Positions 1 through 64,000 of a stretch of DNA of 64,000 bases are shown here, one piece after another. Below the pieces are notes generated by a model. It was not told the DNA's origin and made no database searches. It saw only the letters and a program-made list of their open reading frames with translations. The stretch comes from Pirellulales bacterium (lineage in GTDB: Bacteria > Planctomycetota > Planctomycetia > Pirellulales > PALSA-1355), in assembly GCA_963733035.1 (NCBI GenBank), contig CAVTBU010000006.1, positions 832,001 to 896,000 on the forward strand, written 5' to 3'. Each line of letters begins with the position of its first letter. The stretch's first letter is position 1. The translations under genes and the position numbers were made by a program.

Positions 1-136
1 GCATACCAGGAATCTCACAACATTACTTTCCTGTTCCGCCAACACGCACGTCCCCGACCCGCTTTCGGTCGACCGCCGATTCTGCCACAATCGGGGCACT
101 TCCGCGCCCAACCTTCATCCCTAAGTCGCTCGCCCC

Positions 137-1327
137 ATGATTGTTGCCGCCGTTACCGAGTCGTTTCCCGGCGAACGCCGCGTGGCCCTCATTCCCGCCT
201 CGGTCGCCACGCTGGTCAAAGCTGGCTGGCAGGTCCGTATCGAAGCCGGGGCAGGGCGGGGGGCCGGTTTCCCAGACCAGCAATACGCCGACAAGGGAGC
301 CCAAATTGTCTCCCGAGTCGAAGCCCTCTCGGCCGATTGTCTGCTGCAAGTCAGGGCCCTCGGCGCCAACCCCGAGGCCGGCAAAGCCGACCTGGCCAAC
401 CTCCGCCAAGGGCAGGTCGTCATTGGCCTCTGCGATCCGCTCGGCCAGCCGGCCGCCGCGCAAGAGTTGGCCGCCACCGGCGTCTCGCTGTTTGCCTTGG
501 AACTCGTGCCGCGGATCAGCCGCGCGCAGGCGATGGACGTGCTCAGCTCGCAGGCGTCGATCGCCGGCTATCGGGCCGTGCTGCTGGCCGCCACCACACT
601 CCCGAAAATCTTCCCCATGATGACCACCGCCGCCGGCACGATCACCCCGGCCAAGGTGTTCATCATTGGCGCGGGCGTTGCCGGTTTGCAGGCGATCGCC
701 ACGGCGCGGCGGCTGGGGGCCGTCGTCTCGGCCTACGACGTGCGGCCGGCCGTCAAGGAACAGGTGCAAAGCCTGGGAGCGAAGTTCATCGAGATGAAAC
801 TCGAAGCCGGCGCCGCAGAAGGTGCCGGCGGCTATGCCAAAGCGATGGACGAGGAGTTCTACCGCAAGCAGCGCGAGTTGATGCTGGAAGTCGTGGCTCA
901 AAACGACGTGGTAATCACCACCGCCGCCATCCCCGGCAAAAAAGCCCCCACGCTGGTCACCGCCGAAATGGTCGAGGCGATGCCCCCGGGCTCGGTCATC
1001 GTCGACCTGGCCGCCGAGCGCGGCGGCAACTGCGAACTGACCAAGCCGGGCGAAACTATCGTCACCAGCGACGTCAGCATCCTCGGCCCCACGAATCTCC
1101 CCTCCGAAGTCCCCAACCACGCCAGCCAGATGTTCGCCAAGAACGTCACCACGCTGCTCGCGCACCTCACCAAAGATGGCCAGTGGAACATCGACACCAG
1201 CGACGAAATCACCCGCGACACGCTAGTCGCCAAAGACGGCCAGGTTGTGAACCAGGCCGTGCGCGATCTGCTGGGCCTCAAGCCGCCGGAAAAGGACTGG
1301 ATGGAAGGGGCGATTGAGCTGGAGTGA
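137..1327 (+). CDS. pntAA: NAD(P) transhydrogenase subunit alpha, part 1 (dI)
   Basis: ERRVAL N-terminus, RISRAQAMDVLSSQ, GAGVAGLQAI Rossmann motif, GGYAK, DLAAERGGNCE. Confidence 0.95.
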   Translation: MIVAAVTESFPGERRVALIPASVATLVKAGWQVRIEAGAGRGAGFPDQQYADKGAQIVSRVEALSADCLLQVRALGANPEAGKADLANLRQGQVVIGLCDPLGQPAAAQELAATGVSLFALELVPRISRAQAMDVLSSQASIAGYRAVLLAATTLPKIFPMMTTAAGTITPAKVFIIGAGVAGLQAIATARRLGAVVSAYDVRPAVKEQVQSLGAKFIEMKLEAGAAEGAGGYAKAMDEEFYRKQRELMLEVVAQNDVVITTAAIPGKKAPTLVTAEMVEAMPPGSVIVDLAAERGGNCELTKPGETIVTSDVSILGPTNLPSEVPNHASQMFAKNVTTLLAHLTKDGQWNIDTSDEITRDTLVAKDGQVVNQAVRDLLGLKPPEKDWMEGAIELE

Positions 1328-1656
1328 GGGGCAGTCGATGTGACCGCGCCTCAAGCCACGAAGCGGAGCTCGATTGATATCCAGGCCTGGCGACCGAATA
1401 TCTCATTCTCCAGCCCCAGTGCGCAACAGTCGCTTCTGTTTTTCCGTGTGCCGACAGTCGTTTCATTGCCGCTCGGCCAGACAGGTGGGCCACTCGGCTT
1501 CGCTGATCACCGTCGTGCGTGCTGGCGACAAGACCTACGGAGTATCTGACACCTCCCCACCGTTTCACCCACTTCCGCTAGAATAAAACTGGCGAACCTG
1601 CCGGCGTTTTGTGGAGTCACTGTTCAATGCTCTAAACCGCGTCGGAGTTTCAAGTC

Positions 1657-3108
1657 ATGGCCTTCTGGCAAAATTTGTTGTGGGTGCTTGTGCCGCTGGC
1701 GATCGGCGTTGGCGTCGGACCTTTGGTGTGGCGCTTCGTCAGTTCGCGCCGCCGTCGGCGGCGTCTGGAACGCATCGCGGATCTGTTGGATCGTCACTTT
1801 CATCCGCTGGATATCGAATCGCTGACGGTCTCCGAACGAACCTTTCCGTTTCGCGTGCGGGCTGACCTGCAGCAGGCCGTCGACAAGCTGTTCGCGCAGG
1901 ATGTCCGTATTGTTCGCTTCTGTGGTGTGAAGAAGGAGTATTGGATGGGCGGATTGGACTTTGCCGGCCTGCTCGCCGATGAGCACTCCCCGGCGTTGGC
2001 TGCTCCGCCGCAGTACGAACAAATCGACATTGGCGAGGAGGAGCCGGTCAACTGTCTGAAGAATGGACTCTGGCTGCTCGCCCGTGGCCAGGAGCGCTAC
2101 GCCGTGGTCGTCTCTGCGCAAGAGCGTCATAACGAGGAGCCGGGGCTACGGTTTCACGTGGCCACGGCCAACACCGACGCCGGCACGAGCCTCGCGCAGG
2201 CCTTCTACAAGCACCTCGAAGACTCGGTGCTGAAGGCCCAGTCGTATCGCGGCAAGATTCTGTCGCTCGAGACCAAGCGGTCGTATTTCGGCGAAGCGTC
2301 GGGCATCACCGTGCATCGCTTGCGTACGGTCGAGCGCGAGCAGGTCATCCTGCCCGAAAAGACGCTCGAACTGCTCGAACGCAACGTCATCCAGTTCGTC
2401 GGCCGCCGAGATCGATTGCGTCAGCTTGGCCAGTCGACCAAGAAGGGTCTGTTGTTCTACGGTCCGCCTGGCACCGGCAAAACACACACAATTCATTACC
2501 TGGCACGGGCGCTTAAGGGGCATACGACGTTATTGATTTCGTCGGAGCAGGTTGGCGTGCTCACCGAGTACATGGCGCTGGCCCGGCTGCTGCAGCCAAG
2601 CGTGGTAGTGATCGAAGACGCCGACCTGATCGCCCGCGACCGCGAAGCGATGGGCAGTCCTTGCGAAGAAGCCTTACTCAACCGGCTGCTCAACGAGATG
2701 GACGGCCTCAAGGAGGACGCCGACATTCTGTTCGTGCTGACCACCAATCGCCCCGAGACGCTAGAACGCGCGCTGGCCTCGCGGCCGGGCCGGGTTGACC
2801 AGGCGATCGAGTTTCCCGTGCCCGATGAAGCAGGGCGCGAAAAGCTCGTACGGCTCTATTCGCAGGGCGTGTCGCTAGGCGAGCCGGTGATGCGCGACGT
2901 CGTACGGCGCACCGAAGGTGTCAGCGCCGCCTTTATCAAGGAACTCATGCGGCGCTCGGTGCAGTTCCACCTGGAACGGGCCGACTCCGGCGAGATCGAA
3001 CAACTGGACGTGGATCGGGCGCTCGACGAGCTGCTGGTCAGTGGAGGCGCGCTCAATGCCACACTGTTGGCCGCGGGGACCAACGGGACAGCTTGCGTGG
3101 TGACGTAG
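1657..3108 (+). CDS. AAA+ ATPase with N-terminal membrane anchor
   Basis: N-terminal hydrophobic helix then poly-Arg; Walker A GPPGTGKT, Walker B VVVIED, SRH TTNRPETLERALASRPGRVD. Confidence 0.9.
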   Translation: MAFWQNLLWVLVPLAIGVGVGPLVWRFVSSRRRRRRLERIADLLDRHFHPLDIESLTVSERTFPFRVRADLQQAVDKLFAQDVRIVRFCGVKKEYWMGGLDFAGLLADEHSPALAAPPQYEQIDIGEEEPVNCLKNGLWLLARGQERYAVVVSAQERHNEEPGLRFHVATANTDAGTSLAQAFYKHLEDSVLKAQSYRGKILSLETKRSYFGEASGITVHRLRTVEREQVILPEKTLELLERNVIQFVGRRDRLRQLGQSTKKGLLFYGPPGTGKTHTIHYLARALKGHTTLLISSEQVGVLTEYMALARLLQPSVVVIEDADLIARDREAMGSPCEEALLNRLLNEMDGLKEDADILFVLTTNRPETLERALASRPGRVDQAIEFPVPDEAGREKLVRLYSQGVSLGEPVMRDVVRRTEGVSAAFIKELMRRSVQFHLERADSGEIEQLDVDRALDELLVSGGALNATLLAAGTNGTACVVT

Positions 3109-3166
3109 CTCGCTTGGCCGTTCCACGCGCCGTCGGCGCCTCCTCCGGGCTAAACGCTGCGGCGCG

Positions 3167-4651
3167 CTAAAGCGTTTTCACTTCCGCCACGAGCTTGGTG
3201 AGCGAGCTCTTGGCGTCGCCGAACAACAGCGAGCACTTGGGGTCGTAGAACAGTTCGTTCTCGATGCCGGCAAACCCGGGGTTCATGCTCCGCTTCAGCA
3301 CAATCACGCTCTTGGCCTGGTCGGCGTTCAGGATCGGCATGCCGTAGATTGGGCTCGAGCGGTCGTTGCGCGCGGCTGGGTTTACCACGTCGTTGGCGCC
3401 GATGACCAGCGCCACGTCGGCCCGGGCGAATTGGTCGTTGATCTCGTCCATCTCGAGCATCTTGTCATATGGCACGTTGGCTTCGGCCAATAGCACGTTC
3501 ATGTGTCCCGGCATGCGGCCGGCCACCGGATGGATGGCGAACTTCACGTCGCCGCCCCGCTTTTCGATCAGCTCGGCCAGCTCGCGCACCTGGTGCTGGG
3601 CCTGCGCCACGGCCATCCCGTAGCCGGGCACGACGATCACTTCGCCGGCGTAGGCCAACTGCGCCGCGGCGTCCTCGACCGACAGGCTGCGCACCGTCAT
3701 GCCGGCCATCGACGCTTTGTCGCCCGACTCCACCGGCGTGCCAAACGCGCCGAACAACACGTTGGTAAACGAGCGGTTCATCGCCTTGCTCATCAAGATC
3801 GACAGGATGAAACCGCTCGCCCCGTCGAGCGCTCCGGCGATGATCAGCACGTTGTTCCCCAGTGCAAAACCGGTGGCCGAGGCCGCCAGTCCGGCGTACG
3901 AGTTCATCAGCGAAATCACGACCGGCATGTCGGCCCCGCCGATCGGTATCACCAGCAGCACGCCGACGGCCAGCCCGGCGAGCACCATCAGATAGAACAC
4001 CGTGGCGTGCGAACCCCAGTCGCTGGGGGCAAAAATCAGATACAGAAACATCAACGCCGTCACGCAGAACAGCCCGATGGTGAATTCGTTTTGGCGCGGG
4101 TACGTAATCGGCGCGCTGGGCAACAGCCCTTGCAGTTTGCCGAACGCCATCAAGCTGCCGGTGATGGTGAGCGAGCCGAACATCACTTCGAACCCCAGCG
4201 CCGCCATTTCGATGTGGCCGACGCCCTCGGCCAGGATGCGGGTTAAATAGTCGTAATGTGAAATGCCGACCAGCGTCGCGGCCAGCGCGCCAAATGCGTG
4301 CGAAATGGCGGTTCGCTGCGGAATGGCCGTCATCGGCATCCAGATGGAAATCGCCGCCCCGATGCCCGAGCCCAGAATCAAGCCCAGGATGATCCAGATA
4401 TAGCTGATAATCCGGGCGTCGATCAGTGTGCCGACCACGGCCACCAGCATGCCGATGGCGGCCAGTTGCATGCCGCGCCGCGCCTTGTCCGGAGCGGTCA
4501 GGCCGCGCAGCCCCAGAATGAACAGCACGCTGGCGGTGAGGTAGGCGCCCTGAATGAACACCTCGCGAAGGCCGTGGTTTTCGGCCGCGTGCTGCGCGGC
4601 AGTGGGGGCGGCTGCGAGGATTCTTTCGAGCACTGCGAGGGTCGTCGGCAT
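3167..4651 (-). CDS. pntB: NAD(P) transhydrogenase subunit beta
   Basis: IGGADMPVVISLMNSYAG, VPGYGMAVAQAQH, HPVAGRMPGHMNVLLAEA, GANDVVNPAA. Confidence 0.97.
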   Translation of the reverse strand: MPTTLAVLERILAAAPTAAQHAAENHGLREVFIQGAYLTASVLFILGLRGLTAPDKARRGMQLAAIGMLVAVVGTLIDARIISYIWIILGLILGSGIGAAISIWMPMTAIPQRTAISHAFGALAATLVGISHYDYLTRILAEGVGHIEMAALGFEVMFGSLTITGSLMAFGKLQGLLPSAPITYPRQNEFTIGLFCVTALMFLYLIFAPSDWGSHATVFYLMVLAGLAVGVLLVIPIGGADMPVVISLMNSYAGLAASATGFALGNNVLIIAGALDGASGFILSILMSKAMNRSFTNVLFGAFGTPVESGDKASMAGMTVRSLSVEDAAAQLAYAGEVIVVPGYGMAVAQAQHQVRELAELIEKRGGDVKFAIHPVAGRMPGHMNVLLAEANVPYDKMLEMDEINDQFARADVALVIGANDVVNPAARNDRSSPIYGMPILNADQAKSVIVLKRSMNPGFAGIENELFYDPKCSLLFGDAKSSLTKLVAEVKTL

Positions 4652-4941
4652 CAGCTTTTTCGTTCGTAGCGTTTGAACATTTTGAGCATGCGGTCGGTAA
4701 TCATGAAGCCGCCGACAACGTTGATCGTGGCCGCCGTCACGGCCACGAAGCCCAGAAAGGTGCTGTAACCGCTATGCTGGGCGCCGGCCGCCACCAGCGA
4801 ACCGACGAGCGAAATGCCGCTAATGGCGTTGGTCGCCGACATCAGCGGCGTGTGCAACAGGGCCGGCACCTTCGTGATGATCTGATAGCCGACAAACCCG
4901 GCCAGCACGAAGACATACAGCCGCAAAAACGGCAGCGTCAT
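4651..4941 (-). CDS. pntAB: NAD(P) transhydrogenase subunit alpha, part 2
   Basis: LHTPLMSATNAISG and NVVGGFMITDRMLKMF; ATG at 4941 with GAGGAG upstream; stop overlaps pntB start (TGATG). Confidence 0.93.
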   Translation of the reverse strand: MTLPFLRLYVFVLAGFVGYQIITKVPALLHTPLMSATNAISGISLVGSLVAAGAQHSGYSTFLGFVAVTAATINVVGGFMITDRMLKMFKRYERKS

Positions 4942-5500
4942 CGAGGATGTCTCCTCGGCGGCCGCCAACAGGTTTGCATTGACCAGCGTTTCGATCACGT
5001 GCACCGGGGACCTCGTGGTGGGCAATTTCGGAGTGCAGGTGCGAGCAATGCTACCCCGTGCAGTGTGCCGGTGACAAGGGGGAGCCTGCCCACGCGGTCC
5101 GTCTACCGAGTCGCTGCCGTTGCTCGGGTACCGGTGCGCTACAACGATTGCATTTGTATTTCTATGTCTGGTCGTTCATGGCGCGGGCAAGCGTCGACCT
5201 GATCCCCTGCATCATGCGATGGCTCAATCGCCAGATTATTTCCGCCGACGGTTCGTCGCGTCCCCAGCACCTGGTTGCCCTAAATGCTTTTCGAACTCAG
5301 CCCGTGCCCCGACAACCCCACGCGGTATTTGTGGTGGAGCTTTAAGGTGCGTCGCGAGCTGCGGAAGTTGCCGCGGGCAGCCGAGCGGCACGTGGCTCGA
5401 CTGAGCTCGAAGTTTTTTCTTGACGTTCAAGTAACCGCTCACTAGGGTACCAATAGTCGTTATCCCGAGCGGCTTTTGTTGGCATCGTCGAGAAGGTTCC

Positions 5501-6427
5501 ATGTCGCTAACTGTCCGCTTCATTCTCGGAAGCCTCGTTTTGATTGTCGCCATCGTGCTCGCCAAGCCTGCCGCGGCACTCACGTTCGACACGATTGACT
5601 ATCCCGGATCGACCAGCACCCAGGTCTCTGGTATTTCCGGGAGCACCGTGGTGGGTAGCTACAAAGACTCTTCCAGCGTCTTGCACGGTTTTGTTTACGA
5701 CGGCTCATCGTTCACAACCATCGACTATCCGGGGGCAGTGAGCAGCGGACTGGGCGACATTTACGGCGGTACCATTGTCGGTGGCTATCGAGATGCGACC
5801 GGCAAATCACATGGGTTCCTGTACAATGGCGCGACGTTTACGCCCGTCGACGTCCCGGGTCAAACAGGTTCGTTTGGAGGAACTTCCGCGCGGGGCGTAT
5901 TCGGAGGCAACGTTGTCGGATCCTATCAATTCTCCGCGAGCGACTTCAGCCACGGATTTCTGTTCGATGGATTGCAGTACACCACGCTCGACGATCCGTT
6001 GGCTGCACGCGGCACCCTGGCGATAGGCATCTGGGGGAGCGACATCGTGGGCTACTACAAAGACGCCGGCGATCTGGAACACGGTTTCATCTACAACGGG
6101 TCCGCCTACACAACGTTGGACAATCCAATCGCCGTCAAGGGCACGTTTCTGTATGCGACCGACGGCATCCACATTGTCGGTGAGTACCGCGACGTGTCAT
6201 TCCATGAGCATGGTCTTTTTTACAACGGCACATCCTTCACGACCATCGATGTTCCCGGCAGCTCGTCCACGAACGTCACCGGCATTTCGGGCAACATACT
6301 GGTTGGCGTGTATTCGGACTCGACCGGCACCCACGGATACATCACGCAGATCCCGGAGCCAGGCAGCCTGGTGCTGGCCGCGGTGGGTATTGCTGCGCTG
6401 CTGCTCGTTGCCTGGCCGCGGAAGTAG
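5501..6427 (+). CDS. PEP-CTERM surface protein with beta-repeats
   Basis: Signal peptide; repeated IVG.Y...HGF.Y.G..FTT.D.PG units; C-terminal IPEPGS + TM + RK. Confidence 0.88.
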   Translation: MSLTVRFILGSLVLIVAIVLAKPAAALTFDTIDYPGSTSTQVSGISGSTVVGSYKDSSSVLHGFVYDGSSFTTIDYPGAVSSGLGDIYGGTIVGGYRDATGKSHGFLYNGATFTPVDVPGQTGSFGGTSARGVFGGNVVGSYQFSASDFSHGFLFDGLQYTTLDDPLAARGTLAIGIWGSDIVGYYKDAGDLEHGFIYNGSAYTTLDNPIAVKGTFLYATDGIHIVGEYRDVSFHEHGLFYNGTSFTTIDVPGSSSTNVTGISGNILVGVYSDSTGTHGYITQIPEPGSLVLAAVGIAALLLVAWPRK

Positions 6428-6776
6428 AAGCCTGGGTCGGCCGTCGACCTATTGTTGGATCGAACCGCTACCCAGCTTTCCATTTGTTGGCGGCGTTTTG
6501 CCATTCTCGATATACTGAACCGGTTGGCTGATCTGGCCAACGCATTCATCCATCTCTTTTTCGCTGGATCGAGCGGGCGTGAATTTGAGGCGTTCACGCG
6601 GGCGGCTAATCGTGGTCGCCGCATTATTCTGAGGCCGCAGCTTTCTTGCACCTGCGAGGCCGATGGAACAGTTCGCGATTGCGCGAAGGTCTGAAGAAAT
6701 GCCTCCGTGCGTCGCGTCCGGTCCCATCGTCTCGCCTGTCGTCGGAAAAGCTGCACAGGAACAGAGGGAGGATGCG

Positions 6777-8135
6777 ATGCGCAAGTCTACGAGCTACCTG
6801 GTAGGCGGGGCAATTGCCGCTGCGTTGATCGGAGCCTGGGGATACCGCCAGGCAACGCGGCCGTCTCAACCGCCGGCTGAAAACGCGGTCGACGACTCGC
6901 CCGATCTAATTGTCGGTCGGCCGATCCGGTTCAAAAACCTGACGATCTTTCCCGTGGCTTCGAAAGTCGCCAGGAACCAGGACCGCTTCATCACCTTGGC
7001 CGAAGGGCTGGCGTCCGGAAAGGTTCAAGTCTCCGAACTGGGCGCGCGGCCGGCTCGCCAAAGCGAAGATCCTTTCGCGGCCGACGCGGACGTCAGCCAG
7101 GCCGCGGCAAATTCCGAGCCGGCGGACAATCCCTTTGCCGGACCGAACCCGCCGCCAAACGCGCCTGATGACGAGACCGGCTCCGAACAATACGCCGCCA
7201 GCGACGACGTCAATCAGCTGCTGGTGACAAATCGATCTGATGCTCCCTTGTACCTCATGCCCGGCGAGATCATCGTCGGCGGAAACCAGGATCGGGCGAT
7301 TGCCGAGGAACTGATCGTGCCGCCCCATACCGAACGGATGGCCATCCCGGTGTACTGCGTCGAACACGGTCGCTGGGCGTCTCGCTCGCAAGAGGAAACC
7401 ATCGCCTTGGCCGAGCGGCTCTCGGACAATCCGGTTACCTACCCTGCCGCGTCGCTCGTCACTGAGCCGGCAGAGGGCCGATTCTCGGTGGCCGGGGGTT
7501 ATCTCAACAAAACGGGACGCCTGACGGTGCAAGCGGGCAAGGGGCAATCGGAAGTCTGGGACGCAATCAGCAAAGTCAACGCCCAGACCTGGGCTCCCAC
7601 CGACTCCGACGCCTTCACGGCCAACTACACGGCGCCCGAGGTGGCCGACAAGCTTGAGCCCTACACGGCGGCGCTCAAAGAACCGATCGCCAAAACGTCG
7701 CGAGTCGTCGGCGTGATCGTAGCAGTCAACGGCGAGATTCAGGCGGCCGACACCTTCGAGTCGACGCCCCTGTTTCGCAAGCTGTGGCCCAAGTTGCTCG
7801 GCAGCTACGTGCTCGACGCGGTCATGCAGGCCGACGAACAAGACGATCGGGCACCCACTTGCAAAATCGCCCAGGCCGAGACGTTTCTCGACGATGCCAT
7901 GCAGGCCAAAGTCGCCGAATCGACCGACCGCGATGGGCTTGTGACGACGCGCGGCGACGCCGAAGGGCTCGCCAGCTTCTCCCTGCACGAATCGCGGGAC
8001 CACGCGGTCGATAACATGAATGTCACCGCCGCCGAAGCGGGCCAAGGCGCGGGGATGATGGGCGGCATGGGCGGTGGCATGACGGGCGGGGGCAACTTCG
8101 GCAGTGGCGTCCATTCGGCCGCGTTTGCCCGCTAA
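6777..8135 (+). CDS. DUF6569/ARPP-1-like protein with N-terminal anchor
   Basis: NLTIFPV, LYLMPGEIIVGGNQDR, VYCVEHGRW, QSEVW motifs; GGAGG before ATG 6777. Confidence 0.7.
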   Translation: MRKSTSYLVGGAIAAALIGAWGYRQATRPSQPPAENAVDDSPDLIVGRPIRFKNLTIFPVASKVARNQDRFITLAEGLASGKVQVSELGARPARQSEDPFAADADVSQAAANSEPADNPFAGPNPPPNAPDDETGSEQYAASDDVNQLLVTNRSDAPLYLMPGEIIVGGNQDRAIAEELIVPPHTERMAIPVYCVEHGRWASRSQEETIALAERLSDNPVTYPAASLVTEPAEGRFSVAGGYLNKTGRLTVQAGKGQSEVWDAISKVNAQTWAPTDSDAFTANYTAPEVADKLEPYTAALKEPIAKTSRVVGVIVAVNGEIQAADTFESTPLFRKLWPKLLGSYVLDAVMQADEQDDRAPTCKIAQAETFLDDAMQAKVAESTDRDGLVTTRGDAEGLASFSLHESRDHAVDNMNVTAAEAGQGAGMMGGMGGGMTGGGNFGSGVHSAAFAR

Positions 8136-8260
8136 CGTCAGTCGCCAATTTGAACCGATGCTTCGCAGCGCCGCGGGCGGTCAACCACCCGCCCGCGGCT
8201 CCGCACACCTGATTCAATTTACGTACATTTCAAGGCGTTGCGTTTATTTGGGACGAGGCG

Positions 8261-8707
8261 ATGGCTGGCAATTCGTCGAACCATGATTCGAACAACGGGG
8301 ACGGGCGACCGCCCTTTGAGAGTGAGGCAATTTCGGGTGACGAGGGGCCGCTCCGCGACACGATGAGGCGGTTGGTGCTCGTTCTGCTCGAGGAAGCCGT
8401 CGCACGAGCCTACGATCGGATTGTTGTCGTACAGGGCGAAACCGGTTGTCCTGTGCACTTTCTACGCGGCGACGAGTCCCTGGAGATGGACGCATTGCCG
8501 AGCAGACTATTTGGCGAGTTCGAAGCGCAAGTTGCACGCATGTGCGGCCGCGAAGTTGGCCCTGGACAAGGTACATTCACGACATGCTTGAAGAAGACCG
8601 AAACCTCGGCGAAAGCTTTCGCGCGAGTCCGAGTCTCGGTGGTCTTCGATGGTTCGAGCCTGCGGTTTACGATCACGGAAGTCGAGCGGCAGTCCGCCGA
8701 GCTCTGA
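8261..8707 (+). CDS. hypothetical protein resembling an isolated GspE/PilB N2 domain
   Basis: LVLVLLEEAVARAYDRIVV...LPSRLF...VARMCG...GQGTF...VRVS pattern; no ATPase motifs. Confidence 0.55.
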   Translation: MAGNSSNHDSNNGDGRPPFESEAISGDEGPLRDTMRRLVLVLLEEAVARAYDRIVVVQGETGCPVHFLRGDESLEMDALPSRLFGEFEAQVARMCGREVGPGQGTFTTCLKKTETSAKAFARVRVSVVFDGSSLRFTITEVERQSAEL

Positions 8708-8835
8708 TCCCTCCGCTCCTCATGGCTTCTCCCGCAACTCCGCGTTTCCTTTCTGATTTCCGCCCGCTTCCGTGGTAACATTTCTCTCTGTTGGCAACCT
8801 GTCCGTTCCTCATGCCGTTTGCTGGTGCCGTTTTG

Positions 8836-8962
8836 ATGAACGCGACCTTGCGCAACACCAGCCCGGCCGATCTGCCGGCGATTAATGACATCTATACCTA
8901 CTACGTGCTGTATTCCACCTGCACCTACTGGCTCGAGGCCGAGACGCTGGCCGACCGCCAGG
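8836..8962 (+). pseudogene. GNAT (phosphinothricin acetyltransferase-like) N-terminal fragment
   Basis: MNATLRNTSPADLPAINDIYTYYVLYSTCTY...TLADRQ, then runs into the antisense of a transposase. Confidence 0.75.
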
Positions 8963-8982
8963 TCTATTCTGCTGCTGCCAAG

Positions 8983-9678
8983 TCAGTCGCCGGGGCCCTT
9001 CTTGGGCCGGCCGCGGGGGCGGAAGGTGGATTCGAGGTGGAGCTGCCCGGCGGCCTTGCGCTGCCAGGCGTCGCTGCCGTAGGGGCGGCCGCGGCGGATG
9101 CTTTCGGCGATGGCTTGCACCTCGGCCTCGGTCTGCGGCCGGTTGACGCGCTCGACCCACTTGCGGCCCAGCGGCACCGGCGGCTCGGCCAGCGGGATCA
9201 CGGCCGACTCTGGGCCAACGCCCCCCGGCAGCCGCTGATGCAGGCTTCCCCAGGGATAATCCTCCGCACGCTTTACCAGCCGGGCGCGCAGCGGATTCCG
9301 TTCGACGTAGCGGAGCACCCTCAGCAGGTGCTCATCGCTGGCGACGGGAAAGGACTTGAAGCGGCCCTGGTAGACGTGCCCCATGCCGGCCGTGCCATGG
9401 TGGGCGTGCCAGCGCTGGGCGTGCGTGATCGAGAGCCAGCGGAAGAAGTCCGACACCTGCTCCCCCTGGCCCCGCATGGGCCAGACGACGAAGTGCCAAT
9501 GGTTGTTCATCACGACGTAGCCGAGAATCCGCAGCGGCACACGCTCATGGGCAGCGGCCACAATCTCCTCGAAGGCCGCGAAGTCGGCCGCTTTGCGAAA
9601 TAGTCGCAATCGGCCGTTGGCCCGATTGAGGATATGATAAACATATCCGCCCAGAAGCGTGCGAGCAGTGCGAGGCAT
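8983..9678 (-). mobile_element. HUH/Y1 tyrosine transposase (RAYT-like), copy 1
   Basis: MPRTAR, YHILNRAN, HUH in MNNHWH, YQGRFKS, RYVERNP, C-terminal RGRPKK. Confidence 0.93.
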
Positions 9679-9685
9679 GTCGCCC

Positions 9686-9714
9686 ATCGTACCGCCCACA
9701 CCGCCCGTCGGCAA
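9686..9714 (-). promoter_or_regulatory. sigma70-like promoter of RAYT copy 1, near-leaderless
   Basis: TTGCCG-N17-TACGAT, 7 nt before ATG. Confidence 0.55.
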
Positions 9715-9717
9715 GAG

Positions 9718-9746
9718 AAAAGGTTCACGTCCCCTTTAATTACTCC
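9718..9746 (-). repeat. terminal repeat of RAYT copy 1 (GGAGTAATTAAAGGGGACGTGAACCTTTT)
   Basis: Inverted match (1 mismatch in 29 nt) to 14647-14675. Confidence 0.85.
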
Positions 9747-9796
9747 CCGCGAAAAACAGGGTATCTGAAACCCTTAACGTCTAATAGAGGTCACAA

Positions 9797-9964
9797 ATGC
9801 GCATCTACTTGTGCGGCGCCATCGACAAGGCGCCTGACGGCGGGGTCGGCTGGCGTCGGGCACTGACCGCCCGGCTGGCCGGGCACGAAGTCCTGGACCC
9901 CACGACGAAGCCCTCGCAGGGGCTCGCCGCCATGGCTAAGGCTGCCCTTGCGGCTAATAGGTGA
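9797..9964 (+). pseudogene. nucleoside 2-deoxyribosyltransferase-like N-terminal fragment (55 aa)
   Basis: Hand-translated MRIYLCGAIDKAPDGGVGWRRALTARLAGHEVLDPT...; AGAGG RBS; too short for the full fold. Confidence 0.55.
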
Positions 9965-10021
9965 AGTTAGATTTTCCCTGCCGTATTGCCTTGCGCAGCC
10001 TCTCGGCTTGCTTCGCGAATC

Positions 10022-10050
10022 TTGACACGACTTAAGGGGCAGCTTTTAAT
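10022..10050 (+). promoter_or_regulatory. sigma70-like promoter
   Basis: TTGACA-N17-TTTAAT. Confidence 0.55.
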
Positions 10051-10080
10051 GTGCATTCGTCCCTAAACCTCCGACGAGTC

Positions 10081-10160
10081 CGCCGCTGAAACGCCGTCCA
10101 ACTGCTTTCCTCCCATTGCCGCTTTCGCGGCGCGAGGTTGCAGTTGAGCGGCGTTTTTTT
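10081..10160 (+). promoter_or_regulatory. structured leader / terminator-like hairpin
   Basis: AAACGCCG..CAACTGC pairs with GCAGTTG..CGGCGTTT, inner GCCGC-TTTC-GCGGC, followed by T7. Confidence 0.55.
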
Positions 10161-10200
10161 CTTGGACATTGACTTATCAATCTAATCCGCCAACTTCACC

Positions 10201-11217
10201 ATGATTCGACATGCCCGCCGTTGCCTGAGTGGTCTCCTGCCCTGCTTTGTCATTCTTTCGTCTAATCTGTCAGCATTGGCCGTCATGATTCCCACCGTCC
10301 CAGTGGGCAATCTTGGCAACGCCAACGACTATACAGGCTACGGCAGCGTCAGCTACGCGTACAACATCGGCAAGTACGAGGTCACCAACGCCCAGTACGC
10401 CGCGTTCCTGAACGCCAAGGCAGCAAGTGATCCCCTGGCCCTCTACAACACAAACATGGGCAGTATTGCCTTCGGCGGCATCACTCGTAGTGGCGTCAGC
10501 GGCGGCTACACCTATGCGACCAAAACGAACATGGCAGACAAGCCGGTGGTGTTTGTGAGTTGGTACGACTCGATCCGCTTTGCCAACTGGCTCAATAACG
10601 GGCAGGGGTCGGGCGACACCGAAACCGGCGCATACACTCTGTTGGGCGGCACGCCCACGCCCTCGAATGGCCTGAGCATCACCCGCAACTTGGGAGCGAC
10701 GTGGTTCCTGCCGAGCGAAGACGAATGGTACAAGGCGGCCTATTATCAACCGGCCGCACAGGGAGGCGATGCGGACAACTACTGGCGCTATCCCACGGCC
10801 AGCAACACCATACCCACGATCGCCACGGCCAACAGTGTGGGCGATATTAGTAACCCTGGCTCGAACGTTGCCAACTTCAACGGCGGCGCGGATTGGAACG
10901 GCCTAGACAGCAACGTGACGACGGTCGGCAGCGCTGGACCCTTGAGTGAGAGCTTCTACGGCACGTCTGACCAAGGGGGCAATGTGTGGGAATGGAACGA
11001 AGCTCTGCTCTTCGAGTCGTTTCGGGGCTTGCGGGGTGGTTCGTTTGACTACGTCGTGAGCGGCTTGGCGTCCTCGCAGCGGACCTTCTTGAACCATCCG
11101 ACCTACCAGTACTTCAATGTCGGTTTCCGCGTGGCAAGCATTCCTGAGCCAAATACGGCAGTTCTAGGAATCGTCGGTTGTGCGTTGATGTGGGTACTAC
11201 GAAAGTGGTTCAAGTAG
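10201..11217 (+). CDS. SUMF1/FGE-sulfatase domain PEP-CTERM protein
   Basis: IGKYEVTNAQY, LPSEDEWYKAA, DQGGNVWEW, RGGSF, VGFRVA, IPEP + TM. Confidence 0.92.
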   Translation: MIRHARRCLSGLLPCFVILSSNLSALAVMIPTVPVGNLGNANDYTGYGSVSYAYNIGKYEVTNAQYAAFLNAKAASDPLALYNTNMGSIAFGGITRSGVSGGYTYATKTNMADKPVVFVSWYDSIRFANWLNNGQGSGDTETGAYTLLGGTPTPSNGLSITRNLGATWFLPSEDEWYKAAYYQPAAQGGDADNYWRYPTASNTIPTIATANSVGDISNPGSNVANFNGGADWNGLDSNVTTVGSAGPLSESFYGTSDQGGNVWEWNEALLFESFRGLRGGSFDYVVSGLASSQRTFLNHPTYQYFNVGFRVASIPEPNTAVLGIVGCALMWVLRKWFK

Positions 11218-11239
11218 CCCTTTAGCTCTTAACCTTGAC

Positions 11240-11269
11240 CCCCGGTGGTCTCAGACCACTGGGGCTTTT
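11240..11269 (+). terminator. intrinsic terminator
   Basis: CCCCGGTGGTC-TCA-GACCACTGGGG then CTTTT. Confidence 0.7.
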
Positions 11270-11361
11270 CTCATGCGCTCAGCACTCAAAGGATGCCCGT
11301 AAACGTGGCATATGCCAGCCAGGAAAAAACAAGGAATGCGAAAACATGCCAAGCGAGCAAA

Positions 11362-11619
11362 TGACCTTCCCCACGATTCGTGGCGCGCGACAGAACTGGC
11401 ATAATGCCGGTGAAAGGAGCGTGTCATGGGTCGTCGAGTGTATTCGCGTGAGTTCAAGGTGTCGGCGGTCAAGTTGGTGAACCAGCAGGGCTATACGGTC
11501 GTGGAGGCGGCCAAGAGCCTGGGCGTGGACGCCGCCTCGATCCGCAATTGGCTGAAGAAGTTCGGGCCGGAAGTGGGCGTCAGCGCGAGCGGTGACTCGG
11601 CTTTGCGGGCGGAACTGCG
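11362..11619 (+). mobile_element. IS3-family remnant (left end + truncated orfA from 11426)
   Basis: TGACCTTCCCC left-end-like start; RRVYSREFKVSAVKLV...LGVDAASIRNW HTH; cut at 11620 by a RAYT-end repeat. Confidence 0.82.
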
Positions 11620-11681
11620 GGGGAAGAAAAAGGGACATCACTGATTGTTTGGGGAAGAAAAAGGGACATCACTGATTGTTT
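11620..11681 (+). repeat. 2 x 31 bp tandem left-end repeat GGGGAAGAAAAAGGGACATCACTGATTGTTT
   Basis: Exact direct repeat 11620-11650 / 11651-11681. Confidence 0.95.
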
Positions 11682-11715
11682 GACGGGGTTCGCTGGATAG
11701 GGTTACGATGGCGGC

Positions 11716-12057
11716 ATGCCACGCACTGCACGAGCCGTCGAAGCCGGGTTGATCTATCACGTGCTCAATCGTGGGAACGGGCGGATGCGACTGTTTCACA
11801 AGGACGAAGATTACGCCGCCTTCGAGCGAGTGCTGGGCCAGGGGCTGGAGCGGTATCCGGTCGATCTGTTGACCTACTGCATCATGCCAAACCACTGGCA
11901 TCTCGTCGTGCGGCCGCGCACCGACGAGTCGCTGGGGCGCTGGCTGGGCTGGGTCGGCGTGACCCACGTGCGGCGGCACCACGAGCACTATCATCGCCGC
12001 GGCGGCGGGCACCTGTACCAGGGCCGGTTCAAGAGCTTTCCGGTGGAAAGCGACGAG
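11716..12057 (+). pseudogene. truncated RAYT, 5' partial duplicate of copy 2
   Basis: 11680-12057 appears identical to 12153-12530; lacks the catalytic Tyr region. Confidence 0.92.
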
Positions 12058-12124
12058 GAGAAGAAAAGGGGACATCACTGATTAATTGACGGGGTTCGCT
12101 GGATAGGGAGAAGAAAAGGGGACA
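12058..12124 (+). repeat. two further left-end-anchored partial copies (50 and 17 nt)
   Basis: Both start GAGAAGAAAAGGGGACA, at 12058 and 12108. Confidence 0.9.
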
Positions 12125-12877
12125 GAGAAGAAAAGGGGACATCACTGATTAATTGACGGGGTTCGCTGGATAGGGTTACGATGGCGGCATGCCACGCACT
12201 GCACGAGCCGTCGAAGCCGGGTTGATCTATCACGTGCTCAATCGTGGGAACGGGCGGATGCGACTGTTTCACAAGGACGAAGATTACGCCGCCTTCGAGC
12301 GAGTGCTGGGCCAGGGGCTGGAGCGGTATCCGGTCGATCTGTTGACCTACTGCATCATGCCAAACCACTGGCATCTCGTCGTGCGGCCGCGCACCGACGA
12401 GTCGCTGGGGCGCTGGCTGGGCTGGGTCGGCGTGACCCACGTGCGGCGGCACCACGAGCACTATCATCGCCGCGGCGGCGGGCACCTGTACCAGGGCCGG
12501 TTCAAGAGCTTTCCGGTGGAAAGCGACGAGCACTTTCTGGCCCTTTGCCGCTACGTGGAGGCCAACCCACGGCGTGCGAAGCTGGTCGGGCGAGCCGAGC
12601 ACTGGCGTTGGAGTGGGCTGTGGCGGCGGACCTCGCGGGCGACCGACCTGCCGCTGAGCCGCTGGCCCATGCGGCGGCCGGCGAATTGGCAGGAGCGAGT
12701 GAACCGAGCCCTGCCGAGCGAGACGATGACGGCCTTAAGAGAATGCGTACAGCGCGGCCGCCCCTGGGGCGACGCGGCGTGGGTGCAAGAAACGGCCAGC
12801 CGCCTGGACCTCGGCTTCACCCTCCGCGGCCCCGGTCGCCCGAGAAATGGAAATCAGTGATGTCCCCTTTTCCTCTC
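12125..12877 (+). mobile_element. compact HUH/Y1 element with 26-bp terminal inverted repeats
   Basis: Left GAGAAGAAAAGGGGACATCACTGATT (12125-12150), right AATCAGTGATGTCCCCTTTTCCTCTC (12852-12877), 1 mismatch. Confidence 0.85.
12189..12860 (+). CDS. HUH/Y1 tyrosine transposase (RAYT-like), copy 2
   Basis: YHVLNRGN, MPNHWH, YQGRFKS, RYVEANP, GPGRPR; promoter-like TTGACG-N18-TACGAT 6 nt before ATG; stop codon lies inside the right TIR. Confidence 0.94.
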   Translation: MPRTARAVEAGLIYHVLNRGNGRMRLFHKDEDYAAFERVLGQGLERYPVDLLTYCIMPNHWHLVVRPRTDESLGRWLGWVGVTHVRRHHEHYHRRGGGHLYQGRFKSFPVESDEHFLALCRYVEANPRRAKLVGRAEHWRWSGLWRRTSRATDLPLSRWPMRRPANWQERVNRALPSETMTALRECVQRGRPWGDAAWVQETASRLDLGFTLRGPGRPRNGNQ

Positions 12878-12878
12878 C

Positions 12879-12902
12879 CAGTGATGTCCCCTTTTCCTCT
12901 CC
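12879..12902 (+). repeat. second, partial right-end copy CAGTGATGTCCCCTTTTCCTCTCC
   Basis: Tandem duplicate of 12855-12878. Confidence 0.92.
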
Positions 12903-13032
12903 AACGGGCATCAAGTACATCACACCGGGTGGGGAAGCCAACATCCCACAGAGAATCGTCGATTGGCTCCAGGACGGAAACAAAAACGGACTTGGCTACG
13001 CGATCGAAATCGTCGACTTTCCAATTCCATAG
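12903..13032 (+). pseudogene. C-terminal gene fragment, possible polymorphic toxin tip
   Basis: Open frame ...GIKYITPGGEANIPQRIVDWLQDGNKNGLGYAIEIVDFPIP*, no own start, ends 6 nt before the next gene. Confidence 0.45.
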
Positions 13033-13038
13033 GCGGCC

Positions 13039-14094
13039 ATGATGCTTGAGCGTGACGGAGGCCGCCTAGTAGTGTCAAGCCAGCTGCTCTCGGTGGAGGA
13101 GCTGCGATCGACAATCGACACGATTTGCCAGAATCGATCGGGAGCACGTTGGAGTCTATGGTGCTTTGATGGACGCTGGCGACCACCCAATGAATTAGAT
13201 GAAGTCCTGGTGTACCTCCCCCGCCGACTGGCGCCTCTCGCCTGCTTTCGCCTTTGTCAGGACGGAGGAGTCGTCTGCCATGTGAAAGTCAATCTCGATT
13301 GCCGCTATGAACCGGCGATGCTCGGGACGCTCCTGGAGTTTCTCAGGGACTTCCCACATGATCAGGTGTCGGTGGTTGGAATAAGTTGTCGAGTGGTCAC
13401 GCGTTCCGACGCAGACACGTCCGCTGGCAAGTTTCTGTTGACAGTAACTGGACGAACAACACGAAGATTGCCAAACTTTCTCGTTGGGTTGGGTCACGTG
13501 TACGGACTGAAGGACCTCGATCAGCGGCGCCGTTTTTTCGAGAGTGCTATCTCGTTGGGATTGCCGAACGACGTCGAAATCACTTGCTCACATGATGGCT
13601 TTGAACTGCGCTCGACGTCTTCGATCGAATTGAAACAACAAGGCCTTAAGAACGGCCGGAATCCTTATGGCTTCCACGTGGAATCAATCAAGAGCTTTGC
13701 CGAAGCATGGCCGCGCGCCGCCGGTATACTGACCAGCCCTCTAATCGATCACATCAGTACGGTTGGCGTGGGAGTTGTAACAGATCCCGCAGGGTATGTA
13801 AAGTTTCATGAGATACTGAACAACCTCGCCACCGGCTGGGAAGTGCAAATAGACGGTGGCTATGATCCAGATATCGATCCGTACTCAACAGATGCTTCAA
13901 GGTCGCTCGACGGCCGATTTCCAATTCTCACCTGGATGGCAGAAGAAGCTCCTGAATATCTCTACTTTGGGGCCGACATCGTTCCAATGCCTGATGGTCG
14001 CGTGCTAGAGATTCACAGTAACTGTGGCAACATCGAGATGCTACTCGGGGAAGCTGAGTCTGCAAGTGGTATCTCGTTCGCGCCAGTACAATAG
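13039..14094 (+). CDS. hypothetical protein, possible immunity protein
   Basis: 351 aa ORF, visibly lower GC than the flanks; follows a truncated C-terminal fragment. Confidence 0.65.
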   Translation: MMLERDGGRLVVSSQLLSVEELRSTIDTICQNRSGARWSLWCFDGRWRPPNELDEVLVYLPRRLAPLACFRLCQDGGVVCHVKVNLDCRYEPAMLGTLLEFLRDFPHDQVSVVGISCRVVTRSDADTSAGKFLLTVTGRTTRRLPNFLVGLGHVYGLKDLDQRRRFFESAISLGLPNDVEITCSHDGFELRSTSSIELKQQGLKNGRNPYGFHVESIKSFAEAWPRAAGILTSPLIDHISTVGVGVVTDPAGYVKFHEILNNLATGWEVQIDGGYDPDIDPYSTDASRSLDGRFPILTWMAEEAPEYLYFGADIVPMPDGRVLEIHSNCGNIEMLLGEAESASGISFAPVQ

Positions 14095-14134
14095 GGCGCC
14101 AACATAGCCTTCGAGGTCGCCTGCCAAAGCTTGC

Positions 14135-14462
14135 ATGATGCTTGAACAAACTGACAGAATCGACGTTATCGCAAAGACGCCGGATGGCAAGCTGCTTTTC
14201 GTCATTACGGACGCTGGCTTGACTCCGGATCCTGAGGAGCGTTTTCGTCTACTGCTTGCCAAGCTGAGCACCTATGTTGGCTACATCATGGGCGATGACT
14301 TTTCCCGCGAACATCCGGACAAGGCCCCCTCTGACGTCGCCATTCAGATCATGTGTGCGCGCCCCTCCCACGCCACAAATGCAGGGTCTCACCCAAATCA
14401 ATCCGTCCGGTCGCCCCGACCTGACCATTCCGGTGTGCTGCAAATTTTTCGCACAAGGTTAA
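14135..14462 (+). pseudogene. DUF6572-like protein, frameshifted
   Basis: DRIDVIAKTPDG...LLLAKLSTYVGYI pattern; removing one C near 14363 gives ...CARPPTPQMQG...FFAQG*. Confidence 0.6.
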
Positions 14463-14646
14463 GCAGCGTCATGATGCCATGTAGGAAGCCGCTGGTAGGA
14501 TGGCGAGTTGAATTGGACTCGCTCGAATACAGGAGGCTCGACATGGCTGCGTATTTCGTGGGATTGGATGTGCACTTGCCGCCTTGTACAAAAAGAATGC
14601 CACAGCCTGTTCGGCACTTCGGGAGCGTCGTCGAGCCGTGATTTTC

Positions 14647-14675
14647 GGAGAAATTAAAGGGGACGTGAACCTTTT
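14647..14675 (+). repeat. orphan RAYT-type end GGAGAAATTAAAGGGGACGTGAACCTTTT
   Basis: Inverted copy of 9718-9746. Confidence 0.85.
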
Positions 14676-14702
14676 TCTGTTTGTCGGGGCACTTACGAAT
14701 CA

Positions 14703-14888
14703 CTAGGCCGGTCGGGATCCGTTGGGCCGGGTGAGCGGCTGCTGCGGCAGGAGGACAGCGGCACGCCCGCCAGGCGTCTTGAGGACGGGCACCGATTTGC
14801 ATTCTATCGCATTCCCGCTCCGGATGATGGCTTTGACCTTTTCAAGGGCCGTAACTTTTCTCGCCGGTCCGACCCTTCTCACCCGCAT
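14703..14888 (-). CDS. small hypothetical protein (61 aa)
   Basis: ATG-started ORF lying 34 nt from the 321-bp repeat; no family recognised. Confidence 0.35.
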   Translation of the reverse strand: MRVRRVGPARKVTALEKVKAIIRSGNAIECKSVPVLKTPGGRAAVLLPQQPLTRPNGSRPA

Positions 14889-14921
14889 TTTTCTGCCGTG
14901 CGTCGCGATGGAAGCCGCTTT

Positions 14922-15242
14922 GCGACTTTGCCTCTTTCAATCGAGCCAGCCGTTGGGCTAGCCTACGGTCGGCAAATTCTGGACAGGGGACGCGCGGAGG
15001 ACCGTCATGTTTCATATCGGGCAAAATACGAAAGCTGCGGGCTACGACATGTGTCATTTATCAGGTTACAAAAGGCGAAAAGAAAAGTGCGCGCAACTTT
15101 CATCCCGAAAAAATGCCACTCGAAAATCTTGCGAATTCCGAACCGGGCCAGTTGCGAAGTTTGCAGGCCGTCAATCGCCGCTCGCGCTGCCACCGCGACA
15201 CCGAAAAACTCGCGCTGCCGAAAACATGCTTGAAATCGCGCC
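14922..15242. repeat. 321-bp dispersed intergenic repeat, copy A
   Basis: Reverse complement of 42593-42913; ~205-bp core with 3 mismatches by manual alignment. Confidence 0.93.
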
Positions 15243-15604
15243 GGCACTTCTACGACAATTTCGCTTGGCTGGACTTCGCAAACGGCCGTCGACAAAAGGT
15301 GCTGCCCCTCCCTACGTCGCCGTGGCCGGGGCGAGCGTGTCGCTGGGCAGACGGCCGGGCATGGGCGCGGGAAAGGGGCGGGAAATGCGTGTGGCGAAAG
15401 ACAAATCGGGCCGCGCTTTGACAGTGCCCGCGGGGGGCGGTAGCCTGCTACAAGGTCGATTGAGCATTCATTCGGCCGAGCATCGCGTGGCATGGCCGCT
15501 GGCGAGACTGGCAAATGCCACGACTGCCTGGTTTGATAGAAGGATTCCGTTTCCCGCGTTCCGGTTTGATCCCACCCGTTCAATCGCGTTTATCGGAGAT
15601 ACCC

Positions 15605-16174
15605 ATGAAGATTGCTGCCCTGGTCGCCTTCGGGCTGTTGGCGTTCGGCTTTGTTTCGACTGGTTCGGCCGCCGACAAGGAGAGCCCGCTCGACTTCAAG
15701 ATGAAGAGCATCGACGGCAAGGACGTCGACCTGTCGAAGTACAAGGGAGAGGTGGTGCTGATGGTCAACGTGGCCAGCAAGTGCGGCCTGACCCCGCAAT
15801 ACGAGCAGTTGGAAGCGGTTTACAGCAAGTACAAGGACAAGGGTTTCGAAGTGTTCGGTTTTCCGGCCAACGAGTTTGGCAAGCAAGAGCCTGGCACCGA
15901 TCAGGAAATCAAGGAGTTCTGCACGACGAACTTCAGCGTTGACTTCCCGATGTTCTCGAAGATCAAGGTGAAGGGGGAAGGCATCCATCCGCTCTACCAG
16001 TATTTGACCGCGCTCGACACCGAACCGGCCAAGGCGGGGGACATTTCGTGGAACTTTGAGAAGTTTCTGATCGGCCGCGACGGCAAGGTGGTGAAGCGAT
16101 TCAGCCCCCGAGTGAAGCCCGACGCCCCGGAAGTGGTCGAGGCGATCGAAGCCGAACTGAACAAGAAGTCGTAG
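15605..16174 (+). CDS. gpx: glutathione peroxidase with signal peptide
   Basis: VNVASKCGLTPQY, GFPANEFGKQEPG, WNFEKFL. Confidence 0.95.
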   Translation: MKIAALVAFGLLAFGFVSTGSAADKESPLDFKMKSIDGKDVDLSKYKGEVVLMVNVASKCGLTPQYEQLEAVYSKYKDKGFEVFGFPANEFGKQEPGTDQEIKEFCTTNFSVDFPMFSKIKVKGEGIHPLYQYLTALDTEPAKAGDISWNFEKFLIGRDGKVVKRFSPRVKPDAPEVVEAIEAELNKKS

Positions 16175-16217
16175 CACAGAACACGAGAGTCCTTCGCTAA
16201 CGAATCGAGTTTCCAAC

Positions 16218-16261
16218 AGACGGGTTTCGCCTGCACAGCAGCGGGCGGCCCGTCTTTTTTT
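16218..16261 (+). terminator. intrinsic terminator
   Basis: AGACGGG...CCCGTCT stem followed by a T-run. Confidence 0.65.
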
Positions 16262-16339
16262 GTCCCTCCCAAAGCTGAGTGATGTGGTTCGGCGATGTGA
16301 ACAGTGAAATCGGCGACATTGATAACAGGAGTCAACTTC

Positions 16340-16969
16340 ATGCATCGAGTTCTGGCGTACGTGGCGTTCGTGCTATTACTTTTCACCGCCAATGCTGCCG
16401 TGGGTGAACCGTTGGTCTTGGCAACTCTTGGTGCCTACGACGCCACGGATCAGCCGATTAGCGAGATTCCGTTGGGAGGCCAGTTCGAATTGCGCGCCTA
16501 CGTTGAGGACCTGCGCCCCGACACGTTCCCTTCGGGAATCTTCTCCGCCTTTTTGCAGGTTGCCTTCGATCCGTCGCGCATCGCCGCCATGGGGCCCTTC
16601 GAAATAGATTCGTTCTTCAATCTGATTCACGTGACACAGTTGGAATCCAACTCGCTCATCGGCGGGGGTGTCACGAGCTCGATACAACCCCCGGGGCTGG
16701 GCCAGCACCTCTTATTTACGTTGCCAATGCAGGCCACGAGCCCCGGCGTCGTGGCCTTCGATCCCTCGATTGCTCCCGGCGTGGAAAACGAGTGGTTGCT
16801 ATACGGAATTGACGTCCCGTTGACGCCGGACCAAATTCAGCTCGCGGGTACAAGGCTCAGCATCCTTCCCGAGCCATCGCAAATAGCGCTTAGCGGCATG
16901 GGGTCGCTGGCACTGGGGCTCGTCGGACGAAGCGGCCGGCGAAAGCGTCGTCGAGCGATGGTGGATTGA
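16340..16969 (+). CDS. PEP-CTERM protein, cohesin-like beta domain
   Basis: Signal peptide; C-terminal LPEPS + TM + RRKRRR. Confidence 0.8.
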   Translation: MHRVLAYVAFVLLLFTANAAVGEPLVLATLGAYDATDQPISEIPLGGQFELRAYVEDLRPDTFPSGIFSAFLQVAFDPSRIAAMGPFEIDSFFNLIHVTQLESNSLIGGGVTSSIQPPGLGQHLLFTLPMQATSPGVVAFDPSIAPGVENEWLLYGIDVPLTPDQIQLAGTRLSILPEPSQIALSGMGSLALGLVGRSGRRKRRRAMVD

Positions 16970-16971
16970 CG

Positions 16972-17412
16972 ATGCAGCGATCGCAAGCATACGGCATCCA
17001 TATCATATTGCCATTTCTGTTCACAATATTGGCAGCCTGCGAACTGGTTGTCGCCGCGCCGCCACCCGACTTCGCCAGCGAAGTACAGCCGATCTTCGCC
17101 AAACATTGCTACGCATGCCATGGGCCTAAGGAAGAAGAAGGTGGTCTACGGCTCGACGATCGCGCGAGGGCGATGGAAGGCGGGGTGAGCGGGCCGGTCA
17201 TCGTGCCGGGCAAGGCGTCCGAGAGCTATCTCTGGCAGTTTGTCACTGGACGGAACGAAGATCGGATCGTGATGCCACCCAAGGGCAAGGGTGAGCGGCT
17301 GACCGAGGATCAATGTGAAACGATCCGCCGCTGGATCGACGCCGGGGCGATCTGGCCAGACAACGGCGGAACAAAGGCGGTTTCTGTACGCCGCCGTGTC
17401 GGCAAATTATGA
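16972..17412 (+). CDS. planctomycete cytochrome c domain protein
   Basis: FASEVQPIFAKHCYACHG, GGLRLD, MPP, IRRWIDAGA. Confidence 0.88.
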   Translation: MQRSQAYGIHIILPFLFTILAACELVVAAPPPDFASEVQPIFAKHCYACHGPKEEEGGLRLDDRARAMEGGVSGPVIVPGKASESYLWQFVTGRNEDRIVMPPKGKGERLTEDQCETIRRWIDAGAIWPDNGGTKAVSVRRRVGKL

Positions 17413-17480
17413 TGTGACGAGTCGCCAGCGGCTAAAGTCGCCCGTGGTGTAAACCGCGGCTAATTCTGGGAGTGACCTGC

Positions 17481-18329
17481 ATGGAGCGTTGCTTGTCGAG
17501 ACGAGAGTTTCTGGGTGTCAGTGCCGGTGCACTCGTTGCGACCAACTGTAGAGATTTCGCCTGCGCCGCGCCCACTCCCATGCGGTTTGGGGGCTTCCTG
17601 ATGGGGCTGCAGACGTCGTCGATGCGTCCGTTTGCGGTTGACGACGTGCTGGCCGCGATCGCCGAATTGGAACTGCCGAGCGTGGAGTTCATCGATGATC
17701 ACTTCAGCGTCAATTCATCGGATGCTGACATCGAGGCGATGCTGAGCAAGACTCGCTCCCTGGGAATTCGGGTCATGGGACACGGCGTGGATCGTTTTGG
17801 GGCCGATCACGAGGCGAATCGCCGCTGGTTCGAGTTTGCCAAGAAAGCGGGGATCAAAAACATTTCGGCCGATCCCAGCGAGGACGCCTTCGACAGCCTC
17901 GACGAGCTGTGCGAGGAGTACCAGATTCGCATTGCCATCCACAATCACGGTCCCGGTGCACGCTACGACAAGATTGTCGACGTTCTAGACCCCATTGACG
18001 GTCGCCATCGACTGATTGGTGCCTGCGCCGATTTGGGGCACTACATCCGTTCTGACGAAGACCCGGTGCGCGCTATTCGTCTCTTCGAGGGGCGATTATA
18101 CGGCATTCACCTCAAAGACTACGATCAGCGCAACGCCGAGGCCAAGGGAGTGATCATTGGCCAGGGTCATCTCGATCTGGAAGCAGTCTTCGCGGCGCTG
18201 GGCAAAGTGAATTTCCCGGCCGATGGCTGTTTCTCGTTGGAATACGAGGCCGATCGAAAGCATCCACTGCCGGGCATTCGGGCTTGTCTGACTGCGGCCA
18301 ACACCGCGGCCCAGAAAGCGGCAAACTGA
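17481..18329 (+). CDS. sugar phosphate isomerase/epimerase (TIM barrel), Tat-exported
   Basis: SRREFL; IAIHNHGP, CADLGHY, HLKD, LEYE. Confidence 0.9.
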   Translation: MERCLSRREFLGVSAGALVATNCRDFACAAPTPMRFGGFLMGLQTSSMRPFAVDDVLAAIAELELPSVEFIDDHFSVNSSDADIEAMLSKTRSLGIRVMGHGVDRFGADHEANRRWFEFAKKAGIKNISADPSEDAFDSLDELCEEYQIRIAIHNHGPGARYDKIVDVLDPIDGRHRLIGACADLGHYIRSDEDPVRAIRLFEGRLYGIHLKDYDQRNAEAKGVIIGQGHLDLEAVFAALGKVNFPADGCFSLEYEADRKHPLPGIRACLTAANTAAQKAAN

Positions 18330-18389
18330 GTTTCTGACCAATGCGAATTCCAACCAATTCGATCTAGAGAAAATAGGGAGTCCTTCTTC

Positions 18390-19247
18390 ATGCACGCCAA
18401 CTGGTCGAGACGAAGTTTTTTGCAAGTCGCCGCCGGACTTATCACCACCGGGGCAACCATTCGCACTGGACGGCGGGCGTGGGCCGATGACGCTGCTGAC
18501 AGGTTCGGTGGCTTTGACGTGGGCCTGCAAAGCTACACTCTGCGGCAATTTCCCGTTGACCGAGCACTTGCCGAAATCAATAAGCTCGGGCTTCATAGCG
18601 TCGAATTGTTTGAGGCGCACTTCAGCTCAAAGTCATCGGAGGCCGACATCGCAGCCATGAAGAGCAAGACCAAAGCGCTTGGCATCAAGATGCGCGGCCA
18701 CGGCGTTAATCCGTTCACTGCCGATCACGAGGCCAACCGTCGCTGGTTCGAATTTGCGAAAAAGGCCGGGATCAAAAACATCTCGGCGGATCCCACGGAA
18801 GACGCATTTGATAGCCTCGACACGCTGTGCGAGGAGTACCAGATTCGCATCGCCATCCACAACCACGGTCCTGGAGCGCGCTACGACAAAGTGGCGGACG
18901 TGCTCAATGCCGTCGATGGCCACCACCCACTGATTGGGGCCTGCGCGGATTTGGGGCACTATATCCGCTCGGGTGAGGATCCGGTCCGCGCAATCAACCT
19001 GTTGGAAGGTCGATTATATGGCATTCACCTCAAGGACTTCGCCGAACAGAAGGCGAAAACCGAGGGAGTCATTCTGGGACAGGGACACCTCGACGTGGTG
19101 GGCGTCTTTAAGGCCTTGAAGAAGGTCAATTTCCCGGCCGACGGGTGCCTGTCGCTGGAATACGAAGAGAACCCGCAGAATCCGCTCGATGACGTGCGGG
19201 CCTGCCTGGCCGCAGCCAGTGAGGGAGCAAAGCAGGCGGCAAGTTAG
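18390..19247 (+). CDS. sugar phosphate isomerase/epimerase (TIM barrel), Tat-exported paralog
   Basis: SRRSFL; same motifs as the upstream gene. Confidence 0.92.
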   Translation: MHANWSRRSFLQVAAGLITTGATIRTGRRAWADDAADRFGGFDVGLQSYTLRQFPVDRALAEINKLGLHSVELFEAHFSSKSSEADIAAMKSKTKALGIKMRGHGVNPFTADHEANRRWFEFAKKAGIKNISADPTEDAFDSLDTLCEEYQIRIAIHNHGPGARYDKVADVLNAVDGHHPLIGACADLGHYIRSGEDPVRAINLLEGRLYGIHLKDFAEQKAKTEGVILGQGHLDVVGVFKALKKVNFPADGCLSLEYEENPQNPLDDVRACLAAASEGAKQAAS

Positions 19248-19436
19248 CAGGCTCTCTGCCCCCTTCTGACAGAAAGGGACTGGAGCATGTCCCTTGGGTG
19301 AAATTCCGCGCCGGATCTGGCCGGATTTCCTTTCTTTCTTGTAAGTATTTGAACTATACTTAAGGTTATGGAGGTCGATTACTGATTTGTAATCTATCCT
19401 AAGATTTCTTTGGCCTGCTGGCCGGAGGGTTGCGCC

Positions 19437-19772
19437 ATGCGATTCAGGCGGGGTTCGATGGTTATCGTTGCTTCGGCAATCCTGCTGGCCTGCAATGTTT
19501 TGGCTAGGGCGGGTGAGCCGTATGGCTTTGATCTCGTACCAAACTCGACGTTCTACAATGGCACATGGAGCGTCTATGGTAGTGATGTTGTGCCTTCAAG
19601 CACCACTCACGACTTTGGGATGCGTACGACCTATGGTTGGGACGCAGTACCCAAAGCAATTCACCCTCACGTCGATGACTATCGCCGTGTACTTCCCGCC
19701 GAAACGGTGCAGCAGTTGACTAGCGCATTGCGTCGGGAGCCACTCGCGCGAAGTGTGGTCCAGCCTAAATAG
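19437..19772 (+). CDS. small secreted hypothetical protein
   Basis: GGAGG RBS and signal peptide ending ARA. Confidence 0.55.
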   Translation: MRFRRGSMVIVASAILLACNVLARAGEPYGFDLVPNSTFYNGTWSVYGSDVVPSSTTHDFGMRTTYGWDAVPKAIHPHVDDYRRVLPAETVQQLTSALRREPLARSVVQPK

Positions 19773-20210
19773 GCGCTCTGCTTTCACACCTGTGGCAACC
19801 CGTGCGATTGGTGGCAACGGGGCGCCTGCCGTACCGCGAGCATTCATATCTTCACGGGCTCGGCAAGTTACGTCGAGTTTGCCGGTCATCGGCCACGCTA
19901 CCTGTTGGCCTGACTTTTCAGCGTCGTAAGGTTCGCGCAAATTGTCGTTTAGCACGCTCCGATAGAGAAGGAGCATGGCAGAGGACAAGCCATCTCGGTT
20001 GGCCGCGCTGGCAATCGACACGTCACGCCCGTCAATTTCGATCCGCGTAACCGGGATTACAGAACCGTAATCCCAGGGTTCAGCATTCGTTGCAAGCGGC
20101 AAGTTGTTCTTGCCCTGTCCTAAATTACCATCATGACGCGACAGAAATAACCGACAGGAATGTTGGACATTGCAGGGCTGCGGTACGCGAGACCAGGAGG
20201 GTCGCTAGAC

Positions 20211-21842
20211 ATGCGTTTTGGAAGCGTCGCCATTCGAGTGGCAGCAGGAATTGTGCTGGCAATGACGTCGGCGACGTTCGGCTGGGCCCAGCAAGCGAGT
20301 GGCCCGCCGTTGAATACTCCTGGTTCGGGCGCATTTTCGACGTCATCGCGGGTCTCACGTCTGCCGGAGGCAGGCATGCGATTCGATCCGCAGATTGCAC
20401 CGTCCGGGTACGCCCAAGCGCCTGCGCCGAGCCCGACGCCGGCGGGAGCGGACGAATTGTCGGACCTTCGCGACCGGCTGGAAAAGGCAGAAGACGAACT
20501 GGCAAGTATGCGCAATGAGACCAAGAGCGCGGCCGACAAGTTGGTCGAACTGCTGAACCGGCAACCGCAAGCACCCCAGTTGCCGCTCATTCGGCTGAGC
20601 GGTTTTTTCCAGCTCGATGATGGCTTGTTCAGCCAGACGGCTGACAGCCACACGGCATTGGGGAGCATCAAAGACGGCGTCGACTTTCGGCGCGCTCGTC
20701 TCCAAGCCTTGGGAGCCGTGAGCGAGTTCACACGGTATAGCGTCGAAGTCGATTTTGCCACGGTTGGCCGGCCAAGCCTGATGGATATCTGGGGTGAACA
20801 ATCCAATTTGCCGTTCTTCGGCACGATTCGCATCGGGCACTTTCGCCAGCCGACCACGATGGATGCTCTGACGAGTGTTCGCCACCTCGAATTCCTCGAG
20901 CGAAACATCGCCTACCAGGCGATGGATCCTTTTCGTCGAACGGGCATCATGGCTTACCGCGTCTCGGACGATGAGATGACGACCTTGGCCTATAGTATGT
21001 ACGCCACCGGCTTCACGTTTTTCAACGGCTCGGGCCTGAGCTATGGCACTATCGGAGACACGCGCTGGGCCTCGGAACTTGGCAATAGCGGCGGCGTGTC
21101 GTTTGCCATTCGAGGTACGCACTTGTTGTACTACGATGAGCCCGCCGACGGACGCTACCTATTGCACATCGGCGGCGGTTACGACTTTAGCGAGATTGGC
21201 GGTCAGGGGACGACCGGGTCATTTGCGAAGACCTACCAGGCCCGACCCATTCCGGAGTTTTTCGAGGGTGACGCGGCCGGAGCCGGAGTTCCGCCGGTCC
21301 TCGACTCGGGACGAATCTTAGCCAACAACTTTCACTTTGCCCATGTGGAACTGGCCGGCAACTATGGCTCTGCCCATTTCCAGACGGAATTTCTGGGTAC
21401 GTCGCTCAATCAGCTTAACGGACCGCCCGTTTTTTATTACGGAGCCTATTTTCAGGGTGGCTATTTCCTGACTGGCGAGAGCATTGGATACAACAAGCAG
21501 ACGGGCGTGTTTGACTACGTCGTCGAGCCGTTTAGCGAATTCTTCGGTACCGGCAAGCGCGGAAATGTGTGCGGTTGGGGGGCCTGGGAACTCGCTTTCC
21601 GCTGGTCGTACCTCAACTTGGCGGCCACGAACATCAATCCGGGCAATATCATACCGGGAGGCGCGGGGCCGCCGCCATCGCCGAATCCCGGCCAGGTTAA
21701 CGAAACAACTGTTGCCCTTAACTGGTGGTGGAATCGTTACACGCGTGTTCAGTTCAACTGGATCCATAGCATGCCGGACTACAACCTGTTCGGGTACGCG
21801 CCGTTCGACATCTTTGGCACGCGGTTCCAGGTGGAGTTCTAA
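20211..21842 (+). CDS. OprO/OprP-family porin
   Basis: DGVDFRRARL, FLER, GWGAWELAFRWS, LNWWWN, terminal QVEF. Confidence 0.9.
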   Translation: MRFGSVAIRVAAGIVLAMTSATFGWAQQASGPPLNTPGSGAFSTSSRVSRLPEAGMRFDPQIAPSGYAQAPAPSPTPAGADELSDLRDRLEKAEDELASMRNETKSAADKLVELLNRQPQAPQLPLIRLSGFFQLDDGLFSQTADSHTALGSIKDGVDFRRARLQALGAVSEFTRYSVEVDFATVGRPSLMDIWGEQSNLPFFGTIRIGHFRQPTTMDALTSVRHLEFLERNIAYQAMDPFRRTGIMAYRVSDDEMTTLAYSMYATGFTFFNGSGLSYGTIGDTRWASELGNSGGVSFAIRGTHLLYYDEPADGRYLLHIGGGYDFSEIGGQGTTGSFAKTYQARPIPEFFEGDAAGAGVPPVLDSGRILANNFHFAHVELAGNYGSAHFQTEFLGTSLNQLNGPPVFYYGAYFQGGYFLTGESIGYNKQTGVFDYVVEPFSEFFGTGKRGNVCGWGAWELAFRWSYLNLAATNINPGNIIPGGAGPPPSPNPGQVNETTVALNWWWNRYTRVQFNWIHSMPDYNLFGYAPFDIFGTRFQVEF

Positions 21843-21960
21843 AATCTTAGACTCGCACAGCATCTGATCCACTCGGAACGGATCGTGACCCGAGATTCTT
21901 GCGCGGCGTGAGGCCGCACGAAGGCACTCTCCCAACCGATCTACCCGGTAGGATTTTCGG

Positions 21961-24959
21961 TCAGCGCCCCTGCAGCTGGCGCGATCGTTGCAACAGGTCC
22001 TTATATCTGGCAACCGTCTCCGGTCCGTTCAGCCGCGGACTCAGCACCAAAGTCGCATTGAGCAATTGCTCTGCTTGTAGAGCTTGGCTCGGATCGCGTG
22101 CTTTGAGGGCTGCCAGGAACAGGCAGTCGGCCGCGTTGTATACCACCTCGTAGTACTCCGGCGGTTTGCTGCGAGCGTGCGCGAGTCGCGTCCGGAGCCT
22201 TGTCCAATGCGCGACGGCCTCGTCAAAGCGAGCCGGTTCAATATCGGCCCAGGCCTGCAACAGCCGTCCTTTCTCCATCTTGGGTTCCAGCGCATTCGGA
22301 TGAGCCGAAATCAATTGGTCAACTTGCTCTAGTCCGGCAGCGAAATCGGCACTGTTTTGCGCTTGCGCCGCAACAGACCGACGAGCTGCACTCGGACGCG
22401 CGTGAGTGCCGCGGCGTTTGCCTCGGCGAATGTTGGATCAGACTTGCCTTGTGCCAGAACGGCCTCATACAGTTGTCGCGCAGCGTCGGTCTGGTCGAGT
22501 TCGAGGCTCGTATCGGCGACGAAGATGAGTGCCGCAAGCGATTGCTCTTTGCGGGGGACCAAGCGAGCGATCAATTGGGTCACAAGTTCTTTCCGCGCTG
22601 CCGCAGTGGCTTCTGCCGTCGCGCGGCGCTGTGGATTCGCAGCAGTGCCTGCTTCGATCACGTCGGCGGCCGCCTGTTTCCAGGTGTCGCTGATCGACTT
22701 AACGATGGAAACGAGCACCCCATTGACCGCCGCGTTGTCGGGACCCACCTCAAGCAAAAGTGTCGCGACATTCGCGGCCTCATCCGGTTGTTCCGCGGCC
22801 AGATGCGCACGGGCAGCAGTCAAGAAGACACGCAGCAGCACGTTATCAAGCGGGTCGGGCCTGTTTGCCTGGATCCACTCGACGAGTGGGTCTATCAGTT
22901 CAGCCGCCGCCTGCGGGCGATTGGATTCGGCGGCGATTTCGGCCAGGAGCAGCTGAGTTTCGAGCAGCGACCGAGAGATGGGTTCACCTGGGACGGCCGC
23001 GTTTTTCATGCCCTCCAGGCTTTTCGTGAGCTGATCTTCCGCCATCGTTCGTTCGCCGGTCAGCACCTGGGCATCGGCCTGTGCTCCCTTTCGTTTTTCG
23101 ATCAGATATAGCCGCCAATGGGTTTGTCCGGCCAGGGCCATGGCTGTCGGGTACCGCGGCGACCGCGGGTTGACGCGTTCGAATACCGCCAGGGCACCGG
23201 AGGCGTCTCCGTGCACGAGACTTGCCTGACCGAGCGCGATGCGGGCATCATCTGCCTCGGGTTTGTCGGGCCAGCGGTCGATCGTTTGCTTGGCGAGGGC
23301 GTTCAATTGATCGAGCGCAGCTTGTTTGTCCTGGGACTGCGCATAGCTTGCCAGTGCCGCAGACACCGCCAGCGCCGATGCAGATGGAGCGACTGCACTC
23401 TCGGGTCGCTCTTCAAAGATCTTCCGAGCCAACGACAATGCCTTGTCGATGTCGCCTGAGGAGTAGTATCTGGCGGCCAGTTGATAGCGCGCATAATCGA
23501 GTCGTGCGCGGGCCGTTTCCAAACGTTCGGCATCCTTCGTCGTGGAAGAAAGTTCCAGTGCTTTCTCAAGAGCCGTGGCCGCGGTCGGCCAGTCGAGACT
23601 TTCGGCCGCGCTTTCGCCGACGGCGAACGCTTCGTCAAACGTTTTGATGCTGGAAAGATCGTGCGGACTGCTCTTGGTCAAGTCCCGCCGCAGCAATATG
23701 GCTTCCTGCTGAAACGCGCCGCGAGTGCGAGCGATGTCCGCCAACTGAGAGAGTGACGCTTGCACGAGTTGGTTCTTCCGAGGGCCGGCGATTTCCTCGG
23801 CGTGCTCCAGATTGCTACGTGCCACTTCGAGTGCCACGCCCTGATACGCATCCATCGACCTCCAAGCCCGGCGCGATTGGAGCCACTCGCTTGCCTGCTT
23901 CAGAAACTCCTTGAAGCCCTGCATTCGCCGCACGACCAGCAAGCGGTGGTACTGCGCCTCGGCAAACAACGGTTCCAAACCCGTTTCGCGTTCGCGACCC
24001 TCAGGCGCCGTGGCCAGGACTTCGTCGTAAATATCGAGGGCCAATTGGTCCTGGCCCAGTTCGTCGGCACTTCGACCGTGCCACATGTGAGCATGCAGGC
24101 CGATCAGGCTTTCGCGGTATCCCTGGAAAATGGTGTCGAATGCCTTGGCGGCAGAGGCAAGAGCGACTTGCCGTTCCTTTGACTTGGGGTCTGGGAACGT
24201 TTGACCTAGGTAAAATTCGATCTTTGCTGCTTTGAAACGGCAGTCTAGCCAGGACAGTTCCGCCTCACGCTGAGCTTCTTCGGCGGCGCGCCGCTTGCGA
24301 GTGAACGATGCGGTGCGTTGCCGCCCGCTCGGCAAATCCTTGTTTTCAGCCATGATCGCCTGGAAGCGATCGTGGTAGCGCTCGGTCGCGTCGACAAACC
24401 GGGGGCGTGCCTCTTCCAGTGCGGCACGTGCGGCTTGCATTTGTTGCTGCTTGACCGCCGGATCTTTCATTGTGTTGGCGATACGCAGATGTTCGAGTGC
24501 GCGGTCGAGCGCCAAGTCGCCCCACGATTCCATCGCTCGAGCCACCTCGGCGTGATCGGGATGCTCGCGGAGGAACTTATCAAGGTGTGATTGGGCCTTT
24601 GCCATGCGGGCTTGCGCCTCGTCGGCGTTGTATGCCTCCGCGGCGGCGCTTCGATAACTGCGAGACAATTCCAAATCCCAAGTCTCGTCCAAAGTTGGCG
24701 GCATTTTGCCGCTTGAACGAAGTTGCTCGAGGTAATCGAGCGCGACTTCTCCGTATCCCTTGGCTTGCGCAGCATGCAGAAACTGGAATACAGGTGATTC
24801 AGCCCGAAGCGCGTGAGGCATGAATAGCGCAACGAGCGTCGTAGCGACTGCGGCGCACGCGGACCATCGAGAAGTCTTGAGCGTGCGAAAGGACAACACA
24901 GGCAAGGCGATATTCATGCGGTAACGGACGGCCGACGATTGCCTCAGGCCATGCAGCAC
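21961..24959 (-). CDS. large secreted TPR-repeat protein, frameshift near 22365
   Basis: Helical repeats; the second frame QAQNSADFAAGLEQVDQL... continues to the stop at 21961; start uncertain. Confidence 0.78.
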
Positions 24960-24963
24960 TTGG

Positions 24964-26618
24964 TTACTTCGTATTGACCTGGGCGGTTTGGTCTTCCGGT
25001 TTCTTGTCTTGCGAGTCGTCAGCGTCGAGTTTATAGAGCGGCAAATAGCGATAGTAAACCTCCAGCGTCAGGCAAGCGAGGCTCGTTACCATGAGTCGAC
25101 CACCTTGTTCTCGCCAACGGTCGGGAGTGGGCCGCGCTGGGTCCCAGCTGCCTGCCGCGCAGCCCTCTTTGACTTGCGACTCGATCAACACCCGCCGCAT
25201 CTGTCGGTTCCAGGTATCCCACTCCGGACCGGGCACGTTGTGCATCACCTGCGTGGCGTAGTACCAGTAGTAGGTATCGCGGGATTTGATATTTGGCAGG
25301 TGGCCCATGAGGTACGTCATGCCCTCTTGAATGGCTGGCTCGCCACGCTGCGCCCGAGGTATTGCGTACACAACAATCCGACCGAGGTCATCGATGGGGT
25401 GGCGGGTGTCTTGGGGTTGTAAGCGAACGTGCCCCCAGTCTTGCTCTTAGTGACGCTTTTGAGCCAGCGCTGCGCGCCTTTAATTGTTTCAGGATTGGTT
25501 TTCAGCCCGGCCATTTGAGCACTCTTGAGTGCCATCAATTGCCAACCTACCACGGACGTATCACCGAGAGTGGCTTGGGGCGGCACACCATAGTGCCAGC
25601 CGCCGGTGCCGGGGATTTGCGATTTTTCGATAAACTGGATGGCGTTCTGCGCGGCTGCACCGAGAAAGGCGTCTTTGCTCAAACCGTACGCTTCGCAGAG
25701 CGTGATCGCGGCTAGTCCGTGCGTATACATGTTGCTGCCGTCGCGCAGGTCTCCATCTCCCTTCATGCGACTGATCATCCACCGCAAGCCACCATCAATC
25801 GAAGCGCGATAGGGGCCTTTGCTGCGGTGCGTCTGACCGGCGGCAAAAAAAGGCAACAGGGCCATGGCGGTGGCGGCAACGTCTGACTTGGCGCTGCCTC
25901 CTCCATCGCAGGGCTCGCCTTTGCAGTGCTGCGAGAAGCCGTCGAGGCTCCAACTTCCGTTGCGATTCTGATGCCGCACGATCCAGTTCAGAGCCGCCGC
26001 GACCGCGCACTCACTCGCCTTTGTACCGCCATAGCCGCCGAGCATTGTTTTGCGAGCCGCCGCATCGCTGCGCACGCCGAAACCGCTTCCAGTTCCCGCG
26101 CTGCCGACTCCCCGGCCGCCCGTCGCGCCCAGTCCGGAACCTCGCACCAATGGTCCCGGGCCAAGTGCGCTTATGGAGAATCCATCCATGCCGCCAATGC
26201 CGCCGCCTGACGCGGAGCCGCCTCCACCGGCCGCTAGAGCATCGGCCGCCGCTGAAACGTCACTTTGCGACGGGTCCACTTCGATCGAGGGAGCATCGAC
26301 CAGGCTGAGCGTATCGGTCGTCAGTTCGGTCGGTTCGAGTGGAGCGTCGCCGACGTCAAAGTGATCGAGCTCCGGCGGCGGGATTTCGGTGTTGATCGTC
26401 GACTCGAAAGCCGGTGCTTCACCATCGGTGGAACGCGAGGTCACTTGACCGACGAGCAACAATACCGCCGAAAGGACCACGACGTGGGCCGTTACGCTCG
26501 TCACGTACCAGACGCCACTGGTCATGGCCCAAGCTTTAATAGACAAGTAGACGTCCGCTGGACGGATTTGCCGCGCGGCGGCAAGAATACCGGCAAAGTT
26601 TGGCAGGTAATTTCGCAT
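24964..26618 (-). CDS. prenyltransferase/squalene oxidase repeat protein, frameshift near 25352
   Basis: ALNWIVRHQNRNGSW, GGWHY, GDTSVVGWQ, YYWYYATQ, LEVYYRYLPLY spread over two frames. Confidence 0.88.
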
Positions 26619-26808
26619 GTGGCGCGGTCCTCATGCTCACGCGTTGCCAGAGAATTTAATTGCCCGCGCCGTTGCGCCCACCTGCGCTGCGGCGCAATGC
26701 TAGTTGTACCGTGTGCTTTGCCACAAACCTCTATGCTTGCAAGGTTTACTTCGAAACCATTCTTCGCCGGGAACTGCCATTATCCTCTCCGGCGCAGCAC
26801 CGGTCCAG

Positions 26809-27861
26809 TTAATTCTCCTCGGGATCTTCGGTCCATGGAGTCCCCGAATTGTCGTCCTCAGGTGCGTTTTCTGCCGGGCCGCTATCGCTCGTAAGCCAAG
26901 CTTCAACGGCTTGGTCGTCCGCCGAGCCAACACTTTCCTCCATCGATGGCGCAATCCGCGTGCGGCCCCAGAGCACCAAACCCCAACGAATCACAAACAA
27001 ACTCAAGAGGGCGGCCGCGAGATACCACGTCCATTGCCAGTCGTCCCTGCCAGCCAGCGGATTGCTTGGCGTGGGGTGCCAGATGAGCCGTCCAATCAGC
27101 AGGGGCGTGGCCCTGGTGTGTCCCTCGTGGTCTTCATACGGCAACAGTTTGAGGAAGTAGCCGACGAAGGTGGCCTCTTCGTAGACGTTGTCACCCGAGG
27201 GCATGCTTGGCGGCAAGTCACCGACCACCATCCAATACCAATTGGGCTGCGAACTCGTGTTCCAACCAAAGACTTCGTACAGTTTTTGCACGCCCAGATC
27301 GTTTTGCGCTACATCATCCACGGTCAGCGTGCGCCGCAAATGCACGGGAAACTCCACGAGTTTGCCTCGGTAGCGTTTGGGCTCATTCCACAAATCGCGA
27401 AAGGTAACTTTCTTGTCGGCTCGTTTTTGGAGTTCCACGGCGGTTTGGCGCGATTGCCATGCCCACAGTCGCCAATAGGCCGGCATTTCGTCGGCGGCCA
27501 GGGGCACACGATCGGCTATGGCAGCGAGTTCCTCGCGAGCGGCGTCTTGTTCCAGGGGATCGCTGTCGGTGGGGCCGACTCTGGGCGCGGACGATTTCGG
27601 GGGCAGCCGTTCGGGTAGCGACGGCGCTTGCGCGACTGTGTCGTCTGGAGCAAACCATTTCCACGTTTGCGGATCGCCTGCGCGTTGCATCAGCATGAAC
27701 AGCACGCCTAGCATGGCAACTAGCGTCAGCAGCCGCGCGAACTCGGCGCCGCGGAAGAAAGTAGCGGGCCGTCGATCATGAAGTCGTCGCATGGCACACA
27801 AGAGAAGAGCGTATGGGAATTTGGTTTCCAACGCGGTCGATTGTATTGGGCGGGGGCTCAC
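26809..27861 (-). CDS. membrane-anchored hypothetical protein
   Basis: Two TM segments; P.RYRGKLV and FVGYFLK; start overlaps the exbD stop. Confidence 0.75.
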   Translation of the reverse strand: MSPRPIQSTALETKFPYALLLCAMRRLHDRRPATFFRGAEFARLLTLVAMLGVLFMLMQRAGDPQTWKWFAPDDTVAQAPSLPERLPPKSSAPRVGPTDSDPLEQDAAREELAAIADRVPLAADEMPAYWRLWAWQSRQTAVELQKRADKKVTFRDLWNEPKRYRGKLVEFPVHLRRTLTVDDVAQNDLGVQKLYEVFGWNTSSQPNWYWMVVGDLPPSMPSGDNVYEEATFVGYFLKLLPYEDHEGHTRATPLLIGRLIWHPTPSNPLAGRDDWQWTWYLAAALLSLFVIRWGLVLWGRTRIAPSMEESVGSADDQAVEAWLTSDSGPAENAPEDDNSGTPWTEDPEEN

Positions 27862-28376
27862 TCCGTTGTCACATCGGGCAGTTCGACAAAGCTGAGCTTC
27901 GTAAGCCGCTGGCCATCGGGAAGCTTTTGACGCGTGCAGACGTCAACCACTCCCATCAGCGCGTCGTAATGCAGACCCGAACCCACCTGAATCACCACCT
28001 GGTCAAACGGGCTCGCCTGATCGGAGAGTACGGTGCGCAGGCGATCGTTCAGGCCAGTAAGCGTCGCTAGGGGGCTTTCGCCTAGCGACATCGAGCCGAT
28101 ACCGCCCACGCCGTTGGGAATCACGCTGATAATCAGCGAATTCAGGCCTTGCACGGGGTTGAGGTTGTCTGGATTGGTGCCCGCTTGCACCGAACTTTGC
28201 GCGGCACTGACGGGTTGCGCCGGTGGCATGCGGAGTGAAATCTGGCCTTCGACGGGTGCCGGCTTGAAAGTGAGGATGAAAAATGTCAGCAATTGAAACG
28301 CCATGTCGAGCATGGCGGCGAGGTTCAGCTCGACCTCGCCCTGTAGGCGTCGTTTCCGGCGTCGTCGGCGTCTCAT
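27858..28376 (-). CDS. exbD: biopolymer transporter ExbD
   Basis: NLAAMLDMAFQLLTFFIL. Confidence 0.9.
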   Translation of the reverse strand: MRRRRRRKRRLQGEVELNLAAMLDMAFQLLTFFILTFKPAPVEGQISLRMPPAQPVSAAQSSVQAGTNPDNLNPVQGLNSLIISVIPNGVGGIGSMSLGESPLATLTGLNDRLRTVLSDQASPFDQVVIQVGSGLHYDALMGVVDVCTRQKLPDGQRLTKLSFVELPDVTTE

Positions 28377-28843
28377 CCGGCTTGCTCATCCGACTTGTTC
28401 ATTGCTTTGAGCGAGAAATTACGAAAACCGTGTTCCTGGCAGACCTTGATGACGCGATTGAGGAGGTGAAACGGCGTGGCCCGGTCAGCCCGAATTACGA
28501 CAGTTGTGGGCAAATCGTCGCCCGGTTCGAGCTTGGGGTTCTTGCGACGCGCCAGGAGGTAGCTTGACTGTGCCTCGCCGGCGATGTAGCTATCGATGTT
28601 CTTGGTGGTGTTATAGACCTTCAATTGCCCTTCTTTGTCGATGTTCAGCACCAGCAGGTCGTGGGCGCCATGCGTGTCGACGGGTCGCGCCGAGGCGACG
28701 ACAGGCAATTTGAGGCTCATGTCGAGTGATGCCGCCTTGAAGTTGATTACGAGCATGAAGAACGTGATCAACTGGAACACCATGTCCAGAATTGGCGTCA
28801 GGTTCGGCTCGGCACTGGCTTCGTGATAGTTCGAGGCGGACAT
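28373..28843 (-). CDS. exbD: biopolymer transporter ExbD
   Basis: NLTPILDMVFQLITFFML, VVIRADR. Confidence 0.92.
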   Translation of the reverse strand: MSASNYHEASAEPNLTPILDMVFQLITFFMLVINFKAASLDMSLKLPVVASARPVDTHGAHDLLVLNIDKEGQLKVYNTTKNIDSYIAGEAQSSYLLARRKNPKLEPGDDLPTTVVIRADRATPFHLLNRVIKVCQEHGFRNFSLKAMNKSDEQAG

Positions 28844-28851
28844 GATGGACT

Positions 28852-29709
28852 CTACTGCTTAGCGGGTTTCGCGGCCGCGGGGGCGGCTTTGGACCGAGCC
28901 GCGTGAGCGAAATGCCGCAAATACTCGTCGGCCTGCAGCAGCGTCGCCACAGAAATGGACGAAACGCGATTGCGAAACACGGCATAGAAATAAATCGCCG
29001 GAACCGATAGCGCTACGCCCTCAAACGTCAGCAGCAGCGCTTCAGAGATTCCGCCGGCGACTTCGCTCGCTTTGAGTTGCACGTCGCTGAGCGCGATCAC
29101 GCTAAAGCTGGCGATCATTCCCTTGAGCGTGCCCAGGAGTCCGATCATCGGGCCTAGTGTCCCCAGCACCGCCAACATGCTGATTTTCTTTTCCATTTCC
29201 ACGGTTACCGCCTCGCCGGTCCGCTCCAGCGCATCACGCCCGTCAGGCAGTCCGTTCGGCAGTTCGGCGATCCCGGCGGAAAGTACCCGTCCCAGGGCTG
29301 ACGGATCTTCTTTCACGCGGGCATAGATCTCCTTGAACTCCCGCTTTTGCAGCAAGTCGACAAGTTGATCGACCAACTCGGGCGGTGTGGCTACCTTCTG
29401 TCGCATTTCAATGAACAGCCGGCTCACCGTGGCGATGAAATAGATCGACAGCAGTAGAATGACGAAGCCGATGAACCCTGATGATTCGATGAACCACCAG
29501 AACATCGACTTGCGGACCGGCTGACTCTGCACCTGGTCGGATGCGGCTGGTTCCGGAGCTTCGGCGAGTGGTTGTTCAGCGGCACCTGCCGGGGCGGCTT
29601 CGTCCTGACCACGGGCTCCACGCGGTTCAAGCGACAGCCCGCCGACCAGCAAGGCCAACAACAAGGACAAGAAACCCAATCGGCGCGCAGCAAGCGGTCG
29701 GTCGTTCAT
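28852..29709 (-). CDS. exbB: MotA/TolQ/ExbB proton channel protein
   Basis: GPMIGLLGTLKGMI, AGGISEALLLT. Confidence 0.92.
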   Translation of the reverse strand: MNDRPLAARRLGFLSLLLALLVGGLSLEPRGARGQDEAAPAGAAEQPLAEAPEPAASDQVQSQPVRKSMFWWFIESSGFIGFVILLLSIYFIATVSRLFIEMRQKVATPPELVDQLVDLLQKREFKEIYARVKEDPSALGRVLSAGIAELPNGLPDGRDALERTGEAVTVEMEKKISMLAVLGTLGPMIGLLGTLKGMIASFSVIALSDVQLKASEVAGGISEALLLTFEGVALSVPAIYFYAVFRNRVSSISVATLLQADEYLRHFAHAARSKAAPAAAKPAKQ

Positions 29710-30088
29710 TTGGCGATCTCGACATGGGGCCCTGGGGGGATGTGAGCGGCCATGCTAGCACGGCAGCGACCTCCATATTAAGTCACCCGCGAAGGGAAAA
29801 AAAGCGTTTCTCCATGAAGTTTTGCCGCGAGTGCAAAGTGCTAGCGTTGGGAGACAGCGGTCTGCGGCGAATTCAAGCGGATTGTTGGTGCGGTTCGTTT
29901 TTTTGGGGCGCGGCGGCACTCGTGCGACGATAACTGATGACGTGTTGACACATTGAGCCGCCTGTCGCTATAAGCTTTCCCGCACTCGGGCAGAATGGGG
30001 AAGCGGGCTCCTTTGTCGTGCGTGCCCGTCTCATCACCGAGTTTAAGGAACGCCATTGATGCACTCGCCATCCACATCCGCGGGCACG

Positions 30089-30691
30089 ATGTCGGTCGCG
30101 GATCGTCCCAGTTCCAAGCTGCCACATTCAATCGCCGAGTTCCTGATTCGGCGGCGCATTCTGATTTCCGCGGTGCTGTTTGCGCTGCTCATCGCTCAGG
30201 ATGTGGCTTACGGTCCGAAACCACACGACGTGACCGATTTTCGTGATCCCCTGAGTGTGCTGGGAGTTGTTTTGGTCGTTGTAGGAGTTGGCTTGCGCTC
30301 TTGGTCGGCGGGTATTCTTCGCAAGAATGCCGAGCTAACGATGACCGGTCCCTACGGTTTGATTCGAAATCCACTGTATCTTGGCTCGTTTATGATGATG
30401 TTCGGATTCTGCGCCTTGCTGTCCAATCCGACGAACTTTCTGGTCATCCTCGGTCCAGTACTTTTGATCTACCTAGTCCAAGTGCGGCAAGAAGAGAAGC
30501 TGTTGGCCGATCGATTTCCGGAGCAGTGGGCGGTGTATTCAAAGACCACGCCCCGATTTCTCCCCGGCTTTCGCATTCCGAATCTCGCGGCGCCGTGGAG
30601 TTTTTCTCAGTGGGTACGACATCGCGAGTACCAGGCCGTGTTGACGTCGGCAGCAGCTCTTGCGGCGCTCAAGCTGTGGCACGCGATGTAG
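30089..30691 (+). CDS. isoprenylcysteine carboxylmethyltransferase/PEMT family protein
   Basis: TGPYGLIRNPLYLG, EEKLL, PRFLP. Confidence 0.88.
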   Translation: MSVADRPSSKLPHSIAEFLIRRRILISAVLFALLIAQDVAYGPKPHDVTDFRDPLSVLGVVLVVVGVGLRSWSAGILRKNAELTMTGPYGLIRNPLYLGSFMMMFGFCALLSNPTNFLVILGPVLLIYLVQVRQEEKLLADRFPEQWAVYSKTTPRFLPGFRIPNLAAPWSFSQWVRHREYQAVLTSAAALAALKLWHAM

Positions 30692-30729
30692 GCGCGACGA
30701 GGGTCGGGGGGGGAGGACATTTCGGCTCG

Positions 30730-31911
30730 ATGCGTTTGCTCACCCGGTATGTCCTTCGCGAAATTTCCCTGATCTTTCTTGTGACGTTGTTCGCGCTGAC
30801 CACGTTTATGTTACTAGTCGGCGCCGTACAGGTGGCGATTCAACAAGGATTGGGCGCCAAGCAGATCGTATTGATCCTGCCGTTCCTCTTGCCGCAGGCG
30901 CTGATGTTTGCCATTCCCGGCACGATCCTGTTCGCCGTCTCCATGGTGTACGGGCGGATGTCGGCCTTCAATGAACTGGTAGCGCTCAAGTCGCTGGGGA
31001 TTAGTCCGATGGCGGTGGTTTGGCCGGCATTGGCGCTGGCCACATTGCTTAGCTTCTGGACCGTGTGGCTCAACGACCTGGCCATGAATTGGGGCTACTA
31101 CGGGGTTCAGCAGGTCGTCGTCGACTCGGCCGAAGAAATCGCTTACAGCGTGCTCCGTACGCAAAAAACGTTCAAAAGCGATGCTTTTGAGGTTACCGTG
31201 CGCGACGTCGTGGGACGCGATCTAGTCGATCCGCGATTCCGCATGCCAGCCGGCGATCACGGCGAGATGTTCGATATCGCCGCCAAAACGGCGCAAATTC
31301 GTTCCGTACCCGGTACCGGAAAGCTCACGTTGGTGTTGTACGATACGATCATCGACGGACCGAATAACACGCACGGCGAGTATCCGAACGAAGTGATCGA
31401 GCGCGAGGTCGTGATCAAGGCCAATCACGGGAAAGACCCGTCACCCTCGCATCTCGCGTTGCGAGAGATACCGGATGCGGTGATTCGGCAGCGCGAGCTC
31501 ATCGAGGAATTGGGCGAGCGGATGGTCGCGCGGGCCGGATTACAGATCCTTGAGGGGGAATTTGACGGTATTTCGACGGTTGCCTGGAAGGATGAAGCCA
31601 AGAACCTGCAATTTCAAAAATACCAACTCTATCGAATGTTGACCGAGCCGCCGCGACGCTGGGCCAACGGTTTTAGCTGCCTCTGCTTCGCGCTTGTCGG
31701 CACGGCGATGGCGATACGCATGCGAAACGCCGACGTCCTGACAAGCTTCGCGCTTTGCTTCTTTCCCATTCTACTGGTCTATTATCCGCTGTTGGCTTTC
31801 GGGCTCGATCGTGCAAAAGCCGGCGAGATTCACCCCTACGCCGTGTGGCTGGCTAACAGCATTCTGGTTCTCTGGGGTCTCTATCTGTTACGCCGCGTGA
31901 TTCGCTACTGA
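30730..31911 (+). CDS. LptF/LptG family permease
   Basis: LLTRYVLRE, YGRMSAFNELVALKSLGIS, AVWLAN. Confidence 0.9.
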   Translation: MRLLTRYVLREISLIFLVTLFALTTFMLLVGAVQVAIQQGLGAKQIVLILPFLLPQALMFAIPGTILFAVSMVYGRMSAFNELVALKSLGISPMAVVWPALALATLLSFWTVWLNDLAMNWGYYGVQQVVVDSAEEIAYSVLRTQKTFKSDAFEVTVRDVVGRDLVDPRFRMPAGDHGEMFDIAAKTAQIRSVPGTGKLTLVLYDTIIDGPNNTHGEYPNEVIEREVVIKANHGKDPSPSHLALREIPDAVIRQRELIEELGERMVARAGLQILEGEFDGISTVAWKDEAKNLQFQKYQLYRMLTEPPRRWANGFSCLCFALVGTAMAIRMRNADVLTSFALCFFPILLVYYPLLAFGLDRAKAGEIHPYAVWLANSILVLWGLYLLRRVIRY

Positions 31912-31927
31912 GCCACTCCGGCGATGG

Positions 31928-33286
31928 CTAAACCCCAACGCGTTTCCAACCGCCGTGCACAAATCGCACGCCCACGAGCAAGCAGCGCAGCAGTAAATCG
32001 ATGACCATGGCATACCACGCGCCGTTCACGCCCCATTGCCAGGCGATTACAAAAAGGTATGCCAGGGGTAATCGCACGCCGAGAAACCCCAGGAACGTCA
32101 CGGCCAACGGCCAGCGAGTGTCGCCGGCCCCACGCAGCGCGCCAGTGAGGACCTGCATGATTGCCAATGGCGGCATGGCCACCGACACGATCTGCAGCAG
32201 CGCAGGCGCGATCGCTAGCACGCCTGTTTGTTGGGAATTCAAGAACAATGCCACGAGCGGCTCCGCGCCGAAAAACAAGACCAAGCCGGCAACGGTCAAC
32301 AGCCCGCCATTCAAAACGCACGCCACGACAATGCTGCGTGTGGCGCGGCGGTATTCCTTTGCCCCCAAGAATTGCCCGGATAGCGTCGCGGCCGCGATTT
32401 GAAAGGCATAGCCGGGTAAATAGGCAATGGATTCGATGCGAATGGCCACGCCGTGGGCGGCCAACTCATCAGTCGACAGTCGGCTAATGAACGACAGGAA
32501 TACAAGTTGCAAGAACACGAGTGAGAGCACGTCGATTCCGCCGGGAACACCGATCCGCAAGATCCGCCGCATCAGCTCCGTGTCGGGCTTGAGCAGTCGC
32601 GGTTGAATGCGAAGTCCGACGCGGCCTCGCAAGAGCACGATAAAGGGGATCAATCCGCCAAGGGCATGTCCGCAGGCGGTTCCAATGGCCAGCCCGTCCC
32701 AGCCCAACGTCGGCAGCGGGCCTGCGCCAGAGACAAGTCCCCAGGAAATTGCAATGTTGGTGACGTTTACCAGGATCATGGCCACCAAGCCGGTTACCAT
32801 GTCACCAGCCCCGCGTAGGCAGGCGATGCCAATCGCCTCAAGCATCATCAAGGGGAGCATAGGGACTAAAATGTTTAGATATCGCGTCGCCAAGGGCGCC
32901 GCGTCTCCCTCCAGCCCTAAGGCGGCGGCGACGTAATTGCTTCCCAGCACAGCGATCGTCGTAAACAGAATCGCAAATAGGGTTCCCAGCACGAATGACT
33001 GCCCTACGACGCGATTGGCCGCAGCCGGATCTCTGGCCCCTTTGAATCGTGCGACCATCGCCAGTGCGCCGATAGCCACGACGGAGAACAGGTTGGTCAT
33101 CAACCACAGGGCGTACGAGATAACCGTCATCGCAGCCAAATGCGATTCGCTCAGATAGTGGCCCGCGAGCAGGGTGTCGGAAAATCCGACCAGCATCACT
33201 AACAGCTGCTCGATGAGCACCGGCCAGACCAAATGCAGCAGCGGTGCCAGAGTGCCGGTCTGAGAGTCGATGGGAGAGACCTTCAA
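31928..33286 (-). CDS. MATE family efflux transporter
   Basis: Two LRGAGD motifs, ILRIGVP, GQFLGA, many TM helices. Confidence 0.93.
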   Translation of the reverse strand: MKVSPIDSQTGTLAPLLHLVWPVLIEQLLVMLVGFSDTLLAGHYLSESHLAAMTVISYALWLMTNLFSVVAIGALAMVARFKGARDPAAANRVVGQSFVLGTLFAILFTTIAVLGSNYVAAALGLEGDAAPLATRYLNILVPMLPLMMLEAIGIACLRGAGDMVTGLVAMILVNVTNIAISWGLVSGAGPLPTLGWDGLAIGTACGHALGGLIPFIVLLRGRVGLRIQPRLLKPDTELMRRILRIGVPGGIDVLSLVFLQLVFLSFISRLSTDELAAHGVAIRIESIAYLPGYAFQIAAATLSGQFLGAKEYRRATRSIVVACVLNGGLLTVAGLVLFFGAEPLVALFLNSQQTGVLAIAPALLQIVSVAMPPLAIMQVLTGALRGAGDTRWPLAVTFLGFLGVRLPLAYLFVIAWQWGVNGAWYAMVIDLLLRCLLVGVRFVHGGWKRVGV

Positions 33287-33473
33287 GACGTGCTCGCTAC
33301 AGTGGGAGGAACGTGGGGCAAACCAAAGTCAGGAGAGCGCGACCGGCGAAAGGTTCCCATGCCATACTTTAACGAGGTGGACGTTCTTGCGACAATCGTT
33401 CGAGGGGGCGACCCGCAGGCGTCTCTGGCCTAGAATGGTGTGGAATTGCCAGATCGAATCCGAGGAGCACCGC

Positions 33474-33839
33474 ATGTATGTCGTGACCAATCGCATCCCG
33501 GTCGCTAAGGGCCACGAGATCGATTTCGAGGATCGCTTTCGCAACCGAGTGCATCTGGTCGACCAGGCGCCGGGCTTCATCCGCAACGAAGTGCATCGTC
33601 CACGGCCGATGAAGTTCGACCACGAGACGGGGAATTTCATCGACGATCCCACGAGCGAAGGCTACTACGAGGTGAAGACCTGGTGGCGTTCGCTCGATGA
33701 CTTCGTGGCCTGGACCAGGAGTGAAGCGTTTGCCAAGGCCCACGCCAACCGAGCTCCCAAGGAAATGTTTCGCGGGCCCAGTCAGCTTGACGTACACGAA
33801 GTATTCCTGTCGACGGACCAAGACCAACCCCCTGTCTAG
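33474..33839 (+). CDS. antibiotic biosynthesis monooxygenase (IsdG/HmoA-like)
   Basis: MYVVTNRI, FEDRF, PGF, WTRSEAFAKAH. Confidence 0.88.
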   Translation: MYVVTNRIPVAKGHEIDFEDRFRNRVHLVDQAPGFIRNEVHRPRPMKFDHETGNFIDDPTSEGYYEVKTWWRSLDDFVAWTRSEAFAKAHANRAPKEMFRGPSQLDVHEVFLSTDQDQPPV

Positions 33840-33856
33840 CGCGAGATCGTTTGATC

Positions 33857-34138
33857 ATGGATTCCACCGATCGGCACCACTATGCTGCCGCCTACCGCGC
33901 CTTGGCTGAGATTCTGGCCCGCGAGCGCCCGGCGGACCGCCCGGAGAACCATCTTTCCTACAGTTTGGGTGACCTCGCGGCGCGAATTTTCGTGGGTACG
34001 GAGTTTCTGCCTCCCGACGAGCTTTTGGAGCAGGTGACGGAAGTGCTTCGCAGCGGCGATCAGTCCAGACAGCACGCCCTGGCGAAGCGTCTCCAAGACC
34101 ATGCCCGGCACCTGGACGATTTTGTTAATGGGCGCTGA
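33857..34138 (+). CDS. hypothetical protein
   Basis: Co-directional ORF 17 nt after the ABM gene. Confidence 0.6.
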   Translation: MDSTDRHHYAAAYRALAEILARERPADRPENHLSYSLGDLAARIFVGTEFLPPDELLEQVTEVLRSGDQSRQHALAKRLQDHARHLDDFVNGR

Positions 34139-34171
34139 CGGCAGGTCTACGAGTGGCCCAGCGCCGGCGAG

Positions 34172-34534
34172 CTATGGCGACCAATCCAACTCGCTGCCAC
34201 AGCTAGGGCAGGGAGATTGACGCGGCTCGACCAACGCTCCGCAGTGATAGCAAATCGACTCGGTCGAGTCGTTTATCATGCTACGTCGTGACAATCGGCG
34301 CTCGAAATCAGAAACCATCGAACGCGCGCGATCAGCGTCACGTTTGTCGACCCACACGGGGCAGGTCGCACGCTGAAAGGGCACGTCGCCGACAAGGTTT
34401 TCAACTGCGTTGCTGGCCAACCTGGCGTTAATCCCGGCGTCTGCCAGCAGATCGATCAGCATTTGAGCCTGCCAGGTATTCCAGGCCTCGTAGATCTGAA
34501 CCGGCTCGTCCGTGTCGCGTGAAGCTCGACTCAT
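34172..34534 (-). CDS. DUF2007-like protein with C-terminal zinc ribbon
   Basis: AQMLIDLLADAGI, V..RDADRA, CYHC...CPSC. Confidence 0.8.
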   Translation of the reverse strand: MSRASRDTDEPVQIYEAWNTWQAQMLIDLLADAGINARLASNAVENLVGDVPFQRATCPVWVDKRDADRARSMVSDFERRLSRRSMINDSTESICYHCGALVEPRQSPCPSCGSELDWSP

Positions 34535-34849
34535 CGCCGGATTCCTAATCAGTGCGGTTCGACAAGGTCCTTCGTTGCACCTGCGTATTCTTGGCTTCCG
34601 CCGCGGCAAAGGCAAATATCCCTAGGCTGGAAATCATCGTTTCGCGATACAGCGGTGCGTTCGCCGCCAGGTTTGGTGACGCGATTGGGCCGCACCGGGC
34701 AGCTAGGGAACTTTGGCATGCACCCTATTTGGCGGAGAGGATTCGGCGCCCACAGAAAATGCTCATAGAAATGAAACAGGGACTGGCGCCCGAGGTAATC
34801 GTTGTACCCGCAGAAGCCACTGGTGGCGAAGCAGTCGTCCGCGTGTGGT

Positions 34850-36127
34850 TCAGGCGAACAACTCGCTAATCACCTTTCCGCCGTTAGCGATTTTCATGGG
34901 GCGGCCGTTCTTGCTGGTGAAAGTGGTCTCCAGCGAGATGCCCAGTGCTTGGCAGACTGTAGCCATAACATCCTGGGAGCTATAAGGCTCGCTATCAATG
35001 TCGGTGCCATCGGCAGTCGTGCGGCCAACAGCGATGCCACCTTTCATGCCGGCGCCGCCGAGCACAACACTCCAACTCCGCGCCCAATGGTCGCGGCCGG
35101 CCGTGGCGTTGATGCGAGGAGTGCGGCCGAACTCGCCCATCCAGATGATGGCCGTGTCGGCGAGCAAGCCGCGCTCGTCAAGATCGCTCACCAGCGAGCT
35201 CATCGCCTTGTCCATCTCGGGCAGCTTGTTGTTCGACAGCGTGGTGAAGTTGTTTTGATGTGTATCCCACCCGCCGAGATCGACTTCGACGAACGCCACT
35301 CCTTGTTCGACCAACCGGCGGGCCATCAGGCAACCGCGACCAAAGCCTGTATTGCCGTAGCGCTCGCGGGTCGTTTCGTCCTCCTTGTTGACTTTGAAGG
35401 CGTCCATCTGCTTGCTTGTCATCAGGCCAACGGTCTTCTCCAGAATGCCCGCGTGGTCGACAGCCAATTGTCCGCGGTTCTGTTGAATGAAGTTCTTTTC
35501 GAGCGAAGCGAGCATTTGCATTCGCTCGCCGAGCCGATAGTCGTCGACCGACATTTTCAGATTTCGCACGTTACCGTTTGAATTGACAACGAACGGGGCA
35601 TAAGTCATTCCCAGAAAACCGGGGCCTACACTGCCGCCCCCGACCGCCACGAACGGAGGAATATCGAGATTCAATTCCTTCGTCTGATCGGCCAGCATGT
35701 GACTGATCACCGAGCCGTAGCCCGGGTGTTCGATGTTCGGGTTGGGTACATAGCCGGTATGCATGTAGTAGCGCCCACGATTGTGGTCGGCTTCGCGAGT
35801 GCTCATCGAACGGACGATTGACAGGTGATGCATCTGCTTGGCGGTGAGCGGTAGATGCTCGCAAATCTGTTCGCCGCCCGAAGTGCCGATGGGCTGAAAC
35901 ATGCCGCCGGTCGGAGCGCCGGGTTTGAGATCCCAGATATCGATCGTTGCGGGCCCACCGCCCATCCAGAGCATGATGGCTGATTTGTGTCTTTTCTTCA
36001 GATCAGCGGCGTGCGCCCGCAGGGTCGAAGTGAAGGCCATCGCTGGCAGCGCCAAGGCTGAGGCACCGGCCAAGTGTTCGAGAAAATGGCGGCGAGTCAT
36101 TCCGCGAGGCGTGGGCTGATTCATCAT
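34850..36127 (-). CDS. DUF1501 domain protein
   Basis: TRRHFL Tat motif, LWMGGG, FGRGCLMARRLVE, GWDTH, GEFGRTP. Confidence 0.95.
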   Translation of the reverse strand: MMNQPTPRGMTRRHFLEHLAGASALALPAMAFTSTLRAHAADLKKRHKSAIMLWMGGGPATIDIWDLKPGAPTGGMFQPIGTSGGEQICEHLPLTAKQMHHLSIVRSMSTREADHNRGRYYMHTGYVPNPNIEHPGYGSVISHMLADQTKELNLDIPPFVAVGGGSVGPGFLGMTYAPFVVNSNGNVRNLKMSVDDYRLGERMQMLASLEKNFIQQNRGQLAVDHAGILEKTVGLMTSKQMDAFKVNKEDETTRERYGNTGFGRGCLMARRLVEQGVAFVEVDLGGWDTHQNNFTTLSNNKLPEMDKAMSSLVSDLDERGLLADTAIIWMGEFGRTPRINATAGRDHWARSWSVVLGGAGMKGGIAVGRTTADGTDIDSEPYSSQDVMATVCQALGISLETTFTSKNGRPMKIANGGKVISELFA

Positions 36128-36202
36128 GGCCAATTCTCAAGTGAAGGTTGTGGGGTGTGCTAGCTGAGATTGCGTGGACAAGAGGCGGGTGATCTTTGCA
36201 GG

Positions 36203-37930
36203 TCAGTGATTGAAGATGAATTCGTTGCTATTGAGTAAAGCCCACCACACGTCTTGCATTGCCGCCGCGGAATCACCTTTGCGAAGTCGCAATAGATCGT
36301 TGGCTGCTGAAATTTCTCTGCCGACCGGTCGACGAGCCAGAGCCGCCAGATACAAGTGGTTGATTTTGGCCGCATTACTCATTTTCGCATCATTGGCTAT
36401 GCGATACAAGAAACTGCCTTTTTCGATGCTGGTCGCCTTGTTGATCAAATCACCGTTCATCATCATCAGAGCTTGAGGAATGGTACCGTTGAAAGTGGTC
36501 GTTTCCGCGTTGTCGTCCGTGCCAAATGCCAGCGTGAATTGGTTCAACCATTCGCGTTTCGTTGCTTCACGCTGTTCGTAGCTGGTGGCTGTGCGGTCGG
36601 CTTCGGTGGCCGCCAACAGCGACTCATAGAGCTCCTCGGCTCGCATTTGACGAAGGTAAAAGTGACTGAACGACGGACGCTGGCCAAGTGCCGGATCGTC
36701 GTCCTTGTTGCGCGGTGTCATCTTGCTCGACAGCCCGTACGGTTCGCTGAGCAGGATCCACATCATCAATTGCTTCAAGTCGTAGCTGTGTAACTTGAAT
36801 TCATTGGACAACGCCTCGAGCAACTCGGGGTGGCTCGGCGGATTGTGGGGGCCCATGTCGTCGATTGGCTTAGTGAAACCATAACCCAGAAAATGGCTCC
36901 ACATTCGATTGATGATTGCAGGCGCGAGATACTCGGAGTTGACGATCAGGTTGGCGAGTTCCGTGCGACGGTCGACATCGGCCACGTAGCCACTGTTACT
37001 TTCGAGCGTTTGCCCATCGACGAATACCGGGTAGGCAGCCTTTGACAGCCCATTGCGCAATTCATAAAACAGGACGGCTTCCTCGGGCCGGTTGTTCTCG
37101 CCCGCGAAGTCCTGATTGACCAGCTCGATCGATTCAATGTCGCGGCGATTTTCAAAGCGGCGCAGCGCTCTGGTCTGACGAAAGAAGGCGTTCATTTCCC
37201 AGAACTGGTTCTGTTTCCAGTCGTTGAACGGGTGATTGTGGCACTGCGTGCATTGGATTTGCAGTCCGAGAAAGATTTGGGCCGTTTTGGCCGTTGCTTG
37301 GACAGCGTTGTCCTCAAGGTTGCCGGCCATGAAGTTCACGAAACCATTGAAGTCTTTCTCGCCCGGTTTGCTGACCCCTTTGGCGCAGATCAGCTCGAAC
37401 ACGAGACGATCGTAGGTCATGTTGCGCTGGAGCGCGCGGCGGAGCGATTGAGCCAACCCTTCACGATTCACCAGAGAGCGGCGATCGGTGCCGCCAGACC
37501 TGCCGACTAGGATGTTCGTCCAGAGCGTCGTCCAGTTGCTCGCGTACTCCTCGATGTATTCATCGCCGAGCAGCCGGCTAACCAGCCGTAGTTTGCGCTC
37601 GGCGGCCGGCTCCGACAAAAACCGTTCCAGCTCGTCGACCTTGGGGACGCGCCCCAGCACGTCGAGATAGACCCGACGGCACCACTCGCCATCGGTGGCG
37701 TCGGGCGAGGGTGTGAGTTTATTGGCCTCCCAATGTGCACGGATCAGGCGATCAATCAGCGCAACCTGGGGGAAGGGGGGAGTACCAGCCGGAGATCCGG
37801 CGGCCACGCCTGGACGCGGCAGCACCGCGACCGTCAGCAGCAAGGCGACGGCCGCGGCCCGCGCCGGCCCAAACATGTGGCAAGTGGAGCACCCTCGAAA
37901 CAACGCAAATAGTCCCTGCGTCAGTGCCAT
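36203..37930 (-). CDS. DUF1549/DUF1553 domain protein
   Basis: RRVYLDVLGRVP, CTQCHNHPF, NRMW, PPSHPELL, WALLNSNEFIFNH. Confidence 0.93.
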   Translation of the reverse strand: MALTQGLFALFRGCSTCHMFGPARAAAVALLLTVAVLPRPGVAAGSPAGTPPFPQVALIDRLIRAHWEANKLTPSPDATDGEWCRRVYLDVLGRVPKVDELERFLSEPAAERKLRLVSRLLGDEYIEEYASNWTTLWTNILVGRSGGTDRRSLVNREGLAQSLRRALQRNMTYDRLVFELICAKGVSKPGEKDFNGFVNFMAGNLEDNAVQATAKTAQIFLGLQIQCTQCHNHPFNDWKQNQFWEMNAFFRQTRALRRFENRRDIESIELVNQDFAGENNRPEEAVLFYELRNGLSKAAYPVFVDGQTLESNSGYVADVDRRTELANLIVNSEYLAPAIINRMWSHFLGYGFTKPIDDMGPHNPPSHPELLEALSNEFKLHSYDLKQLMMWILLSEPYGLSSKMTPRNKDDDPALGQRPSFSHFYLRQMRAEELYESLLAATEADRTATSYEQREATKREWLNQFTLAFGTDDNAETTTFNGTIPQALMMMNGDLINKATSIEKGSFLYRIANDAKMSNAAKINHLYLAALARRPVGREISAANDLLRLRKGDSAAAMQDVWWALLNSNEFIFNH

Positions 37931-38213
37931 TGGAAGGCCAAATTGTACGGCGAAAGCATTCGCCCAAACATCGCCCGCGACAAGACTCCTCCACCGGGCG
38001 CGACTGGGCTAAAGCCAAGTGGCAAGGGGGGGCTGATCGACATCCTGCCGGCCAAATCTGAACCCCAAGCTTTTCGGCCTACAATTCGGCGGCCGCAGGG
38101 CGATTTATTGCAGGAAATTTTTTTCGCGGAATTTTTTCGAGACTAAAGCAGGGACGTCTTTGCTATGTATCGTTTTAATGCATGTGTATCATTTTGCTGT
38201 ATTGAAATGCAAC

Positions 38214-38258
38214 AGGCGAGTTGGAACCTTAAGACTGCATTCAGGTTCCAACTCGCCT
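38214..38258. terminator. perfect 16-bp stem hairpin
   Basis: AGGCGAGTTGGAACCT-N13-AGGTTCCAACTCGCCT. Confidence 0.7.
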
Positions 38259-38463
38259 TTGTGAAGCACGAAAACGCGCCTCCTCTTCGGACTCACGACA
38301 CTGGCCTCGCTGTTCCTGCAGGCCGTAAGTCCTTATTTCCTTTGCGCTTTCGCAGTTTGTTGCCATACCTCTTCTAGTAGCCGGCCCCAAAACTTGCTCT
38401 TCTCTGTTTCGGCCCCGACAGCCTCGTAAGGCATGACCTCTTCTGCTCCGCAGGGACTGAATA

Positions 38464-38478
38464 GCAAGCAGCGTGCCA
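38464..38478 (-). promoter_or_regulatory. sigma54 -24/-12 promoter
   Basis: TGGCAC-GCTGC-TTGC consensus match in an intergenic region. Confidence 0.65.
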
Positions 38479-38536
38479 AACTCGATCGCGCTGCGATCGG
38501 GGGCACCAGCTGCGGATTTCTTTCGCGGGCAGTCGT

Positions 38537-40534
38537 CTAGGCGGTGTCCTTGAATTGCATCTGATGCAGACGACGGTATAAGTCGCAGCGACCGAGCAGT
38601 TGATCGTGCGTTCCCAAATCGGCGATTTGTCCGCCGTTCATTACCAGCACACGGTCGGCTAGCGCTAACGTCGCCATTCGATGCGTGATGATTACGGTCG
38701 TCCGGTGCCGGATGAATTGCTCGAGCACTTTGTGAATCAGTTGCTCGCTTTCCAGATCGATCTGACTCGTCGCTTCGTCCAAAATCATGATCGCCGGATC
38801 GCGCAAGATCGCCCGCGCCAGGGCAATCCGCTGCCTTTGCCCTCCGGACAATCGGCCACCGCTCTGACCGACGATGGTTTCGTAACCCTGCTCGAGTTTC
38901 TGTTCGATGAATTTATGTGCATGGGCCTGTTTGGCGGCTTCGATGACTTGAGTCCGCGTGGCCTGAGGACAGCCGTATCGGATGTTGTTGAATACCGTAT
39001 CGTCGAAGAGCAACGTTTCCTGATTTACCAGGCCGATCTGCAAGCGGAGATCACGCAGGCGCACGTCGCGCAGATCCGCACCGTCAATTCGCACGCTGCC
39101 GGCGACTGGATCAAAGAATCTTGGAATCAAATTGGCAAGCGTGCTTTTTCCGCAACCGTTGGGGCCCACGATGGCCAGGGTTTCGCCAAACGGGATTTGC
39201 AGGTTGATGTCCTCGAGCACCGGCTGGCCCGCCGTGTAACGGAACGCGACGCCCTCGAAGGTCAGATCGCGGTGATGCCGGCCGAACATCCGCGGTTGCG
39301 GGGGATCGCTGACAGTCGGCTCGCGGTCGAGCGCGTAGAACACGCGGTCGGCGGCAGCCGAGGCGCGTTGCAGCTTGCTGAACACTTCCGACAAGCGTCG
39401 GGCTGGATCGCTCACGCCTGCCAACGAGCCGTAGAAGGCCATCAGAGCGCTCAGCGACAGGGGCTGGCTTGACATCTTGATGCCGAACAGATGCGTTTCG
39501 CCCGAGATCACCAAATAGGCGCCAAACAGCACAGCCAGGCAGATCGTCGCGATGCCCATCACTTCCATTATGGGGTTGACCATCGCATCGACGATCGCGA
39601 TCCGCATGGCCTTCTTGTAACACTTCTTGCTGGTTTTATGGAAACGGCGTCGCTCATAGCGTTCCATCGTGAAGGCTTTGACGACTTTGATGCCGCTGAA
39701 CGTCTCGACCAGGATTCCGTATAGCGATGACATCTCCTCGAGCGCCTTGCGGTTGGCACGCTTAAGCGTCTTGGCCAGCACGCCAATCAGGAATCCCGCG
39801 AGCGGCGCCACGACTAGCGATAAGAGCAACAATTGCCAACTAATGTAGGCAGCGAGGAGGATACAGGAGAGTGCCTTGAGCGGCTCGCGGACGGTCTTGC
39901 CAAACAGCGTTTGGATGCCGCCGGCGAGGTTGTCCAAATCGTAGGTGAATCGCGACAACAGGTCGCTCGTGCCGCTTTCGGTGAACGTGCCCAAGTCCAT
40001 GCGTAGCGAGCGGCGATAGAACTGCTTGCGCAGATCGAAGGTGGCTAGTTGTGCCACTCGATCGACGAGGATCAGACTCACCGCCAGGAACGTATCCTTG
40101 ACGACGGTTGCCGCCAGTAGCAGGCCAACCAGCACGGCCAGCGTACGAAACGGATCTTTAGGCAAGTAGGCGTCGATCCAGGGCTTCAGTCGGCGACTGA
40201 GATGCAGGTCGCGCTCGGCCATTTCGCGCCGATTGCTGACGGCTCGCAAGTCGCTTGCGATCCCGCGCTTGGCGTCGGCCGGAGCTTGGGCCAGCTTATC
40301 TTGCAGCGTCTTGGCGCGGGCAGTTTCCGCCGCGATGGTTGACTCTGCTTCCTCGATTGACTTGTCGACCCAGGTACTCAGACTCTGCTTGTTGCCGACC
40401 ACCTCGACAATCGGGTACAGAAACCCAATGTTGGCGCCCCAGAGGGCTGCCACAATGAGTGCGCAGACGACCGATGCGGCTACCGTCCAATAGTACCGCA
40501 GCGCCATGCGCACGACGCGCCCGAAATTACCCAT
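38537..40534 (-). CDS. ABC transporter permease/ATP-binding protein (MsbA-like)
   Basis: GPNGCGKS, LSGGQRQR, ILDEATS; N-terminal TMD. Confidence 0.95.
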   Translation of the reverse strand: MGNFGRVVRMALRYYWTVAASVVCALIVAALWGANIGFLYPIVEVVGNKQSLSTWVDKSIEEAESTIAAETARAKTLQDKLAQAPADAKRGIASDLRAVSNRREMAERDLHLSRRLKPWIDAYLPKDPFRTLAVLVGLLLAATVVKDTFLAVSLILVDRVAQLATFDLRKQFYRRSLRMDLGTFTESGTSDLLSRFTYDLDNLAGGIQTLFGKTVREPLKALSCILLAAYISWQLLLLSLVVAPLAGFLIGVLAKTLKRANRKALEEMSSLYGILVETFSGIKVVKAFTMERYERRRFHKTSKKCYKKAMRIAIVDAMVNPIMEVMGIATICLAVLFGAYLVISGETHLFGIKMSSQPLSLSALMAFYGSLAGVSDPARRLSEVFSKLQRASAAADRVFYALDREPTVSDPPQPRMFGRHHRDLTFEGVAFRYTAGQPVLEDINLQIPFGETLAIVGPNGCGKSTLANLIPRFFDPVAGSVRIDGADLRDVRLRDLRLQIGLVNQETLLFDDTVFNNIRYGCPQATRTQVIEAAKQAHAHKFIEQKLEQGYETIVGQSGGRLSGGQRQRIALARAILRDPAIMILDEATSQIDLESEQLIHKVLEQFIRHRTTVIITHRMATLALADRVLVMNGGQIADLGTHDQLLGRCDLYRRLHQMQFKDTA

Positions 40535-41046
40535 CCGTGAATGCTTCCCTGCGCGAGTACTTGGATTGCTGTCGTTATGCCGGCGCTGCGACCTCAATTT
40601 CCTCACAAGGTGCGAATCTTCGCCGGGCACGATCCTCTAGACCGGCTCTTTTAACAGATTGCCAGACGAGGGCCAAGTCCGACGCTGGCTGCGTCAAACC
40701 CTATCGCCATCGGCCGGTGGGCGAAGCCCTGCGGCGCCGAACTACTGGCGCTGCTAGCGTCGCGTGTCCGGATCGAAATCGAGATGCCTCCGGTTGTATG
40801 GGAAGTGCACACTGTGCCGATTTGTTCAACTCTGCCGGATTTGCCGGCCGATGTTCCCTGTAGGTCAAAGGCGGCCAACCGCCGCCCCGAGTCGCACTCG
40901 CCAGGTAGCGGGGGCGGCTCACGACCTTGCGACCACTGATCAAACCGTCCAAGGCTTCGATCCAGGGGGGATTCGAGCTGAGAAACTGCCGGCCGTTTTG
41001 GCGCCGGCTGTTGGACTTCATTCAGCGAGAAAGGATGCAAGCGACG

Positions 41047-41505
41047 ATGAAACGCGCGATCTTTGCCATGGCGGCCCTGACGCTGGTGGCCACCAGCAGC
41101 GGCTGCTGTTGTCTTGAACGTCTGTTCTGCTGGGGCTGCGGCCCCTGCGCCTACGGCCACGAAGGTCCCTGCCAGGCCGGCTGCGGCACCGGGTGCGGCG
41201 GCAGCGGCTGCAGCGACTGCGGCATGGCTGGCGGCACGGTCACCAGCCCCAACTATGCCGACGCCGAAGGCGGCTACGTCGAGCAAATGGGACCCGGTTC
41301 GTATGCCCAGGCGCCGCCGCGCATGCGTGGTCGGGCCAGCGGTCATCCGGCGGGCGGTCATCCGCTCGTGCACCAGCGCCGCAATGCGGGTGGACAATAC
41401 GAGTTTGCCGCGGGTCCGCCCACCGGTGGCGTGACCTATCCGTACTACACCAATCGCGGACCGCGTGACTTTTTGGCTCGTAATCCGCGCAGCATCGGAC
41501 CGTAA
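41047..41505 (+). CDS. Cys/Gly-rich putative lipoprotein
   Basis: Signal peptide ending SSGC, Cys-rich tract, C-terminal VTYPYYTNRGPRDFL. Confidence 0.8.
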   Translation: MKRAIFAMAALTLVATSSGCCCLERLFCWGCGPCAYGHEGPCQAGCGTGCGGSGCSDCGMAGGTVTSPNYADAEGGYVEQMGPGSYAQAPPRMRGRASGHPAGGHPLVHQRRNAGGQYEFAAGPPTGGVTYPYYTNRGPRDFLARNPRSIGP

Positions 41506-41871
41506 CCGTTCCATGCAACAAAGTGTCAACGTCGCGGTGCCAGCCAGCGCCGCGGCCTGCGAAGGGCGCTTGAGACGGATTCTCGCTTGAGCTTGAAAAA
41601 CAAAGCAGCCGGGCCAGGTTTCGTGCAAGCGTCTTAGGGTGAGGTTGGAGGGGAATATAGAACCAACCCGGGCAATTGAGACTGCGTCTCCGCTGGTCGC
41701 ACCAGCGATTGATCCACAGGGCCAGCCGCAGGTCATGCAACGAGCGCATGCAGCGGCTGGCCCTCTTTTTTTCGCCAATAGTTCGTACAATTTTGGCGTA
41801 CTCGATGCCAGCGCCCGATGCAACCAGACATTGCCACCAGCTAAAACAGATTCGATAGGGAGACCAGACCC

Positions 41872-42378
41872 ATGCTTAGTCAAGTCGTGCAAGACGGAAT
41901 CAACAAGCAGATCAACAACGAGCTCAGCGCCTCGTACATCTACCTGGCGATGAGCGCTTACTGCGAGCACGAGAACTTCACCGGCTGTGCCCGCTGGATG
42001 CGGCTGCAAAGCCAGGAAGAGCACGGCCACGCCATGCGACTGTTCGACTTTTTGCTGGCACGTGACGGCAAGGTGGTGCTCAAGACCATCACCGAGCCGA
42101 CGGTCAAGTTCAAGTCGCTCACCAACGTGTTCGAATCGGCCCTCGAGCAGGAACAAGGCACCACGGCCGAGATCGATCAACTGTACGAGCTGGCGATGAA
42201 GGAAAAGGCCTTTGCCGTGTTGGTCGAGCTGCAATGGTTCATTACCGAGCAGGTGGAAGAGGAAAAGACGGCTCGCGAAATCGTGGCCAAGTTCCACCTG
42301 ACAAAAGACGATCCCGCGGCCCTGCTCGATCTCGACCGTGAGCTCGGCGCCCGGACGCCCGACGCCGGCGCCGAGTAG
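41872..42378 (+). CDS. ftnA: ferritin
   Basis: QINNELSASYIYLAMS, QSQEEHGHA, LQWFITEQVEEE. Confidence 0.93.
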   Translation: MLSQVVQDGINKQINNELSASYIYLAMSAYCEHENFTGCARWMRLQSQEEHGHAMRLFDFLLARDGKVVLKTITEPTVKFKSLTNVFESALEQEQGTTAEIDQLYELAMKEKAFAVLVELQWFITEQVEEEKTAREIVAKFHLTKDDPAALLDLDRELGARTPDAGAE

Positions 42379-42592
42379 CGCGGACCGTTCGGCTTCCGAC
42401 CGGCAACTTTCTGAGCAGCACGAGCGCAATCGTGCTGCTCTTCTTTTTTGCCGGGGCGTGTTCTCCGCAGCGACCAGCATGTCCGCATCTCCCACGTCAA
42501 AATGGCTGTCGTCGTGCCGGGGCACGAACGAGCAAGCGTTGCGATCGCTTGACCTGTGCATACCCGGCGAGCGGCATTTGGCGGGAATGGCT

Positions 42593-42913
42593 GGCGCGAT
42601 TTCAAGCCGGTAAAAGTGCGAGTTCTTTTTTCGGTGTCGCGGTGGCAGCGCGAGCGGCGATTGACGGGCTGCAAACTTCGCAACTGGCCCGGTTCGGAAT
42701 TCGCAAGATTTTCGAGTGGCATTTTTTCGGGATGAAAGTTGCGCGCACTTTTCTTTTCGCCTTTTGTAACCTGATAAATGACACCTGTCGTAGCCCGCAG
42801 CTTTCGTATTTTGCCCGGTATGAAACATGACGCCTCCCCGCGCCGCCCCTGTGCAGAATTGGCCGACCGTAGGCTAGCCCAGGTGCTGGCTCGATTGAAA
42901 GAGGCAAAGTCGC
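42593..42913. repeat. 321-bp dispersed intergenic repeat, copy B (inverted relative to copy A)
   Basis: Reverse complement of 14922-15242. Confidence 0.93.
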
Positions 42914-43087
42914 GAACGGGTGATCTGAAGATGGATGGCAGGAAGAATGCGACGCGATGCCAGGCCGAGGTGCCGCAACCTGCCCTTTATTTCGTCTGTT
43001 TAGTAAGTCCAATTCACCCAGTTGCGAGTCCGTGAACCGAGGGGAGTTCTGGAGAACTATCCGCGGGCAATGTTTCAGCGGAGATGC

Positions 43088-46000
43088 TCAGTGCGATGAT
43101 TGGCCAACCGTCCAGAAATGCATTGTGCCAAACGTACCATGTAGGGCGGCGCGGCTCCCTGTCGCAAGCAATTCATTGCCGGCAAAAGTGACCGCCGTCA
43201 GCGAGCCGAGGTCCTGCGCCAGCGTAAACAATTCTTCTCGCGTGGCTAAATTCCAGAGCCGGACACACCCATCGCTGCTCACCGTGGCAAGGCAACGCTG
43301 GTCGGACGAAAATGCGACGCCGGTGACCTCCAACTTGTGGCCGGCTAGCGAGGCAATCTTCCTACCCTTTTTCCATTCCCAGATTTGCGCGATCCGGTTG
43401 TTTCCTCCCACAGCCAAAAGCATGCCGTCAGGCGAGAAGGCGAGACAACGCATTTCATCCGTACAAACGTCGCCGAACGTTTTCAGGTGATTGCCCTGCG
43501 CGTCCCAGATCTTGAATCGCGCTGCGTCGCCGATGGTCGCTAAGATAGGCTCACGCGGAGCATACGCCAGGGCCATGAGGCGATCTTCGTAGGCCTGGAC
43601 ATGCATGAGTGGCTCGAACTCGTGTACGTTATACGTCACCAATTCACCCCGCGTACCGCCAGCGACAAGTTTTTTTCCGTCGGGCGAAAAAGCCAAGGCA
43701 GCGACGGCTGGAGACTCGCTGCGCCATACGGCAATTCGTTGTCTGCTGCGCGCATCCCAGACCTTGACATTTGCGTCATCGAATTGGCTCGCGGCTACGA
43801 AATTACCATCAGGCGAAATGGCCAGACTTTGCACGCGCCTGGTGTCATGGAGTTCATCCAGCCTTTCGGCATCTCCAGACGAAGGAGTCGGCACGGACCG
43901 CTGGGCCGACTGAGCGTTTGACTCATCCTTGAGGCAGATGGTCCAAATGGGCTTCCTGGAACGGACATCCAAAATGGCGATTTCGCCCAGCGCATTGCCG
44001 CGGGCCAGCGTTTGCCTGTCGCGAGTCAAGTCCAGTGCGGTTACTGCGCTACGATCATCGATGGTTTCCGGGCGAGTTGGCAACGGCAGTTTCCAGAGCT
44101 TGACGGTGCGATCTGCGCTCGCGGTAGCCAGGTATTCTCCATCGCGAGAAAACGCCAATGACCATACGCGCGTTCCATGGCCCCGCAGTTGTCGCAGGAA
44201 GGTGTCATCGCTCGAGCGGTATAGCTTGACAGTGCCGTCTTTGGCTGCGACGGCGTAATACTCCCCCGCGGGATGGAATTCTACGGCCTGTACCCAATCG
44301 TAGGTTCGTACGGCCTGACGGCGAACCTTGGTCGAAATCTCGTCGATCGGGCCCCCTCTGGAACCCCACAGATTTACGAACCGCTGCGAACATTGCCCGG
44401 TCAGTAGCAGATCACCATTGTGAGAAAGAGAAAGGCAGTTTACCCCTCCATCGTGCCGGAGTTGGCTGCGCTCTGTTCCGGTGGTAACGTCCCAGAGACG
44501 CACAGTCTTGTCGTCGCTGGCGGTGGCCAGAATCTTCCCGTCAGACGAAAACTGCAAGGCATGCACGGTGCCGGAGTGGCCGACGAATCTGGTCACGAGT
44601 TCACCAGTTTCGGCTTTGAAGAGAGCGACCTTCCCATTCAGTCCGCAACACGCGAGCGTATCACCAACCGGAGAAAACGCGACACCGACGGCGCGAGCGT
44701 CGTGCAGTTTCGCACGACTCACAAGGCGGCCATCGGCGGTGCTCCAGACGCGTATCGTGCCGTCGTCGCCGGCTGTGCCAAGCAGGTCTCCCGTCCGAGA
44801 GAATGCCACGCAGTTGACGTCCCCCACGTGCCCGTTAAACACGAACCGGCACTTTCCGTTTGCAACGTCCCAGATTCGCGCAGTTTGATCCTGGCTTGAC
44901 GTGGCCAGCAGGCGTCCATCGGGTGAGAAACGGACGCAGAATACCTCTCCGGTATGGCCGCGGATCGCGCGCTCGTGTTCATTCAGTTCGTTCCAAAGAT
45001 ATTGCCAGCCAAACGAGCGCTGTCCGGCTTCGCCCGTCAGGGATATCGCACGGCTCAAATGAACTCTTGCCTGGTCGATTTGGTCGGTGCTGATCGCTTG
45101 GTCGGCCAGTCTGACGTTGGCGGCGTACAGGTATTGCTCGGTGGTGAACATTTGTAGTTCGACCAGGTCGAGGGCCGCGCGCAACTGACTTGAGTACCAC
45201 CAACCGCCGCCCATGAGCAGGACGCTCGTGGCGAGGATAACGCTCAGCAGTGCCGCGACCGCCGGGCGCCGCCGGCACCATTTTGCGAGCTTTTCTGCGC
45301 CGATTGTCGGTCGAGCCCAGGTGGATTCACCGTTGAGAAACCGCTGCAAATCGTCGGCCAGATGTTCCGCCGTAGGGTATCGATTCGCCGGTTTTTGTTC
45401 AAGGCATTTGAAGGCTATCGCTTCGATATCGCGGGAGACCCTTGGGCGAAAACGCCGCAATGGCGGAACTTCTCCGCGCGCCACCAGCTGTAGTGTCCGC
45501 ACATCCGTTTGACCGCGGAACGGCGGCCGCCCAGCAATCAATTCAAACAGCAATACGCCCAGCGCGTATACGTCGGTCGTGGGGCCAATCTCCTCCAACT
45601 GACCGTTGGCTTGTTCCGGTGCCATGTATGCCGGCGTGCCAACCAGCGTTCCATTGTGCGTCTGGTCCTCACCCAACTCGGCCACCTTGGCCAGTCCGAA
45701 ATCGGTCAAGAGCGGTGTGAGATTGGGTTCCGCACCGCTCCCCTCATCTGGCAACGTCACGCTTCCGTCGATTTGCAGCAGGACATTGCTGGGCTTGATG
45801 TCTCGATGCAGTACGCCGCGCCGATGCGCGTGTTCGACGCCCCGCGCGAGCGACGCCACGATGGTCGCAGCCTGGCGTTCGGGAACTGGTTCCGTGCGCG
45901 CCTCGAGCCATTGTGCCAGGTTCGGCCCGCTGCACAGCGCCGAAGCGATATAGCAAATCGGCCCATCCTCGCCGACCTCGTGGATTGGAATCAGATTCGG

Positions 46001-46393
46001 ATGCGTCAGAAGTCCGGCAGCTTTGGCTTCGCGTAAAAACCGAGAACGCGCCGATCGACTGGAAATGACCTCAGGCCGAGGTATCTTTACGGCTACCTGG
46101 CGGCCGACTTGCGAATCGATCGCGGCGAAAACCACTCCAAAACCGCCGCGACCGACCTCGCGGATAATCTCGAAACGCCCGATCCGCCGGGGAGGCCGAC
46201 CGACGGCATCCTTGTTTCGCCGAAACTGCTCCAAGAGCCGTAGGCACTCTTCAAGTTGTTTGAGTTCCGCCGCTGACGAATCATCAAGCGTCGAATCGAA
46301 CTTGATTTCCGCGGCATCGCTGGCGATCACGTCGTGAAGGGCTTCGAGCCAATGCGAATCGTCGGGGTTGGCACCGTGCTCAGGATTGATCAT
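43088..46393 (-). CDS. Ser/Thr protein kinase with WD40 repeats
   Basis: GRGGFG, VAVK, HRDIKPSN, DFG, GTPAYMAPE; TM; many GH...WD repeats. Confidence 0.96.
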   Translation of the reverse strand: MINPEHGANPDDSHWLEALHDVIASDAAEIKFDSTLDDSSAAELKQLEECLRLLEQFRRNKDAVGRPPRRIGRFEIIREVGRGGFGVVFAAIDSQVGRQVAVKIPRPEVISSRSARSRFLREAKAAGLLTHPNLIPIHEVGEDGPICYIASALCSGPNLAQWLEARTEPVPERQAATIVASLARGVEHAHRRGVLHRDIKPSNVLLQIDGSVTLPDEGSGAEPNLTPLLTDFGLAKVAELGEDQTHNGTLVGTPAYMAPEQANGQLEEIGPTTDVYALGVLLFELIAGRPPFRGQTDVRTLQLVARGEVPPLRRFRPRVSRDIEAIAFKCLEQKPANRYPTAEHLADDLQRFLNGESTWARPTIGAEKLAKWCRRRPAVAALLSVILATSVLLMGGGWWYSSQLRAALDLVELQMFTTEQYLYAANVRLADQAISTDQIDQARVHLSRAISLTGEAGQRSFGWQYLWNELNEHERAIRGHTGEVFCVRFSPDGRLLATSSQDQTARIWDVANGKCRFVFNGHVGDVNCVAFSRTGDLLGTAGDDGTIRVWSTADGRLVSRAKLHDARAVGVAFSPVGDTLACCGLNGKVALFKAETGELVTRFVGHSGTVHALQFSSDGKILATASDDKTVRLWDVTTGTERSQLRHDGGVNCLSLSHNGDLLLTGQCSQRFVNLWGSRGGPIDEISTKVRRQAVRTYDWVQAVEFHPAGEYYAVAAKDGTVKLYRSSDDTFLRQLRGHGTRVWSLAFSRDGEYLATASADRTVKLWKLPLPTRPETIDDRSAVTALDLTRDRQTLARGNALGEIAILDVRSRKPIWTICLKDESNAQSAQRSVPTPSSGDAERLDELHDTRRVQSLAISPDGNFVAASQFDDANVKVWDARSRQRIAVWRSESPAVAALAFSPDGKKLVAGGTRGELVTYNVHEFEPLMHVQAYEDRLMALAYAPREPILATIGDAARFKIWDAQGNHLKTFGDVCTDEMRCLAFSPDGMLLAVGGNNRIAQIWEWKKGRKIASLAGHKLEVTGVAFSSDQRCLATVSSDGCVRLWNLATREELFTLAQDLGSLTAVTFAGNELLATGSRAALHGTFGTMHFWTVGQSSH

Positions 46394-47038
46394 GTCTCGA
46401 CCCCAGGTCAGCCGTTAGACGCTGAAGTGCCCGCTTCCACAACTTTCGTGCCGCGTCCTGGCTCACGTCGATCAGTTCACCGATCTCGATAAACGACAGA
46501 TATTCGATATTGCGCAGGCGAATAATCTCCGCGTAGTGACTCGGCAATTCGTCGATTGCCGCGAGAAGTCGTTCGAGGTTCTCGTTCTCCATGGCGCAAC
46601 CGCTGGGCGAGGTTTCCTCGCTTACCAGGTACTGACCAGAATTGTCTTGCGACCCCGTCGGCGCAATCGGGACCTCGCATGCGACGTTTCGCTTGATGGT
46701 GTCGCGAAACGCGCGAGTTGAATCGCGAATGTTGTTCAGGAGCACCCTTCGGAGCCAGGCGCGCAGTTCCTGTTCGTCGTGACCCCGAAACATATCAAAC
46801 TTCTCCCAAGCTTCCGCTAGGCTCTGTTGAACCAAGTCGCTCGGCGCGACTTTGGGACGGATGTCGTCGGGAACTTTTTGATTGGCAATCATTTGGAGAT
46901 AGTTGCGACATCTCTCAAGCAAAGTGCTGCGCGCCCGCGCGAGTCGGCGCGGGCTTGCAAGATCTGCTGCCCGAAATGCAGTTTCCCCGCCGCGGAATCT
47001 TCTCGCCGCTGCAGGTCCGAATCCGTCGAACGGTACAT
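46380..47038 (-). CDS. ECF sigma factor, apparent frameshift near 46935
   Basis: SDLVQQS, WLRRVLLNN, region 4 IDELP...RKLWKRAL; upstream frame QILQARADSRG joins ARSTLLERCRNY. Confidence 0.85.
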
Positions 47039-47506
47039 TTTTGATCTCGCGATCGCACTGAGGCGAAAAGGTTTACGGCGGGGGAAGCAAGAAAGTCGGT
47101 TGACTTTGGACACTCGCTCGGAGATCCGATTGTCGGTCTGGAGGATTGAGTCCAGAGCGGGATTTTCATTTGGGTATTGATTTGCCGGCTCGGCACTGCC
47201 GACAAGCTACAGACCTACCGATTCTGACGCACCTTAGGGCCAAACGCAAATCTTTCTCCTGAAACGCATGGCCCCAGCGGACTTGGGACACAAGTGTCGC
47301 CCCGCTTGAACCCCCCCGCCCGGTACACATCGTCGTGCCGCAACGGCCCTGACTTCAAGCAGCGAAAACGGCGGACGGTTTTTTCTGTGTTGCGCGTGTC
47401 GCGCCAGCGGCGAGCGCTTTCTCGACGACCTCGCATTACTTTGCAACGTCGGAGAGGCAAGTTACCGGTACGACCCACAGACGGCATCCCATTGCCCACC
47501 AGTCTC

Positions 47507-47969
47507 ATGAATACGATTGAACTTGCGGATCAGCGGTTTATTGTCGAACGGTTTGCACTGCCCCGCGAGGAGCAAGTTACTGCGCTCGAACGCCGCTTGG
47601 CAACGAGTTTTCCGGACGACTACCGTAAATTCGTACTGAACTTCAACGGCGGGATCTTTAGCGAGCCGGCGATTCTGGCGGAGGAGGAGTTGGCTCGGGG
47701 GGATGGTCTCACGTGTCTGCATGGCATTGGTTCGGAATGCGACGAAACCGAGTTGGGCGATCCAGGTTGCCGGGCGCTGTTCGCGGACAATGATTCGCCC
47801 AGCTTCGTTCCCATCGGCCACAGGGCGCTCGGCGGCCTGCCTGACCTTGGCCACTCAGGACGAAGGACGGGGCTCAATCTATCTCAAGCAAGCTTGTGGC
47901 GGCTTGTTTCACGTTGCCGGCAGAATCGAGAAGTTTTTCGGATTGCTTCGCGCTCCGAGGAGTGCGTGA
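47507..47969 (+). pseudogene. SMI1/KNR4 family protein, frameshifted near 47840
   Basis: ALERRL...FPDDYRKFVLNFNGG, VPIG...GG; second frame ends GSIY...VAGRIEKFF. Confidence 0.75.
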
Positions 47970-48064
47970 GACGAAACGTGTAAGCGGCCGGGATGGTCAA
48001 AAGGCAAACGCGGTATCCGCGGCTGTTTTCCAAGCTTGTCAATCGCGCTATTCGTGGTCGCTTG

Positions 48065-49222
48065 TTATCGCCTGCTTTTGGCGTGCCGGCGCCAGACAGC
48101 GGCCAGCGACAAGACGGCGAGGCCGGCCAGCACCAGGCTCGATGGCTCAGGCACCACGAGCGGTGTCAAATCGTCGAAGATGTACGACGGCGAGACGAAG
48201 AGCGGGTAGACGTCGGTGTTGTCGGCGCCGTTCGACAGGACGCCGCCGATGTCGATGGCACCGATCACGCCCGCTCGCCCGGTGAACACCAGATGCCCTG
48301 CGCCGTCGGCGCGGATGCCGTCGACATCTCCCTTCAAGAGCGCTAACCCGCCCGGCAGGCCGGCGGCGACTTGAGCCGGGTCGATGAAGTAGCCCGGCAT
48401 CGCGCCGGGGGAAGTGACCGGCATCCCGGTCAGCGGATCCCAGGCGATCACTTCTCCGGTAACGATATTGGTGCCGAACAGCAGGCCGGAGCCGGGGTCG
48501 AAGTCAAGCTCATCCGAACCATCGGTGGCGCCGGAGAGCCCCGGAATATCGATCGATGGCGCCATGCCGTCCCACAGACCGCCCGGACCCAGGCCGATGC
48601 TGACCAGCGCCCGCATCCCTGCATGACCGGGATCGGCAGCGAACGTAAAGAGGCGCAGGCCGCCGAGTGTCGGCACAATCTCGACCCCTTCCAAATTCAC
48701 CAATCCGGCGGCGGCGGCGTCGAAGACGAGCTCTTCGGGTGCGCCAGTGAACGACCCGCGGACAATGCGATGATCGGTCGTGGTGCCGAAGCCGAATTGA
48801 TTCTCGATGTAATAGAAATGCGTGGGAGTGCTGAGCACCGACGAAGGATGCGATCCTGGCGCGGGAGGAGGCGCGCCCGGTGAGATGGCGTCGGTCAAGG
48901 CGATGTAATCCGGCAGCATCGTTCCGGCGACGACGTCGTAGTGCGTGATCTTTCCGGTGGGCACGCCGACGACCACCTCGTGATTGCTCGTGCCCGGCAC
49001 GTAGTCGATCCCGTCGAGAGCAAGGCCGCGGGTTTCGGTGTAGGCCGTGCTGACCGTACCGCTGCCGGGTAGCGCCGGGTCGGCGTCGACTTTGAAAATG
49101 ACGTCGCTTGCCCCAAGTTCACCAGTAACGTAGAACCGCAAAGGTGCCGCGGTCGCCGCGTGATAAGAGATCGAGAAAAGCGCGGCAGAGAGCCAGAACG
49201 GTGTGATGCGGGAGCAGTGCAT
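48065..49222 (-). CDS. PEP-CTERM protein, beta-propeller-like
   Basis: Signal peptide; C-terminal VPEPSS + TM + RR. Confidence 0.88.
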   Translation of the reverse strand: MHCSRITPFWLSAALFSISYHAATAAPLRFYVTGELGASDVIFKVDADPALPGSGTVSTAYTETRGLALDGIDYVPGTSNHEVVVGVPTGKITHYDVVAGTMLPDYIALTDAISPGAPPPAPGSHPSSVLSTPTHFYYIENQFGFGTTTDHRIVRGSFTGAPEELVFDAAAAGLVNLEGVEIVPTLGGLRLFTFAADPGHAGMRALVSIGLGPGGLWDGMAPSIDIPGLSGATDGSDELDFDPGSGLLFGTNIVTGEVIAWDPLTGMPVTSPGAMPGYFIDPAQVAAGLPGGLALLKGDVDGIRADGAGHLVFTGRAGVIGAIDIGGVLSNGADNTDVYPLFVSPSYIFDDLTPLVVPEPSSLVLAGLAVLSLAAVWRRHAKSRR

Positions 49223-49816
49223 TAGTCACCTCGGGGGTCGGAGAGAGGATTTTGCGTTGCGTTGGCCTCCAGGAAACCACAGTTTGCATCGTGGAATCGC
49301 CACGATACTGAGCGAGTTTGTTTTTGCTCGCTCGAAAAATCGAACTTGACGCAACACAGTCTAAGACGCCGGGATTAGCGAGGGCAAGCTTTTTTTGATT
49401 ATTATCAGTGAAGTTGCGGTGAATTTTCGCAATTGCAGGGTGCCGGGGCGAGTGGCACCGGCTAGGAAAAATGAGCGCAGGTCGATGTGGTAAGTAGGTT
49501 TGTAGGACCCGGTTGGCGGGCAAGGGGCCGAACCCACCTGGCGGGAAAATGGCTATCAGGGACGTGCCGCCCGACACACCGCTTACTTGGTTGAACGAAC
49601 GTTCTTTGCGAGGTGGAGAGGCCGATGCCGCGCATTTCACGCCGCGGCAACGTGAGTCGCAGCGCGCTGAACCTTGGGCCGTTTTCGAAATTGGAGATTT
49701 AGAACGGCTGTATGCGATAGTCGGGCAACTTGCCGGCGCGTAAGCAATAGCCGGACGATGTCCGATGAACAGGGCAGGGGCAATTTCCAATACTGCTTTG
49801 TGGAAAAAGCCCCGGC

Positions 49817-50797
49817 ATGCGATATGCAATCTACCTTCTCATTCTGACGTGCATCCTGGTCCGCACGCCCTCCGTCAGCCGCGCTGACAGCTTGAGCCAG
49901 TCGTTTGAGGACCAGGAGTCAACCGTTGCCGCAGCCTGCTCGTGCGACTGCCCGTGCTACGACTGCTGCGACTCGTTCAACGGCCGGCGGCGATTCCTGG
50001 GATTCTTGCCCAGCGATCATTGTTTCGACAGTTTCGTCAGCCCACTGTCGAATCCGTTCTTCTTCGAAGACCCGCGTTCGCTGACGGAAGTGCGGGGTAT
50101 TTTCATCGACAATAGCCTGCCTGCGAGCCTGGCGGGGGGTGACTTTCAGCTTTATGCTGCGCAACTGCGCGGACGCGTAACAGACCGAGTGAGTGTCATC
50201 GCCCCGCGACTTGGGTTTTTCAATGTGAATCAGGCCGGCGGCGGAACTCCAAACGGCTTTCTCTCGACGCCCGTCGGCTTCAAATTCAACTTCCTGCGAG
50301 ACGTCGAACGGCAACTGCTGGTCAGCGGCGGATTGACGTATTTCATCAAAGGTTCCGGACGCGCACTGTCAAATTTCGGCGATGGAGATTTTCACCTGTT
50401 TCTAACGGCTGGCAAACAGATTTTCGACCGCGGCCACTGGCTGAGTGCGACGGGCTTCCGCCTGCCCGGCAATACCAACTGGGGAACCCAGATGTGGTAT
50501 TGGTCGAACCAGTGGGACTACGAAGTGGCAAGCGGCATCTATGGTTTGCTGGGCATCAACTGGTACCACTGGATGCGCAGCTCGGGGCTCGACCTTGGGG
50601 TTCCCGTCACCGGCTTGGACATTCTCAATCTGCCCAGCGGACATGTCGCGGGTAACAACGTCGTGACCGGCGTGGCCGGCGTGAAGTGGAAGCCAAGTCC
50701 GCACTGCGAAGTCGGCACGGGTTATGAATTCCCCCTCACCAGCCGCACCGATATTCTCGCCAATCGACTGTACGTCGATTTCATCTTGCGGTATTAG
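49817..50797 (+). CDS. putative outer-membrane beta-barrel protein
   Basis: Signal peptide, short Cys cluster, SNPFFFEDPR, amphipathic strands, terminal Tyr. Confidence 0.75.
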   Translation: MRYAIYLLILTCILVRTPSVSRADSLSQSFEDQESTVAAACSCDCPCYDCCDSFNGRRRFLGFLPSDHCFDSFVSPLSNPFFFEDPRSLTEVRGIFIDNSLPASLAGGDFQLYAAQLRGRVTDRVSVIAPRLGFFNVNQAGGGTPNGFLSTPVGFKFNFLRDVERQLLVSGGLTYFIKGSGRALSNFGDGDFHLFLTAGKQIFDRGHWLSATGFRLPGNTNWGTQMWYWSNQWDYEVASGIYGLLGINWYHWMRSSGLDLGVPVTGLDILNLPSGHVAGNNVVTGVAGVKWKPSPHCEVGTGYEFPLTSRTDILANRLYVDFILRY

Positions 50798-50852
50798 CCG
50801 GGTCTGCCCGGTCGCCGCGATATCGCGCCGGCTTTAGTTCGTACCCTTGGAA

Positions 50853-51023
50853 TCAACTGCTTCGCGCCGCGCGGTCTTCGAGCAGCTTGGACTGCAGGGC
50901 GGCGCGTTCGGCGTGGAGCTCGTCGACTCGTGCGATGGAGAGCCGCGGGTTTTGGATGGCTTTGTTGAGCTCCTTGACCCGTTTGATGACGTTCGCCCGC
51001 TCGCGTGGATTCAGTTTTTCCAT
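50853..51023 (-). CDS. small helical hypothetical protein (56 aa)
   Basis: Hand-translated MEKLNPRERANVIKRVKELNKAIQNPRLSIARVDELHAERAALQSKLLEDRAARSS; GGAGG RBS. Confidence 0.7.
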   Translation of the reverse strand: MEKLNPRERANVIKRVKELNKAIQNPRLSIARVDELHAERAALQSKLLEDRAARSS

Positions 51024-51184
51024 GGGACGTCCTCCCGATAGGACTCAACAGGAGATTCGGGGGCGTTGACACGACGCTCCCTATCAAATCCTAGCTCCAA
51101 ACCGCGGCGCACGCCGGCGGGAAGCTTTCAGCGAGGTTCAATTCAGCGGGGAGCAGCCCGGAAATTGTCGCCTTTGACGTGACT

Positions 51185-52357
51185 TCACTCGGACTGGCGC
51201 TTCAACCGAAACGTGTCCAGCACGATCGACTGGTCGACTTTGCCGTAGGCGTCGTCGGCTCCGACGTGGGCGAAGTTGAAAATCTGGCCGTCGGGCGTTT
51301 GCAGGCTGCGCGGATAGTAGGCCGAGGCGGGCACGTCGAGCTTGTGCCAGGATTGACCGGCGTCGGTGGTCCAGTGAATGCCGCTGGTGGCGATGTGCAG
51401 GATCGGGCCTTCACGCGTCGCGAGCAGCTCGGGATGCCCGCTGTAGGGCAGCTCGGTGGGGCCGGCCGTCTGGGCGATCCAGGTATCGCCGGACTTTTTG
51501 AGCGTGCTCTGCCAACGGTTGGTGGCGCCCGCGCGGCGAAAGACGCAAAACAAGTCGCCGTTGGCCAACTCGGCGGCGTCGAACTCCTCGGTCCAGCCGT
51601 CGCGCTGTTCAGGGAGGCTGGCGGCGATCGGCCCCTGCCAGGTGCGGCCTTGATCGGACGAGACCAACAGAAAGGGTTCGATTTCCTTGCTGAGTTCTTC
51701 GCGCGTCTGGCTGCCGACTGCCGCGCGAGTGAGTCCGCCCAGCACCACGACGCGTCCGTCGCGCAGCACGCGAATCCGCCGGAGCCAGGTGAAGTACTTC
51801 GCCGGGTCGATTGGAACCTGGGGCTTGCTCCATGTTTGCGTGCCGTCGGTGGAGCGTTGGATGAAGCCGGTCTGCGGCAGCTCGGGGTTGTAGGGGAGAT
51901 AAAACCCATGCACGCCGCGGATCACCGTTCCGTCGGGCAGCGCGGTTTCGGCTTCGCCTGTGATGCCGTTCATGCACGACTTGTACGGGTCGGCACTCAC
52001 CTGCTGCCAGGATTGGCCGGCGTCGGTGGAACGGAGATGGACGTTGCGCAGGTCCAGGCCCGTCATGTCGTAGTCCGGCCGGCCCGGCGGGGGCCACCAC
52101 AGTCGATGCTGAATATCTTGCGGCGCACGCGGACGACCATCGACCGGCCCGGTGGCCTGCGTGAAGCAGACCATCAGGCTGCCGTCGGGCATTTGCCAGG
52201 CGCCACACCAACTGGTAAAGCCCGGCGTTTGCGGCGAGTGATAGATTGTGCGGCGCTGGTAATCAGCGGCGGAGAATTCGTCGGCACAGGCGGCGGTAAC
52301 AAGGGCACAGAGTGCCAAACCGGCCACGGCGGACCGCAACCGTGAACGCGTTCGCAT
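51185..52357 (-). CDS. sialidase/BNR-repeat protein
   Basis: Asp-boxes STDAGQSW, STDGTQTW, SSDQGRTW, TTDAGQSW; signal peptide. Confidence 0.88.
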   Translation of the reverse strand: MRTRSRLRSAVAGLALCALVTAACADEFSAADYQRRTIYHSPQTPGFTSWCGAWQMPDGSLMVCFTQATGPVDGRPRAPQDIQHRLWWPPPGRPDYDMTGLDLRNVHLRSTDAGQSWQQVSADPYKSCMNGITGEAETALPDGTVIRGVHGFYLPYNPELPQTGFIQRSTDGTQTWSKPQVPIDPAKYFTWLRRIRVLRDGRVVVLGGLTRAAVGSQTREELSKEIEPFLLVSSDQGRTWQGPIAASLPEQRDGWTEEFDAAELANGDLFCVFRRAGATNRWQSTLKKSGDTWIAQTAGPTELPYSGHPELLATREGPILHIATSGIHWTTDAGQSWHKLDVPASAYYPRSLQTPDGQIFNFAHVGADDAYGKVDQSIVLDTFRLKRQSE

Positions 52358-52391
52358 GAAGAGTTCCTCTTGTGCAAGCCGTCAGCCGGGC

Positions 52392-52431
52392 GCGATTAAA
52401 GGGGACGAAGCGCGCCGTCCCCTTTAATCGC
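52392..52431. repeat. REP-like palindrome with the RAYT-end core
   Basis: GCGATTAAAGGGGACG-N8-CGTCCCCTTTAATCGC. Confidence 0.8.
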
Positions 52432-52483
52432 CCGTTGTCGTTTCGCAAAACGCGGCGTGGATGCTTTCGGCACCCGCCGGCCA

Positions 52484-53017
52484 CTAGCGCCGGGGCGGGG
52501 TGGAGTTGTCGGCCACCTTCTGCCGGGTCTCGGTGAAATCGAGCGCGGTGATTTGACCGGCGGTGAGTTGGACCGTCTTCTCTTCGCTCACCGGCTTGTC
52601 GTCGCGCATATACTCGGCCCGAACCTTGTACGAATAGGTGGTGCCGGGCTGCAGGTCGCGCGAGATGTATTGCCGAACCGGGCCGGTGCTGGTGGTGGGA
52701 CGATCATTGACGAAGATTTTCGCCTCGGCCGGCACATCGACCGTGAGCAAGGCGTTGTTCGTGGCGGTCGACGTGGTGGCTCGCGATGGCGAACCGGCAT
52801 AGTAGCCCATTCCCGGTCCCCAGTACCCCGGATAACCCCAGCCGCCGTAGCCCCAGCCACCGTAGTAACCAAGACCATATCCGCAGCCACCCCAGCCGCA
52901 ACCGCCCCAACCACAGCCACCCCAGCCGCAGTGGCGATGACCAAAAGCGCTGGCCTCACTGGTGAATGAACCGAGAGCGACAAGTACGACTGCAATCTTC
53001 AGTGCTGTTTTCAACAT
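52484..53017 (-). CDS. TIGR03000 domain protein
   Basis: Signal peptide, CGWGG x3, Gly/Tyr-rich tract, VDVPAEAKIFVN...TGPVRQY...YSYKVRAE. Confidence 0.88.
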   Translation of the reverse strand: MLKTALKIAVVLVALGSFTSEASAFGHRHCGWGGCGWGGCGWGGCGYGLGYYGGWGYGGWGYPGYWGPGMGYYAGSPSRATTSTATNNALLTVDVPAEAKIFVNDRPTTSTGPVRQYISRDLQPGTTYSYKVRAEYMRDDKPVSEEKTVQLTAGQITALDFTETRQKVADNSTPPRR

Positions 53018-53338
53018 GGTTTTTGCTCCCCAGGAGATACTTCCGATGACGTCTGACGGCACCTTGCGTCGCACACCTTGGTGCCGAGGCAAGAGTACCA
53101 TACCAAGTCTAGGTTCCAAGTAGTACCAGCGCCGGCGAGTTCGGGACTTGCCGCGCCCGGGTTTTAATGGGTTTTCAACCGCATCTTAGGCGAATCAAAC
53201 TCCTGCGTGCGGCTCGGCGGCAAGCGCGAAGCGGCGCAGGCCGACTTCCAATACGTTGCGCTGGCCGGCCGTCGTCTTGCCGGGCTGAGAAAACGATCAA
53301 ACGCGATATCGCGAGCAACCGTCGTCCTCACGCTCAAA

Positions 53339-53446
53339 CTACTTTGCCGGGCGAGTGGTGATGACGTTGCCCGGCTTGGCCGGCTTGGCGGCTGTCTTCG
53401 GCTGCTTGAGCTTCTTCTTTTCTTTGCGGCGGTCTTTGTTTCCCAT
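53339..53446 (-). CDS. small basic protein (35 aa)
   Basis: Hand-translated MGNKDRRKEKKKLKQPKTAAKPAKPGNVITTRPAK. Confidence 0.6.
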   Translation of the reverse strand: MGNKDRRKEKKKLKQPKTAAKPAKPGNVITTRPAK

Positions 53447-53869
53447 GGCGGGGCAGTGCTTTCGGGTAGGAGTAGTCGATACCGTGGCCACGTGGCCATC
53501 GGCGGGGCGATTCTAAACCATGCGGAAGCCGGCGATAAGGGGGGGAACCGCATCGCCGACGTGCCAACGGCGACGTTTCGAGGTGTTGTTGTCTGCGATG
53601 TTCCAGGATTTCCGCTTGGCGGCGGCAGCGCAAAAAAACTGTCCGAGGCTCACGACGAAGCTCGGACAGAGTTGAAGTCGATCGAAAGCGAAGCAAGTGC
53701 CCGACCTCGCTTACTAGTTTGTTGGAAAATGCCCTCGTGGCATTTCCCAACCTCGCGAAGTGCGGAGCCGAACTCCACACCGCTGGTGAAACAACGACTA
53801 ACGTCGGTTGTTTCGTCATCGCGTCCATGCGATCGCGCAGGCGGTTGAATTCTCCAACAGCCTGTTAGG

Positions 53870-54904
53870 TTAGATCAACTTTCCGACCTTGGCGATCAGG
53901 TCGACGGTGCGACAGCTGTAGCCCCATTCGTTGTCGTACCAGCTGAGGGTTTTTAGCAGGTTGCCCTCCATCACCTGGGTCCAGTCGGGCACGAAGATCG
54001 AGCTGTGCGAGTCGCCGATGATGTCGGTCGAGACGAGCGGGTCTTCGTTGTACGAGAGGATGCCTTTCATCGGGCCTTCGGCGGCCTTCTTCATGGCCGC
54101 GTTCACCTCGTCCTTGGTCACCTCGCGAGCCACCACCGAGGTGAGGTCCACGAGGCTGCCGGTGGGCACGGGCACCCGCAGGGCGATGCCGGTCATCTTG
54201 CCCTTGAGCTCGGGAATGACCAGACCGATGGCGCTGGCGGCACCGGTGCTGGTGGGAATGATGTTCTGAGCGGCGGCCCGGGCACGATACAGGTTGTCGT
54301 GCGGCATGTCCTGCAGGCGCTGGTCGTTGGTGTAGGCGTGCACCGTGGTCATCAGCGCCTTGTTGATGCCAAAATTGTCATGGATCACTTTAGCCATCGG
54401 CGCCAGGCAGTTGGTGGTGCAACTGGCGTTCGAGATGCACTTTTGCTCCTTGGTGAGCTTGTCGTCGTTGACGCCCAGCACGCAGGTCAAGTCGGCGCCG
54501 TCCTTGGCCGGGGCGCTGAGCACGACGCGCTTGGCGCCGGCCTTGAGGTGCGTGTCGTAGCCGGGCTTGGTCTTGCCGTCCTTGGTGCTTTCGCGGGCGG
54601 TGAAAATGCCGGTGCTTTCGACGACGACGTCGACATTCAATTTGCCCCAGGGGAGCTCGGCCGGATCGCGGACGGCGAGGGCTTCGATCTCGTGACCATC
54701 GACGGTGATGTACTTGTCGTTGTAGGTTACCTTGCCGGGATAGCGGCGGTGGGTGCTATCGTACTTGAGCAGCGTGGCCAAGGTTTGATTGTCGGTCAGG
54801 TCGTTGATGGCCACCACCTCGAACTCACTCGAGCGGGCCATCAGATTTCGGAACACCAGCCGGCCGATGCGGCCGAACCCATTAATTGCAACGCGAATTG
54901 ACAC
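53870..54904 (-). CDS. gap: glyceraldehyde-3-phosphate dehydrogenase, type I
   Basis: [30 protein letters not shown]. Confidence 0.98.
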
Positions 54905-55263
54905 GAGAATTCTCCTTCAAGCAAAACCGCCTTCCCACGCCGGGGAAGCGCGCTGGCCACCGCCTACTTCATCGATGGAAACGGCCGATTATACAGGTGG
55001 TCCTGGCGATCGACAATTGGCCCGCGTGTGTGGGTCGCGCCCTGGGACTGAGGTGGTCGGCGGCGTGCCTTCTGCTTTGCGATATGCACGAGGAACGATG
55101 CCCAGGCAGTATAGAATGCAAGCGCGATTGCGCAACCGAGAATCCACCACAACTTACGACCTACGGCTCGCCTCGATTTCGGAACTTCTCCCGGCGATTG
55201 GAATGGGTTTTGTCCGTAGCTGATAGCGGCATTCTTTCGCACACGAAAAATGCCCGATCAGCG

Positions 55264-55773
55264 TCACGTATCTGGTGGGATGACTTCCGGAAAAACGATA
55301 TTGTACGGCGTCGGATCAACGTAGAAAATTCGGTAGCTCTCCAGGGCGGACAATAGCCGCTGAACCTCGGGCCAATTATCTCCAAACCTTTCTCGGCCGC
55401 GTTCGTCATTGTCACGTTCGGTTTCCGGAGAATAGTCGGGCTCAGTGAACCTTACTTTTGCAAAGTCGATGATGTACGGAGGGTTCTGCATCAGGTCCAT
55501 TTCGACCACCTGCAGCTCGTCGTCAAATCCGTGCATTTCAGGAATCCAGAAGCCCGCGATCTGCTGGGTGATGCCCCACCTTTTCAATTCTTGGTACGTG
55601 AATCGCTCATTCTGGTAGCCGCGCCAGGCCGAAAATACTTTGATGGCTGTGTCGCGTTCCGTGGACCAGACCGCACCATCCGTGCCATCGCCAAGGAAAG
55701 CTTTGATGTTTACGTGGGGTCGATGTAGGCTAAGATACGCGTCAAGTCGTTCTCGATATTGGGCGTCAAGCAT
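55264..55773 (-). CDS. small kinase-like protein
   Basis: LGDGTDGAV, AIKVF, IPEMHGFD...VVEM, IIDFA, YVDPTPYNI. Confidence 0.7.
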   Translation of the reverse strand: MLDAQYRERLDAYLSLHRPHVNIKAFLGDGTDGAVWSTERDTAIKVFSAWRGYQNERFTYQELKRWGITQQIAGFWIPEMHGFDDELQVVEMDLMQNPPYIIDFAKVRFTEPDYSPETERDNDERGRERFGDNWPEVQRLLSALESYRIFYVDPTPYNIVFPEVIPPDT

Positions 55774-56040
55774 ATGGGAATTCACCACAAAGATGGATAT
55801 TCGGCCTCGGTCGAGGGCTTCTTTGTCGTCGGCGAAGCACGTTTTCGTTTGGCTAAGACAAATGGCTGCAGTTTTGTATTGGCTGAATTCTGCGAACTTC
55901 CGCCGGGATCCAGCGGCGAGCTTTTGGTCATTGTCGACGGCAAGGCCAGCGTTCGCTGCGTCAGGCTACCCGAGGGCGTGGCGCTCGGCCAGCGCGTGGT
56001 TAATTACGAGGTTCCGCAGGACGAGTCCGTGCCGTTCTAG
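55774..56040 (+). CDS. small beta-rich hypothetical protein
   Basis: GYSASVEG...LPPG.GELLVIVDG...VRLPEG; followed by a strong hairpin. Confidence 0.65.
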   Translation: MGIHHKDGYSASVEGFFVVGEARFRLAKTNGCSFVLAEFCELPPGSSGELLVIVDGKASVRCVRLPEGVALGQRVVNYEVPQDESVPF

Positions 56041-56114
56041 CCATCCGCACCCAATCTGGCGGGCCCATTAACGGAAAGCGTGGAAACCGAACCAACGACC
56101 GGACGCCTTCCTGA

Positions 56115-56164
56115 AAACACAAAAGCCCAGCCCGCGCGAGAGCGCGGGCTGGGCTTTTGTGTTT
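56115..56164. terminator. bidirectional terminator
   Basis: 23-bp perfect stem with GAGA loop and A/T-rich base. Confidence 0.85.
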
Positions 56165-56304
56165 CGCTTGGTTTTGGCTCATTCGTGAACGGGTGCCAGC
56201 AGCGGTCGACATCTGCGGTTGCGGGGCGGGTATGCTACAATGCCACGGTTGCGGCGATACACGGGTAGGAAATTGGTTTTTCTTTGACAACACAAGGGCG
56301 GCGC

Positions 56305-56577
56305 ATGAGCGGCGAGCACGACAAACTGCGACAGGCACTCAACGATCTTCAAGACCACCTGGCGGAATTGCGCGAGGTCGATCCGAACGTGGCTGCCCAG
56401 CTGGATTCGACAATCGCCGAAGCCAACAGTGTGTTGGGCTCGGAAGCGAACGCCGGGGAGCATCACACCGTGGCCGAACAGTTCAACGAGGCGCTGTTGC
56501 ACTATGAGGCCTCTCACCCGACGCTGGCCGGCAACCTGCGCAGCGTGATCGACGCGCTGGGACAGATTGGAATTTGA
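56305..56577 (+). CDS. DUF4404-like protein
   Basis: YEASHPTLAGNLRSVIDALGQIGI. Confidence 0.85.
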   Translation: MSGEHDKLRQALNDLQDHLAELREVDPNVAAQLDSTIAEANSVLGSEANAGEHHTVAEQFNEALLHYEASHPTLAGNLRSVIDALGQIGI

Positions 56578-56601
56578 CGCCGCGGTAGACTGCTGGCGAA
56601 A

Positions 56602-57303
56602 TCACCGACCGCGCTTGCCACCGGTTGGCGGATTCGCGAGCGTGATGCTGACGTCTTCGGCCAGGGCCTGGCCTGGACGGTTGAACGTTGGAACCGGCTT
56701 CTGGTTGTCGTAGTACCAGGCCTTCACTTTCATTTGGTCGCCGAATTGCGCCAGCCGCGGGTCGTCGATCGCCAACACGACTTTCAGGTCGTCGGCCATC
56801 TTGGCCGAAAGTTTCAAGCGTCCGGCCGCGATTTGCAGGGTATCGTCTTTGACTCCCATGATGCGACCGCGGATGCGGTAGTCGCCGGGGGCAGGATCGC
56901 GAACCGGCCTGGCGTCTTCGGCAGTGTCGTCGGGCGCGAACAGTCCCAGAGGCTGCCGACCCTTGCCGTTGACGACTTCGATTTCGGCAAGCGGTTCGGC
57001 CAGTGTGGCGTCTTCTTTGACGTTGCCCTTGAGTTCCACAGTCATCCCGGGCCGCAGATAGCTCCGATCCGCGATCCCTTCAATGGAGACTTTTGACAGG
57101 GGATTGACTGTCAACAGCCACACGTCCTGGTTCGAATCGCGAAACTTGAGCAGGTTGCCCTGCATTCCTTCGAGCGTCCCTTCCTCTTTGAGCTCGAGTG
57201 AGTTGAGCGGGACTTGGAATTGGGCTTGGGTTTCCTGACCGGCGAGGCCGGCCACCAGACCGACGATCGCGCCGGCGACCATGCTGTGCGTTGAATTGAA
57301 CAT
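56602..57303 (-). CDS. secreted hypothetical protein
   Basis: Signal peptide; GAGGGAG RBS; beta-rich. Confidence 0.72.
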   Translation of the reverse strand: MFNSTHSMVAGAIVGLVAGLAGQETQAQFQVPLNSLELKEEGTLEGMQGNLLKFRDSNQDVWLLTVNPLSKVSIEGIADRSYLRPGMTVELKGNVKEDATLAEPLAEIEVVNGKGRQPLGLFAPDDTAEDARPVRDPAPGDYRIRGRIMGVKDDTLQIAAGRLKLSAKMADDLKVVLAIDDPRLAQFGDQMKVKAWYYDNQKPVPTFNRPGQALAEDVSITLANPPTGGKRGR

Positions 57304-57678
57304 CAGAATCTCCCTCTTATTCTGCCGTTCCACTTACCAGGGGATTTGTTACGCCGCCTCTTGGAGCCAACACGAGAGCACGGACGACCGGGCAACCACG
57401 TGAAACCGCGACGTGGGCCGACGACACCATCCGTTCAGTTGCTGGCCACCTTTTCAGATTTTTTGCTTTCGCATGAGTTTAGAATACCTTAATCCGCTCT
57501 GCAAAGGGCGCCAAATCAGCGGCTTGGAGCACCATTTGCGGCATTTTGCCTCACCGGCGCGCCGTTGTCAGGTTCCGCACGCGGGGTCACAATGCCTGCT
57601 GGCGGCGGCGATTGCGGCAAATGTCGCGGGCCGCGCCGCGAACCATCAACCACCCGTTTCCGCCAGCGTGCAACGTTT

Positions 57679-58476
57679 ATGCCCAAAGATACCGGTCAAA
57701 TTACGATTCCGCAGTTTCGCGCCATGAAGGCCGCGGGCGAAAAGATCACCATGCTCACGGCCTACGACTACCCGATCGCCAAGCTGATCGACCCCTTGGT
57801 GGAGGGAATTCTGGTGGGCGACACGATGTCGATGGTCGTGCAAGGTCACGCGAACACGCTGCCAGTCACCCTCGATGAAATGATCTATCACGCCGAGATG
57901 GTGGGTCGCGCGGCCGGCCATGCGCTGGTGGTGGTGGACATGCCGTTTCCCAGTTTCCACCTGGGCGTGTACAAGGCGATCGAAAACGCGGGCCGAATTC
58001 TCAAAGAAACCCATTGTCAGGCGGTCAAGCTCGAAGGGGGCACCGACCAGGCCGAGGTGATCGCCGGGCTGGTTTCGGCCGGCATTCCAGTAATGGCCCA
58101 CTGCGGGCTGCGGCCGCAGAATGTGCACCAGTTGGGTGGTTACAAAGTGCAGCGTGATGAAGACCGCCTGCTGGCCGACGCCAAGGCCGTCGAAGAGGCC
58201 GGCGCGTTTGCCGTGGTGCTCGAATGCATTCCCGCGCCGCTGGCCGAAAAGCTGACGGCCGAGTTGTCGATTCCGACGATCGGCATTGGGGCCGGTGCCG
58301 GATGCGACGGACAGATTCTGGTAACGTACGATTTGCTCGGCCTGACCAGCGGCTACGTGCCGCGCTTTGTGAAGCCGTATGCCGACCTGGGCAAAGTTAT
58401 CACTGGCGCGGTCACGGAATTTCGCGACGACGTCCGTGATGGCAAGTTTCCGTCGGCCAAGCAAACGTTCAAGTAG
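57679..58476 (+). CDS. panB: 3-methyl-2-oxobutanoate hydroxymethyltransferase
   Basis: [35 protein letters not shown]. Confidence 0.97.
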
Positions 58477-58598
58477 CCGAGACCGTTTTCCTGGCGAATT
58501 CGGGTAAGCGACTGACAGGCCGAGCGGGCAGGTCGACGGCTGCACGCGCGTTGGCGCGGGCCGGCCGCAATTCAAATTCGCGATTGAGGAATCCTGCG

Positions 58599-60678
58599 AT
58601 GTCCAACCGCCTGGCCAGTGAATCGAGTCCTTATCTGTTGCAGCACGCGGGCAATCCGGTGGATTGGTATCCCTGGGGGCCCGAGGCGATTGAACGGGCG
58701 CGCGAAGAACAAAAGCCGATCTTCCTGTCGATCGGCTACTCGGCCTGCCACTGGTGTCACGTGATGGAGCACGAGAGTTTTGAGAATGAGGCGATCGCGC
58801 GGCTGATGAACGAGCACTACGTGTGCGTGAAAGTCGATCGCGAGGAACGGCCTGACTTGGACCAGATTTATATGAACGCCGTGCAACTGATGACGGGGAG
58901 GGGAGGCTGGCCGATGTCGGTTTTTCTGACGCCGGAGCTGAAACCGTTCTACGGCGGAACTTACTGGCCGCCGACGGGAAGGAGCGGGATGCCGGGGTTC
59001 GACCAGGTGCTGGTGGCCGTCAACGACGCCTGGCAGAACCGCCGCGAGCAGGCCGTCCAACAGGCCGATGCGCTCGCCGATCATCTGACCGCGGTGGCCA
59101 CCGGACCGGCGGAATCAAAGGAATTGCAGCACTCGCTGGTGACGCACGCCGCCTCGGCCATGATGCGCACGTTCGATCACGAGCATGGTGGGTTTGGCGG
59201 CGCACCGAAGTTTCCGCATCCGATGGATCTGCGACTGCTTGCGCGGGCCTGGTTTCGTAGTCGAGACAAGGAAACGCTGCACGTCATCACGCATACGCTC
59301 GACAAGATGGCGGCGGGCGGCATTTACGATCAGCTCGGCGGCGGTTTTCATCGCTATTCGACCGACGTCCGGTGGCTGGTGCCCCATTTCGAGAAGATGC
59401 TATACGACAACGCGCTGTTGGTACCGTGCTACCTGGAGGCGTTTCTCATCACCGGCAAGGTGGACTACGCGCGAGTCGCCCGCGAGAACGTGCGACTACG
59501 TGCTCCGCGAGATGACGGATGGGGCAGGGGGGTTCTACAGTACTCAGGACGCGGACAGCGAAGGGGTGGAAGGAAAGTTCTTCGTCTGGACGCCGCAGGA
59601 GATCGAAGCGGTGTTGGGCGCGGATGCGACCGCGGAGTTCTGCCACGCCTATGGGGTTGCCGACGCGGGCAACTTCGAACATGGCACGAGCATCCTGCAT
59701 CTGCCTCATCGGCTGAGCGACGTGGCCACCGCGCTGCTCAAAGACGAACAGCAGTTGCGCAACTCGCTGGCCGATAGTCGGGCCAAGCTGTTGGCCGTGC
59801 GCGAGCGCCGCGTGCATCCCGGGCTCGACGACAAGGTGCTCGTCGCCTGGAATGGGTTGATGATCGATGCCCTGGCGCAGGCGGCGGGCGTGTTGGACGA
59901 GCCGCGCTATCTGAGTGCCGCGCAGCGTGCAGCGGAGTTTTGTCTGACGCACATGCGGCGCCACGACGGGCGGTTGCTGCACACGTGGCGCGAAGGACAG
60001 GCGAAACTCGATGCGTATCTGGATGACTACACCTCGCTGGCCAATGGTTTGATCAGTCTCTACGAAGCAGACTTCGACGAGCGGTGGATCGGCGCGGCGA
60101 TCGAACTTGTGGACGAAGTGCTTGCGCGGTTTATCGACAGCGAGCGGGGCGGGTTCTTTTACACCGCCACCGATCACGAAACGCTGATCGCGCGGCAGAA
60201 AGATTTCTACGACAACGCCGTGCCGAGCGGCAACTCGATGGCGGCGATGGCGCTCGTGCGGCTGGGCAAGTTGACCGGCCGCGGCGAGTATCTCGAGGCG
60301 GCCGAGGGAACGCTGCGCGCCGCGGCCGAGCTGCTCGAGCGTGCGCCGCAGGCCGGCGGGCAATTGCTGTTGGCACTCGATCTGTATTTCGGACCGACGC
60401 CCGAGATCGTGGTGCTTGGCAATCCGGACGAGGCCGATACGGCGGAGTCACTAGCCGCACTGCGTCACCGCTTTGTCCCGAATCAAGTCGTCGCCTGCCG
60501 CCCAGGGGATGCGGGGATCAGCGGGCCGCTTGACGGGCTGTTTGATGGCAAGTCGCTCGCCGGGCCGGAACCGGCGGTGTTCGTTTGCGAGGACTTTGCC
60601 TGCCAGGCGCCTGAGTTCGGCAAAGACGCGGCGTTGGCAATCTGGCAGCGACTCAGTCAAGGCGGCGCGACGCCGTAG
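58599..60678 (+). CDS. thioredoxin domain protein (YyaL/DUF255), frameshift near 59488
   Basis: [27 protein letters not shown]; second frame [22 protein letters not shown]. Confidence 0.92.
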
Positions 60679-60721
60679 CGGCGGCGTTCCCACTCGGGAC
60701 GCCGTTGCGCAGTGCCCGCTG

Positions 60722-60997
60722 TCAGCGGCGGGGCCACCAGCGGCTGATGGCGTAATAGGAGAGCGCGGCCGAGATCACGCCGAAGCTCGCGGCGAAGACG
60801 AAGCCGATGGCCGGAACTTGCCAGCGCAACGGATGCCCGGGCGGCTGCGGCGTATTTCCCAAGAGCAGATTGACACTCGTCCAGGCGAAAAGCAGCGCGG
60901 CGAGCAGCAACATGGCGCTTGCCGCGCAACACGTGACAAGCGCGATGGCGCGGGCCGCGGATCGAAGCCAGGTCGAAGTGTCACGAGATGCGTTCAT
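60722..60997 (-). CDS. small membrane protein
   Basis: Two hydrophobic segments. Confidence 0.5.
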   Translation of the reverse strand: MNASRDTSTWLRSAARAIALVTCCAASAMLLLAALLFAWTSVNLLLGNTPQPPGHPLRWQVPAIGFVFAASFGVISAALSYYAISRWWPRR

Positions 60998-61031
60998 GGC
61001 GCAATTGTAGCAGCGCGGATCGTTGGTGCGG

Positions 61032-61361
61032 TTATGGGTGGGTCAGTCTGCTATCGGGCGGCCCAGGTATCCATCGAACCTCCAGGGGACGCACCACGCC
61101 AGGCGGCAGGTCCGGAACCGGCTGCTGCACGCGGAATTGTCCGCGAACGACGAATTCAGGATAGTCCGGCGGGGCGTCGAGGGGGGAGAGAAAGAAGCGA
61201 TCATCAACTGGATCATAATCATAGCCCTCGTCAAAGCCGCCATCTGGCAGCCAACCCAACGAACGAAAGCGGTGTGGCACGCCCTGAAAGTTGGCGACGC
61301 CAACGCGCGGCCCATCATAGTAATCATGTATGGATAGAACTGGCTCAAAATCTTCGCTCAT
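61032..61361 (-). CDS. hypothetical protein
   Basis: DYYDGPRVGVANFQGVPHRF; ends LEVRW. Confidence 0.65.
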   Translation of the reverse strand: MSEDFEPVLSIHDYYDGPRVGVANFQGVPHRFRSLGWLPDGGFDEGYDYDPVDDRFFLSPLDAPPDYPEFVVRGQFRVQQPVPDLPPGVVRPLEVRWIPGPPDSRLTHP

Positions 61362-61475
61362 GCAACCAATATCTCCGCTGCATTGTGCGTCCCAATTGTG
61401 CGCTGCACGATAAGTCCAGTCGGTCGTCACTCACTAGCGCCGGATCACGAGGATATATCCTGGGGCACGGGCAAT

Positions 61476-62642
61476 TTAGCTCGGCCGGAATGCTCGCTGG
61501 GCCGCTTCGAACACGGTGCGGACGGGCAGCTTGTTCGACTCGGCGAGCTGGCGGCAGGATTCGAACTCGGGGGAGAAGCGGGTGGTGCTGCCGTCGAGCC
61601 AGGCCAGGACGCCGTCGACCTTGCCCCAGGGGGTTTCCACCTGGTGCTTCTCGCGGCGAAGTTTCTTCCGCTCGACGCGGTGGCGGCGGATGCCGAGGGT
61701 GGTCGTTTCGCGAAACAGGATTTCCTCGACGGCGGGAATCAAGTTGGCATCGCACAAGACGCTGAGCGTGACGCCGGGCCGGTTCTTTTTCATCTGAATG
61801 GCGGTGGTGTAGACATCGAGCGCGCCGGCTTCCCACAGGCGGCCAATCGCATGGCCGACGAACTCGCCGCTCGTGTCGTCGAGGTTGGTTTCCACGAGCC
61901 AGAGCAATTCGCTCGCGGGCTGGTCGGCACTTTCGCCCACCAGCAGTCGCAGCACGTTTGCCTGCTCGTCGAGATCCTTTTGTCCGGCGCCGTAACCGAT
62001 TTGTTCGATCGTCATTGCCGGCACGGGACCGTAGCTGTCGACCATGGCCGCGAGGATGGCCGCGCCGGTCGGCGTGGTGAGTTCGCAATCGACACGCGAG
62101 GCGGCCAGCGGCACGCCGCGCAACAGTTCGGCCGTCGCGGGAGCCGGAATCGAGCAGCGTCCGTGGGCGATCTCGACGAAGCCGGTTCCGGTGGGGACGG
62201 CCGACGCCACGATCCGCTCGACGCCGAGCAGGTCCCAGCCGACGGCGGCCCCAACGATGTCGCAAATCGAATCGACCGCGCCGACTTCGTGGAAGTGCAC
62301 CTTTTCGATTGTGGAGTTGTGCACCTTGGCTTCGGCCTCGGCCAGCTTGCGAAAGATCCGCCCGGCCAGGTCTTTCTGCCGCTGGCTGAGCATGCTCCCC
62401 TCGATCATGGCCGTGATGTGATGGAGGTGGCGGTGCTTGTGTTCCGGTTCGTGCTCAACGGTGATTTGCGTGGCGCGAAAGCCCTTCTTCTTGACCGTCT
62501 CGGCGAGCAGCCGCACGTTCGACCAACCGAGCGAGCCGATGGCACGATTCAGCGCGTCGAGGCTGACACCCACGTCAACAAGGGCTCCCAGCGTCATGTC
62601 GCCGCTAATGCCGCTGGCACAATCGAGGTACGCGATTTTCAT
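61476..62642 (-). CDS. larC: nickel pincer cofactor biosynthesis protein LarC
   Basis: SGISGDMTLGALVD, His-rich tract, HFHEVGAVDSI, ELTTPTGAA, ETNLDD, MKKNRPG. Confidence 0.95.
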   Translation of the reverse strand: MKIAYLDCASGISGDMTLGALVDVGVSLDALNRAIGSLGWSNVRLLAETVKKKGFRATQITVEHEPEHKHRHLHHITAMIEGSMLSQRQKDLAGRIFRKLAEAEAKVHNSTIEKVHFHEVGAVDSICDIVGAAVGWDLLGVERIVASAVPTGTGFVEIAHGRCSIPAPATAELLRGVPLAASRVDCELTTPTGAAILAAMVDSYGPVPAMTIEQIGYGAGQKDLDEQANVLRLLVGESADQPASELLWLVETNLDDTSGEFVGHAIGRLWEAGALDVYTTAIQMKKNRPGVTLSVLCDANLIPAVEEILFRETTTLGIRRHRVERKKLRREKHQVETPWGKVDGVLAWLDGSTTRFSPEFESCRQLAESNKLPVRTVFEAAQRAFRPS

Positions 62643-62815
62643 CGAGTTTGCCTGGGGCTCAATCTGGAAGGAATCAAGAGGTTTTGAATTCTAACACGAG
62701 GCGTCCGCCGCACGAGTGCAATGCGGCCGGCGTCGCGCAGGCGAGCCGCATCGACGCATCTGGCCCGTAGGTCTGGTTTGCTTCGTTGTGGCCTCCCGCC
62801 TACCATTGGGCCATC

Positions 62816-63196
62816 ATGTCAGACGATCAAACCACGATTGCCGAACTCAAGCAACTGGTTGCCGGGTTTGTCGAGGCGCGGCAATGGCAGCCGTTTCATA
62901 CACCCAAGAACCTTGCGATGGCACTGGCCATCGAGGCGGCCGAGTTGATGGAGCATTTCCAGTGGCTCAATCTGGACGAGTCCGCCGCCGTGGCAGAGGA
63001 TTCGGCCAAACGGAGCGCCGCCGGCGAGGAACTGGCCGACGTGCTGTGTTACGCCCTGGCGATGGCCAATGCACTGGGACTCGACGTGAGCCAGGCCATG
63101 CATGCCAAGATGGAGAAGAATGTCCGCAAATACCCGGTCGAGGAGTTTCGCGGCCGCTGGGGCGCGGAGGATTCTCGCCAACCCAGGTCAGAATGA
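62816..63196 (+). CDS. MazG-like nucleotide pyrophosphohydrolase
   Basis: WQPFHTPKNLAMAL, EAAELMEHFQW, EELADV, KYP. Confidence 0.92.
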   Translation: MSDDQTTIAELKQLVAGFVEARQWQPFHTPKNLAMALAIEAAELMEHFQWLNLDESAAVAEDSAKRSAAGEELADVLCYALAMANALGLDVSQAMHAKMEKNVRKYPVEEFRGRWGAEDSRQPRSE

Positions 63197-63247
63197 CCGC
63201 GGCAAGAATGAAAGCACGGCCGGCTCGCCGAGCGCTGGGTTTGGGTG

Positions 63248-63718
63248 TTAAACCGCACTCGATCGCGTGGCGTCGACAATGGCATTCAGGTCGGTCGTGA
63301 CGCGGGTCCAGGCATCGTGGCCGAAGCGGTTGATTAGATGCGATTGAGCCTGTTCCCAAAACGGTGCCGAGCGAATTAAGGCCGCCTGACCGGCTGGCGT
63401 CACTTCGACCGATTTGTGCTTGCCGCTGTCGTCCGGCGAGAACTGCAGCAAACCCATGTTCATCAGGGGTTTCAGGTTGCGCGTCAGCGTCGAACGGTCC
63501 ATGACCAGTTCGCGAGCCAGCCGCGCGATGCTGCTGGGTCCAACCAGTTGGCTGGTGATCAAGATGACCAGCTGGGTCGACCGGAGGCCCGTGGGAGCCA
63601 GAATCTGATCGAACAGTTGTGTCACACTTCGTGACGCTTTGCGGAAATTGAAACACGCGCAGGTGCGGGCCATTTCGGCCAATTTCTTGTCGTCAATTTC
63701 CGGAATATCGCAGGACAT
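63248..63718 (-). CDS. MarR family transcriptional regulator
   Basis: CACFNFRKASR, MDRSTLTRNL. Confidence 0.92.
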   Translation of the reverse strand: MSCDIPEIDDKKLAEMARTCACFNFRKASRSVTQLFDQILAPTGLRSTQLVILITSQLVGPSSIARLARELVMDRSTLTRNLKPLMNMGLLQFSPDDSGKHKSVEVTPAGQAALIRSAPFWEQAQSHLINRFGHDAWTRVTTDLNAIVDATRSSAV

Positions 63719-64000
63719 AAGAGGTTATGGTAAATTATGCGGACCTGGAATGCAATCCTCGTTGCGACGAACTTTTACTGTACTAAACAATGCGATCGTC
63801 TCTGCCGGCGTGCCAGCATCCAGATTGAGAAACATGATGCCGGCAGGCACAGCGGTTAATCTACCAGAGCAATGGCCCGGCACTGCGAAGCACCTTCGCG
63901 CGGGAAATCATCGGGCCGACGATGATCGGCGGTCAAGAAGCGCCACAACCAAAGGATAAGTTATGGCCGAGGACTTTGCACCCTATTTGGCGCCAACCCC

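Follow-up and report, generated by a model that had tools for sequence, protein, structure and literature searches.

A transposase element in the window, the whole 64-kb stretch of DNA analyzed here, carries a stack of partial copies of its own ends, each anchored at the tip of the element and breaking off at a different distance from it. Such stacks recur in relatives from several phyla and are a family trait. In the interval 11620-12902, one intact Y1/HUH gene (12189-12860) lies between inverted repeats of 26-27 nt, with four partial copies anchored at the left end (31, 407, 50, and 17 nt) upstream of the element and one anchored at the right end (24 nt) downstream. The locus is composed as follows.

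11426-11619, + strand: left flank, a truncated IS3-type orfA (N-terminus of a helix-turn-helix transposase; Pfam HTH_Tnp_1, E 8e-13) that hosts the stack
11620-11650, + strand: partial copy A31, the initial 31 nt of the left end in variant A, exactly equal to 11651-11681
11651-12057, + strand: partial copy A407, the variant-A left end with a promoter-like site (11680-11709) and gene codons 1-114 (11716-12057)
12058-12107, + strand: partial copy B50, the initial 50 nt of the left end in variant B, 100% identical to 12125-12175
12108-12124, + strand: partial copy B17, the initial 17 nt of the left end, with its break directly after GGGGACA
12125-12878: full element, about 750 nt
12125-12150, + strand: left terminal inverted repeat, 26 nt, 96% complementary to the right arm; tip GAGAAGAAAA, core GGGGACATCACTGATT
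12153-12182, + strand: promoter-like site (TTGACG, 18 nt, TACGAT) inside the left repeat, upstream of the gene; consensus match only
12189-12860, + strand: intact Y1/HUH gene, 223 aa, stop codon within the right repeat
12852-12878, + strand: right terminal inverted repeat, covering the last two codons (NQ) and the stop codon
12879-12902, + strand: partial copy R24, the final 24 nt of the right end, beginning at CAGTG; 24/24 match

The preliminary description of this locus had reported a RAYT-like gene inside terminal inverted repeats and the same five partial copies, and the parts listed above bear it out. The gene portion of A407 encodes residues 1-114 at 100% identity (tblastn); its open frame extends to 12081 (121 aa) and keeps the HuH motif, and the catalytic tyrosine is absent. 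Two promoter-like sites were found where 0.4 were expected, the second being the copy at 11680-11709; both are consensus matches only. The frame of the broken orfA enters A31 and reaches a stop codon at 11644, and its NCBIfam matches to transpos_IS3 and IS66 TnpA were weak and under the cut-off. The right flank is unrelated to the left flank, and the window contains neither the remainder of the variant-A element nor that of the IS3 gene. To the right, five ORFs scanned between 13039 and 16969 showed no rve (integrase-type) Pfam domain, and a 42-aa ORF tail at 12904-13032 gave only a sub-threshold Pfam match and no homologues among longer proteins. A second paralogue of the gene is located at 8983-9714; we looked for a right-end partner of this paralogue and found none.

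The 223-aa protein matches Pfam Y1_Tnp with an E-value of 8e-13, and its closest solved structure is E. coli TnpA-REP (4er8), the top match both by profile (E 9e-8) and by fold (E 1.5e-6). A single-sequence search of solved structures returned only noise, so that a profile search was required. The HuH motif corresponds to N59-H60-W61-H62, the catalytic residue is Tyr122 in YVEANP, and a YQ motif is present; H60, H62, Y101, Q102, Y122, and N126 do not vary across 26 sequences. The C-terminal extension that follows, about 95 aa long, is helical (predicted structure with pLDDT 90.3, the confident helical part comprising residues 143-212); in it, Pfam at E up to 0.01 detected no helix-turn-helix, returning only Y1_Tnp for the protein. 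It is well supported that the element is a TIRtron encoding a TIRYT (Di Nocera et al., 2013; PMC3733652), which corresponds to TnpA-Y1 subclass 2.1 of Quentin et al. (2018; PMC6006769), matched there to Bertels' RAYT group 1. The preliminary description had suspected that short inverted repeats on RAYT-like subfamilies might already be known; since the TIRYT/TIRtron class with its GGGGWSAS motif is described in these two papers, inverted repeats on a Y1 transposase are indeed not new.

The repeats of the locus go well beyond chance. The inverted-repeat arms (12125-12150 and 12852-12877) are 26 nt long and 96% complementary. The core GGGACATCACTGATT occurs five times in the 64-kb window, where 0.09 occurrences are expected and 0 of 100 shuffles reach five, and the tip motif occurs seven times (0.61 expected; 0 of 100 shuffles reach seven). 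All these occurrences fall at the element locus, and no end copies were found elsewhere in the window. The two left-end variants, A and B, that had been distinguished before are real: over 11680-12057, A407 matches the full copy at all 378 nt, with four mismatches within 11652-11679 plus the boundary base 11651, and A31 equals the first 31 nt of A407. The 50-, 17-, and 24-nt units are identical to the adjoining end. R24 bears a right-end-specific base and was therefore copied from the right end. The left-repeat core is conserved in 30 related loci; the window repeat GGGGACAT fits GGGGWSAS at 7 of 8 positions (T in place of S), and distant relatives carry GGGGTCAG or GGTGTCAG. Each end of the window element taken alone does not fold into a hairpin (left repeat z 0.64; ends z 0.64 to -0.33), and we therefore reject hairpin ends of the IS200/IS605 or REP type for this subfamily, whereas distant relatives do have them. 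The five tips in the window are not preceded by a shared 4-nt motif, which means that there is no target word of the IS608 type. Inspection by eye of 27 loci, at which the tips are uncertain by about 2 nt, revealed no evident target-site duplication.

We collected relatives from genome contigs that did not include the window's own genome (best relative 88% protein identity) and called stacks by a tip-scanning parse with positions inside genes as controls. Inverted repeats scoring at least 13 flank the gene in 69 of the 79 related loci. In the close subfamily, contiguous tip-anchored partial copies are present in 12/31 loci (15/58 sides; controls 0/232). Among distant loci they occur in 20/49, with 25 real hits on 93 sides (controls 0/93) after one of 26 hits, a run of N on the right side of L048, had been dropped. 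Homologous loci, the place where the preliminary description had proposed to look, do contain end-anchored partial copies, an outcome in favour of that description. The stacks in L004, L005, L006, and L026 are missed if the tip is defined by complementarity between left and right ends and are found by tip scanning.

The fixed-start, variable-stop arrangement first noticed in the window holds across the family: the starts of the units coincide at a single point 8-13 nt ahead of the core, and unit ends vary from 10 to 407 nt. Short units predominate, with 23 of 28 in the close set and 58 of all 72 being no longer than 25 nt, compared with about 750 nt for the element. Copies from the same genome share sequence only as far as the tip (L016, L027); therefore, the tip is the mobile boundary. 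Left ends are stacked about twice as often as right ends (27/77 vs. 13/74). Some break points are seen repeatedly: one follows GGGGWSA, one follows CACTG, and one lies about 20 nt beyond the start of the core. The B17 break point (after GGGGACA) is also found in L027, and that of R24 in L004 (twice) and L027; L006 and L026 show the left-side counterpart of the latter, following CACTG. The most elaborate case, L034, has eleven units at one end with a higher-order pattern of 17-, 18-, and 39-nt units. In L007, L008, L014, L023, and L025, short derivative elements and palindromic end-to-end pairs lie beside or near resident copies.

Microhomology at unit junctions amounts to 0-1 nt in 61 of 70 cases and to at least 3 nt in 3, a set that includes two hits apparently unrelated to the repeat (15 nt on the right of L028 and 38 nt on the right of L048). 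The mean junction overlap is 0.79 vs. 0.36 at random break points, 1-nt overlaps being somewhat commoner. This near-absence of microhomology argues for an enzymatic join at a defined site.

We infer that the piles of partial copies were left behind by the enzyme itself, as scars of nicking, re-copying, and rejoining at the boundaries of its element, and we give this explanation an even chance. The enzyme would recognize the repeat by its purine-rich strand, which is the top one at the left end and the bottom one at the right end. Its nick in this strand, about 10-12 nt to the 5' side of the GGGG core, would coincide exactly with the outer tip of the element, so that the flank keeps a 3'-OH and the tyrosine is attached to the 5' tip. 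Next, a growing 3' end of DNA would re-copy the tip inward over a variable distance; this end could be the flank 3'-OH, lengthened by a polymerase of the host, or the leading strand newly made at a fork that has just moved beyond the tip. Attack of its 3'-OH on the phosphotyrosine would reseal the strand and yield the order flank, tip to x, tip to whole element. Repeated rounds would stack units outward, and slippage may then amplify short ones. If the captured 3' end came from another copy of the element, the same reaction would fuse two loci, which would explain why variant-A copies are joined to a variant-B element between unrelated flanks.

That most units in the close set do not exceed 25 nt fits short-lived copying, and the match of units to the adjoining end (R24 on the right, B17 and B50 on the left) counts for re-copying at the element's own end. 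The chemistry has a precedent in TnpA-REP, for which the 3'-OH of an added oligonucleotide resolves the 5'P-tyrosine link; its authors state that this 3'-OH may serve as a replication primer or in strand transfer (PMC8266576). Resolution of a 5'-phosphotyrosine by any 3'-OH being known Y1 chemistry (PMC8266576), the earlier wording that the process is unlike peel-and-paste transposition was too strong. Several observations sit less easily with re-copying. The body of A407 is identical to its neighbour and its tip differs at 4 of about 29 positions, which excludes a plain re-copy of the present neighbour; one must assume in addition that the tip changed later or that two copies were joined. The bias toward left-end stacks is not predicted by a fully symmetric action on inverted repeats. 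Against priming from the nick stands the fact that Y1 enzymes cut single-stranded DNA whereas priming needs a template strand, and the window's ends form no extrudable hairpins. The recurrence of break points could reflect second cleavage or target sites instead of polymerase stops, and the excess of 1-nt overlaps over random break points also counts against this reading. A nick at a fixed end with copying of variable length, as the preliminary description had proposed, appears to be the best-supported reading, and self-insertion followed by recombination would give the same picture. As a tentative generalization, TIRYTs may be nick-and-capture enzymes at their own boundaries that join the linked tip to the nearest growing 3' end, usually a strand re-copying the first 10-25 nt.

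The self-insertion route, the main rival, which we consider rather unlikely, begins with a new element inserting in the same orientation at position x of a resident repeat or body. The resulting order of prefix (1 to x), new element, and remainder would be reduced to prefix and whole element when homologous recombination between the direct repeats deletes one body, and mirror events at the right end would give the 24-nt unit. No new chemistry is required, and the difference between the outer units (variant A) and the inner element (variant B), despite identical bodies, is accounted for directly. The derivative elements and palindromic pairs near resident copies speak for the same route, and recurrent break points could be favoured target sites. 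However, no unresolved nest and no C-terminal gene remnant was detected by tblastn in 80 sequences (the 79 loci and the window), and the predominance of units of up to 25 nt (58/72) would need targeting almost solely within the first 25 nt, with no shared target word ahead of the tips in the window. The eleven units of L034 would stand for many full rounds of insertion and deletion, unless later slippage amplified them, and the absence of the variant-A and IS3 gene remainders would call for an extra deletion with its end point exactly at the right tip.

Replication slippage or unequal crossing-over at purine-rich, repeat-prone ends would need no enzyme at all. The tips consist of A- and G-runs, many short units break inside the AAAAGGGG run, the pattern in L034 resembles block amplification, and there is the slight excess of 1-nt overlaps. 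We nevertheless regard this origin as improbable, given that only 3/70 junctions have microhomology of at least 3 nt, that units of 50-407 nt lack flanking direct repeats, and that 40 real stacks, found in diverse phyla, keep their start at the mobile boundary although their tip sequences differ, with 0/325 hits at control positions inside genes. Least probable is a mis-joining of reads from several copies of the repeated element. In its favour, relatives are frequently located on contigs of about 1 kb, a sign that such elements break assemblies. Against it, many independent assemblies, made in different projects and with contigs of 0.2-7 Mb among them (L006, L026, L027, L034), show the same architecture, break points are common to several genomes, and units abut base for base.

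The element is an ordinary member of a known, little-studied family bearing an informative scar, the inverted repeats on a Y1 transposase being already known. In the text passages covered by our literature searches, we found no description of tip-anchored, variable-length copies. Subclass 2.1 is the second largest TnpA-Y1 subclass and occurs in 14.9% of strains (PMC6006769); the passages covered contain no experiments on this subclass, those of that paper leave its function open, and those of Di Nocera et al. (PMC3733652) only propose in vitro assays. From the stacks, past enzyme activity can be read simply in genome sequences; they also predict a cut site 10-12 nt 5' of the GGGG core, action on the purine-rich strand, a 5'-linked enzyme, and short re-copied tips as by-product. 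If nicking and capture indeed take place, they would represent a mode between peel-and-paste transposition and rolling-circle replication, with cleavage site and polarity written into genomes as tip-anchored stutters, and the stacks would be the first natural record of the position and strand cut by subclass 2.1. Distant copies could then be fused and the DNA between them deleted or rearranged, as the variant-A/variant-B junction would suggest. Should foreign 3' ends be captured, these elements would give rise to deletions and truncated genes, in Planctomycetota as in other phyla.

A start that is fixed and an end that varies are also known from rolling-circle elements, namely from the one-ended transposition of IS91 and from Helitrons; the transposases of IS91 and Helitrons use two tyrosines, and Helitrons also have a helicase. 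The likeness to the window locus is that an HUH nick is made at one defined end and copying stops early or late, so that copies share one end and differ at the other. In these systems, by contrast, truncated copies go to new sites and do not pile up on the tip of the donor. Helraiser requires its left terminus, whereas the right one is dispensable, and truncations have been observed (PMC4778049). IS91 and Helitrons are ruled out by the window protein, which has 223 aa and the Y1 fold; no helicase domain was detected in it, its top fold matches being Y1 enzymes only.

The IS200/IS605 elements (IS608, ISDra2) share the fold and the chemistry of HuH motif and single tyrosine, and agree with the 27 loci inspected by eye in that no target-site duplication is evident. 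Their hairpins are subterminal, inverted repeats are lacking, the tyrosine motif is Y---Q, and a fixed target word abuts the left end. The window element, with inverted repeats, Y---NP, no hairpins, and differing bases ahead of its five tips, does not belong to them.

REPtrons (RAYT/TnpA-REP with REP/BIME or REPIN clusters; PMC3116915, PMC8266576) provide the closest solved structure, have the Y---NP tyrosine motif in common, which is the class-2 signature (PMC6006769), and likewise have repeat clusters adjoining the gene. Among distant relatives, each end is a REP-like hairpin in L038, L070, and L025; a few nt separate the tip from the foot of the hairpin, on its 5' side, where TnpA-REP cuts "in proximity, 5' or 3' of the REP structure". 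In contrast, the window element lacks the GTAG tag and hairpin ends, and it scores 61.6 bits against the cut-off of 80 for NCBIfam NF047646 (REP_Tyr_transpos), which rules out a canonical RAYT/REPtron of groups 2 and 3. Elements of the window type also interrupt genes and vary in position between genomes, like an insertion sequence.

TIRtrons are the closest system. The published passages covered describe their repeats as "single, dimeric or grouped" and contain no mention of fixed-tip partial copies of variable length that may include the gene start. Subclass 2.1 is listed with the HuH motifs NHVH or NH[YF]H, with W[EQ] or FQ, and with Y[IV]HLNP or YIELNP (PMC6006769). The window motifs NHWH, YQ, and YVEANP fit the patterns N-H-aromatic-H, aromatic-Q, and Y-[IV]-x-x-N-P, although their exact residues differ from that table. 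Subclass 2.1 proteins have a median length of 238 aa and a C-terminal extension with helix-turn-helix similarity (Bac_DnaA_C, HTH_23, HTH_28; PMC6006769). The window element shares with TIRtrons a RAYT-like Y1/HUH protein that is longer than RAYTs and has a C-terminal extension, long terminal inverted repeats around the gene without REP hairpins, a GGGGWSAS-type repeat overlapping the 3' end of the gene, and repeat copies that also occur singly, in pairs, and in groups.

The complete element, a Y1/HUH transposase gene between terminal inverted repeats, sits in a stack of contiguous partial copies (units) anchored at its tips. Coordinates and alignment bore out every detail of the preliminary description, which had seen four left units with a fixed start and a variable stop and one right unit:

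11620-11650: 31-nt unit, left-end-anchored, variant-A tip
11651-12057: 407-nt unit, left-end-anchored, variant-A tip
12058-12107: 50-nt unit, left-end-anchored, variant-B tip
12108-12124: 17-nt unit, left-end-anchored, variant-B tip, broken just after GGGGWSA
12125-12878: complete element, variant-B tip
12879-12902: 24-nt unit, right-end-anchored, broken after CACTG

All four left units begin at the left tip of the element and each stops at a different inner point, while the right unit terminates with the element's right tip. The division of the left ends into two variants also held, with A on the 31- and 407-nt units and B on the 50- and 17-nt units and the full copy. Over 378 nt (11680-12057) the 407-nt unit has the same sequence as the full copy, but its first 29 nt contain four differences; the 24-nt unit has a base specific to the right end. 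The 26-nt arms of the element (12125-12150 and 12852-12877) are 96% complementary. When the 64 kb were scanned, all five matches to the core motif (0.09 expected) and all seven to the tip motif (0.61 expected) fell within 11620-12902.

The ORF at 12189-12860 encodes a 223-aa protein that matches Pfam Y1_Tnp (E 8e-13) and scores 61.6 bits against the NCBIfam REP-associated tyrosine transposase model, under its cut-off of 80. Invariant across 26 aligned relatives are H60 and H62 of the HuH motif (as NHWH), Y101-Q102, and Y122 and N126 (YVEANP); the class 2 TnpA-Y1 signature around the catalytic tyrosine is given as Y---NP (Quentin et al., PMC6006769). Solved structures searched with the alignment profile gave E. 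coli TnpA-REP (4er8) first (E 8.8e-8) and the ISDra2 transposase next, and the fold of the AlphaFold model (pLDDT 90.3) matched 4er8 first (E 1.5e-6), followed by the ISDra2, IS200 and IS608 transposases. The C-terminal part (residues 143-212) is helical and confidently modelled. At 12852-12860, the right repeat encodes the final two codons (NQ) and the stop codon, and a C-terminal NQ is also found in many relatives (protein alignment A1); the C-terminal residues of the protein and the repeat sequence are thus under mutual constraint. A promoter-like site just inside the left repeat (12153-12182) is duplicated in the 407-nt unit, where a 121-aa open frame (11716-12081, + strand) keeps the HuH motif and lacks the catalytic Tyr122, so that it could give rise to a shortened protein that is catalytically dead.

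RAYT-like genes with long flanking inverted repeats sharing GGGGWSAS, the repeats occurring singly, as dimers or grouped, have been described as TIRtrons, with TIR-associated tyrosine transposases (TIRYTs; Di Nocera et al., 2013, PMC3733652). According to passages of Quentin et al. (2018, PMC6006769), TIRYTs form TnpA-Y1 subclass 2.1, which ranks second in size among the subclasses, has a C-terminal helix-turn-helix-like extension and was matched to Bertels' group 1. The window element very probably belongs to this family, and is an ordinary member of it. The suspicion that inverted repeats on Y1 transposases might already be described was therefore correct, and such repeats are not new. A full-text search for 'TIRYT' returned only these two papers, and we found no description of a tip-anchored pile of partial copies in the text passages searched.

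Database searches gave 7337 relatives of the protein at E up to 0.001, the best 88% identical and many on contigs of about 1 kb; relatives carry the names Planctomycetota and Pirellulales. Taking one genome per species, 233 relatives were confirmed and 79 loci (L numbers) fetched. For 69 of these, comparing the 250 nt before the gene with the 200 nt after it gave a best ungapped inverted repeat with a score of at least 13; simple arithmetic, rather than shuffling, puts the chance occurrence of 13 exact matches at below 1 in 1000 comparisons of this kind. Close relatives have AAAAGGGGACATCACTGAT in common. In distant relatives (42-58% identity; Nitrospira, Patescibacteria, proteobacteria and others) the ends form hairpins in their own right, with the pattern AAAAGGTGTCAGGAACCTTTT or GAAAAGGGGTCAGACCCCTTTTC, unlike those of the window element, which do not fold alone (z 0.64 to -0.33). 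In L025, a perfect palindrome with a 21-bp stem, made of a fused left and right arm, lies on each side of the gene (z -9.2). This arrangement and that of L023 resemble a canonical REPIN-RAYT-REPIN locus and link the inverted-repeat and hairpin types. Arms paired without a gene, 44-200 nt apart, were also observed and resemble miniature non-autonomous elements or REPINs of the TIRYT family:

L025, 3927-3971 and 4680-4724: arm pairs, one per gene side
L023, 3791-3950 and 4672-4776: complete arm pairs, one per gene side
L007, 2411-2538, 2787-2914 and 3550-3677: gene-less left and right arm pairs
L008, 2438-2609 and 5341-5433: gene-less pairs
L014, 6117-6160: gene-less pair
L016, 6088-6285: gene-less pair
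L028, 8398-8496: gene-less pair

The tip-anchored pile is real and widespread. Scanning for contiguous head-to-tail copies starting at the tip (minimum unit 9 nt in the close set), we detected at least one unit at 15 of 58 ends in the close subfamily (30 loci plus the window), compared with none at 232 control positions chosen within those genes. The distant set (49 loci) scored at 26 of 93 ends, one of which was dropped because of a run of N, leaving 25 ends in 20 loci; its controls gave 0/93. End-anchored partial copies, which the preliminary description had proposed to look for in homologous loci, are thus present in 12 of 31 close and 20 of 49 distant loci, for example:

L027: left units of 18, 30 and 20 nt, right units of 24 and 15 nt
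L006: unit of 82-85 nt that includes the gene start
L047: units of 41 and 71 nt
L063: unit of 108 nt
L042: stacks on both sides
L034: 11 units on the left side, ~240 nt ahead of the tip, which lies at gene start -82

The L034 units of 17, 18 and 39 nt follow a repeating higher-order pattern, which suggests that blocks of units may have been amplified after formation. Units start at a single point, 8-13 nt 5' of the GGGG core, and their ends are widely spread; 23 of 28 close-set units are 25 nt or shorter. Several break points are found repeatedly: within the A/G run, directly after GGGGWSA (the window 17-nt unit, L027, L034, L038, L039, L042, L067), after CACTG (the window 24-nt unit, L004, L006, L026, L027) and ~20 nt past the core start (the window 31-nt unit, L001, L027). 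Despite the inverted-repeat nature of the ends, stacks are about twice as frequent on the left (27/77 ends) as on the right (13/74), with 11/29 versus 4/29 in the close and 16/48 versus 9/45 in the distant set.

The window stack is embedded in an IS3-type orfA that is truncated (HTH_Tnp_1; 11426-11619). In the right flank (12903-14094) are a 42-aa ORF tail and an ORF of 351 aa without family, followed by a DUF6572 ORF (14135-14641); Pfam gave none or unrelated families for the right-flank ORFs, and no integrase-type ORF among those scanned downstream. The flanks therefore do not resemble the two parts of a single target, and the stack appears to sit where unrelated DNA meets. A second TIRYT paralogue (8983-9714, - strand; 243 aa from the first start codon) is 46% identical to the main protein and has a GGGGAC-containing motif, AAAGGGGACGTGAACCTTT, upstream at 9719-9737 (- strand); a search for a right-end repeat partner found none. 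On its 3' side it adjoins a fragmentary ORF (8791 onward) for which Pfam gave no match. The remainder of the window holds ordinary chromosomal genes, among them two adjacent 285-aa ORFs of the xylose isomerase-like TIM barrel type (AP_endonuc_2; 17472-18329 and 18390-19247, + strand) that may have arisen by tandem duplication.

The point at which units start coincides with the mobile boundary: same-genome copies in L016 and L027 have sequence in common only as far as the tip. The 70 junctions show almost no microhomology (0 nt, n = 34; 1 nt, n = 27; 2 nt, n = 6; 3 nt, n = 2; 10 nt, n = 1; mean 0.79 versus 0.36 at random break points), which argues against slippage as origin, and the window units agree in sequence with the end next to them. 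Cleavage by HUH enzymes leaves a 3'-OH and a 5'-phosphotyrosine. In TnpA-REP, according to passages of PMC8266576, the 5'-phosphotyrosine link can be resolved by the 3'-OH of any added oligonucleotide, and the authors state that the 3'-OH may prime replication or do strand transfer. Based on these observations and this chemistry, we propose an origin by nicking, re-copying and joining at the tip, to which we give an even chance. TIRYT would nick the purine-rich strand at the tip, and a growing 3' end would re-copy the tip over a variable distance before being joined to the tyrosine-linked tip, yielding flank-[tip..x]-[tip..element]. Either the extended flank or a nascent leading strand could supply this end, the latter at a fork whose passage has just made the repeat single-stranded; the fork version would also account for the many units that stop shortly beyond the recognition motif.

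Against re-copying, a nick in single-stranded DNA leaves no template, and the variant-A tip of the 407-nt unit sits on a body identical to that of the variant-B element, which rules out simple re-copying of the present neighbour for this unit; the recurring break points might be target sites or sites of a second cleavage, and the model does not account for the left-end bias. In the main rival, the element inserts into itself in the same orientation and the two bodies then recombine; the same prefix-plus-element picture results, and the two variants follow naturally. However, the 80 sequences contain neither intact nests nor C-terminal remnants, breaks cluster strongly within the first 25 nt of the ~750-nt element, no common target word precedes the tips, and an extra deletion ending exactly at the right tip of the window element would be needed. 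Solo right-end-anchored fragments, which share 90% identity with the right end of the local element and lie 0.5-1 kb upstream of a full element with no adjoining gene, fit either model:

L004, 2888-2949: 62 nt, with two 23-nt units to 2995
L001, 456-495: 41 nt

An assembly artefact is unlikely because the same architecture recurs in many independent assemblies, multi-megabase contigs among them.

If stacks arise by nicking and re-copying, they provide a natural footprint from which cleavage site, strand and polarity can be predicted for the TIRYT class, on whose enzymes the passages of PMC3733652 and PMC6006769 report no experiments. We speculate that a variant-B tyrosine-linked tip could have been joined in one step to a nascent end inside a variant-A copy, which would explain the variants and the unrelated flanks together. 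One of the closest analogies for copies whose start is fixed and whose stop varies is the one-ended transposition of IS91. The other is provided by Helitron truncations, as described in passages of PMC4778049.
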